From Octopus vulgaris (lineage: Eukaryota), in contig OX597819.1 of NCBI GenBank assembly GCA_951406725.2, positions 66,340,001 through 66,404,000 of the forward strand: a stretch of DNA of 64,000 nt. The letters run 5' to 3'. Shown piece after piece: positions 1 through 64,000 of this stretch. Position numbers and translations under genes: made by a program. Numbering within the stretch: the first letter of the stretch is position 1; every line of letters begins with the position of its first letter. Below the pieces are notes generated by a model, which searched no databases, was not told the DNA's origin, and saw nothing but the letters and a program-made list of their open reading frames with translations.

Positions 1-245
1 ATTAAAAACATAATTTTTGTAGGAAACGCCAATTGTAAAGTAAAATCTTTTTATTTTATTTACAAAAGATTGCCGAAACTATGCATAGTCCAGGAAAGAT
101 AGGGTAAACGTTTTTATTTCTCTTTCCCTTTCAGAATTACAACTATTAATGGTTTGGAGTTTAACTGCTCTTTCTAGTGAGTCAGATGTCCTATTATGGT
201 CATCTCTTATGCATTTAACTGCACACTGTATTTTTCTATAAATAT
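1..245 (+). mobile_element. Penelope-like element 3' tail fragment, homologous to 7470-7630
   Basis: GAAACgccaattGTA at 23-37 resembles an HHR stem III and cleavage triplet. tagggtaaacgttttt and tttctagtgagtcagatgtcctattatgg align with cagggtaaatgtttttt and tttctagtgggtgaatggcctattatgg at ~7505-7610. Ends in TA/CA microsatellite. Confidence 0.5.
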
Positions 246-253
246 AAATATAA

Positions 254-330
<77 letters not shown>

Positions 331-392
331 GTGAAGGGAAGAAATGGAGCTGAACGAAGATTCTACATAATTCCTTTTTATTATCTTCTCAA

Positions 393-2586
393 ATGAGAAC
401 ACAGCCGCTTAGCCCTAAACAGCCTAGATTCATTGTGAAGGACCACAAACCTAATTTGTACACCAACCCAGCGTTAAGGCTCATATGCCCTTCTAGTTCT
501 GACATCGACGCTATCAGTAAGTACATTTTAGACAAATATATTCCTAGTTTAGTCAATAAGCTGAAGCTTAGCCTCTGGGCGAACTCCTCGCAGGTCGTTA
601 AGTGGTTCTCTTCTATCCCTAATAAAAACCGAACTAAGTTCATTCAGTTCGATATTGCTAGCTTCTACCCCTCAATTGACCCTAGTGTACTTAATAAGGC
701 CCTGTGGCATGCACATAATAAGGCAGGCCTCACTAGAGAAGAAATTGATATAATCCTTGTAGCCAGAAAATCTTTCATAAAGTTTGACAATAAGTTGTGG
801 GTTCGTAAAGATACCCCCAACGAGTTCGATGTGCCTATGGGTAGTTCAGATAGCGCGCAGATTGCCGATTTGGTCGGAATATATATTCTCTACGAATTAT
901 CCGACCAGTTCCCGGAAATCCGGGGCGGCCTATATCGTGACGATTGTCTGTTTTACTTGCAAAACACCACGAACAGAATCGTTCAGAAAACTAAAAAAGG
1001 TTAGCTAGGTTCTTTAATAGGATGGGCATGAGTATAGTTTTTGATAACGAACTAACGAAGGCTAATTTCTTAGATGTCACACTTAACCTCCATAGCGATT
1101 CTTACTGCCCTTACCATAAGCCTTCTACTAACTTAAAGTATGTCAGTGTCTTCTCGAATCACGCTAAAACTATAACAGACAATTTGGTTAAAAATATTTC
1201 TCAAAGATTGACCAATTTGTCTGCTAATGTCGACATTTTTAGGCAGAATGAGGAATTTTATAATGCCGCCCTGTCTAAAGCCGGTTATAGGGAGAAGGTA
1301 GTATATATAGATCCTGCCCTTCCGATGCCAGCATTCTGTCATCGGGATAGGGCCGGCTACAATAACATAAATAATTTAAGTAGTGATGATAGCCCGAGGA
1401 ATGTCGGAACAAGTACATCTAGAATAAATTTAGGTAACATAAATAATTTGCGGTCCAGGGGAGGCAATAGTAAGCCAAAACCTATTATTCAGCATAGAAA
1501 TACCCACCTTAATGTCAGAGTTGACTCCCCGACCCATTAGAAAAGCAGGAATAAATACATTTGGTTTGTAATTCCCTTTGGTAAACAAATAAGATCTAAT
1601 CTACCCCTACAGTTTCGCCAAGCCATTGCCAGTAATTTTCCCAGAAATTCCAGATATTACGCCACTGTTAACTCACACAAAGTTAGGATAGCCTTCTCAA
1701 ACACAAAATATCTCTCCCAGATAATTTCCTCCCATAACAATAAGCTGCTAAATAAGACCCTATCACTCTCGTCCGGAGACGCAGCTCCGTATAATGCTAG
1801 AATAGCGAACAGTAATAATAATAGTAATAGTGATAATAGAACCGGCACAGAGATTAGCAATCTGCATACCAGCCATGGAGTCAATAATAGGAATATGGAT
1901 AGGAGCAATGTTGACGGCACTAACGTTAGTTATAGTAATAGGGTTGAGAGCACTGTCCGAGTCACTAATGTAGAGAGTCCTAATAACACCTTTAGCAGCG
2001 GTTTAGACCACAGTAGGGCCACGGACATTAGCGATCACAGCGATCTCAGTGACAGGGAGTACACGGGTGTTGTACCATTAAATAGTATTGATAATGGGGT
2101 GTATAATGTCGAACACAGCCGCAGTTCTCACAATCATTATAGTAATAAGAACGCCGTATTAATATCGGAAGCAAATCCCAATAGAATTAGGTTCTTATCT
2201 AGTAATTCCAAGATTAAAAATGCCATTTACCAATGCAGGATTTACACTGAATCAGATGTCTACTCGTATATAGGAGCTTCATCATCAAAATTGGCCGTGA
2301 GAATATCGAACCACTTCGCAACATTTCGCGATTTTAAGAAACATCACGCGACAGGCTTAGTAAATTGATCTGGCGTTTGAAGAACGCGAATTCAGCATTT
2401 ATACTGGAATGGTCGATTTTATCGGTGTCTCTACCTTTTGATAGAGGCAAAAGAATTTGTAATCTTTGCAACTCGGAGCTTTTTCACATCCTATTCGCCC
2501 GAGGGCACCGTCTAGTTAACGGGATTCTGCAAAATTCTTTCAGATGTCCCCATTGGCGCCGACACACATTTCTTGCATGCAATTGA
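393..2586 (+). pseudogene. PLE reverse transcriptase + GIY-YIG endonuclease ORF (~730 codons, 3 lesions)
   Basis: RT motifs KDHKPNL, QFDIASFYPSI, VPMGS, LYRDDCL, NFLDVTLNL, YHKP. Thumb/linker KYIWFVIPF...IISSHNNKLL. EN motifs AIYQC...YIG...RISNH...IWRLK...CNLC...CPH. Lesions: 1-nt deletion in A6 at ~993-998, in-frame TAG at 1538-1540, 1-nt deletion at ~2357. Confidence 0.88.
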
Positions 2587-3179
2587 AACCTAAGAGAATT
2601 AACCCCTTGAAGTCCTAAGAGAGAAAAAAAATTTTTTTTTAATTTTTGGGAAAATTTTGAAAAGATATTTGAATTAATTTTGCAAGGGGACACTACTCCC
2701 CTTTTGGCGTTTGGTCCGCTACTTTTTTAGAAGCGAGATCAAGAATTATGTTCTCTTTGATTTGACAAGTTATCTCTTTACAAACTGACCACAAACGGAC
2801 ACACAGACACGACCAACAAAATCAGCAGGTCCTTTTCCCTCTACCCGCTGCTTGACAGACTCCCACACTTACACAGGCGTGCACACACATACATGTAGGC
2901 AGGGTCCCACACCTATATAAGATAGCCTTAATTCTTAAAACAATCTGAACATTAATTACAAAGAATATATTCACACCATTTGGTTTTCAGTATTTCTTCC
3001 ACTACCAGGATTGACCGCTGTCTGAACCCGATTGATTCCAACGGACATTTTCGTCGGCCTCCACCACCACCCCACAGACGTCAACGTACAGTGAGAGACA
3101 GTTTTGTGCTTTCATGGGCTCCTAAGGAGCGCTTTGTTCTACCTTGCTGCGCATTTGTTTTGGATTTTTAAATTCCTGG

Positions 3180-3264
3180 ATTTTCCTGAAGAGAATGCTG
3201 CAAATGGTCTCCTTATTCAATCCGAATTTGGAAATTTGCGGCCTTTGAAACATGTGCAGAAGAT
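3180..3264 (+). ncRNA. Type I hammerhead ribozyme (minimal stem III) in the PLE 3' UTR
   Basis: Stem I ATTTTC (3180-85)/GAAGAT (3259-64); CTGAAGA at 3186-92; stem II 3193-3205/3234-3246 (12 of 13 paired); GAAAC at 3247-51; loop ATGT; triplet GCA at 3256-58 (GTA in the homologous copy at 28274-76). Confidence 0.72.
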
Positions 3265-3469
3265 AATAAAAGGAATTATGTAGAATCTTCGTTCAGCTCC
3301 ATTTCTTCCCTTCACTAAATATATTGAACTTCAATTATCCGCGCTAAGGCACGGTCGAGACACCCCAAGGTCGTAACTTCAACCGTGTCTTTTCTGTTGT
3401 GATTTTTGCTACCCGGGATCGGTTAAATTTTGAATAATCCTTAACAAGATAATTCATTTATCCATTTCA

Positions 3470-3497
<28 letters not shown>

Positions 3498-3502
<5 letters not shown>

Positions 3503-3685
3503 GCCCAAAAGTAGGTGCTTAGTTCTTAATTATAAAAATATATGAAACCATTATTCTATGCTAATTTCGATAAATTTGTCAATCTCCCTTTTCAATTTGT
3601 AAGATAGAAATTTATATGTAATATGTGTTAAAAGAAATTTAAGATGTCTACTTGATAACTGTAAACCTACTTTTGGGCCACACTG
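3498..3685. mobile_element. Tc1/mariner-type MITE
   Basis: TIR gtgtggcccaaaagtaggt (3498-3516)/acctacttttgggccacac (3665-3683) in TA context; a partial internal homolog lies at ~40370-40465. Confidence 0.7.
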
Positions 3686-3691
3686 TATATG

Positions 3692-3752
<61 letters not shown>

Positions 3753-4690
3753 TTGTGTGTGTTTGTGTGTGTATGTGTGTGTAACCTGTGAATAGTTAGG
3801 GTTGTTAGGATTATAGATACATAAAGCTAAATACAAAATAATAACAGACAAAGACATCCAGATTGCAAAATTTGTTGAGACACGGAGTGAATAGGAAGTA
3901 TCAAGTGTTTCAGTCAGGCAAAATTTAAAACATAATCAGATATAAAATGTTAAATTTAGATTTTAAAAAATGCATTAACTAACTCAACCTTTCCGTTTCT
4001 TGAAATTTTAAATATATTTTCTTCTAAGCAGCATGAAATCAAGAGTTATTTCTGAAAAAGAGAATGAAAAACAAAATAAATGATAACATCTGTATAACAA
4101 AAAAAAAAGGAGAGAACGAGCGAAGAAGTAAGGAAAAACAGATAAACAGATATGATACTAAATTCACTATGCTCGCCGTGTACGCCATTTCTATTCCGTT
4201 GCACAAACGTTGATTTATTTGTATTGCTTGGATGGCATGTTGTCATGGAATGCAGAAAGCGTTTCCTTACTCTCACAAGAAATTACAGTTCATTGAAAAT
4301 ATATGGTCGCTGTAAAGTAAAATAAAATTATATTAAAATAAAAAAAATAATAATAAGATATTAAAAAAGGAAGTCACAGAAAATAAGAGAGAATAAGCTT
4401 CTTTACATTATGACGCGCTTGCCATTTCCAGAAATATTACTGTAGTATCAAAACCGAACTAAGGTACGGCTGTTTTAAAAGAAGAACTGAAAAAAAAAAA
4501 AAACATTTAAAATGTTAAACAAATCAAGATATTTGATATTTTTGTATTACTAATTTTCTTTACAAAAGCACCTAAACGAAACCGTTTGTTTTTGACAAAA
4601 CCGAGAAAAGCTAGATGAGCATAATGTGGATGAAGATAATGATAATGATGATGATGTTATTGATAAGATATATAAAAAAAAAAAGAATTT

Positions 4691-4904
4691 TTTCTACTCT
4701 AGGCACAAGGCCTGACATTTTTGTGGAGGTAGCTAATGAATTACATTGAAACTTATGTTCAAATGCTACTTATCTTATGAAGCCCGAAAGAAATGAAAGG
4801 CAAAGTCAACATCGGTGGAACTTGGATGCAGAACGTAAAGAGACGGAAGAAATGACGCTAAGCATTGTATCTTACGCGGTGGCGATTATGCCAGCCTGCC
4901 GCCT
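4691..4904 (-). mobile_element. tRNA-derived SINE family 1, diverged copy
   Basis: Matches the family core gaaaggcaaagtcgacctcggcggaatttgaactcagaacgta seen many times in the window. Confidence 0.7.
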
Positions 4905-4910
4905 GGAAAA

Positions 4911-5190
4911 GTGATGATGATGATGATGATGATGATGATAATAATGACGACGACGATTCTGATGATTGCCATGACGACAACGATGATGATGATGAGGAGG
5001 AGGATGACCAAAACAACGACGACGCTGATGATGATGATGACCATGGTGACGTCAACGACGATGATGATAATGATGATGAAAACGACAAGAATGAGAATGA
5101 CGACAACGACGATGATGATGATGTTAATTATGATGATGATGAGGATGATGACGACGATAACAACGAGGATGAAGAGGAAGATGACGATAA
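4911..5190. repeat. (GAT/GAC/AAC)n trinucleotide microsatellite
   Basis: Direct inspection; it explains the poly-D, poly-M and poly-S ORFs. Confidence 0.9.
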
Positions 5191-5686
5191 TTTATTTTGT
5201 TTAACAGAAGAAAATCTGATGAGGAAACATTTAAAAGACGAATTAGAAAAAAAAAACACTCTTCGCAGAGTTTTGATGAATCGTTTACGAAAAGCAGTCG
5301 GAAGGAAGGCATTGAAAAATAACTGAAACGTCTCATACCAACGGAAGATCAGTCACCTGGGGCCCATGAAGGAAAACTTTAAACCCAATATGACTCAGAC
5401 TGGCGAAAACAAATGCCTTTCTTCCGATTTTGTTCTACTGGCACGAGCATAATGAGATCAATTCCTGTGGGTCGTTTACACTATTCTCACTACCTTTGAG
5501 AAAACTTACTAAAAATCAACGTTACATCTATTTCTTTATATTTACACCTGTGCCTCTGTCTGTCTGTCTTTCTTTCTCTCTATCTCTCAATCTCTCTTTT
5601 GTACTTCATCCTCAAGTTTACTTTCAAGTGGAACATGAAGAGTTTGCTTACAGCTTTGCCTAAAAGAGAAGTGTTTGGTCAATTTA

Positions 5687-6257
5687 TTGGGGTGTCCGGA
5701 AAGTTCGTGTCGATTTATAGTAGCTTAGCTTTCGATTTATTTTAGGACATGGTTTAGACCATAAAATAGGAGTTGACTACACCTCCATTTAGAGCACAGT
5801 TTAAGCTATCTTTTCGAGGAAGAAGATTTATGTTCCTATAAACTGTGTTAATTCTGTAACCCTTTAAAATGGAAGATAAGTAAGTTCATTTTCGGCACTT
5901 GATGCTTTGGGAACCAGACAAAAATTGCTGCAGCTCGGCTGGGATGTGTTACCCCACCCTCCATATTCACCAGATGTTGCTCATTCGGATCTTCCACTTA
6001 TTCAGGTCTCTGCAGAATAGTCTTAATGGTAAAAATCTCAATTCCTTGGATGACGTAAAAAGTTACCTTGATGAATTCTTTGCCATGAAACCACCTCAGT
6101 TCTGGGAAGAGGGTATTTTCAAGTTAAAGGAAAGCAAGATGGAGACGCATAGTGCAACAAAATGCTTCATATTTGGTTGATTAAAAATGTAATGACAAGT
6201 ATTTATTGACCTTTTTCTTTCCTTTATAAATCTGCTCGAACTTTCCGGACAACCCAA
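5687..6257 (+). mobile_element. Internally deleted mariner transposon
   Basis: TIRs ttggggtgtccggaaagttcg/cgaactttccggacaacccaa with TA flanks. N-terminus MEDK*VHFRHLMLWE is fused to C-terminal LGWDVLPHPPYSPD...HLFRSLQNSLNGK...FWEEGIFKL. Confidence 0.9.
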
Positions 6258-6794
6258 TACTTTCGGTCAGAAGTTACAATAGCGAACATGTTAGAATAAA
6301 AATGTCAAGGATAGAAGCGAGAATCTTCATGCTCTCCTAGACATTTAGATGTCCTAGAATAAAAAAGATTACAAGGAGACTATAGACTAACTATCGAAAG
6401 TAAGAATTTTATAATTGAAATAAGCATTGTATGCATAACGAAAAGTACAACAGTTACAACGTTTATTGAAGGAGTCGCTAAAACAAAGAAACAAATAGAA
6501 AAAAGTGCATATATCAAATTTAAAACTCTTTTCTTCGCCTTTCATTCTTTCGGGGTCGATGAATTAAGTGCCATCTGCGTACACAAAAAAAAACACAGCA
6601 ACGCGAGGACGTGGAACAAATAAAGTATTATTGGACGCTCAGGAAAGAAGGGAAGAAGGAGGGTTTAACGTTTCGAGCGGAGCTCTTCGTCGGAAACATA
6701 GGAGAAGGAAAGATCCCGAGAAGGGAAGACAGAGGAAAAAAAATCGCTGGCGGTACTCACGAGGTCACATATTGAAAGACCGGAAGTTGAAATA

Positions 6795-6834
<40 letters not shown>

Positions 6835-7135
6835 GAGAAAGAGAGCGAGTTGATCCGATAGATATAAATATACAAACATTCATATGTAGGGATATATATA
6901 TGCACATATACATACGTACATACATACACACACATACATAAAGTGCGTCTCTCTCTATATGTTTGTGTGTGTGAATTTAGTAATGTATCACTGCAAGTAT
7001 ATATATATATGTGTGTGCATTCATAAAGATGTGCCTATATACAGATATATGTCTACATCTATGTTTATTTATATGTACATATGTATATGCATATGTATAT
7101 ATATATATATATATATATACATGTACATGTACATA

Positions 7136-7224
<89 letters not shown>

Positions 7225-7229
<5 letters not shown>

Positions 7230-7722
7230 AATCAAGGAACGGCCATAATAGGCCATTCACCCACTAGAAATAACAGCCAAAAGCTTCAACCGCAAAATAA
7301 CATCAATTCCGTAAACCAGGAGAAAATTAAAAAACATTTACCCTGTAATTTCTTATACGATGCACCGTTTCATCTACTGTTTAATGGTAAACTAACCTGA
7401 TTAAATTAAATCAAGCCAATATTTAATCAGGTTAGTTTATTTAATTTAATCAGGTTAGTTTACCATTAAACAGTAGATGAAACGGTGCATCGTATAAGAA
7501 ATTACAGGGTAAATGTTTTTTAATTTTCTCCTGGTTTACGGAATTGATGTTATTTTGCGGTTGAAGCTTTTGGCTGTTATTTCTAGTGGGTGAATGGCCT
7601 ATTATGGCCGTTCCTTGATTGTGATGTTGAACTTAAAAATGGTCTATGACTATTTAATTTTTTTCCCACTAGGCCGCTGGTGGCAAAAAAATTCTACAAA
7701 ATTTTTTGCCACCCTATATTGA

Positions 7723-7728
<6 letters not shown>
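7225..7728 (+). mobile_element. PLE 3' tail with a perfect 187-bp inverted 5' duplication, in (TA)n
   Basis: Arms 7225-7411 and 7439-7625. Contains the HHR 3' half GAAACggtgcatcGTA and a 3' hairpin ggtggcaaaaaa...ttttttgccacc. Homologous to 1-245. Confidence 0.65.
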
Positions 7729-7788
<60 letters not shown>

Positions 7789-8529
7789 ATGTATTATGTA
7801 TCGTATATATTTGCGTGTTTGTACAAATGCATGAACGTATAAATATCTTACCTTGCTCTGAAGAATGATTAAAGATGTTGTTATCTCAATAAATATATAG
7901 TTAGACAAGAAGCCATGATTAAATAGTTAATTACTTAATTCATTAGCGCCTCTATATCCCTCGGATTGTAGAAACGTGGTGCATATTATAAATGATAAAC
8001 AGGTGCACAATTATAAATAAGCCATGCTGAGCTAACAATTCTGTAATGTCTTTCCTACATAATTAATAGGAACTATTCTAAACAGTTTGGGTTGCGTATC
8101 TCAGGCGTGGTATCGTTTCTTCTTAGCCGCAGGTCATTCCTGATTTTGTAGATTTTACGATCAAAGCTATTCTAATCTTTATATTTCATCTCATTTTATG
8201 GGTGCTGGTCAGGTTGATGGTGTTGTTTGATTTATCTTAATATCTTCTTGAGTTATTTAATTATTTAAAATGAAATTGAAGGTTTGATTCGTAGGAGAAA
8301 TACGGTTGTTATTTCTAGTACGTCCAAGGACCTGGTGGACGGTCCATTTCTTGGTTCGCATGTTTGTCCTGTGTCTATTTGGTGAAGCAAAAATATTTCC
8401 ATTACTGGAATATGCATACATATATGAGTGCGTGTGTGAGTACGTATACACATATGCACACGCAAATACACATACATATACATACATACATATTTATATA
8501 CCTGTATACATATGTGTGTATACAGGTAT

Positions 8530-9407
8530 ATCTACGAGTGTTTGTGGAGTTGTTAACTAACTCCTCCTCTTACTTCGTTTTATCGATTTTGATGAAAGTT
8601 GACACATGAGTAGAACTCATGGCTGGAAACCTCGTGGCATACTCAGATCGCTGAAAACATCGATAATAGGGCCCCTGGAAGGGATCCTTATATATATCTA
8701 ATATATTTCATTTTAAAAGTCAAGGGAAATAACCCATTCGACCATATTCTAACAACCCAGGGAAATAACCCGTCCATTTTCCCAAGTTATTTGGTATGAA
8801 TCAAATTGAATATGCTTATTTCTCAGTATTTTAATTATTAGAGTTATTTTCATAATTGATCTAGTACAACCCTTAAACAACTAAATAATATTTTCCTAGA
8901 CGATAGATTCACTTATTTTGGTTAATGACTTTTTATGAATGTACCAACACTAGCGCCGCTGAGCCTAATATTCTCTGGAAACGCACAAAAGCCCTCTTCA
9001 GGGTTATTTACTTTGAATTATTGTTGCCTCATATCTAATTAGTTTGTTATTACATTATATGCTTCCTGATTTTGGTATACATACCTTATTAGCATTTCCT
9101 CCTAAGTTCTATATACTCTGTGAACGCATTAAAGCCCTTTTCGGGGCTACTTTATTTGAATTCTTACTATCGGGTAACTAATTACATGTCATATAACTAA
9201 AGTCATAATTTACGTATTCATAACTCATTGGGAATTCATAAAAACAAGATCCTCAGTAAGTCGTCAGTTCGGTATTGTCTGTAAACACATAAAATCTGTT
9301 TTAAGGTCTACATACTTTGTATTGTAATTGGATTAGTGAAATAATTACGAGAACGGAACAAAGGGATAAGCCCCATTTGCCCGGTAATTACCGGGTACGT
9401 CAGCTAG
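8530..9407 (+). mobile_element. Non-autonomous Helitron-like element (5' boundary uncertain)
   Basis: 3' hairpin cccggtaattaccggg (9380-9395), then CTAG (9404-07) followed by T. Internal ~140-bp tandem units and repeated agggaaataaccc motifs. Confidence 0.6.
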
Positions 9408-9432
9408 TATATGCATATGCGTAAGTATGCAC

Positions 9433-9499
<67 letters not shown>

Positions 9500-9691
9500 A
9501 TATATAAGTTGTAATTTGCTTGAGTCATTTTGATATCGAAGAATGTAAAAAGAGAAAATAGCTTCTAACAACGTGGAAGATAATTAAAACCTTTATATTT
9601 TGGGCTCAAACTCCCATCTTCAGAAGAAAATGGGACAGTCTAAGAAAAGTTTAGTTATGTAGGAAATTTCGAACCTGGGTTCGAAATTTCC

Positions 9692-9974
9692 GTCGACCTC
9701 GGCAGAATTTGAACTCAGAACGTAGAAACAGACGCAATACCTATTTCTTTACTACTCACAAGGGGCTAAACTCAGAGAGGACAAACAAGGACAGACAAAT
9801 GGATTAAGTCGATTATATCGACCCCAGTGCGTAACTGGTACTTATTTAATTGACCCCGAAAGGATGAAAGGCACAGTGGAACTCGGCGGAATTTGAACTC
9901 AAATCGTATCGGCAGACGAAATATCACTATGCATTTCGCCCGGCGTGCTAACGATTCTGCCAGCTCGCCGCCTT
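9692..9974 (-). mobile_element. SINE family 1: full copy plus a head-truncated tandem piece
   Basis: Minus-strand head ggcggcgagctggcagaatcgttagc (A box) ... gagttcaaattcc (B box); core cctttcatcctttcggggtc resembles a Nin/Deu-type domain. Confidence 0.85.
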
Positions 9975-10709
9975 TGTACAATGTAATATTAGCTTTAGTT
10001 TTTTGGTTTTAAGCATTACTTTGAATATGAAACCTTTGAAGATTGTGGTAAGAATATTCATTTTGCTCTCATTATGCTATTCCATGTTGTTTCTGCGATT
10101 GTTACATGTATTTGCAGTGATGTCCCTTTTCTTGGAGACAATCCCTGTCACATATAGCACTGTTATGTATCAGTGGAGATATACATTTTTTGAATCATTA
10201 ATATACATCGTTGAAATTTTAATTAACAAGATCTGCAAATCTCAATTAGCAGAGACAAAAATGTCCTTAAATGATAAATCACTGCTTTTCTCCATAGAAT
10301 AAAATGAGAAAAGGCAGGCGTCTCTCTTGTGAATTACGTTGGCCTTGCGTTCATTAGTGCAATGTTAACGTTGCCTGAGGAGACCTGTATCACGTGAAGT
10401 TGATACCAACACTCTCTGCTCGCGGTATACAATAAATAATCATATTTTTGAATAGTTATTTCGTAATGTTTCACTTGCTTTTGAAATAAAAATGTTTACC
10501 CCGTTCTCATAAGATAGAAGTCTATATATATCTGAAATTATCAATGCTGGGAATGTAATATAGCGTCTTGTTCATTAAAAAGCTTTATGAATTGTGGATA
10601 ATATCATATGGTGTACGTGTAATAAAACTGATAGAGTTTAATGGCTTCCTCATGAAAAGAAACACGTTGGCACGTACACAGACACGCACACACGCACGCA
10701 CACACACAC

Positions 10710-10752
<43 letters not shown>

Positions 10753-10989
10753 GAGAAGAAATCAAGTTTCGATAGGAAAGAAAAAAAAAGAGATCTTGAA
10801 GAATTATAAACCGCCTTAAGCATGTATAAAAGAAAAGTAAATCCATTAATGGACCCCAGGGAGATCTACAGAGATTCAGCGTGATACAAAACGTGATAAG
10901 GTCGACGTCTTTGAATTTAGGTAGAACATATTTTAAAAAGCAGGGTGGACCGGAGTCACCTAAAGTAAAATAAATAAAACACAACGTGC

Positions 10990-11060
10990 ACCAGGGATCG
11001 AACCCATGCTCGTAAGATTGAGAGCCGAATACCTTAACCAATAAGCCCCGCGTCTCACAC
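10990..11060 (-). mobile_element. tRNA-derived SINE head fragment
   Basis: Reverse complement reads ggggcttattggttaagg...gggttcgatccc; similar to the head at 30548. Confidence 0.5.
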
Positions 11061-11110
11061 AAGCTGGCATATTCAGTTGAATATTGACGATTACTATGAT
11101 TCTTTTTTTT

Positions 11111-11342
11111 TCTTTTATTCTCTTACTTGTTTCAGTCATTTGATTGCGGCTATTCTGGAGTACCGGCTTTTAGTCGAACAAATCCACCCCAAGACCTATT
11201 CTTTGTAAGCCTAGTATTTATTCTATCGGTCTATATTGCCGAACCGCTAGGTTTCAGAGACATAAACACATCGGTCGTCAAGCGATGGTGAGGGACAAAC
11301 ACACACACACATACACATACACACACATACGCACGCAGACAC

Positions 11343-11393
<51 letters not shown>

Positions 11394-11542
11394 CACGCAC
11401 ACACACACACACACACACGTATATATGCGATTGGCCTCTTTCAGTTTCCGTCCTACCAAATTCACTATGAAGGCTATAGTAGAAGATACTGGCCCAAGGT
11501 GCCACGCAGTGAGACTGAACCTGGAACCATATAGTTGGGAAG
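11111..11542 (-). mobile_element. SINE family 2 (carries an internal microsatellite)
   Basis: Reverse complement matches 39815-40224. Confidence 0.8.
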
Positions 11543-11759
11543 AATGTGTTGTTTGAATACCTCCTGTTCGAACGCGATATAAATAAATAAATAAAAATAT
11601 AGGAGAGGATGTAGTATAAAAGGTGCAAAGAAAGCGATCCCTTAAACAGGGTGTAGTATCTTCATACAGAGACATTTTTCTTGTAGTTATAGTTGTTCAG
11701 AGGAAGAAAGAGGATCCAGGATTTGATTTAGATATTGAGGCCAGATTATAATCTAATTA

Positions 11760-12419
11760 TTTCTTTATTGCCCACAAGGGGCTAATCATAGAGGGGACAA
11801 ACAAGGACAGACAAATGGATTAAGTCGATTACTTAATTTATCGACACCGAAAGGATGAAAGGCAAAGTCGACCTCGGCGTAATTTGAGCTCAGACGTAAC
11901 GGCAGACGAAATACTGCTAAGCATTTCGCCCGGAGTGTTAACGTTTCTGCCAGCGCGCCACCTTAGTCGACCTAGGCGGAATTTGGATTTAGAACGTAAC
12001 GGCAGACGAAATACCTATTTCTTTACTACCCACAAGGAGCTAAACACAGAAGGGACAAACAAGGAGAGACAAACGGATTAAATCGATTACATTCACTCCA
12101 GTGCGTAACTTGTACTTATTTAATCTACCCAAAAAGGATGAAAGGCAAAGTCGACCTCGGCGGAATTTGAACTCAGAACGTAGCGGCAGACGAAATACCT
12201 ATTTCTGCATTACCCACAAGGGGCTAAACACAGAGAAGAACAGACAAACGGATTAAGTCGATTACATCGACCCCAGTGCGTAACTGGTACTTAATTTATC
12301 GACTCCGAAAGGATAAAAGGCAAAGTCTACCTCGGCGGAATTTGAACTCAGAACGTAACGGCAGACGAAATACGGCTATGCATTTCGCCCGGCGTGCTTA
12401 ACGTTTCTGCCAGCTCGCC
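11760..12419 (-). mobile_element. Tandem multimer of SINE family 1 (~184-bp units)
   Basis: Four repeats of the core; identical junction gacgaaatacc|tatttc at ~12015 and ~12199. Confidence 0.85.
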
Positions 12420-12788
12420 AGAATATAATTTAAGTTATGATTGTTGAATTACTGCCAATCAGATATGAAGAAAAGAAAAAAATAAATCACAAACGCAAAG
12501 CACATTCATATTTTTGAGCCGCACGACGCAGAATTTTAACAAAGGCACGAAATTAAACTCTTCAAGCCGTTTAGAACCATGTTCTGCAATTTCTGGTACA
12601 CTTTCTCTTTACCTGACACTGGAAGAAATATGAAGAAATGCAAAATAACAGCTTCTGAAATTAATTACCAACTTTCAAATACTCAGTTTGATAGTTTTAA
12701 GAATCATCGCTATAAATAATTTATGTAAATGTTACATTAAGTCTTGGCTGATTCAGAATGTTCATACATAAATGAGTAAGTAGAGATC

Positions 12789-12809
12789 AATAATAATAAT
12801 AATAATAAC

Positions 12810-12841
<32 letters not shown>

Positions 12842-12953
12842 TAATAATGATAATAATGATAATAATGGTGATGATGATTATGGTGATGATGATATCGATC
12901 ATGACGATGATGATCACAACAAGAACAATATCAACAACAACATAATAATTATA

Positions 12954-12995
<42 letters not shown>

Positions 12996-13030
12996 ACGAT
13001 GGCGATGATTGTGATGACGATAATGATAAT
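12789..13030. repeat. (AAT)n/(GAT)n microsatellite
   Basis: Direct inspection. Confidence 0.85.
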
Positions 13031-13503
13031 ACACACGTCGATTCCAGTCACCATGGTGATATTAATTAATTTAATAATTAACAATTTAATCACATTTACT
13101 TATTTGTTTATTTATTCATTCGTTGCTATATAATTTCATTAATTGCAATACATTATATCGTTGTTCAGATAGTGTTGCGATAATGTTGCTATAATTTGAA
13201 TAATTAGAATGGTTTGTGAATATTATTAATAGCTTTGACAATGTTCTTCTTAATTACAACTTGCATAATTTCTCTTTTGTGTTGATAGTCTCTATCTCTC
13301 TCTTCCTCTGTCTCTCTCTCTTTTTATCTCTCTCTCTCGTTCTCTCTCTCTCTCTATCACTGCTTGTGTTTTCTCTATTTCTCTCAAATAAACAAACGCA
13401 CACTCGCACGCATTTACTTCCAGTGCATGTACATATATATATATATATATGTCTGTGTGTGTGTGTGCATGCATGGAATTTGTGCGTGTGTACGTATATA
13501 TAT

Positions 13504-13544
<41 letters not shown>

Positions 13545-13638
13545 TATATATATATGTGTGTGTGTATAAACATATATATATGCAAATATGTTTATATAAA
13601 TACATATATATACATATACATATATACAGACATACATA

Positions 13639-13670
<32 letters not shown>

Positions 13671-14575
13671 GTAGGCATTTGTGTATGTATATATTTATGT
13701 ATATGTTTATAAATATACACATGATATATGTACATGTGTGTGTGTGTGTGTGTTAAGACTCATACATAAACCGCAGGAAACAATGTAATTAGTCATAGCA
13801 AGGTATTTCTCATTAGGTATGATCAGGAAATATTCATAAAATTATAATTTGTTTGGATCTGCGCCATTAGCGTATTGAATGAAGAAAAACGGCAAATGCT
13901 AATATCTGACACACGACAATATGAATTAAATATAACCTATTTTATGTCGCAGCAATTTTTCCTCGATGTAATATAGTTTCGAGGACTATGCCCCTCCTCA
14001 GGCCGGGAGAAAAACACTGTCCTTTGTGAAGGACATATCGGAAGCATAAAGCCGTTGGGTTTAAATTTTTTAAATTTCTCTTGTTTCGAGTGTGTGTTAA
14101 GTAAAATTCCCTTGTTAATCGTACATAATACTTTACAAGTGTTTTTAATTTCACGTATCCGATCTGATTTCGTGGCCTCTAGTTAAGGTGTGTTTTGTCA
14201 TATTTTCGAAATGATACAAATCTCGGTTAAAAAATTGAGTTGACAATCCGTTTCGAAAATTATCAAATGTTGTGTACCTGTAATTTAATGGCGTAGCTTC
14301 GTTAATCTGAGTCACGCATACATTTATGCATATGTATGCATATATGTGTTTAGTTTACGTATGTTTGTGCTCGTATATGTATGTATATGTTGGTATAAGA
14401 GACAGGTAGAGTATAATATACAACCTAGTTTACTTGTGACAGGAATGAGTAAATGTAATTGCTCGAAATACCAGGTAAGAAAGAACAAATGCATTAGAGG
14501 AGCAGAAAAATAATGGACAGTTCATATAAAATTAGGAATATAAAATGTAACGTAACAGGGTGTATTGGAGCGAAA

Positions 14576-14880
14576 GTTTGTTCCTTCTCGAGCCATGTCT
14601 GGCTCATAAGGTCCGGTTTCCCGGTTTCCTTGGCGTATAGGTTCCCCACGTGAACGGGACGCCGGTCCGTCGCAGGTGAGCTTCAAGATGTAGGAAGAAA
14701 GAGTGAGAGAAAGTTGTGGCGAAAGAGTCAGCAGAAGTTCGCCGTTACCTTCTGCCGGAGCCGCGTGGAGCACAGGTGTTTTGTTCATAAAAAACACACA
14801 TCGCCCGGTGTGAGATTCGAACCCGCGATCCCTCGACCGCGAGTCTGCTGCTCTAACCACTAGCTCATGTGCCTCCACAT
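14576..14880 (-). mobile_element. SINE family 3 (tRNA head + V/Meta-like domain)
   Basis: Reverse complement head gtggaggcacatgagctagtggttagagc...gggttcgaatc; cctgcgacggaccggcgtcccgt core; close copy at 17591-17888. Confidence 0.85.
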
Positions 14881-15101
14881 CGGAGTGAAAGAGGCATGTG
14901 AAAATAAAAGATATTTGGAGGTGTTTCTACTCCTGTACTACAGCTCACGTTAATGAATACAATAAGTTTTATGTTAAGATGTGTTTTAATTTCGAGGTGT
15001 GTGAATGTAAGTAAATAAAGTGTAAGGTTTTTGTGGTTATACAACTGGCGACCAATAGCGAGAAAAAGATGCAGATTGAATTAATTATAATGAGAGATAT
15101 A

Positions 15102-15861
15102 CAGGCTGCGGCAAAATGGTCTTACACATTTGTAGGTTTAATAAAAGTAAAATAGAGTAAAGAACGAAAATGTGTTTTTAGTTTCGCAATGTACATATAA
15201 TGCCATTTTGCTTCCATAGGTGCAATTTGTGACATTTTGTTTCATTTCACCTTCAGTTGCCAACATGGATTGGACGGTTGAGCATCACGCTTTCATTGTG
15301 GAAACGTTTATCAAAAACAACGAATCCGTAACAGCAACACGAAGAGCGTCCCGGTGCACTTAAGGCTAAGGTAGACGTGATCCCGTACCTACTCTTTTGG
15401 GGTCCTTACTTCTTTCGATGTTGCGTGAGGCTAGAGACTTTTATGAAACCAAAATTGAATGAACTCGATAGGGATAATGTTTGGTGTCAACAGGATGTGG
15501 CAACAGCCCACACTACTCGGCGTGCGATGGGGATTTTGAGGGAGATCTACCCCGGTCATTTGATCTCATTGCGCGGTGACATCCGTTAGCCCTCCTGATC
15601 ACTTGATTTGAACCCGTGCAATTCTTTCTTCTGTAGGAGTACATGAAATCAGAAGTATACACTCATCGCCCTCAATCTACTGAACAATCAAAAGATGCCA
15701 TTCGTCAAGAAATTTCTTCCATTCCACATGAAATTCTTAAAACCAAATGAAACAAAATGGCATTATATGTACATTTCGTATATGAAAACGTGGTTTTCGT
15801 TCTTTACTCTATTTCGTTTTATTAAACTTATAAATATGTCAGATCATTTTGCCGCACTCTG
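15102..15861 (+). mobile_element. Deleted Tc1/mariner element (DUF4817-type N-terminus, maT/rosa-like)
   Basis: Imperfect ~30-bp TIRs caggctgcggcaaaatggtc/gatcattttgccgcactctg with TA flanks. Remnants MDWTVEHHAFIVETF...SVTAT and WCQQDVATAHT...ISLRGD...DLNPC. Confidence 0.85.
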
Positions 15862-16227
15862 TATCATTGTCAGAAGGTCACGTTAGAATTTATAATACGT
15901 TCTTAGTATATGTACATAAGCAGAAATTTGTGGAGGAGGTTGGTAGCCTATACACTTTATCTAAATACTTGACTGGTTTTCTAGTTTATTGATACCGAGT
16001 AATGTAAAACAAATTTGACACTTGCGGATTTTGAGCTCAGAATGTAAATGTTCAAACATATGTTGCAAGACGCCTTTGTTAGGACTAATTATGTTGCATT
16101 GGTTATTAAAGGAATGCGTTTTAAAGATTGTTAAGTTCTTATGAGAAAAAAATCCAAATAATAAAAAATGTTACGTTTATATATTTGTTTTGCATGATTT
16201 TTGATATGAAATTGTGTGTTGAAACAT

Positions 16228-16517
16228 ATATTGTTGTATTTAGGAATGGTCATTTTGCCAGTTTAGCTATTTCCCCCAACACACACACTAACTAAACATA
16301 GAGGCACATAGAGATATATGCATGCGCAAATGAAGACACATACAATAGAAATACAAAATGGCTGACGGTTAATAAGGAGAGACACACAAATAAGATGGCC
16401 GAATAAGATTAAGATTAATGTAAAAAATAAATAACGCTGAAGCAAAGTAACACCAAATATATAGTGCGTTTTTATTGGCTAAACTGGCAAAATGACCATT
16501 CCTAAATACAACAATAT
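16228..16517. repeat. Perfect 40-bp inverted repeat, 210-bp spacer
   Basis: atattgttgtatttaggaatggtcattttgccagtttagc (16228-16267) equals the reverse complement of 16478-16517. Confidence 0.8.
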
Positions 16518-17590
16518 TAAAAAATGTGTAAAATGAGAAAAAATGAAGGAAAAAATACAAACTGGTTTTAGTATAATGCGTATAGTAGAATAGAAAGGAG
16601 AAAAGGTAAGTATAATGATATAAAGGGATGTCTGCATGAAATAAATTTTTGAAGGAAAAAGGGAAAAAAGAATGGAATAATCAGTGAGACAAAACAAAAA
16701 CGTGTTTAATGAAAGATGATGCAGAAAACACATTGTAAGAAAAATATTGCGTAAAAAATAGATTACGCAAAGAAGTTGTAAGACACGACAGGCATATTAT
16801 GAGGGTGCTTAAATAAATGTATAGTGTAATATAAAATAAAGCGAAAACTACCGCAAGATTCGGTAGATAAATTCAAGTATTTTTTCCACGTAAAAATTAT
16901 ACCGATTGTTAACAGCTTTCTGTCATATGTCAAATGAGTTGCCAGCGAGCCTTCGGCACTTGGTTTTTGTTAGGATGGAAGACTACTAATATACGTTAGA
17001 TATCTGTAGATCTTCAAAGAAGTTCTAAAAGAAATTTGAAAACAAGTATTTCAAAGAAATTTCACGCAAAAAGTTTATTCAGTACCTAAGAAAGATACAT
17101 TTCTTTTCCTTCTTTTTATTGAAAGCATTTTGAAACTAGGTTATTCGTTTACTTCAACAAGTTGACAGGAATCGTCAGGATGAAAGAGTTTTCAGTGGTG
17201 CATATACATTGTGATCTAGATGCTCTAGAAATTTATTTTAGCTAAATACACTTTGTCAAAGTAACTCAAAGCATTGATGTGAAGCTTAAGATCTAGAGGG
17301 CAATTTCATTTACTGACGAATGCAATTTAGAGCATCCATAATTTACTTTTCTGTCGTAGGAAACGCAATTCATCATATTGATCACGCAGCTGTAGATAAC
17401 TTTCAAAGTATTCCTGTTAAATAATTTGTAATACCTCTCACGAAAAGAGAAATGCCCTTGTACCCATGTTATTAATGCTTCGTAAATATTGGATGAACCA
17501 CTTAGATTACAGAGCAGATTAAATCAGATGGCATTGTGCTTTGTTAGCAAACAATATTTGCTCAAGCGATGCTCTTGTTTGTTGTTGTTT

Positions 17591-17888
17591 GTTACTTCTC
17601 AAGCCATGCCTGGCTCATAAGGGCCGGTTTCCCGGTTTCTTGGCGTATAGGTTCCCCACCTGGACGGGACGCCGGTCCGTCGCAGGTGAGCTGCAAGATG
17701 CAGGAGGAAAGAGTGAGAGAAAGTTGTGGCGAAAGAGTCAGCAGAAGTTCACCGTTGCCTTCTGCCGGAGCCACGTGGAGCTTAGGTGTTTCGCCCGTAA
17801 ACACACACATCGCCCGGTCTAAGATTCGAACCCACGATCCATCGACCGTATGTGCGCTGCTCTAACTACTAGGCCATGTGCCTCCACA
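17591..17888 (-). mobile_element. SINE family 3
   Basis: Near-identical to 14576-14880. Confidence 0.85.
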
Positions 17889-18399
17889 GCGATGCTCTAG
17901 TATGTATCATATTATTTTCCTTTGTGGCACCCACAAATTTTCAAGATAAAGGGCAACATGATAAAAAATCATTCCTTGGTCTGACAACATATGAGAGGGG
18001 CCCAATGTTTATCAATGTTTTTCGAGATATTTTCTTACTGACAAATTTAAGCGTAATTCATTTTAGGTCTGACTGTTTCTCCATTATACTCCATTATCGA
18101 TAGTCTTAATATAACCATCAGAGTTTAGGATGTTACAATTTACAAGCTGTCTTTAATATATTAGCATATTTTATGAGTACATTGCACCTTAATTCAGAGC
18201 CTGCTAATGGATTGATTAGTTGCGTGAACTTCGAAATATACACGTAAAAGCTGACGTTCATTTGCTACTGTTATATTTTGGACATGGAAACATGACAAGG
18301 CTTATAGGTTTAATCACTAGCCCCCATAAGCAGATATATACATACACACACACACATAGACCTATAAATACATAATACATACATATGGCATATATGTAT

Positions 18400-18730
18400 A
18401 TGCCACTGGATAACTATGAGACCACAGATACAACTAACTTATATTCTTCATCCACATCACAACGGACTTAACGAACTGTGAACCTAACTAGAATGTAGGA
18501 CACTCGAATCTTTAATCGTCTCTTTTCCGATGTAACCCTTGATCTTTCGCTCTTCTTTTCTCTACCTCTGACTGCTTTGTTCTGACGATGTCTAAGATGC
18601 AAATATATAAATATATATTTTACTCACCATGGCAAGCAGAAACGATCGGAAACAATTTCACTCTCATTCTAATCAAATAATGGCTTACTAGCGCAAAAGC
18701 CACACTTCAGTTTGTTATTTTACTTCCAGT
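18400..18730 (+). mobile_element. Probable PLE 3' tail with a decayed HHR, in (TA)n
   Basis: ttgttCTGACGAtg...caGAAACgatcggaaacaa at ~18577-18655; TA flanks. Confidence 0.35.
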
Positions 18731-18746
18731 TATATATATATAAATA

Positions 18747-20078
18747 CACTGGTGGGCACTGTTCCGCTAATCTTCTAACAGATAATTAGCGAAGTTAACT
18801 TTCTGTTTAGCAGATTAGCGTTTTTGTTACTTTGGAAACCGTTAGCCTCCGCTAACTTTAAGTCCGCTAACAAAATTCAGATGTTTGTTCATGTCTTTTC
18901 TCGGTGTATCTCGAAGAGTTCGTCAAGCATGCTATTGGCTGAGTAGACTTTCACTGAACCTGCTATCGGTTTCCCGGAGGAACACGCTCAGGTGATGTCT
19001 AATGTTGTCAAGACTTTGGATAAATTCAAGGTGGAGGACCACGCCTAGATCGGGAGCCTTCTGCCAACTGTAGCCGCTACCATCAAAAAGTTGAAGGAAG
19101 CCAAGTTCAAACATCACCTATACCGCGGTCTTCTGGCAGATGCGATGCTGGCAGACACCACGAAAATATTTGGGCTCCTCTTAGAAGACCTGGAGTACCA
19201 GATAGCCGCTGCCTTTCACCCCCCAGTTTCACCTGTTCTGGCTGGAGCAGTATAATAACAGCCAGGTTAGCAGAGTAACGGACGCCTTGAAGACCGTCGT
19301 ATAGGGCAGCTCTAACGGAGATCAGTAAGGTGGGCTGTAGCACCACCAGCAATTAGGATGCGGAAGATGATTTCTTCAGCAACATCACTCGGTTCTGGGA
19401 GAACAGAAGCCACAGGTCACAGGAGTTTAAGGCCCAGAACTTGGTGAAGATCTGGTTGGCGGCCGTCTCGAAGGAGGTCCTGACTTCAATCATCTTAATG
19501 GGCGAACAGGTCGATCAAGACCTGTTCACCAAGTAAAACACCGCCATCCCATCCAGTAACGCAGTCGAAAGCCTATTCTCTATAGGCAAAAATATTTTGA
19601 GGGCCAGGAGAGCCACCCTGTCAGATGGTAACTTTGAGAGGCTGATGTTTATGGAGGGCAACCAGCATCATGTCGAGGCGAAGGAGGAGGCCCAACCAGA
19701 GTAGTACACTTTGATCATCATCTGATCTTGGCATGATACCTATGCTATACTATACCTTATTTATTCGTTTAATAATATTGTACAGTAAATAAAATGTAAG
19801 CTAACAGAAAAACAAATCTTTAATTTCATTTGTTCACTTAATTATTTGGTACTCACCTCGCCTTGGCATTGAAAAGCTCTATGTCTAAAGAACAACCTGA
19901 AAATTTCGACTATTTAAGTCTGTTTTAAAGGGGCTTAGAGCCAAAAATCTAAACCGAAACTAAATTCATATGATAAAAGTTAGCGTTTGATTCCGATAAT
20001 TGCTTGACCTGTTTAGCAGAGTAACATTTGCGAACCAATCTTTCTTAGGTTGCGAGCAGATTAGCTGTACCCACCACT
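18747..20078 (+). mobile_element. hAT DNA transposon, internally deleted
   Basis: Termini cactggtgggcac/gtacccaccact; repeated gctaa/ttagc subterminal motifs; hAT dimerisation domain LFTK*NTAIPSSNAVESLFSIGKNILRARRATLSDGNFERLMFM at ~19522-19655. Confidence 0.85.
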
Positions 20079-20315
20079 TATAGATATATATATACGTATG
20101 TATATATATATATATATAATAACGGTAGAAAATTTAGAAAAAGTTTCATACCGGCGGCTGGCATGCGTAATCAAGTCAAGAGAGATTTTCTTACGTAATA
20201 GTGTACAAACAATTTATGTTTTATACAAGAAAGAGGTGACTTTTAACAGAAAACTTTTCATGCTAGAAAGGGCAGTTAAAGCCTAAACCACGAATAACAG
20301 CATTTTCAAAGGGAC

Positions 20316-20389
<74 letters not shown>

Positions 20390-20607
20390 TATACATACAT
20401 ATATATGGAGATATGTACATATATGTATGTATATATGCATATATATTTATATATTATTTATATTTTTATATGATCGAACGCCACACATCCTTTTCCAAGT
20501 TATATATATATACATATATATATATATATAGTGTACTGTTCCATAATTTTAAAATTAATATATATGTATATACGTAATTATGAGCATAAAAGTGTAAGCA
20601 TACACAC

Positions 20608-20655
<48 letters not shown>

Positions 20656-21122
20656 CAAACAGTACCAGCAAAGTATGCATGTATAGATATTTTTTATAGA
20701 TATTATGCAAGTTTATCTATGTTAATGCACAGATTTACACACGCACTGACAAACATGAAACCCCCCCACACATATATATATATATGTACCAACATAAATT
20801 CAAATATATATAGGTATTAAAATACAAAAACATTCTAATGCACCACGCGCTCACGCGTAGTTACGTTAATAGATATGTTTAATATATCAAGATCTGACAG
20901 AGTGATCTCTTGAACATTGAAATATTTTCAAACAGTAAATTATATTTCTTCGTAGGAACTTCTATAATATTACGAATGTTATCTAAATGTTTATAACTAT
21001 CATTACGCAAAAGATTTTTCACCTATTGTAATTACATATCTTAAATGGCATATATTCTTAGTGCGCTCAAACACAAACAGCAGGTATAATACTCACACAC
21101 ACAGACACACACAAACACATAT

Positions 21123-21257
21123 TTTCTTTATTCGTGAAGAAGGTTTACCATAGATTTCATGTTAAGAAAATTAGGAAGATATCCGAGTGTCTTCACAAGT
21201 TTTTCCTAATTTTCTTAAGATGAATCCAATGGTAGACTTATTTCACAAATAAAGAAA
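21123..21257. repeat. Imperfect ~57-bp-arm palindrome (old MITE or hairpin)
   Basis: tttctttattcgtgaag...ttaagaaaattaggaa versus ttcctaattttcttaa...ttcacaaataaagaaa. Confidence 0.7.
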
Positions 21258-21318
21258 TTGAAGCCAACAATGCGGTATTGAGCGCTCATTTTATCGTTGG
21301 ACATACATATATAAATAC

Positions 21319-21361
<43 letters not shown>

Positions 21362-21364
<3 letters not shown>

Positions 21365-21520
21365 ACAGGAGTGACTGTGTGGTAGTAGCTTGCTTCCCAA
21401 CCACAATTTTCCGGGCTGAGCCCCACAGCGTGACACCTTGCGCAAGTGTCTTCTACTATAGCCTCGGCCGAACAAGGGTTTTAGAATTGATTTGATAGAC
21501 GGAAACTGAAAGAAGACCAT
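21362..21520 (+). mobile_element. SINE family 2, 5' half
   Basis: ggagtgactgtgtggta...gacggaaactgaaagaag. Confidence 0.8.
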
Positions 21521-21548
21521 CCTGCATATATATATGTTTATGCGTATG

Positions 21549-21590
<42 letters not shown>

Positions 21591-22496
21591 TACCTACATA
21601 CACACACACACACATATATATATATTTATATATATATGTATGTATATGTATACGCACACACATATATATCTACGTATGTATAAATGTATGTATGTATATA
21701 TATGTTGTGCGCGTGCGCCATTGTGTGTGTGTGTGCATGCAAATGAGTAGACATAAATGTTTGGTTTTCAACACATATTGGTTGGAGCGATATATATATA
21801 TATATATAGTTTCAACATTTTGTGTCACATTCCCATGACTGAAAGATCTGTTGATGCATAAGTCCATGCATCTCATAAAGTGTTCAGAGAGCTGTAATTT
21901 GAAGCAAATTCAAGATGGCTTCTAGCTGTTAGGCTTCTTTTGGTGCGTTCCAGCCAAGTGGTAGGAATATGTTTAGAAAATGACCGCAAATAAATTTTTA
22001 GAACTTCTAGGTAAACATATTAAAATTCATTGGATTCTGCCCCATACATAGCAAGGATCGTTTGGAATTCAGGAATAAGAATTCATATTTTATTTCGAAT
22101 ATCTTTTTTAGTCTTATCTCCAAAGTGTCAATAGTATTAACTCTCACTTCGTCTATTACCAGGACGTGTTTTCCCGTTCGTGAAATTAACGTGCAAGTGA
22201 CTAAGCGTCCACAGACACGCATAACTAAGGCTCGCTCCTTGAAATACAGACTGGAGCAACGTGAAATAAAGTGTCTTGCTCAAAGACTCAACGAAGCGCC
22301 TGATTTTGAATTCACGACCTAAGAATCATGTGTGGAATACTCTACTCACTTCGTCACACACCTTCACACTATTAACATCTTGTATCTCATTGTACACAGC
22401 AGGTAATTTCAATCAGTATACATTTAGAATTGTACAGAGACAGTAAGGTGTCAAATGGCTTTGTAGGTCTATAAATGTCTACCAAATAGGTTCCTA

Positions 22497-22923
22497 TAGG
22501 ATGTGTGGTAAGTAGTTTGGTTACCAACCACATGGTACCTTGGGCAAATGTCTTCTAATATAGCCTCGGGCCGACTAAAACCTTGTGAGTGGATTTGGTA
22601 GACGGAAACTGAAAGAAGCCCGTCGTATATACCTATTTTATTCATAAAGTATTGGAATCTTGCATGTATACCATTTTGCCTAAGTAATGGATCTACAAAT
22701 TCAATATCCCTACATATCTCACATCTATTTTCTTTCCTCCACCTCACTCTCTATTTTGTATCCTATCTAAATTAACTGTTACTTAACTATTCTCTCACAC
22801 CGTCTTCGATGAAGGGATATAATTAATATCCTGGAAACGGCTGTAAGATCCAGCTATAAATGTTCTAAAATCTACTCAGCCTTGTTTTCTTTTATCTCGT
22901 TACGAATCAGAGATTTATTATTG

Positions 22924-22984
<61 letters not shown>

Positions 22985-23190
22985 CAATATATATATATAT
23001 ATATATTTATATTAATATATATATGTGTGTGTCTGTCTGTCCCCCTACCATCGCTTGACAAGCGATGCAGGTATGTGTACGTCCCCGTAACATAGCGGTT
23101 CGGCAAAAGATACAGATAGAATAGGAAAAAGCTTACAAATAATTCCAAGGCGGCAGTGAAATGACTGAAACAAGTAAAAGAGTAAAAGAA
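22497..23190 (+). mobile_element. SINE family 2 split by a PLE-tail insertion (~22630-22925) in its internal TA tract
   Basis: 5' half 22497-22626 and 3' half 23030-23190; the insert carries a degenerate HHR at 22802-22849. Confidence 0.7.
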
Positions 23191-23664
23191 TATCTACCCC
23201 ACCTTTCTCTGATATATATTGTTCGCATGTATTCTGGAAAATATCAGGAACATTTGTCACCCAAGTCACAAAGGGATTATGATGATCATGGGTCGTACTC
23301 CAGTTTCGTTCACCATATTATAAGAAACCATTGCAGTCCTTCTAGAACGTGTTAATAAAACATTCACAATGGTTCCAGTGTTGTCAGCCGTTCAAAGCCG
23401 TACGACGCTTCGAGCATGTCGCATCAATTACTTGATTGGTGGACTACGTCTTTTAAGATGTAAGTCAATAAAAGATGAATATAGATACCTCACATCTCAT
23501 TCGTAGTTCAAATGGCTGCAGTGTTGATTAAGTAATTACTAAATATTGGAGAATTTTGCAGAACAAAAGAATTGTCTTCCTTGTGTCTTCGTCGCACCAG
23601 TACCATTCTCTCTCATTCTTCCTTCTCTTCTCGCTCTCTCGACATACATAAACGCATTCATGCT

Positions 23665-23696
<32 letters not shown>

Positions 23697-23850
23697 TATA
23701 TGTTTATATATACATACATATACATATGTATATATAAACATATATATATATATGCGTATATGCATTTATAAATACATATATGTATATATATATATATTCA
23801 TATATATGCATATATATATACGTATATAAATACATATATGCATATATTTA

Positions 23851-23895
<45 letters not shown>

Positions 23896-24407
23896 GTATG
23901 CATATGTATACATTCATATATAAATACATATATGATATATATATATGTATATATATACACACAAACACACACACATACACAAGCGCACATATTTTGAGAG
24001 AGAGAGAGAGGGAGGGAGATAGATGCATACGTGGATACATACATATGCATAGGTACATGTGTGTGTATGTGCGTGTGCGTGTGTGTGAGTGCACGTGTGA
24101 GCGTATGTGTGCGTGTACGTGTAAGTGTGCATGTGTGTTCGTGCGTGTGTAGTGAAACTGTGACTATTGGTATAAGACAAAAGTTTGATGTTAGAAATAA
24201 CGGTGGTCGTCTTACGGTGAAGTATGTCACTATTTACTTCTCGTTTGAGATATTCAAAATATCTGACCACTACTAATGAATATTAATGGTTCACAAACCA
24301 TCTTACTTATTATCAAATTATTCAGACTAATTCTTCGGCTTCAGTTGCAGTGATAATCAAATAAACGCAGCAATGTTTAATGTCTTCCTCTTAAAAATGG
24401 ACACAGT

Positions 24408-24507
<100 letters not shown>

Positions 24508-24584
24508 GTATATATATATATACATATATATATATGATGTATATATATATACAATACATATGTATACATATATATATATATATA

Positions 24585-24639
<55 letters not shown>

Positions 24640-24851
24640 ATACATATATATACATATATATATTCACACATGTATATAAATGTATATAGATACTATAAGT
24701 GTATATATGTGTGTGTATGCTTGTGTGCTTTTGCGTGTGTAATATATAGATATGTCTATGTTAAATATATATTTATATCTTGTAATATAATTACACACAT
24801 ATATATATATAATTATGTTTATTATATATAAATATGTCTTTCTCATCTATG

Positions 24852-24900
<49 letters not shown>

Positions 24901-24906
24901 ACCTAC

Positions 24907-24948
<42 letters not shown>

Positions 24949-25371
24949 TCATATTTACATCAGGCAGTGCACTAGCATGGCCGCAGTCAAACGACTAAAA
25001 TAAGCAGAAGAATATACAATACATATATGTACACACTCACACACACACACATATATATATATACATATATATATATACATGTATAGATATATGAACTTGG
25101 TGTTTGTGTGTCTCTGTGTCTCTTCGTCGTTCTGTCCCTCTCTTTCTCTCTTACTCTGCGGCTCTTACAAACACAACGACGCACAGATATGGATGCTTCA
25201 TAATTCACATATATTTTCTATGTCTGAAAAACGCTTCGTCGAAAATTAGGTGTCTGCAATCTCAAGAAAAATATGGAAATAAACAATTCAGAGATTTTGC
25301 TATGAAAAATAGTTACTCTGTTTATAAACAATACTCTTTCCTAGTCTAGTCAGGTCTCAAAGCTTCTGGGG

Positions 25372-25953
25372 TGGGTGGGGGCTAGTCGATAAGATCGACT
25401 TCAGTACGCGACTGGTACTTAATTTATCGACCCAGAAAGGATGAAAGGTAAAGTCAACCTGGGCGGAATTTGAACTCAGAGCATGAAGACAGACGAAATA
25501 CCTATTTCTTTACTACCCACAAGGAGCTAAACACAGAGGGGACGAACAAGGACAGACAAACGGATTAAGTCGATTATATCGATCCCAGTGGGTAACTGGT
25601 ACCTATTTAATCGACCCCGAAAGGATGAAAAGCAAAGTCGACATCGCCGGAATTTGAACTCAGAACGTAGCGGCAGACGAAATACCGGTAAGCATTTCGC
25701 CCGGCGTGCTAACGTTTCTGCCAGCTCGCCGCCTTGGTGTAATAAACAATATTCTTTTCTACTCTAGGTACAAGGCCCGAAATTTTGGGGGAGGGAGTCA
25801 GTCGATTAAATCGCATCCAGTATTTAACTTATCGACTCCGAAAGGATGAAAGGCAAAGCCGACCTCTAGGGAATTTGAACTCGGAACGTAAAGACAGACC
25901 AAATACTGCTCAGCATTTCTCCCGGCTAAGCGTTTCCGCCAGCTCGTCACCTT
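25372..25953 (-). mobile_element. SINE family 1 dimer plus an adjacent monomer with TSD
   Basis: Junction gacgaaatacc|tatttc at ~25502. Monomer 25754-25953 is flanked by the direct repeat tgtaataaacaatatt (25738-53 and 25956-71). Confidence 0.85.
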
Positions 25954-26014
25954 GATGTAATAAACAATATTACCATAGATAACATCTCCTCTCTTACTTC
26001 CTTCCAAAAAAGCA

Positions 26015-26060
<46 letters not shown>

Positions 26061-26287
26061 CACGCATGAACACATACTGACATGCAGAAGAAGATAAGTT
26101 TACTAAATTGCAACTTCAAAAGCTTTTCCGTGAAAAGTTTAAGAGTTTTAAATGCAGATTATTACTCTTCGTACTTTGAAATATGAACGGTGATGCTTCT
26201 GTGAGTTTTCGTCCAGTACTCCCAACGCAGCATGTACAACCTGATTCTACTCGCAAATACTTTATAATGTAAATACTATTTCAAATG

Positions 26288-26645
26288 AGTGGAGGTGCAA
26301 TGGTCCAGTGGTTAGGGCAGCGGACTCGCTGTCGTAGGATCGAGGTTTCGATTCCCAGATGTTTCGATGTGAGTGTTTATTGAGTGGAAGTACCGAAAAC
26401 TACACGAGGTTCCGACAAGGGACGATGGCGAACCCTGCTGAACTCTTTCACCACAACTTTCTCTCATTGTTTCTTCCTGTTTCTGTTGTACCTGTATTTC
26501 AAAGGGCCAACCTTGTTAAAATCTTCCCGAGAACTACGTCAAGAGTACACGTGTCTGTGGAGTGCACAGACACTTGCACGTTAATTTCATGAGCCAGCTG
26601 TTCCGTTAATTGGATCAAATGGAACCGTCGTCGTAACCAACAGAG
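26288..26645 (+). mobile_element. SINE family 3 head with alternative 3' tail B
   Basis: Head gtggaggtgcaatggtccagtggttagggcagcggactcg; tail cacttgcacgttaatttca also occurs reversed at ~22170-22220. Confidence 0.75.
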
Positions 26646-27480
26646 AAAATGGAGGGAGATTTCAAAATGTAATACAAATTGTATTATGGATATAAGAAAT
26701 GCCTCAAGCTCTTATAATTTCAGCAAAGGAAATGTCTTCTGACGCGCACTGATATTTGCCAATCGATATAATATCATGTGCACTGTCAGAAGTGACGATC
26801 AGAACGACTGCGTGCCCGCACACACACATACTCAGACCACACATACACGCACACATTATTTGAACCACATACGCACACACACACACACACACACACTACG
26901 CACGCACATGCACACCACACAGATGCCACGCCCGCACATACACTCACATATATATGCGTGCGTGTGTCTGAGTTTATGCACATATATGCATACACCCATT
27001 CAGTTTTATTACCTTCAAGTATATTCGAACCTGAATATTCTAATTGCTGTTGTATTTTGTCATTGGTGAACACGAATGTGTGTTCTTAGCAAAATCAATT
27101 AATTGCTGGAGCTATTTCATTTTTTCCGGAAATATGTTTTTAAAACACTAAGGGCCAATTGGAACACCTGGTGTTTCAAAATCCGGCTTTTAAGTATTCA
27201 GCCGCATGCGAACTCACATAAAGAACAGGATTTATCTAAAGTCCTGCAGTAGAAACACTCTGAAGACCAACAGAAGTGATTTTTCTGTAAAAACGAGAAC
27301 CCCATCAGACATCAAAAGAAGTGCAGTAGCTTTTGAAATCGAATACGAAGTAACCACCAGTTTCAAATTTTATGCTTTTTCAGTCCAAATTAAGCATTTC
27401 GAATAGCAATTGTAATATACACAAAATTTCCAATCTACACTCAAAATCATACAATTTATTTCCATCACTTAATTATAATT

Positions 27481-27592
27481 GCCATCCTTATGCAGACACT
27501 CTGTGACTGCAATCCTTTTGCAGAGACTCCATGATTGCCATCCTTATGCAGAGACTCCGTGATCGCTATCCTTTTGCAGAGACTCCGTGATT
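27481..27592. repeat. Minisatellite, 4 x 28 bp
   Basis: Consensus gccatccttWtgcagagactccgtgatt. Confidence 0.9.
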
Positions 27593-27711
27593 TGAGCAAG
27601 TTAGAGATCTTGAAAGCGGAGGGTTCATCTGAATGGATACAACAAAATGGACTCTACTGAGGACGGCTAAATGAGAAGTAAAGGTATTACACCGAGCGAC
27701 GATATCAGATA

Positions 27712-27995
27712 TGGTTAGGGCAGCGGACGCGGTTGCAGGATCGCAGTTTCGATTCCCAGACGGGGCATTGTGAGTATTTATTGAGCGAAAGCACCTAAAG
27801 GTCCACGAGGTTCCGGCAGTGGGTGGTAGCGATCTTTGCTATACTCTTTCGCCACAACTTTCTCTCACTCTTTCTGTTGGTCTGCTCGCTTAGCCAGCGG
27901 GGTGGCGTCATTTGAAGGCTAAACCAATGCAATGCGCAATGTGACCAGCGATGTGTAGCAACATCTGATGGCCTGGTCGGTCACAGTCATCACAG
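27712..27995 (+). mobile_element. SINE family 3 head with alternative 3' tail C
   Basis: tggttagggcagcggac...ctctttcgccacaactttctctcactc, followed by an unrelated tail gtgaccagcgatgtgtagcaacatctgat. Confidence 0.75.
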
Positions 27996-28000
27996 TACTA

Positions 28001-28052
<52 letters not shown>

Positions 28053-28056
<4 letters not shown>

Positions 28057-28280
28057 GTGAAATAGAAAGATGAATAATCTTGTAGTAGATTAATCAAAAG
28101 TTTAACCGATACCTTAGTAGCAAAAATCACAGCAGTAAAACAGCACGGTTGGAGGTACAACCATATGGTGTTGCAACCGTGCGTTGGTGTGGATAATTGA
28201 AATTAGAACATTATTGGTGAATTGAAGAAATGGAGCTGAACGCAGATTGAACAGAAATCGTTTTATTTCATTCTACACAT
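28053..28280 (-). mobile_element. Solo 3'-terminal fragment of a Naiad-related PLE, in (TA)n
   Basis: Reverse complement is colinear with 3252-3470: gttcagctccatttcttc, ttcaattatcc, gcacggt...aaccgtg, gtgatttttgctac, atcggttaaa. Confidence 0.85.
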
Positions 28281-28329
28281 ATATATATGTGTGTGTGTGT
28301 ATGTGTGTGTGTGTGTGTATATACATATA

Positions 28330-28670
28330 TATAAATAATGCGGGAGATAAATTAATATTAATTTTAGTATCAATTTAAAACCAGTAGTCTAGCATACAAA
28401 AAATCTGAGAAATCAGAGAAAATTCTAATATATGTGTATATTGGCCGGGCAAGACTGCTAGGTAGTCGGCCGTATGCTAGAAATAGATCATCAACGATCA
28501 AACTACAAAGAAAGTTCTCTAGAGGAAAAATTCAGCGAACACCAGAACCAAATTTGGCGGGCAGGACAGATGAAAATTTATATAAAAAGCAGAATTAATT
28601 GCATACCTCGGTTTCAGCCTTTAATAAAAGAATTACTTACGTAATTCAAATGTCCGTGGCTTCACAAGTG
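28330..28670 (-). mobile_element. Probable PLE tail with a decayed HHR
   Basis: Reverse complement reads caCTTGTGAagcc...ggctGAAACcgagGTAtg; carries the tatttctag motif shared with other tails; ends in TA. Confidence 0.4.
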
Positions 28671-29539
28671 TGTGCGCGTAAGAGTGTATTTGTCTATATC
28701 GAAAGTGGTATAAAACATTTTAAAGCAGTGCATATAGTAAGCTAGAAATGGATAGAGTTGACAATATAACCCTCTGTAATGAGGATAATTTAAAAAGGAG
28801 TACAGGATGGAGCAAAATAAGCGCCTAGATTTTTCAGTCTTGAAAAACATTCGAACAGCAACCGCACGGTGTGCAGCAGCTCGAACCAGAATGTTACAAT
28901 AAAAAAAAAAAGAGATACAAACTTAGCCATATAACAACATCTTTATCACCTTCTTACGTTCACGAGAGCCAAGTCAATGGTCAGGCAAGCATGAGAGATT
29001 ATTTCTCACCCTGTGTCGCTACTGAATGTAGTGATTACGTGTCAGATACATCAGTTCAATATATATTTTTGACGTTCCTTATCAGAAATATATTTATACG
29101 AATGTAGCAGAAAGGGGAAAGACAAATAATATATTTAAGTCGACAGTACAACATTGTGTAGGTCAAATTGATAAACTATATATATTAAGCAAGTAACACC
29201 AAGATGGAAAGAAAACCACGTGTCAACGAAATTCCGATTTGCGCATTATTAAAAGTTAGTCTTGGAATAGAAACGGTCAGTAAATAGTGGGGAGGATTTT
29301 GAAAATTGAATGAATGACTGACTGCATGTGTGTGTCTCTTTGTGTGTATGTGTGTCAGTGTGTGTGTATGTGTATTTGCATGAGAAGTGCGTATATATAT
29401 ACATGAGTGTGTGTATTTACATGTTCACATATAGGTTTTTCAAACCCCAGGAATTGTAAAGGTCGGTTGCTCTTTCTCCGGGGTGTACAAGGGACTAAAA
29501 TGACATCAGCATCGGTCCGTTGCAGAGTTCACTTGACTG

Positions 29540-29675
29540 CTGATTTTTCTTCTTAACGGCCCCGAAGGGATGAAAGGCAAAGTTGGCTTTGGCAGGATTT
29601 GAACTACGATCGTAAAAGGCGCGAATACAGCTAAGAAATTTATCCGACGCACTAACGATATTCCCAGCTCGTCGC
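29540..29675 (-). mobile_element. SINE family 1, diverged
   Basis: ccccgaagggatgaaaggcaaagt...ccagctcgtcgcc. Confidence 0.7.
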
Positions 29676-29790
29676 CAAACACATATATATAAATACACAT
29701 AGACACTATGTTTTGTCTCTAGCTCCCCGTCTGTCTTTATCTATAACTGCGCATTTAATCCATTTCACTCCTCTTTTCGTTCTACATATG

Positions 29791-29840
<50 letters not shown>

Positions 29841-29926
29841 CATATATACGTGTGTGCACGTGCGTGCCTGCGTGAGTTTGTATGTGTATACGCACATTTA
29901 TCTATAATATATATATTTATCTATAA

Positions 29927-29985
<59 letters not shown>

Positions 29986-30547
29986 TGTATGTGTGTGTGT
30001 ATATGTGTATGTGTGTGTATATGTGTATGTGTGTGTATATGTGTGTTTGTGTGTACAGACTTGTATGTATGTAGATGTGTATCTCGCATATAAACAAAGT
30101 CACACATTTATCTAAAATTCATATATTCTAACATTCTATGGCCGACGAATACTTAATTAAAATCTTTAATCTCCAGACTAACTTTCAGTCCATCCTTTTT
30201 CGGAGTTCAGCCGAGGTTGCATTTAAAGGTTTCTGTAGAATCTATTTTTTGATATCGATTCATACTTTTTCAGCTTTTAAAAAACATCTTGATTTTCGAA
30301 TTTATGACCTCTGTAACGGCTGGTCTCTTTGCTTATAAACGGATTACGATGTCTGATACAAGTATATAAATATATTTTTGATTCAGAAGAAGGCAAGAAT
30401 ATGAAAATAGACTTTAAAAAAATATAAGACGTCTATTGCGAATTCTGGTTCAAATATTCCTGCATTTAATTTGAAAAATTCGAAATAGTAATATTTTTAT
30501 TTATTCCCACAATAATTTTCCGGCTCTCATCACCACATTATATATAG

Positions 30548-30800
30548 GGCGCATGGCTTATTGGCTAGGGTGTTGCACTCACGGTTGCGAGAACAAGGGT
30601 TCGATTCCCAGAGCGGGCGTTGCACTGTGTTGTTGAGCAAAGCACTTCATTTCACGTCGCTCTACGAACATTTCGTCATCTGACATGTGGCACACGTTGC
30701 ATCTGTACAAGTAATGTCGATTTGATGGAAGGAACAAGCTTATGGGAATACAAACAACTGATCACTATAAACGAATCATGTGTGTGGTTGTTCGGCAAAA
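30548..30800 (+). mobile_element. tRNA-derived SINE, diverged
   Basis: gcgcatggcttattggctagg...gggttcgattccc (A and B boxes). Confidence 0.55.
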
Positions 30801-31378
30801 GCTTAGTCACGCTAGAGTTACATAAATAAAGTCTATCCAAGTACACTTGCATGTAGTATATGCAGGTAAAGTCCTATTCAATAACGTTGAGGCCTTTTGA
30901 CCATTTACACATATGAGTAAATGCTATTTTATTGCTTTAGTTAAAAAAAAAAAGAGAAAAAACGTCAAAATATAGAACGTACTGTGATGATGAAACACCG
31001 GCTACGATAATTAGGATATGAGGTTATAATGAAGGAAGAGAGATTTCCTCGTAAAATACCCGTTAGTGGACTAATATGTAACACATCATGAAATATCTTG
31101 ACCGCCTTTGCAAATATCAGACAGAATTATATTTTAAAATCGCTGAAAGTGAAGCGTAAGAAATTAAAACTAAGAAGCAGGCGTCGTTCATGCATCGCTG
31201 GTGTTGATATTTTGAAGGCAACAGAAAGTGAGAATTTGAAAAAAAATAAGAAAAAATCATTGAATATCACTCATGTCCACCGCGAGGGTTTACTTGGTGT
31301 TAGTGTTCCCGCGTAGGTGAGAGAACTCAGTATTCAGCATGTACGTCCATCAAAATAGGGCACAATGACACGGACACA

Positions 31379-31420
<42 letters not shown>

Positions 31421-31629
31421 ATCACTCTCACTCACACATACACAAATACACACTACACACCCTCACACGCACGCACACACACACCTATTAATACATATAT
31501 CAATATATTTCACGTATATATTTTTATAGATATAAAAATATGCATATATGTATATGTGTGTGCGAGAATGCATATATTTATTTTTATGTATGTGTATACG
31601 CAGGCGTGTATATATGCTTATATTTGTAT

Positions 31630-31670
<41 letters not shown>

Positions 31671-31739
31671 CATACATAGCTATATGTGTATAATAAATAT
31701 AATTATAAATATATATATTTATGTGTGTATATATATATA

Positions 31740-32140
31740 GGTGGAAGGGATGCAGTGTGGTAAGTAGCTTGCTCACCAAACACATGGCTCCGGGCTTAGT
31801 CCTTGAGCAAGTGTCTTTTATCATAGGCTAGGCCGACCAAAGCCATGTGAGAGGAAACTGAAAAAAGCCCGTCCTATGTGTTTGTGTGTGTGCGTCCGTG
31901 TGTGTGCGTGTGTGTGTGTGTGCATGCGTGTTTGTGTCTGTATTTGACCCCCAACAATCGCTTGACAAATGATATTGGTGTGCTTATGTCATCCCATTTA
32001 GCAGTTCGGCAAGAGAGACCGATATAATAACTACTAGTCGTAGAAAGAATAAGTACTTTTGGTCGATTTATTCGACTAAAGGCGGTGCCCCAGTATGACC
32101 GCAGTAAAATGACTGACACAAAAAAAAAAAGAATAAAAGG
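31740..32140 (+). mobile_element. SINE family 2
   Basis: Matches 39815-40224. Confidence 0.75.
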
Positions 32141-32172
<32 letters not shown>

Positions 32173-32263
32173 TACGGTGGTGCATCAGCATGGCCGCATC
32201 TCTGAGCTGAAACAAAATATATATATATATATTTATATATAGAGATAAGTGTGTGTGTAAATG

Positions 32264-32320
<57 letters not shown>

Positions 32321-32334
32321 TACATATATATACA

Positions 32335-32367
<33 letters not shown>

Positions 32368-32370
32368 TAT

Positions 32371-32422
<52 letters not shown>

Positions 32423-32909
32423 ACATACATGCATGTATACATACATCCATACATGCATACATACATACATACATACATACATACATACATACATACATAC
32501 ATACAAATATACATACATATATCAATTATGAATGAGTGTGCGTAATATTCGGAATTTCATTCACTTTCTTGCAGACAGTAATAACTGAATTAATAATAGT
32601 CGAACATTAGAAATGATATGAAGGCGATGGTGAAATCATAATAGTTTTGTATTCTCCAGCACAAACCGAGAGAGTTAGAAATAGAAAGTGAAGACATTAC
32701 TGGTTTGAGTTTATTTCAACTCTGACCTATAATAGTCAGAAACACACTGCTGTTTAAATTATAATGGACCCTTAGGACACTTGAAGTGTCCTAAACGTAT
32801 AGAGCAAATTCTTATCAATATAATGCATCGAGTTTGCCGCTGAATACATTTTCGGGTTGTTATAAATAGTATACGTATGCATGTACGTATGTATATATGT
32901 ATACACCCC

Positions 32910-32989
<80 letters not shown>

Positions 32990-33237
32990 TATACACATAT
33001 ATATACATATATATATATACAAACATATATATATATATGTGTGTATAATATGTATATACACACACACACACATATATATATATATGTATATACATATTAT
33101 ACACATATATATACATATATATATATATACATACATACATATATATATATATATGTATATACATATTATACACATATACATATATATATATACATACATA
33201 CATATATATATATATGTATATACATATTATACACATA

Positions 33238-33269
<32 letters not shown>

Positions 33270-34008
33270 CACACACATATTATTATTATTACCTTATTTT
33301 TACTGTATATAACGGTAATAAATACTACTTTATTAAAATTTTTCTTGGTTACTATAGTTTCCTTTAAAAGGAGCGAAACATTGTTTAAAGTAAGGAGCGC
33401 ACACGAGTCAACGTAGTGTATATTTTAGAAATAGATGTTAAATGCTATTTTAAACTAAAGATCGCAAAGCATGTTTGTCATGTAAAGTGTGAAATCAATT
33501 GGTATTGGAATATATATATATCATTACCTATGTATTCACAGCAAAGATAAACCTGTTTCTGAAATACTCATGACATTGCTCGTGTGTATCTTTATCGTAA
33601 ATTTTACGGTGAATTTTAGAGCATTGGCTCTGATTTTTGCAAGAACGTTATATCTAATCTTTAATTACTATATATATGTATATGTATGTATGTTTATATG
33701 TATGTATGTTTATATGTATGTACACATATATGCATATGATATGTACACACACGCATATATATATACGTGTCGTTATACATATTCATATGAATGTATATAA
33801 ATATTTATATGTATATTTACCGGGCACATGAGCCTGGCTAGGCTTTAAAAGGGCGCATTTATTAAACATATATATATATATATATATATAAATAATACTT
33901 TTGATATATATTTAAAATAATATAAATTAAATTAATTTTATGTATTGGCTAATGTTTTTCATTGTTTGATTTGCCTAATAGTGGTTTTATCTCTAATTTA
34001 ATATAATA

Positions 34009-34052
<44 letters not shown>

Positions 34053-34067
34053 GCGTATATGATATAT

Positions 34068-34119
<52 letters not shown>

Positions 34120-34140
34120 GCATATATGACATATGATGTA

Positions 34141-34192
<52 letters not shown>

Positions 34193-34853
34193 GCATTTGT
34201 ATTTGGAGTTCGAATTTTCGAATTCCATTCCTTTCCACACCGAAATCAAAATCTTTTTTCATCGAAGCAATAAATTTAGCGAATGAAACATTCATATTTA
34301 CGTAATGATGTTTATCTGCTTGTTAAAATTCCTGTGAATGTCGTTTATTGTGATATCTCTATTCTAGTTTGTTCTATACGTTCACATATTTCCTCTGTCG
34401 TCACGAGCCCTCTCTTCTTAATGCTTAATAAATTCCAAATGAATGTTCGGTAATTTTCGTCAATGATGAATGATTAAGTTAACTTAATTTTGACGTGTAA
34501 GCAATGGTTCTTTGATATTACGCATCCCTATTTTCAATCAGTTTCTCAAATTGAAAATATGTTAAGTTGAAATTTCGCATGGGATTGCTGTATATTTCTA
34601 TACGTCTATGTGTCTGTATGGGTATGTATGTATGCATGTATGTATGTAGTTATGTATGTAGATATGTATGTATTTATGTATGCATGTAATGTGTGTGTAC
34701 GTTCGTATGCATGTATGTATACTGTATAATGCATGTATGCTGTATTATGCATTTAAGAATATATATACATATTATTATCAATGGGTGAGATGGTGTTGTT
34801 GGTCTCCCACTTATTTTACTCTTTTTCTTCTTTTTCTTCTGCTTCTTCTTCTT

Positions 34854-34951
<98 letters not shown>

Positions 34952-34959
34952 CATTATTA

Positions 34960-35130
34960 TATGATTGACTTTTGTTTTGTATTTGCACAAGTTGATTTGA
35001 AGTCTTACTCAGAGACCTCAAGAGACAACAAGTTAGAATTTCAAGTTAGTGTTATGCCTAGAGTGCTAAATATTCGGTTTTGCACAAAGTATTGTTCTAG
35101 AGATTGTTTAAGAAAACATATGAATATCAT
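34960..35130 (-). mobile_element. 3' UTR of an R4/Dong-like element ending in (TAA)n
   Basis: Reverse complement ttgtctcttgaggtctctgagtaagactt...aaaagtcaa matches 61985-62055. Confidence 0.7.
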
Positions 35131-35189
35131 AAAAATACAAAAAAGTTATTGTTTTTGTTATTGTTGTTGTTGTTGTTGTTGTTGTTGTT

Positions 35190-35570
35190 AAGGTGGTGAG
35201 CTGGCAGAATCGTTAGCCTAGAAGAATTTCGCCGTTCGCTACGTTCTGAATTCAAATTCCTCCGCAGTCGACATTGCCTTACATCCTTTCGGTGTCGATA
35301 AATTAAGTACCAATGGCAAGAATAGAGTTTCTTGCCATTTATCAGTCAGAATATCTAAGGTAGCAGTTTTCGTACGCGTTTGTCTGCGCTTAGCTTTTTC
35401 TGTACTTGTTTCCTAGACGTATAAATCCGATATTTGTTGTATTTGGAATTCACTTATATATATTCATTTACCCGTTTTGTCACTGAGTATGATGCTTTCT
35501 TGTTTTCGTGCTTTAAAACAGTTTTAACATCCAGTCATCAGAGATTTTCAGGTACGTGTTGAGGTCAAAT

Positions 35571-35605
<35 letters not shown>

Positions 35606-35812
35606 TATTATTCAAGCGGTGAGCTGGCAGAATCGTTAGCATGCCGGGTAACACAGCTAGCGTTATTTCGTCCTTCTTGACGTCCCGAGTTCAAATTCGA
35701 CATCGCCTTTCTTTCTTTTGGGTTTGTTGAATTAAGTACCAGTTGTATACTAGGATGGATGTAATCGGTTCATCCCTTCACACCAAATTTCAGTCCTTGT
35801 GCCTTCGGAAGA
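35190..35812 (+). mobile_element. Two SINE family 1 copies (35190-35312 and 35615-35812)
   Basis: Both begin with the head ggtgagctggcagaatcgttagc. Confidence 0.75.
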
Positions 35813-35827
35813 AAAAATAATAATAAC

Positions 35828-35902
<75 letters not shown>

Positions 35903-36014
35903 CATTATTATTATTATTATCAAGTGAAAAAAGTTAAAAATTGTACAATATGTATAAAGTAATACATTGAGTTCTGTGTATCCTGTTTATTCTACCAAAC
36001 GTATATTTATCTGT

Positions 36015-36076
<62 letters not shown>

Positions 36077-36149
36077 CTGTCGGTACCTATCTGTCTCTTT
36101 AGATATACGTATGCATGTATGTATGTAATTATGTATGTGTGTATGCACA

Positions 36150-36232
<83 letters not shown>

Positions 36233-36263
36233 ACCTCTCTCTCTCTATCTATCTATCTATCTA

Positions 36264-36295
<32 letters not shown>

Positions 36296-37372
36296 CAAAA
36301 TATCTGAACGTGTTTTATATATTTAACACTATCAGCATGTATGCCTTTATCTAATTATCTATCTGTCCTTCTCGAATGTATCTTTGATTTTGTGTGTATG
36401 TATGTCCATGTATGTATGCTTGTATGCGAAAAGGAAATGGTATAAAGAGCTAGGAGAGTATATATAAGTTTGATTCATGAAAAGTAGATACAACAAATTT
36501 GAAAAAAATCCCAGTTACTTTAACATGATTGTGATTAGGAAAATAAAACAAGTTATACATACATGAAAATAAATAAATCTATCCTCTATATTTAAAATAC
36601 TCAGAAATAGAATTTCTGTATTCTTTATAATTTTCTGTTAGGATTATATTCCCGTTGAAATTCCTCCGCCTGCCACAAAAAGAACAACGTTTATGAATAT
36701 TTGTCTTTCTTCCTCTCCATCCTTAGTGCTGCTGATGTACATTAAGGATTTACATGTCTATTTATATAAGCATATATTTGTGTACATGCATATATGTATG
36801 TATATGTTATTATTCTTTGAGTTTAATTTAAATTCTGCTTGAGAGATTTCAAGCCAGTCGCTAACAAAGAAGTAAGACTTTCTGAGTTGAGAGCGTTCCC
36901 GCATCAATTAATAAGTGGTTGAGTTGGTGTGTCGTTTGAACTCTCGATGCACGCACTTGAGTGTGTGTATCTCTTTATATACGAACCGCAGATGGAGAAT
37001 TTTGGATCATGCCTTACAAATCTTCGCTGTGACATTACTAAATTGGATTTGGAGAATCCGTGTCACCTTCTTTTGCTCTGATTCCATGAAACCGAGTATT
37101 TCTAAATTTTTGTGCAAATTTATATATGCATATGCGTGTGTATGTATGCATGTATCTATGTATGCATGTATGTATGTATATATGTATGTATGTATTTATG
37201 TATGTATGTGTGTGTATGTATATATGAATGAATGATGATAAATATGTCTCATTTATCTTTTTCTTTCGTTGTTCGAAAAAGTTTGTTTTCCTGTTTTTTA
37301 TGTTCTCTTTTGGTTTTGATATCCTCTACCCAAATATGGATGTATATATACTTATATATGTATGTATGTATG

Positions 37373-37423
<51 letters not shown>

Positions 37424-37539
37424 ATATATATATGCATATATATATATATATATATAATATATATATATACATATATATATACATATATATATATATATTG
37501 TTTATATTATTATATGATCGAACGCCACGCATCCATTTC

Positions 37540-37588
<49 letters not shown>

Positions 37589-38065
37589 ATATATATGTAT
37601 ATATATACATATATAAGTTTATATGTATATATACGTATAAAAATATACATACATATATCTATATATATATACACACACATATATATACATATATACATAT
37701 ATACATATATATATATATATGTGGTTGTGTGTGTGTGTATATGTGTGTGTATAAAAAGTCAAGGTAGAAAATGCTAAAATAATTTAATAAAATACGTCTA
37801 AGTTCCGGTTTCATGCATCATAATCCTCCAAAGAAATTTTTCCAAGGACTATTATTGATCTCTTAAAGCATGAAGACTCTACAATGGATTGATATACTTA
37901 TTTATTAATTTTTGTATATATGTATTATTATTTTTTTGAAAAAACATTGTAAATTTCTTTTTCCCCTACCTCAATTTAAAAAAATAAATTTTCCCTTCCA
38001 AATCTTGAAAATTTGCCTTGCAATGAAAACCGGCTTGACCTATTATTTTTTCAAATTAGCATTCA

Positions 38066-38119
<54 letters not shown>

Positions 38120-38960
38120 GATGGACTTTCACGCAATGTCTTTATACCAGATTCATTCAGAAGGTATTGTGTGGCCTGGAAATATAATAAAAGAAACTAG
38201 TCTAAGTTACTGCGTAGTAGAACTCTGTCCGAAATACCTCGTTTCAAAGCGAGCTTTTTACTACACATCCATACTTGCGACGATAATTTATATGAGCAAA
38301 ATAATTCAGCAAAATTTTAGAGCTATCATGATGCATGCTATGACAAAAAAACTATAGTTGGGTAAATCTGATTGAGTCAAAGAGAGATATGCTCTACTGA
38401 ATTTTAAACATCATTGTTTTCCTGAAAATGCATTACTTGTACTACCACTCCGTAACTACATAGCGTAACAGAAAATATATTCGTTGATGATATTTAATAA
38501 ACGCCATATTTGATTTCTATTAATCGTCATAAACAATTTTGAAATATTTAGGTAATTTTAATTTTTGCCCATATCTACACTTTATGATGAATAGAAACCC
38601 GATTTTCTGTGTTAATGTAAGTATTTATAATTTTTCCTTTCTATTGCATCCTACTTTAATATTTTCCAAAATTAAGTTCTATGTTTTATAAAACTGTATT
38701 CCATTTCATCAAAGTTTATTCCATATCGTTCCAAACTATTGTCAGATTGAAGGAAATAAAAATAACCAAACGTACAACAGAGAGAAAATATTGTTATCAA
38801 CAACAAGCAAATAAAACTTCAGTTTCTGAGGCTGTTGCTTGTGAAGGACAAAAACAAAACATAAGGTAATATTATCCTCTAAAGATATTTAACATCAATA
38901 CAAAACGTTTGAACTTCCAGATGAATATTCATAGATCTATTTACTTCCATTACACACACA

Positions 38961-39027
<67 letters not shown>

Positions 39028-39234
39028 ACACACACATATATATTTGTGTGTGTGTGAATGTGCGTATTCTTTGATTCTGGAGTTGTGTAGGATATAACAA
39101 GTTATCAAATAGTAAAATTACAGTTTAGAAAAGACGTACTAAAATAAAATATGTATATATATATATGAAACTATTTATGTAAATATATATGCACACACGC
39201 ACACTCAAGCACACACACACACGCACATCAATGC

Positions 39235-39342
<108 letters not shown>

Positions 39343-39365
39343 CTATATATACCTGCCTACATATG

Positions 39366-39405
<40 letters not shown>

Positions 39406-39814
39406 GAGAGGGAGGTTGAGAGAGGGAGAGAACGTGAAATATCGATATGGAGATATATTAACATATGTCTATATGTTTGTATATAAACAACAGTATATAT
39501 ACATGCAGAGGAAGGGCCGGTGTATTTGTGGTGTGTGTATGTGTATGTTTGTGTCTCTATAGTTGTGTGTTTGTGTTGATGCCTCTATGTATGTGGCAAT
39601 AATTTACTAGCCTGAGAGGCTGAAACAAAACTAGCAGCTGCACTCACCTTCAAAAATGCACCCACACATGCACATACGCACACACGCGCGCACACACACA
39701 CATGTTATACAGAAATGAAATTATATTACATTGAAAAATAAATATGAAGATATTGCTCAAAGACTATTGCAAAGATAAAATATAGTTTATCTACCTATGC
39801 ATTTTCATATATAT

Positions 39815-40221
39815 AGGCGCAGGAGTGGCTGTGTTGTAAGTAGCTTGCTAACTAACCACATGGTTCTGGGTTCAGTCCCACTGCGTGGCATCTTGGGCGA
39901 GTGTCTTCTGCTATAGCCCCGGGCCGACCAATGCCTTGTGAGTGGATTTGGTAGACGGAAACTGAAAGAAGCCTGTCGTATATATGTATGTATATGTATA
40001 TGTATGTGTGTGTTTGTGTGTCTGTGTTTGTCCCCCTAGCATTGCTTGACAACCGATTTTAGTGTGTTTACGTCCCCGTCACTTAGCGGTTCGGCAAAAG
40101 AGACCGATAGAATAAGTACTGGGCTTACAAAGAATAAGTCCTGGGGTCGATTTGCTCGACTAAAGGCCGTGCTCCAACATGGCCGCAGTCAAATGACTGA
40201 AACAAGTAAAAGAGTAAAAGA

Positions 40222-40224
<3 letters not shown>
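39815..40224 (+). mobile_element. SINE family 2, full length
   Basis: tRNA-like head ggagtggctgtgttgtaag...gggttcagtccc, internal TA/TG tract, and (gtaaaaga)n tail. Confidence 0.85.
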
Positions 40225-40260
<36 letters not shown>

Positions 40261-40538
40261 TACACACACAGAAAGATAGAGTGAGTGAGAAAAAAGTCAG
40301 GACAAGAGTCAGGGCAAGAGTGAGATGCGCATATATATATATATATCCTTATATTAATAGTGTAAATTTTAATTATAGAAAAAATTATGAAACCATTATT
40401 CTATGCTAATTTAGGTAATTGTAATATACAAAATGAAATGTAATAAAATGTTTTAAAAGAAACCTATTTCTAAGCTACCCTATATATATACATGTATCTA
40501 CGTATGTATATATATACATACATACGTGTATATACGTG

Positions 40539-40578
<40 letters not shown>

Positions 40579-40652
40579 CATGTACATACGTATATATATA
40601 TACATACATATACATATATATAAATATATGAGTGTATATATACATGCATATA

Positions 40653-40689
<37 letters not shown>

Positions 40690-41387
40690 GTATATATATG
40701 TAGGTATGTTTATATATATATACATACATACATGCATACATATATATATATATATATATATATGCATGCATATATCTACGTAGATATATATGCATACGTA
40801 TGTTTTGCTTAATAAAGAATGGCTGCTATAACCAACTTAGAGATATTTGTGCAGATTAAGAAGTTACGTCAAATCCATTTCTAAAATTCGTGTCAAAATA
40901 AAAGAAAGGCGACTGCATTGCTGAATGTGGCCGCATAATCTAGTGCGCAAGAATCTTGACCATAATAAATTAAAGTGGTCCATGATATATTATGTTTTAC
41001 TTAGAAATCTTATGTTTTTGATCTACAGTTCCACATGAGATGCTTTGAGATAAGGAGCCAAGATACAATTTATACTGTGCCCTTTTTCTCGGCGAATACT
41101 TACACGTTTGACGAAAATAGTGAGAAGGCCCAGCTGTAGTAGTCTGACATTCCAGATCGATGTAGTGTAGTAATAATTGATACCCGTATAATAAATTAGA
41201 TGACTTTTAGGAAAAATGAGACAATATTTAAAAGACTGAAGCAAATAATATGAAAGGACTGATCTCGAATAATAAGATTCAAATAAAGTTTTCTATTACA
41301 AATGAAATACATTTAATTCTGATACGAGAAGGAACTTCTGTGACGCGATACACTAATTCGTCTGCTTCCTAAATCGTGCATACATGC

Positions 41388-41420
<33 letters not shown>

Positions 41421-41547
41421 TGTATGTATGTATGTATGTATGTATGTATGTATGTATGTATGTATGTATGTATGTATGTATGTATATATGTATGTACTAT
41501 GTACGTATGTATCTGTTTGTCTGTCTGTGTAACAATGTATCTATCTG

Positions 41548-41652
<105 letters not shown>

Positions 41653-41681
41653 ATGTAAGTATGTATGTGTGCATGTATATG

Positions 41682-41731
<50 letters not shown>

Positions 41732-42541
41732 CATATATATATGTATATATGTAGGTAGGTATTTATACATATAAATACATATAAATATATATATATATAC
41801 ATGCATGTATATATGTATGCTTGCATGCCAGTGTGTGTAGGTATGTATGTATGTATGTAAATACACACACGGTTATAAGGATATAAAAATGTATAGATAT
41901 ATCTATGTTTCTATAAATGGATATATATAGTTATGTCGGAGCGTTTGTATATGTTTATTTAGAAAGATATAGAATAGGAGCCGCAAACATATAAATATAA
42001 ACGTAATCTACAAATTATGCTTATAAAGGTATATCTACTATGTATAAGCGTTTGCGAGTGTACGTGGGTGTATGTATGTGTATGTTTTTGTGTGTGTGTG
42101 TGTCTATGTGTGTGTGTGTGTATACATTGTGCTGAGCCAGCACCATTGATAATACAACAACAAATAATGACAAGGACAAAACAATGGAAAGCAACGAATA
42201 TATGAAAAGAGCCGCTACAAGATGAAAAGGAAGCGTAACTCTATGATAGCAATCAATAGAGAATGAAAGACAGTTTGATAACAACAACAATAACACGAAC
42301 AACAATAAGAGAAACGAAAACAAAAACAACAACAACAACAACAATGCCAACATCGCTAAAACATCGACGGAAACAAATAAAATTTACAACAAGAACAACC
42401 AGTAATATCCACGAGGCGTTTTTGAAGCTTTTGATCTCTCGGATGAATGTAGCAATGAATGGATGAAAACGGCGATACGGTGCCTTCATTATAGTTATGC
42501 CAACCGATAATTATTGCAACACGTTAATTGACAGAGGCTGA

Positions 42542-42542
<1 letters not shown>

Positions 42543-42578
<36 letters not shown>

Positions 42579-43020
42579 ACTACTGCCGCTGCTACTCTTA
42601 TTGCTGCTGCTGCTGTTGCTGCTGTTACTGCCGCTGCTGCTGCAGCCCCTTCTTCAATACCCGCCACTCAATAGTTATTTGCGTACCCCTTCATATTGAC
42701 ACGTATACACACTCACAAGTATATATATATGTATATATATATACAGAGAGAGAGAGAGAGGGGGGAGAGATAATTATTATCGCGTTAATATCGATGATAA
42801 TCATCGCCGTTAACGCCACCATCATCATAACTGTCGTCACCCACATCCCCCACCGACTCCGACTCCTCCCGCAAATATCATAACCACCACCGCCGCCGCT
42901 GCCACTGCCGCCGCCACCACCGCCACCACCACCACCACCACCACCACCGCCATCATCATCATCATCATCACCACCATCACCATCACCACCACCACTACCA
43001 CCACCACCACCACCACCACC

Positions 43021-43053
<33 letters not shown>

Positions 43054-43280
43054 GTGTTCTTGTTTACCACTATGTTCATCGATGCCATCACCAATATAAT
43101 CACCATCATCATTATCATGTAAAGAAAATGTTTATCAACAACAATGGTAAGGATCTCTCTCTCTCTTCCTCTCTGTCTCTCTTCCTCGCTGTCTCTCTTC
43201 CTCTCTGTCTCTCTTCCTCTATGTCTCTCTTCCTCTCTCTCTCTTCCTATCTCTCTCTCTTCCTCTCTCTCTCTCTCTGA
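42543..43280. repeat. (GCT)n, (CAC/CAT)n and (CT)n microsatellite cluster
   Basis: Direct inspection. Confidence 0.8.
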
Positions 43281-43764
43281 ATAGCAGAAATTCCTCACTG
43301 ACGAAACAACCATCTCAGACAAATTTTGTGGGCTTGAAATTCTTACATACTAAGGAGGCCGGGCCGCATCTTGGTCACGACTCCTAGCTGCCCTTCAGCT
43401 AACACCTTTTAGTTACTTGAATATCAGCGATTTGTATATTTAAACCGTACGGAGATTTTGCTGACAAGGCCAAGCTGGTTGCTTCTGGTTTCAAATTTAT
43501 TATCCTCAAACGATATGGAGATCGTTTTTGTTCCTCCTTGTCCACATCTCGCTGGACTAATGTTGTTCTATCTTTAGAACTTTGGTCCAGTTCTTCCCAG
43601 AGACAGAGAGATGTTTTGGGAGATCAAGTAGATTTGCCTCTAAAACTTCTGGCTTCTTCCTCTAAGACAAGAATATTGACCCAGAAGTTGATCTCTCAGA
43701 GTGTTGTTGAAACAGTCTTAGTCTTCAGTCTTGAAACTGTGCTTTTCTTCTGCTTTTAAACCTC

Positions 43765-46310
43765 CGAAAAGATGGGTGAAGTGCTGCTGGAAGGTCCGAC
43801 ATATCTCGGGTTCGTTTATCAAATCACCTTGCGCATTCACCACAGATCGAATTATGGAATCATTTCTACGTTGAGCTTCTACAACCCGTGTTCATCGAGC
43901 GGCATTGATTCCCTCGCTCCCCATTGCATGAAGTCTAGCTCTGACGATACACCGCATGTGTTTGGCTTCGAGGTGCTGGTTTAATTCCAGTCTCTTCACC
44001 TTCACCTGGGATGCGTCGCCAGATGTCATGGCTTCCTCTAGGGGCCTTAACTAATTCATTTTCTTCCTTACGCCCTCTAGCAACTAATCCTATGCTATAT
44101 CTAATAGACTCGAATTAAAAGGCTCTTTTGAGGGCGTACCACCATTTGTTGCTGATAATGGAACCGGTTAACGCCCCCTGTATTAGGGACTTAATCCTGC
44201 TCCTGTACTTCTCAATAGCCAAAAGGGACTTATTGAGTTTCCAGTAGCAGGAACCTTTACTATATATATTATCTAGGTTCAGTTTACAAGTTACCATCTT
44301 GTGGTCACTGTGACCAAGTGGAATTGCGGACGCGTAACTATTTCATTATCAAATTTTCTAATAAATATCCTATCAATGTAAGACCTAGAAGACCCGTCGC
44401 TATTTGACTATGTCCACAATAGAGAGTTCAGGAATTCTAATGTGGAGGGATAAACTAGCTGAAAGTGACTTAATAGATCCCGGAAGACTATGTTCGGTTT
44501 TCTATTAGGATTCGAGCCAACACTATCCACGCGCGCATTGAGAATAGTGTTAAAGTCTCCTAACACAACTAGTGAACGTGACGTGCCTAGAAACTTCTCC
44601 ATATCACGGTAAGGATCAGTCTGACTTGAATTAGGAACATAAACTGCAACCAGCCTGATTTCCTTACAATAACTGAACGTCAAATCTAAAATGACCAGCC
44701 TACATTCTGGATCAGAAAAAAATCTACTTTTTCACCGAAACTCGGTTTCTTTTAAGTAGTACCAACACCGCACCCCACCCCACCCCACCACCCGGCGGGC
44801 ATGGAGAAGTGTCTGGAGACGGAGGGTTATCCGTCTCCTTTTCTTTTTCTCGGGATCGATGTGCCGGAGTGATGAGGCCCTCATATCGATTATCAGTAAT
44901 GTCCAATCTAGGAGGGCGTACATCCTTGCGAAATTCGTTAGCCAACATTTTATAATTTTTCTTATCAGTCTAGTAAATGACAAATCCGTTCGAACTTTCT
45001 GTGTTTTCTTTTTTTATTTTTTTGGCATGAATCACTGCCAGGCGGTTCGCTAGGTCTCGATTCGAACTGCAAACCGCCATGTAGCAATTTTCTTCTCTCT
45101 TTCTTGGTTTTTTAAATAGTCTCAATTCAGTTAATATTTTTCCCTTTTTCCTTTTCAGGGGAGGGTGGATTCATTTTTCTCTTGTGCTTTACCAGTTCCC
45201 ACCTCACGCCTGCTTTTCCCTCTGGTACAGTTGTTTGTTCCGCCGATGTCGCTGCATTCTCTTTTACTGCCTTCGCTTTCTCGGTTTCATTAGCAGTATC
45301 GATGTTGCTGACCCTTTTTACCAGCATCGATGTTGCTGACCCTCTACCAGTCGGGTCCACCAAACTCGATAATCTCTTATTTCTTCCAGCGTGGTCTGCT
45401 CGGCTTGCATTCGAAGGCCCTGGCCATGCCAGTTGCGTGGCTCCATCATGGCAGTTTCTAATACGGATATTTTGTCTTCTAGACCCATTGTAACTGCCGC
45501 GACGAGCCACTCTGGGTCCATCTTAGGGGGAATGTTACTTATCGTAACTCTTGACGTTCTTCTGCCCAATTTATGGGCAGAAAAACCACCTCTTCGGGTT
45601 TTATAGAGTCGTCTGAATGGAGTCGGGCTGCCTCTTCTGACTCCAATCTTACTTCGACGGTTGCATACAGCCTTCCTCTGTTTACGTATTTTACCAGGCG
45701 CCATATAGGCTTTAGGCATTTCTCAATTTCACTCTCCACAACGTAATCTATCTTTTTTTCTTTCACCTTGTATGTTTTATAAATGAGAGTTTTCTTCTCT
45801 ACATCTTGTTGAATATCTTTTGGGAGGCTACTTCTACTTCATTCCTCTCGTTCGTTAATAATTCCTTATGTTTTTTCTAAGTTGTTCAGGTTTAGCATCT
45901 TCAATTTAATTTTCTCGATTTTTTTTTCTCATTTTTTCTGCTATTTTTTCTTTTGTACACAAATTTGCAACATCAATATTTTTTTTTTGACGTCGATGGT
46001 CGATGGTCGATATGAGGTATTCTCAGTTTCTTCTTCTATTAATGTTTTTTCTACAATCCTTTCCAATTCTTCTTGACTCAATAACCCTTCCGTATTTAGT
46101 TCATTCGAGCTTGCCATAATGCAAGCTTCCCCACACGGGGGTAAAACACATAAAAACAAAAGTTTTCAAAAATAATCCAACAATGGTTTCAACAAGTAAC
46201 CAAATGGTTTCAACAAATAACACTATTAAAAGTTCAAAACAAAAAACGCCCACCTCCTCGTAAACAGCAAAGCATCCAACAATAAATTCAAGTCACAACT
46301 CGCACGAACA
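43765..46310 (-). mobile_element. L1/Tx1-like LINE copy 1 (ORF1 + APE endonuclease, 3' part missing)
   Basis: APE motifs RLVAVYVPN, VLGDFN, DH.MVTC, YWKLNKSLL. Linker QHLEAKHMRCIVRAR...FQQHFTHLF. ORF1 EKCLKPIW...RGRLYATVEVR. Confidence 0.85.
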
Positions 46311-46964
46311 GATTATATTTTGAGCTCGATTCGGTACCGGACAGGGATAGAGGATTATTTTTCCGTTTTTACACTTACTTTTTCAGATCGGTCGGGTTCA
46401 TTTTTAGTTTTTCCTGTTTGTGAGAGCAGTGAGTTTATTTCAGGTATTCTCATTTAAAAATAATCTCCGGTTAATCGTTAAGAGGACGTTGGTGTTGCTT
46501 TCGCGGAGGAGGTCTGTACTCACTGAGTGCTCCTGTTTTATATTATCTTTTAAACGGTTATATATTTAGTTTTAATCGTAACATGGTTTTAATAATAATT
46601 GTTATCTATAGGTATTCTTTTATTAGTTTCTGATTTAATAAGGGTATTTCAGCATTATCTGTTAAATGGTATAAGTTTAACATTAAAGCATCTAAGGATA
46701 GCGAATATTTAATACATATGAAGTTTTTTAAGTATTAACTTTTGGGTTATGAAATAGCGTAATTCACTTTGAATTAGTTATATTATAAGTTTAGTTAAGC
46801 TCAATCGAATTTGTTTTGTTTTGGAAAGAATAGAATATAAAAGCTTTCAGTTTTAGTTTTATATTAATAACTATGGAAGACTGGTAGGAATATTATCTGT
46901 ATGGACTCCAAGGGCTAGGTTGCTATTTAGATAATTTAGGAGTTAGTTATAAGTTTACTTATAC

Positions 46965-48886
46965 AATTATAGACTCCGAACAATTTCACCTGTCCGTCGG
47001 TCCAGCGTCGCATGATGGAGACGATGTTGGACGGTATGGGCTTGCTTCTCCAGGATGCCGAGTCGCAAGCCCACTGACTTTTCCCGGTTAATTTTTGTTC
47101 CTGTTACCACTTCGTATTCTTTTAGTGTCTCGCCGACCAGGTCGATGCCCTTGTGGATCGACATTATGACGGCGACGTCCGCGTATGCAGACACACTCCT
47201 CCCGCATGCCGGCTCTCGTGGGATGCCTCTCAGCGTCTTCAGCTTCCGCTGAAGTGGCTTAAGAGTCAATACATACAGAAGCGATGAAACAGAAGCGATG
47301 ACGAACCAAACGTTCCCCTTGTTTTGATCTTTCTTTAGCAGCGCCACCGCTCCTCGCTTTATAAAGATGGTGATACACCCGTTTTGCTGCCAGTTGCGGT
47401 AGACAGCTGCCAAGACGCCTTCAAACAAGTCTGGCATATGACAATAAAGTTCGAAGGGCAGACCATCCAAGCCTGGTGACTTGTCTCCCGCGCAGCCTCC
47501 CATCGCATCCCGTACGTCTGCGGCTGTCATAGATCTTTCACAACACTCTGCCTCTCATGCTGAGGGTTGTGGCAGGCCATGCAGGTAAGCACTAAAGTCC
47601 ATCCTGCGATCTGACCCATCAGTGGTCCCGAACAGTCGAGCAAAGTGTTGTTGAAAGGCCTCACACATCCTTTGAGGCTCGTGTACTTCGCGCCTCTGTT
47701 CATTTGTTAGGAACCTAATGATGGATCTGTTGCCTCGTTGCGCCTCCGCCACTCGGGCCTCTTGGGTGTCTCCGACTCTTTGGTTCGTCAGAGCACGCAT
47801 CCTAGCTCTGACAACGCAACCTTCATGTTTGGCGTTGAAATGTTGTTCGAGGGCCAACCTAGCTGCCAGTAGGTTGGACGTGATGTCAGTTCTAAGTGCT
47901 TCTTCTAATTTCTTAACTGTCTCCCTCTATTCTATTTCAGTCTAATGCTAGGGCCTTACTGCACCTAACCGATTCTGCTTTAATTGCTTTCTTTAGGGCA
48001 TACCACCATCTGTTGTTGATAATGGCACCCGTCAATGCTCTCTTAACTAATGTGCTAATCAGTACCTATAAACCTTATGTGCCGTGAACGACGCGTTCAG
48101 CTTCCAGTAACCGGGACCCTGCCTATGTGTCTTATCTAACTCAAGTGTACAGGTCACAAATTTGTGGTCTGTGTAGCTGACTATGTGGAAATGTGGATAA
48201 CCTACACTATCCCTATCCACTGTCCTACAGAATACGCTATCTAAATACGATCTGGACGACCCGATGCGGTTGCTTCATGCCCACATTGGAACATTCGGTT
48301 GGTCCAGTGGGTACTTGTCAAACTTGGAAACGTCTGAGCAGGTCTTTGAAGCATTTGCACCCCTCCTATTACTGTCTCTTCCCACGTAGTCTAGATGCGT
48401 GTCCAAGGTAGTATTCTAATCCCCCACTAAAAGTAAAGGTCGTGACGTTCGCAGGAAAACCTCTTGACGCCGAAAGAAATCTGGTCGACCTGTTAAGGAC
48501 GGTGCATAAACTGTTATCAATCGAAAAGCACACCAATTGTTACCATCGACATCCAAGACAACCAGCCTACCCTCTGGGTCTAGGAAAATTTCTCTTACTT
48601 TGAGGTCCAGACTCTTCCGAAGAAGCACCGCAGTACACCCTCCGCCCATTCTCGGCAGACACGGAGAAGAATAAATGTCGAAATGTCCGCCGAACTTGTG
48701 CTGGAGGGCCCAAAGGCTGTGGAGTCTTGTCTCGATGCTGGCTATGATATGCAGATTTTGTGACTTGTGTCGTTTAACAAGTAGCCTTGTTTCCAAGGCG
48801 ACCCCAAGTCACGTACATTTATACTGCCTATTTTGAGCATATTCCTGTTGAAGGTTGTATTTTACACACGAAAGGGAGACCAGGGA

Positions 48887-48926
<40 letters not shown>

Positions 48927-50810
48927 ATGAAAGAGTGGGAGAGTGAGAGAGAGTTACTTACTGTCCGAAAGTTCTTTGTCCTTCATCTCACAGTCTTCTT
49001 CCAGAAGGCTTTGATAGTTTTTAGAGAGGTATTATTGGAATCTCCCAACTGCATCAGGGTGTTGTGTGTGTTCTGTGTTATGTGTATGATTTTAATGTGT
49101 TGTGGTGGTGTTGTGCGTGGGTGATTCTTTGTTTTGGTATCATTTTCTGTTATGTTGGTGTTTGACTTAATGTATTCCATTAGGTCTGGATTGTTGGTGT
49201 TTATAGCTGTCAACATTGTTGGGGGATTTGGTGTTGGTGTGTTTGTGTTGATGCTTTTGTTTCCTACGAATGCTTTGGTTTCGGGAGTGATAAGCCTCCC
49301 CGCTTTGTTTGTCTGCTTCTCTATTCTTTTCCCCCATTTTCTCCTTCCCCCTGTGGCCACTTGCCAATCCTCTGTGTTGTCTTCATCTGACGACATGTCG
49401 GAAAAATCAGAAGGTGGGAGGGGAAGGGTATTGGGATCTATTTCTGAGTATGTTGATTTTTGTTTTTGGTGGTAGTGCTGCTATTTGGTGACATTTGGGA
49501 TGTGGTGTTTGGGTTTTGGTGGTGGGGTATGAGTGTTTTTGGTTTCCCCGTCTTCCCGTGGAGTTATTGTTGGTGGTGGCGATGATAGTGTTGGTTCTGT
49601 TCTTCGTGGAACTGGTGGTGGTGTTGTTTGGTTCGGTTGACTTGTTGGTTGCTGTTGTTCCTTCATTTATTTGTAGAGCTGCTTAATTTGTTGTACATGT
49701 GGCGGTGTGGGTAGTAGTGCTGGCTTTTTGCTCGATTTTTGGATTTCTAGTGGTTATTGTTTTTCGTGGTCTTGTAGTCGTCGTTGTTGTTGTTGTTGTT
49801 GTTGTTTCTGTTCTAGTGGGTAATTAGTTTTTAAATGTGTTTTGCTACCATAAATGTAGCAACTTGGCTTCCTGCCTTCGACGGCTACATGCAAGATCGA
49901 ATCCTCTGTCAATTGAATTCGCTGGGGATTTTTTTCAAAATTCACTGGATTGATCTGAGCAAGGATCTTGACTTCCCATTTTATTTCAATTTCGGGGGGG
50001 GGGGGCACATTTTTATGTTGCTTTTTGTGACCCTACGACCAAGGTATATAGGGATCATGAGGAGATTTTCATGTTGAAAGGACCTTGTGGAGAGCTCCTT
50101 GGCTAGATCTTCGCTATAGAATCTTACTTCGATCGTCGCAAATCTGTTTCCCCTCGTTATTTAGTCTTTAAAGGCCCATGTGTGTCTTAAACATTTTTCC
50201 ACATTTTCATGAGTGACTGTTTCTTGCACTTTTATTTTTGCGTTGAGTGTCTTGTAAATGATTGTATTTCTTTTGCGATAGTTTTTGTGATGTTTTCAGG
50301 TGTCTGTAATTGAATGGTGACTTCATTTTTTGTAAACATTTCTTTGCAGGTAAGTAATTCTTCCTTGGAAAATTACATCACTCGTTTATTTGGCTTCAAA
50401 TTGCGGCAAAATTGTTATCGGTAATGGTGTTGGTTGTGGTGTTGATGGCAACGGTGGTGGTGGTATCAGTAGTGGGAGTAGTGATTATAGTAACAGAAGC
50501 ATTCGTGCCTTCTAAGCCCTATGTGCGTTTACGCGGAACGGCTTTGCTTTCCGCTTCCTTCGCCTGAAGTATTGCTGGAGGCAGGAAGTCGGCCTCATGG
50601 TTTCGCTTAGCCATATTTGTTTAGAAATATGGCAAGGAAATCGAAGAAAATAGAAATATAAATAAGTTTGAAACTACCCTTAGGTGTCAATTCGTCGCTT
50701 GAAAACACACTCAAACGAAAGCTGGGTGCTTTACACACCTTGTGTGTAAAAATTGAAACAATGTGTATACAATAAAAGGTCGAAAAAAAGGGATTACCTG
50801 CGGAGCCGAG
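46965..50810 (-). mobile_element. L1/Tx1-like LINE copy 2 (ORF1, APE, partial RT)
   Basis: RT KSPGLDGLPFELY, SAYAD, KINREKS. APE ETRL, RLITVYAP, LLVGD. ORF1 EKCLRHTW...RGNRFATIEVR with a degenerate zinc knuckle. Confidence 0.88.
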
Positions 50811-51396
50811 GCGACTTCACATCAGTCGACAGTGGTAAGTAGATGGATGGATATATAGATGGTTGGATAGATAGATAGATAGACAGATAGATATATAAAC
50901 AGAAAGATATATAGATAGATAGATAGACAGACAGGCAGATAGATAGATATAGATCGACAGACAGATAGACAGACCGACAGATAGATAGATAGACACGAAT
51001 ATACAAATATACATAAATCTGAGTATACTTTTCTACATATATTTTCTATATTTATATCTGTATAAATATATGAAGCAAGTATCAAAATTTGAAGGTAGAC
51101 AATATCCACTTCAGCTAATACGTAACGTTGTATCATCAATCAGTCGTATAAAACCAGATTCTGTTCTCTCCCATTCTATTAATTGTATTTCTATATATTT
51201 ACCATTGTCTCAGATGTTTATTCGTTGTCTTTTATACGCGTGTATTTTATGTGACAAAGAGGAGGACAATACCGTGTTTTATTTGTAATGGAGTGGAAGA
51301 TAATATCACTCGTATCTAGCACAATGAAAATACCATACGCCGTTAAAAAGAGTATATACTACGAAATCTAATGGAGCAAGGCATACAATAGATACG

Positions 51397-51434
<38 letters not shown>

Positions 51435-51526
51435 ATCACACATACATAAATATATATATATGTATGTGTGTGAGTGTTTGCAAACACGTATATATCTGTA
51501 TATATTCACACGTAAACACATATGTA

Positions 51527-53425
51527 CACTGCGTCCCACATTATTAGGCAAATTTACCTTCTCTCATTAAATAAATATATATTCGTTCAAATCCCCTTGT
51601 TTTCCGACTGACTGTTGCCAACACCTACCTGCGCACATTCTGTTAAGATAAACCGGATCTGCCCAGGCACCAACAAATGGCGTCCATTTTTGTGATTGCG
51701 CAACATTTTCCCTGTCACAAATTATTAGGCGACTATAATAGAAATGATGATTGAGTCAGAACAAACATTTATTTAATTGAACAGTAAAGGTTTAACAAAA
51801 AATTATTCATAAAGGACATAAATTATTCATAGGCGTAGGCGTGACTGTGTGGTAAGTAGCTTGCTTACGAACCACATGGTTTCAGGTTCAGTGCCACTGC
51901 GTGGCACCTTGGGCAAGTGTCTTCTGGTATAGCCTCGGGCCGACCAAAGCCTTGTGAGTGGATATGGTAGACGGAAACTGAAAGAAGCCCGTCGTATATA
52001 TGTATATATATATATGTGTGTGTATACGTGTGTATGTGTGTGTATACGTTTGTGTGCCTGTGTTTGTTCCCCCAACTTCGCTTCACAACCGATGCTAGTG
52101 TATTTACGTCCCTGTAACCTAGCCGGTTCGGCATAAGAGACCGACAGAATAAGTACTAGTCTTAGAAAGTATAAGTCATGGGGTCGATTTGCTCGACTAA
52201 AGGCGGTGCTCCAACATGGCCACAATCAAATGACTGAATCAAGTAAAAAGAGTAAAAGAATAATGGTAAACATAAATGAAAATATTGATTGGATTATAAT
52301 GTCGTCATTTTTATCTATGATCTTCCACACCCAAAAATCTTCCTTTCATTGAATTTGGCAAGGTGATGATACTTTCTTGTGCCATGCTTTGAGCAGCATC
52401 TACACTAGCATTGGTAAACGGGCATCTTCAGGACATTCCACAGGTTCTCGATCGGGATTGTTAGGGGGAGAAGGTAGCCACGCCATCAAACAACCTCCAG
52501 AGAAGCTGCAGGTATTCTTTAGAATTCTTCGCTGGAAAAGACGGGGAATTATCTTGCATGAAGACCAGCTTTCTCAGGAATGTAAGTTATTGATTCTGAA
52601 CCACGGTTGGAAATTGGCGTTTAAGAAGGTAACATACGTTTTTGATGTCATCTTAATTCCATCTGAGATTTTCATGGCCTGACCATCATACCACCAATGA
52701 TGCCAACCCAAAACATGACCCACCCACCCCTTGCCCCCTTGTTGGCGTCTCAAACGATGAGGACATTTCTCGCTGATTGACACTCAAACTTTACTCCAGC
52801 CATCTGGTCCATCACTGGTAGCACGGCATTCATCAGTGAACAAATTTTTTAAAAATCTATCTTAATGTATTGTTGCCCATTTCAGTGTCTTCTGCTTATG
52901 AACAGAGGGGGCCTTGTAGCAGGTTTAGCATTCCTAATTACCTGCTTCAAGAGGCGACACCTGTTAATTTTCGCTACGTCATCCCTGTCATAACGTTTAT
53001 AAACTTCTCTACGTGTCAGACATGAGTTTCGCACACCTTCCCTTGTCACACCAGACAGAGTTCGATTCAAATCAGCCCTCAACTTAACCTTATCTGCCCT
53101 CGACCGATCAGAAATAGGAGACTGCACAAATTTCTTCACTGTTCAGTGATCTCTTCCCAGTATTTTTGATATTTCTATGGGTGTTTTTCATTTTCCGAGT
53201 TCCTACACGACAGTGGACTTCTTCGAGGTGTCACTTAAATTGGGCACGTGCCTAATAATTCGGGACAGCAAAAATATTGCTGCTACACAATAATCACCCC
53301 TGTTTGTTTTCCTTTGCGCAGATCCGATTTGTTTTAACAGAATGTGCGCAGATAGCTTTTGCCAAGTCAGCGTAAAAACAACCGGTTTTGAACGAACACA
53401 CATTAATTATTGAGAGAAAGATGAT
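51527..53425 (-). mobile_element. Tc1 (IR-DR type) transposon, decayed, with a nested SINE
   Basis: ~210-bp TIRs (51527-51732 versus 53249-53425) containing attattaggc repeats. Transposase remnants FTDECRATSDGPDGWS, RRQQGG, FMQDN. Confidence 0.85.
51831..52262 (+). mobile_element. SINE family 2 nested in the Tc1 element
   Basis: Matches 39815-40224. Confidence 0.85.
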
Positions 53426-54109
53426 GTGTATAAGTGCTTCTTTGTCTCCCCCCACTTGTGACTTCCACGGTGTTTCGTACGTTGATATGTGAAGTCGGAG
53501 ATTACCTGTGTATGCCTGCTCTGGAAGGTTCTCATATATTGTACCATTTAGATTTTATGTGATTGCTTTACAAACTTTACATTCCATAATGTTAACTTCG
53601 ACATTTACTCTCAACCCGATTTCTTGAAACTGTTAATTATCCCTGTCCCGAAATTGACAGATGTTTATCCGTTGACAGTTTATAATATCATGGACCCCAT
53701 CATTCTGTACACACTCATGCTCATTTCATTTAAAATGCTCTCTATTCCGCTGAACAGGTTAAAAGCCTACCGTAAAATCTTCCTTTCCATTCAAGCTTAG
53801 ACAATGCGATATCGAAATAGCCTGCTCTATCCTTAAGTGCTTATACAACCCTTTTAACAGGGAGGAATCCAACAATGCAGAAAATTCTAGAAACGTTTCT
53901 CTAAGATATTAATGTGTGCTGGTACAAATTATATCATTTACGAATTGATTCCGTTGTTTGGAAGAATATTTTTAGACATGTTCGTGTATGTTAGCATTTT
54001 AAATAATTAAGTACCTCTGAATCAAGTAACGAAAGCTAAGTAGTGCTTCCTTGATTAAAATTGTTAAACTGATTCGGATTGGCAATTGCTCCAAAACATT
54101 TTTATTAAA

Positions 54110-54640
54110 TACGAGATCTGGTCAAAAAATATCGCGACTGTTGCTATGGTAACAGACCTAGAGTATGCAGTGTGAAGTCGTTCGGTACAGATTGCTCTTG
54201 AAGTCTGTCGCACACGAAGTTGTAACGTGCTTTCTCACTACTGTTGTTTATAGTTGTGCTTGGAAGTAAAGTATGTAGAGTGTAGTCGTCTCAGAAATAA
54301 GATCAATTTGCAGCTGAGCAAGATCTCTTAGACTGCATCGAGGAAAAGGAACACTTTTTGTAAACAGTGATGTAAAGTGATAAATTGTGGACCTGTGGCT
54401 ATGATCCCGAAACTAAGGCAAAAACCAAATCCCAGTTGAAAGGAAGATTTCATGATGTCGAGTATAACCAAGAGAACATAATGAGGCAGATGCTTGCAAA
54501 CTCAAAAACAGCTCCAGGAATCCTTCCATAGATGGGAACAATGCTAGATAAATTGTGTGGCCTCAGAAGGTGCTTACTTCAAAGGCGATCAAATGTGGAA
54601 TTTATGTGCTTAGCTCTCTTTCTATAGCAGCAGTTCGGAT
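54110..54640 (+). mobile_element. Mariner remnant
   Basis: WTCGYDPETK, LKGRFHDVE and CVASEGAYFKGD-like segments; tacgagatctggtcaaaaa start. Confidence 0.7.
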
Positions 54641-55836
54641 AAAAACAACGATAAAAACAACCTAAGTGGAGCAAGTTTTAGCAAATGTTGAGTATGCTCA
54701 ACGCGTAAAAGGAAGGGGCAAATTTCCGGTGTTTGGGACACCAGTCTTGTATCAGATGAAAGATATGCAAGACATTTATAAGAAGACAATTTAAATGTAA
54801 ATTCAAGAGAAGAAAAGCGGGCGAGATTGTAAAGTTGCAGGGATGGGTATTTGGTTCTATAGGGTTGAGCTATAATAACGGATAAGGGATGAAATGTGTA
54901 CGGCTGTAGGAGTGTAAGTATACACTGAGATAGTATAAAGGAGCAAAATGTATGTGTGGGATTTGGGGAGGGGGTGTTTTTGTGTGTAAAGATTTGCATG
55001 TGTTGAAATGTAGTCGCGTTTATTGATGGGAGTGCAGGTTGTTGCCCTCTATGTGCATCATATTGTGCACGAGGACTGCGTGAAAGGAAGCTGTGGAAGC
55101 GGACTTGAGTGTGATGTGAAAGAGAAAGAGGAATATGGAGAGTTTAGCATAAGTCTGTGCGGGGTTATGAAGGTGAGATGTGGTTATTTGAGAAGTGAGA
55201 GAAGAAAAGGAGTACGATGGAAAGAGGAAATATTTATGTAACAAAAAGGGAATATTTTAGGAGTTTCTGTTAGAGAAGAAAATCTTGGAGCCTTGAAGGA
55301 TCATGTGAAGATATTTTTTTTTACTTCAACCGCTTTTTCTTTCATATTCTCCTCCTGCATGTATCTTCTCTCTGTTTCTTTTTTTTTTTCTGATGAATTG
55401 TCCGAATTGTTAAACCTTTCCCTTTTAAATGTCAAACTAAAAAACGTGCGTTAAATCTTGTCCTGTCTGTGGGGTTTTCTTTAATTTTATAATTTTTACA
55501 TACTATATTTCAATTCCTTGATTGTGGACCTCTTATTTTTCTAACTACTCCAAAATATCTGGCATTTATAATGCAAGAATTCTTTCTGTGGTCATTCAAT
55601 ATGATGATGATTGATTCTTGGGGAAACATCTAAGTCTGTAAGACGTGTAATATTTTTGTGGACATCATTTGTCATTCTGGTTAATTTGCCCATCTATGTT
55701 GCTCCGATGGATTTGTACAAGACGACTATAAACGATGAGTGTGTTTTCATTGTTTATCTTGTTTAGGAGCTTTTGTTATTCTGTAAATATGAATAGGTTT
55801 TTGAAGAAGTATTTTATTGCTTTTAAATTCGAACAG

Positions 55837-56015
55837 GGACAGGCATAACTTTGCAATTAAGAAGCTGGCTTTGTAACCACGTGGACCCGGGTTCAGTCCG
55901 ACTGCGCAGTACCTTGGATTGTATGTGTATATGTATATGCGTGTGAATACGTGTGTATGTCTTTCTGCTTCTTGTTGGTCGATCCCCACCACACTTGACA
56001 ACTGGTGTTGGTTTG
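55837..56015 (+). mobile_element. SINE family 2, highly diverged
   Basis: gggttcagtccgactgcg...accttgg...cttgacaactggtgttgg. Confidence 0.55.
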
Positions 56016-56022
56016 CTGAACT

Positions 56023-56124
56023 ACATTGGTTTGAAACCTCTGACATATGTGGCCAACCTACTGAAGCCAACCACGGTTGCCTTCAGTAGGTTGTCCACAT
56101 ATGTCAGAGGCTTCAAAACAATGT
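56023..56124. repeat. 102-nt near-perfect palindrome
   Basis: 50-bp arms, 46 of 50 complementary, 2-nt centre. Confidence 0.9.
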
Positions 56125-56199
56125 GATGACCCATTATCATTCAACAGGGATAAATCTTCATGGATTCTCTTTAGAATTCTCTTAAGATAATCATGAGAT

Positions 56200-57250
56200 T
56201 TGACGAGAACTTGAAAGTATTTTGCTGAAGTATTATGCTCTAGGGTTGTTGGTAATGTGGATTATTTGTGTGATACCTAAATAGCAAGAGTTTTGTCAAT
56301 ACTTTGATGATCATTCATTATCTAGCACTTACGTGGCATAACAATCTTTTCTGGTTTCCAATCGCCATACTGCTTTCTTATTCACTAAAAAAAGAGTGTG
56401 TGCGCTCCATTAACCATCTATCTATTGCAAGGTTTGAATTTAGATCATCGTCAATATAACTGCAAGAAAGACTAATACGGAACCATGAGTTGGAGTGCAT
56501 TATAGATACTCGGCGCCCCAGTTAGCCTAGAGTTGTAGCTCTGTAAAAGAGAAGAACCGCAGATAAATGTGCCAGAGAGTCATCGCCTACACCCATTTCC
56601 CATTCAGTTGTACCTAGAATGACTTGTGCATCATTAGTCACGGTTGACTAATACTTTTGAAGCAAAGAGTCGAGACTATTGATAGAAGAGGTAATCTTCC
56701 TCTAGAAATAACCACACCCCTTAGAAAAGAAACGAAATTGCAGACGCTCCAATTTAGTCAGATGAAAAGAGGGTGAGGCCAGTTAGAAAGATGGTAATAC
56801 AAAACGGAAGCAATTCAGTCATTTACCTTCTCTGTGCGTTTCCTCAGGGATACCTATCTCTGCTGGCTTCTATGCTGGTGATCGGGTTCCTGACTTCATC
56901 GACTTTGACTTGTGATTTGCACTAATGAAACTTAATAACCTCATCAGTTTAGCAATATACGGCATTGGCTGATACGGAGGTAAACCGTGAAAAGCCTCAC
57001 CAATTTGTTCTCTTTAACGTGTGCTCCTGCCATCACTGTTCTATCAGAACGGTGCCGAAAACTTCTATTTTAATAGTGTCTGACAGCAACACGTGGCCAA
57101 TGACCGGGTATGCTGAAATTGTGTACTCTCGACCACTTAGAACAGGGTATTTCTCAATTCCTTCGCCTTCTAGAACAAGTGCTTAATAACTAATTCGTAA
57201 AAGAACAATGAATAAATACCCTTTCATCAAAGGGGCAAATTGTTGTGCCA
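56200..57250 (-). mobile_element. Possible very old Tx1/L1 RT remnant
   Basis: Minus-strand fragments GREYTISAY and YYHL...LTKLERLQFRFFSKG resemble the post-RT region of Tx1. Confidence 0.3.
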
Positions 57251-58529
57251 CCGAAGTGGTTTGAGTAGACTCCGAACAAGTCACTACGTCCCTCACAAAA
57301 GCTGACTGCATCCGTTAATTAGCCATCGTTGACAAAATGCTTCTGCTTGTGGCCCAATAAATGCCCCAGAAGAAGAGCAAGTGCGTCGGATAACGGGGAT
57401 GCCGCAGCTGTAGTCGTCAGTCGTTGTTGAAGTGTAGAGTTCAGGTTCGATCTTTCAGTGGGAATACAAGTTTACATGTGGACCCCGGTTACATGCAAAC
57501 ACGTATATGTTTGGGATAGTGTGATCCGTGGCATCGTCGTAGAGGATTCGCCGACCAAATCACTGCCGATTATAGGAGCTCACGTAGCCTGGGTTTCGTT
57601 TGATGTGTTAAAAGCAATTTTTAAACCTTTCTCCAAAACTTGTCGGTACTTTGTTTTATTGTTTTCGAAATAAATGGATACAAAATCAATCTAGACTTGG
57701 TTTGAACCTAAAATTAGTAGACGTACCTAAATTGAGTAAGGAGATTTTCCGTTGCTCTACCGATTCTGTTGCACACAAATATTGATATATTAAAGATGAA
57801 AAGAGATTAAAAAAAAGGAACAGTACAAGCAGCGGAAATTAATCCTAAAGCCATTAGTTCGGAGAGTTTCCAAGAATAGATGCCCTTCTTCTTCTTCTTC
57901 TTCTTCTTCTTCTTCTTCTTCTTCTTCTTCTTCTTCTTCTTCTTCCTTCAACTCCTAGTGTTCGTTATTTAAAATATTGGTCTCGTATTCAGTCTGTCTC
58001 TTCTCTTCGCGAAACCGTTTGTTGTAGAATATAAATGTCAATATTCTCATCTTTACTCATCCATCTTTCTAAAGCTCCACCCCCATATCTCGTTCTTCAT
58101 TCCCCATCTATCTCTCTCATGCCCTCCCACATTCTCGCCCACCTCACTCTTTCGCTCACTCTCTCCTTTCATTGGTCTCTCTCATGTCCTCCCACCTCTC
58201 TCTTTCGCTCACTCTCTCCTTCCACCAGTCTCTCACGTTCTCTCTTTCTGTCTTTTACCCGACGTCTCTTCTCCAACTTTTAATTCATAATAGAATTCTA
58301 CAAATGAAAAAAAAAAAAACAAGAAAAAAATAATAATAGGGGGGAAAAATTTTATTTATTCTTTTCCTTTTTCTGTTAACAAATCAGCGACTGTTTTAAC
58401 ATTTTTCTTAATGGTTTCTTTCCTCAGAAGATTATCAAGTGTAATGGAAGAATCAGTCAGGTTTTTACTATTTTAGAATATAACATGTATTTATTTGAGA
58501 TTCAGATTTACACATTTCACTCTCATTCA

Positions 58530-58590
<61 letters not shown>

Positions 58591-58837
58591 ACTTTGTATA
58601 GTTTTCACTCTTTACTTCCTGGTACAGTTTTTCTTTCACTCTCTCTCGGTCGCATTCTCATAATTTCTTAATGCTTTTCTTTGTGCATCAAAATATTTAA
58701 TTTTTTTTACTGTCTTATAATTTTTGTTTGCTTCATTTTATTGTTAATGCTTCTATTTTTTTTTTACATAATCTAAATTGTTTACTTTCTTTTGTAAATA
58801 TTATTCTCTCTCTCACCAGATACATACATATACATAC

Positions 58838-58875
<38 letters not shown>

Positions 58876-58929
58876 TCATATATATATGCATTTACATATA
58901 TATATATATATATATATATACATACTCGC

Positions 58930-58988
<59 letters not shown>

Positions 58989-59053
58989 TATATGCATATA
59001 AAAAATATATATACATCCATATACATACATGTATATGAATATATATATTTATG

Positions 59054-59088
<35 letters not shown>

Positions 59089-59480
59089 CATATATATATA
59101 TATATATACATATTTATGTATGTATGTATGTATAATTGTATACACACACACACATTTATGTTTAAATATTATTTTTATTGTTTTATTTTATATATATTTT
59201 CGGCGGTGCTTGTTTATGTTTTCTGTCATGTATTTACTTGTATTTCCTCTTCCATTATTTTTTTTTCAATACACATCTTTTTCAAATTTTCACTGCATTT
59301 ATTTTCTGATACTTTCATTCTTTCTTGTTTCCTTTCTTTCTTTTTCTTTTTTCATTTTTTTTTTGTATTACATCAGGAAAAGAAGAAAGAAGTTGTTAGT
59401 TCAATCCATTAAAGCTTTTCCGCACATTGTAGAAAACGCTGCTGAATATGTATAACTGTATGTAAGCACACACACACACA

Positions 59481-59562
<82 letters not shown>

Positions 59563-59680
59563 AACAGACTCAAACACACACATATATAAATGTACGTTTT
59601 GATAGTATATATGCATACGCACGCACATTTCTATCTTTCTCTCGCTCTCTCTCTTTATATATATATATATATATACATAC

Positions 59681-59717
<37 letters not shown>

Positions 59718-59909
59718 AAGATATACATTTCTACATATATTTATATTTAAGCATATATTTGCAGGTTTATGTGTGAGGGTATATATATACATATGTATAT
59801 TTTGATTATATAAATATATATATATATTTATATACATACATGTATATATATTTATACATACATAAATACATACACATACAGTCACACAGATATATATATA
59901 TACATATAC

Positions 59910-59966
<57 letters not shown>

Positions 59967-60254
59967 AGTATGTATATTTATATATTGATATATGTGTAGG
60001 AATAAACATATAGGTACGTATCTATACCTTTAGCAATACTCTGCGCCGTGAAATAAATTCCACGTCTGAAATGAGTCAAATTTCTCATTACATTTTCGAT
60101 TTACAGTTTAATTAAAAACACTGTTTCACTGAATTTTGTGCAGCTCTCGTATCAAAGATATCGGATCTGCGCTTCTGCCTTGAGCTTACTCCTCCTCCTC
60201 CTCCTCCTCCTCCTCCTCCTCATCCTACTACTACTACTACTACTACTAATACTT

Positions 60255-60292
<38 letters not shown>

Positions 60293-60349
60293 GCTACTGC
60301 TACTGCTGCTGCTGCCACTACTACAACCACCACCACCACCACCACCACC

Positions 60350-60404
<55 letters not shown>

Positions 60405-60689
60405 GTATTGGTTTCAAATTTTGGCTCAAGGCCAGTGATTTTTTAACCCGATTGCATAGACTCCATTACACGACTGGAAAGTTGAATCGACCTTGGTTGA
60501 AGTTGAAATCAAATCATATAGAGACGAACAGAATGCCGTTCAGCATTTTATCCGGCGTGCGAACTCTTTTATCCCTTCGTGATCGATGAAGTAAATACCA
60601 GTTGAATACTGTGGTTCAGGTAATCGACGAGCGCTCCCTCCCGAATTTTCACGTATTGTGCCTATAGTAGAAAGGATTATTATTATTAT

Positions 60690-60975
60690 TGACTGAGTTT
60701 CGCTCTTATTCCTGATAGGAAGTATGTGGGTAACGGGTTACTACCTGTAAATTTAGGTTTCCACAAGTTTTCAGTCGTATGTCAAATACTTAGACACCTC
60801 CTGATAATCATTACTGTTCCTAAGAAACAAACTTTCCGTAGGAGTTCCACAAGACATTCAATTTTGACCTCCTTCAACCATTTGTTTATACTTTGGTTTA
60901 CTGTTCCCAACGCACCAATTTTTATAGGCACAACCTTTACTCTTCTCCTACTCCAAATTTTTCCCATTTCAAAAT
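60690..60975 (-). mobile_element. 3' end of an R4/Dong-like (RLE) non-LTR element in (TAA)n
   Basis: KIWSRRRVKVVPIKIGALGTV...LLRKVCFLGTVMIIRRCLSI*, then a short UTR and (TAA)n. Confidence 0.8.
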
Positions 60976-60995
60976 TACTATTATTATTATTATTG

Positions 60996-61030
<35 letters not shown>

Positions 61031-61329
61031 GTAGTTGTTGTTGTTGTTGTTGTGGTGGTGGTATGTGGGGGTTGTTGTTGTTGCTGTTGTTTTTGTTATT
61101 GTTGTTGTTAGTAGCGTTTGTATTTTGTTTCCATTTCTTGTCAAATTTCTTCCAGATACTTAGCGCAGAAACACTCACTGTACACAGTGGTATACATTGG
61201 TCACTGTATACATTGTTCATATAGAAGTGATAGGGAAAAATAAAAAAATTAAAAGGAGAAAAAAATGAAAATAAAATAAAAATAAGAAGAATAAAGAAAT
61301 CAAAGAGAATAGAGAGGAAAAAAGGGAAA

Positions 61330-61530
61330 GAAATTCCCAGCGAAAATGCTTCTCTCAATACGCGCGACGTACCAGTTAAAACAATCTTTTGCAATTCTTG
61401 CTTGGAATGGTAAGCCAAGGATCATACTAAAGGAATTTTCAGCTGCATTTCTGATCATTCCAAATGAGCCTACAGTCACTGGCATTCTAGCCGTCCTGAG
61501 CATACCCACGAGCATATGGCGTAGTGTTTA
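61330..61530 (-). mobile_element. R4/Dong-like C-terminal fragment, diverged
   Basis: MPVTVGSFGMI...ELQKIVLTGTSRVLREAFSL (frameshifted). Confidence 0.65.
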
Positions 61531-61570
61531 AAAGCGAAGGGCTACTAACCCCAAGATTCCGAGGCAGTGA

Positions 61571-61606
<36 letters not shown>

Positions 61607-61623
61607 TGATAATGATGATGATG

Positions 61624-61669
<46 letters not shown>

Positions 61670-61809
61670 CAATAAAAATAAAAATAATAACAACAACAAT
61701 AATAATAAAAATAATAACAACAACAATAATAATAAAAATAATGATAACAACAACAACAATAATAATAAAAATAATAATAACAACAACAACAATAATAATA
61801 ATAATAATA

Positions 61810-62055
61810 ATGGGAACTGCTCATATCCTACGCAAAATACTCTCTATGTAATCCCAAGGTTTAAAACAAACTTTTTTTTATTTTTTATTTAAAAAAAATT
61901 TTTTTTTATGTATTAGACATTCACTAGTACAACACCCAAAAAAAAACACCCCCCCCCCAAATATATGGCACAGAACTTCCAACCTGTTGTCTCTTGAGGT
62001 CTCTGGGTGAGACTTGGAGCCAAATTGTACAGACATAAAGCAAAAGTCAAACATA

Positions 62056-62058
<3 letters not shown>
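61810..62058 (+). mobile_element. R4/Dong-like 3' end in (TAA)n
   Basis: MGTAHILRKILSM* plus a UTR homologous to 34960-35130; (AAT)n on both sides. Confidence 0.8.
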
Positions 62059-62100
<42 letters not shown>

Positions 62101-62117
62101 TGATGATAATAATAATG

Positions 62118-62158
<41 letters not shown>

Positions 62159-62435
62159 TTTGTGAAACTTTTCAATGATTCTCAATTTGGGGTATCTGGA
62201 TGAATCGTACAACCACATGTGAACATAGAGTACATACGTCCTCACAAACATGGACACTGATGAAATGAAAACATGTTCTATTGAGATACCCAAGCCAAGA
62301 AAAGTATGTTTATGTACATGAAACATAGAAATACAACACGCACCTATATATGCCTACGTCCACCAGTCCAGAGGCCCAGGAAGTAGCCAGACGAAAACAA
62401 AAACGATTGCTACTTTGTTAGTGACCGGCTTGAAA

Positions 62436-63243
62436 TTTTCTAGTCTAGGCAGAAGGCCCGACATTTTTGATGAGGGGCCAGTCGATTAGATCGAACCCAG
62501 TAGGTAACTGGTACTTAATTTATCGACTCCAAAAGGATGAAAGGCAAAGTCGACCTCGGTCGAATTTAAACTCAGAACGTAACGGCAGACGAAAGATCGC
62601 TGAGCATTTCGCCCGGCGTTCTAATGTTTCTTTTCTACTCTAGGGAGAAGGCCCTAAATTTTGGGGGAATGGACTAGTCGATTAGATTGACCCCAGTACG
62701 CAACTGGTAATTCATTTATTGACCCCGAAAGGATGAAAGGCAAAGTCGCCCTCGGCGGAATTTGAACTCAGAACGTAAAAACAGACGAAATACCGCTAAG
62801 CATTTTGCCCGGCGTTCTGACGTTTCTCATTTCTTTATTGCCCAAAACGGGCTAAAATAGAGGGGACAAACAAGGAGAGACAAAGAGATTTAGTCGATTG
62901 CATCGATCCTAGCGCGTAACTGGTTCTTAATTTATCGACCCCAAAAGGATGAAATGCAAAGTCGACCTCGACGGAATTTGAACTCAGAATGTAACTGCAC
63001 ACGAAATACCTATTTCTTTACAACCCACATGGGGCTAAACACAGAGAGGACAAACAAGGACAGACAAACGAATTAAGTCTATTACATCGAGCCCAGTGCG
63101 TAACTGGTACTTAATTTATCGACCCCGAAATGATGAAAGGCAAAGTCGACCTCGGCGGAATTTGAACTCACAACGTAACGGCAGACGAAATACTGCTAAG
63201 CATTTCGCTCGGCGTACTAAAGTTTCTGCCAGCTCGCCGCCTT
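62436..63243 (-). mobile_element. Tandem tetramer of SINE family 1
   Basis: Four cores; full head only at the 63243 end; junctions at ~62630, ~62826 and ~63010. Confidence 0.85.
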
Positions 63244-63668
63244 GTGACAGGTTTGAATTCTGCGAACAGGAAAAGAAAATTAGAATATAGCGCAAAGAAA
63301 AATGCACCCACCCACAAACATGCACACACACACACGCACACACGCACATACACACGTACACACATGTCTGTGTGCATGTAAACATGCCTTCTGTTGTTTT
63401 TATTTATTTATGCAATATGGACAATCTAAAAACTGTGTTGGTGTTCCTTGGCAAGAGAACTTGGCAACAAAACTACCAACATTTCTCTGTTGTCTGAAAA
63501 ATACGTTATATGAAATACCGCTATTATATTTCTACATGCCAACAAATATGAACGCGTATACATGCATATACACACACACTTACACATACATCCACATATG
63601 CACACACTGACACAAAACACAGATATTTATATGCTTACATACCTAAACATATTTAGCTAGCTATATAT

Positions 63669-63701
<33 letters not shown>

Positions 63702-63712
63702 CTGTGTGCATG

Positions 63713-63772
<60 letters not shown>

Positions 63773-64000
63773 AGATGTATATGTATATATTAATGTACAG
63801 TGTACTGGTATACATACGAATAAATAATATTGAATAAAAAATAAAATGTAAAAATTAGACATGCATTCAGAAATAATGCACAGTTAAGTGTACAAATATA
63901 TTCATAAATAATAGGATAATACATATACATACACACGTGTGTGTATGTGTGTTGCCTGTGTGCACAAACGTGTGTATAAATGTACACATACAGATACACA

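Follow-up and report, generated by a model that had tools for sequence, protein, structure and literature searches.

A Penelope-like element inversion in Octopus vulgaris: probable priming at two fixed AUAU-rich sites, with an end at a predicted hammerhead cut that is likely coincidental

Can the end of a retroelement insertion keep a record of RNA self-cleavage? The question is raised by a Penelope-like element (PLE) in a window of 64,000 nucleotides of Octopus vulgaris DNA (assembly GCA_951406725.2, contig OX597819.1, positions 66,340,001 to 66,404,000 of the forward strand; positions below are those of the window). Here a short inverted piece precedes the direct element, and a first-pass annotation had read its inner junction as a “fossil” of hammerhead ribozyme (HHR) self-cleavage. 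Comparison with the other copies in the genome suggests a different origin. The insertion is probably a 5'-truncated Hydra-clade PLE whose inversion arose when each end of the (TA)n target primed on an uncut RNA at its own fixed, AUAU-rich site, the end at the cut being a chance truncation. Its parts are listed in Table 1.

Table 1. Parts of the insertion, with window coordinates, strand and remarks.
Feature	Position	Strand	Remarks
Left (TA)n target run	292..321	.	
Inverted piece, element 3324 to 3259/3258	322..389	-	Putative second cDNA; first 6 nt common to target run, T389 common to ORF side
Direct 5'-truncated Penelope-like element (Hydra clade by motifs)	390..3469	+	
RT part of ORF (KDHK, FDI, YRDD motifs)	390..1540	+	Frame change near 1000, stop 1538-1540
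Post-RT region, Asn/Ser-rich insert, C-terminal GIY-YIG endonuclease	1541..2586	+	Frame change near 2340-2368; CCHH and CxCX5C linker absent, CxxC and CxH present
Zone of piled-up cDNA ends	3075..3113	+	G3106 likely the main capped transcription start
Type I hammerhead motif	3180..3264	+	Long stem II, 2-bp stem III, predicted cut 3258/3259
Internal ATATAT (priming site A), where inverted pieces have their fixed outer edge	3319..3324	+	
“Tail” separating both priming sites	3325..3469	+	~145 nt; ~155 to downstream ATATA in read-through copies
Priming site B, continuous with the (TA)n target run on the right	3470..3497	.	

The geometry of the junctions is largely as first annotated. The inverted piece is the reverse complement of 3324-3258 over its full 68 nt, with one extra T within it, and 322-378 is 100% complementary to 3268-3324 over 57 nt. 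The fifth T of the window's inverted piece is found in 0/17 other matches sharing the same two flanking variants. In longer copies the junction reads AATT/CAAATG, so T389 could belong to the inverted piece or to the ORF side, which puts the end of the former at 3258 or 3259. This agrees with the earlier placement of the inner junction no further than 1 nt from the predicted scissile bond, and the end may lie exactly at the predicted cut (3259). The outer edge, too, is the internal ATATAT, which runs into (TA)n as had been stated; the (TA)n flanks hold no readable target-site duplication. Longer copies have ~560 nt between the 3470 site and 390 that are missing from the window copy, and in copies that read through past 3469 a short A/T-rich stretch, with ATATA a few bases on, leads to the ORF start ~50 nt later.

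To which group of PLEs does the element belong? The RT comes first and the GIY-YIG endonuclease last (~2215-2586), and the element is therefore not Naiad, the label it had been given in error. Naiad needs an endonuclease N-terminal to the RT and is without a canonical HHR, whereas here the endonuclease is C-terminal and both HHR core and stems are conserved. The Hydra clade, which includes Hydra-1_Obim, is defined in PMC8557442 by a C-terminal GIY-YIG, DKT, an RW motif, the absence of CCHH, CxxC/CxH, an HHR and a (TA)n target, and the octopus element shares each of these. A single ORF with RT and C-terminal GIY-YIG is recovered from the overlapping open frames of two copies (L137, 758 aa; L094, 532 aa), the window copy being broken; DKG is changed to DKT, CCHH is absent, CxxC and CxH stand beside a conserved E and N, and HHR and (TA)n insertion are both present. 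Differently from the clade as set out in that text, RWL occupies the RWK/RWR column, the unit measures ~3.6 kb with Asn-rich inserts instead of <3 kb, and the CxCX5C linker is missing: it lies ahead of the endonuclease in 10/10 aligned homologues and is absent from L094 and the window copy (L137 ends before the linker position). Compared by eye with Hydra-1_Obim, the N-terminus and HHR are unlike those of the octopus element, which so belongs to a different family. The one homologue bearing an organism name comes from an octopod. Searches of Pfam and PDB with the ORF returned no match. Judged by motifs and by similarity by eye, the element is a Hydra-like PLE with one defining feature lost.

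The claim that 3180-3264 folds as a type I HHR stands as far as the layout is concerned, and less well on energetic grounds. The family satisfies the type I core CUGANGA/GAAA/NUH with stems I-III, and in the window copy CUGAAGA lies at 3186-3192 and GAAA at 3247-3250. Over 48 aligned copies, 94.3% of cells in the structure are paired, compared to 33-51% in slid controls, and two-sided changes affect 13 cells vs 3.8 in shuffles, an excess inflated by kinship among the copies. However, the HHR shape is not the minimum-energy one (z -0.4 to -1.6), free folding does not return it, and for the window copy it has a folding energy of -6.4 kcal/mol vs -21.7 kcal/mol for the minimum-energy fold. An Rfam search of 1-6000 gave no HHR match. 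In addition, the window copy carries C3257 at the core U16.1 position. The resulting GCA is found in 1/114 distinct copies, while GUA is found in the two commonest forms (101/114) and GUC in 2 diverged copies; the C is most likely a private mutation. The cut at 3258/3259 is a self-cleavage site predicted from the motif layout. A diverged relative with a CUGAUGA/GUC hammerhead adjoins four of the loci L009-L012 and L014, five near-identical insertions lying 27-66 kb apart (G000:C20, 4.24-4.40 Mb), a cluster that is probably a segmental duplication.

Do other copies end at the predicted cut? Among the matches listed (of 140, window included), 100 inverted pieces were mapped together with 99 direct pieces; the counts that follow exclude the window's two rows and two duplicates, and eight junction positions were set by hand from junction sequences. 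The inner ends of inverted pieces are scattered from 3299 to beyond 390, and 81 of the 98 other listed inverted pieces extend through the cut site. Only one of these 98, and one of the 97 listed direct pieces, ends at 3256-3260. Relative to the listed inverted pieces at risk (1/82), this is a rate of 0.25%/nt, compared to 0.44-0.61%/nt in the flanking bins; for 3257-3259 the listed pieces give 2 ends observed vs 1.6 expected (P=0.47). Genome-wide, the pattern for junctions at 3257-3259 has 15 matches, of which 12 are true junctions, and a control 9 nt upstream (3248-3250; same mismatch design, different anchor) has 20, with true junctions at 18 loci. Plotted against the HHR, the ends are broadly spread with no excess at the cut, and the proposal that the inner junction records self-cleavage does not survive this comparison. 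The ribozyme cut leaves no mark on the integration junctions of the family. One inverted piece has a chance of ~1% of ending in the 3-nt cut window and there are at least 140 such pieces; therefore some copies ending at the cut are expected, and the end of the window copy is likely a coincidence.

Could the window copy nevertheless be an exception, with a second cDNA that ran off the 5' end of an HHR-cleaved RNA in a family mostly using uncut RNA? We regard such a rare event as unlikely. Its appeal lies in the end at 3259/3258 combined with a conserved HHR core, and in other ends compatible with the same site: that of L099, which fits the cut within a base, several of the 12 genome-wide junctions, which could be placed at 3259, and that of a second, diverged copy in the window. 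These fits are mostly owed to a common TA microhomology, the direct arm of the window copy itself read through an uncut HHR, and the number of ends at the cut does not exceed background in the sample or across the genome. A small share of cleavage run-offs may exist; the agreement with the cut is to 0-1 nt both here and in L099.

Several observations concern ends near the hammerhead. The second copy of the terminal repeat (28058-28280, minus strand) is diverged (78% identity) and lies between microsatellite runs; microhomology with the flank leaves its 5' end somewhere between 3252 and 3259. Position 3250-3251, at the palindromic HHR stem III upstream of the cut, has many cDNA ends (L293-L312), possibly from microhomology or an RT pause. 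Copies that hold the whole ORF start and an upstream repeat begin at ~3118 (L137), 3206 (L141), 3144 (L147), 2931 (L149) and 3390 (L153), and none of these five begins at the HHR cut.

The ends do pile up further upstream. Of the 72 listed pieces reaching 3113, 34 end within 3075-3113, a rate of 1.69%/nt, compared to 0.43%/nt over 3114-3300 (P 1e-9) and ~0.1%/nt upstream of the pile-up. Within this zone, position 3106 has 27 genome matches (6 point variants and 21 junctions), and C is next on the cDNA strand in 14 of the 21 junctions (P 0.002-0.004 vs a 33% baseline). All six ends at 3106 in loci not selected for C carry it as well. At 3105, where 21 matches comprise 8 variants and 13 junctions (2 doubtful), C follows in 0/13; a control pattern at 3107 has 13 matches vs 8 with the reversed pattern, junctions and variants together. 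An apparent cluster at 3113 was rejected because it arose where subfamilies differ from the window sequence, and an apparent class at 3103 because it is a 1-nt deletion variant. In L1 and SVA, an extra G on the sense strand is interpreted as cap copying (PMC4859970). We infer that the octopus transcript begins with a cap near G3106, which lies ~150 nt upstream of the cut, and the position of the pile-up argues that the templates were uncut. In most junctions at 3106 the extra C could also be the first base of the partner piece. The case for a cap is therefore a statistical one, in which L253 and L254 may count as one event instead of two. The pile-up could also reflect RT pausing, or mark where the source loci end.

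In contrast to the scattered inner ends, the outer edges are fixed. The pattern (TA)n joined to the 3324 end has 140 exact genome matches vs 0 for a control pattern, and it selects for that edge by design. An unselected test is provided by 97 loci anchored at 3470: 58 have a partner piece, and 53 of these partners end at 3321-3324 (49 at 3324, one at 3321, one at 3322 and two after an intervening piece); for the other 39 loci the flanking DNA examined holds no partner piece. Seen from the 3324 anchor (98 listed loci), a direct partner with its end near 3470 is present in 72. The element thus ends, on both sides, at AUAU-rich sites within its transcript, and almost without exception each end uses one of the two. 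These counts support the first-pass annotation in so far as it proposed a reaction like twin priming, in which the second end of the (TA)n target primed at ATATAT. Two tail-only insertions were also seen (L186, L195), with ~3319-3469 between two (TA)n runs.

How are the two arms related? Compared over 65 pairs, the two arms disagree at 15 of the 1195 sites diagnostic of subfamily (1.3%; 25.9% in random pairs), and two or more discordant sites occur in 2/65 pairs. Both arms therefore come from one source sequence; gene conversion could also make them alike. In L1 twin priming the second primer anneals at variable places and the arms mostly abut. Unlike this, the second site here is fixed and the arms often overlap. 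Among the listed loci, 28 of 72 insertions fit the prediction of classic twin priming, with a direct arm that starts downstream of 3324; in 37 of 72 it starts upstream of 3305 and overlaps the inverted arm. Such overlaps are not produced by simple twin priming of the L1 type on a single RNA.

The overlaps would also fit the use of two RNAs of the same source locus, one per half of an RT dimer, with the inversion as a head-to-head join of two target-primed (TPRT) products. We consider this fairly unlikely. The direct pieces are without a clear pile-up at 3324, as two RNAs would allow, and a dimer is predicted for the Poseidon protein (PMC11167929); but alone this scheme leaves unexplained the near-constant assignment of 3324 to one end and of 3470 to the other, and the rarity of mixed-subfamily arms speaks against it. 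It is also very improbable that the inversion was templated by DNA, through a fold-back or template switch that was primed at the palindromic ATATAT during synthesis of the second strand or during repair. The self-complementary site, the nearly identical arms and the tail-only insertions would fit, yet inverted arms are often longer upstream than their own direct arm (e.g., L059, L107 and L118) and so contain sequence absent from it, which rules out a simple fold-back and largely refutes this explanation; in addition, the ends at 3106 with an extra C include ends of inverted arms (L068, L084). For the overlaps we favour a single RNA that was copied two times, with strand displacement or through its pair of terminal repeats; two RNAs of one locus are a possibility.

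Priming at two fixed sites of an uncut RNA would then proceed as follows. The GIY-YIG endonuclease would cut both strands of (TA)n. Of the resulting 3' ends, one would anneal at 3319-3324 and the second near 3470, on a transcript that starts near G3106, is probably capped and has not been cleaved by the HHR. Each cDNA would halt at a variable point, or run off the cap adding C. Overlapping arms would mean that a stretch served as template twice, either on a single RNA with strand displacement or on two RNAs from one locus. Both cDNA ends would join via 1-6 nt microhomology. For the window copy this would mean a direct cDNA of 3.08 kb from a downstream repeat and a second cDNA of 66-67 nt. A more general version can be offered tentatively, as conceivable but rather less than probable: two-site priming on one capped, uncleaved RNA would be obligate, each end of the doubly-cut (TA)n pairing with its own AUAU site; RNA-DNA pairing, and not the lost zinc-finger linker, would target the element to microsatellites; a single reaction would account for the tail as well as for the inverted repeats; and the additional base at 3106 would be the trace of a capped PLE template. 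The host genome is 2.8 Gb in size and rich in microsatellites, and a first survey of it gave ~3000 candidate copies.

How does this compare with known systems? An inverted 5'-truncated copy beside the 5' end and a “tail” extending one end only are PLE features described in PMC8557442, and both are shared by the octopus family. The tail given there is 30-40 nt, compared to ~145-155 nt here, where the two ends use two sites, one each. The Poseidon element PAc of Anolis likewise has two internal start sites bounding a tail and an AT-rich target; in vitro, both strands are cut and extended, and the HHR is dispensable (PMC11167929). According to the same paper, HHR mutants insert normally, uncut RNA is the main substrate, and no RNA-seq ends lie at the HHR cut. 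The octopus DNA junctions would agree on an uncut template. In contrast, the PAc start site is placed in AC-rich sequence not homologous to the cut DNA (PMC11167929), while both octopus sites hold AUAUA(U), complementary to (TA)n. With L1, the family shares a head-to-head inversion with small junction indels and an extra G taken as cap copying (PMC4859970). A literature search, reaching few subscription papers, found nothing on HHR-defined PLE junctions, cap marks in PLE insertions, a ~150 nt tail, target-complementary start sites, the use of one site per end or (TA)n targeting without the linker. The insertion is then a known kind of Penelope inversion, with genomic evidence for an uncut, probably capped RNA template. 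It differs from the PLE features described so far in its ~150-nt tail, in start sites complementary to the target and used one per end, in a probable trace of the cap, and in reaching (TA)n although the linker to which such targeting has been ascribed is missing.

The origin of PLE inverted repeats and tails, and the role of the HHR, are named as open questions in PMC8557442. This family supplies hundreds of young insertions that answer part of them, and the absence of a ribozyme mark on its junctions agrees with the one in vitro system. Two fixed, target-complementary sites and templates apparently starting upstream of the ribozyme suggest specific mutations for in vitro work. A self-cleavage fossil would have mattered more and was not borne out.

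The window contains further repeats. Adjoining the 3' (TA)n of the insertion, ~3499-3682 holds a 19-nt inverted repeat around ~145 nt, which we take to resemble a small Tc1/mariner-type MITE. A long GAT-rich triplet repeat at 4862-5326, with a poly-Asp frame of 154 aa, is probably a simple repeat. Finally, short tandem arrays with periods of 175-196 nt, SINE-like or retrozyme-like in appearance, are found at 11965-12373, 62436-62827 and 62849-63193.
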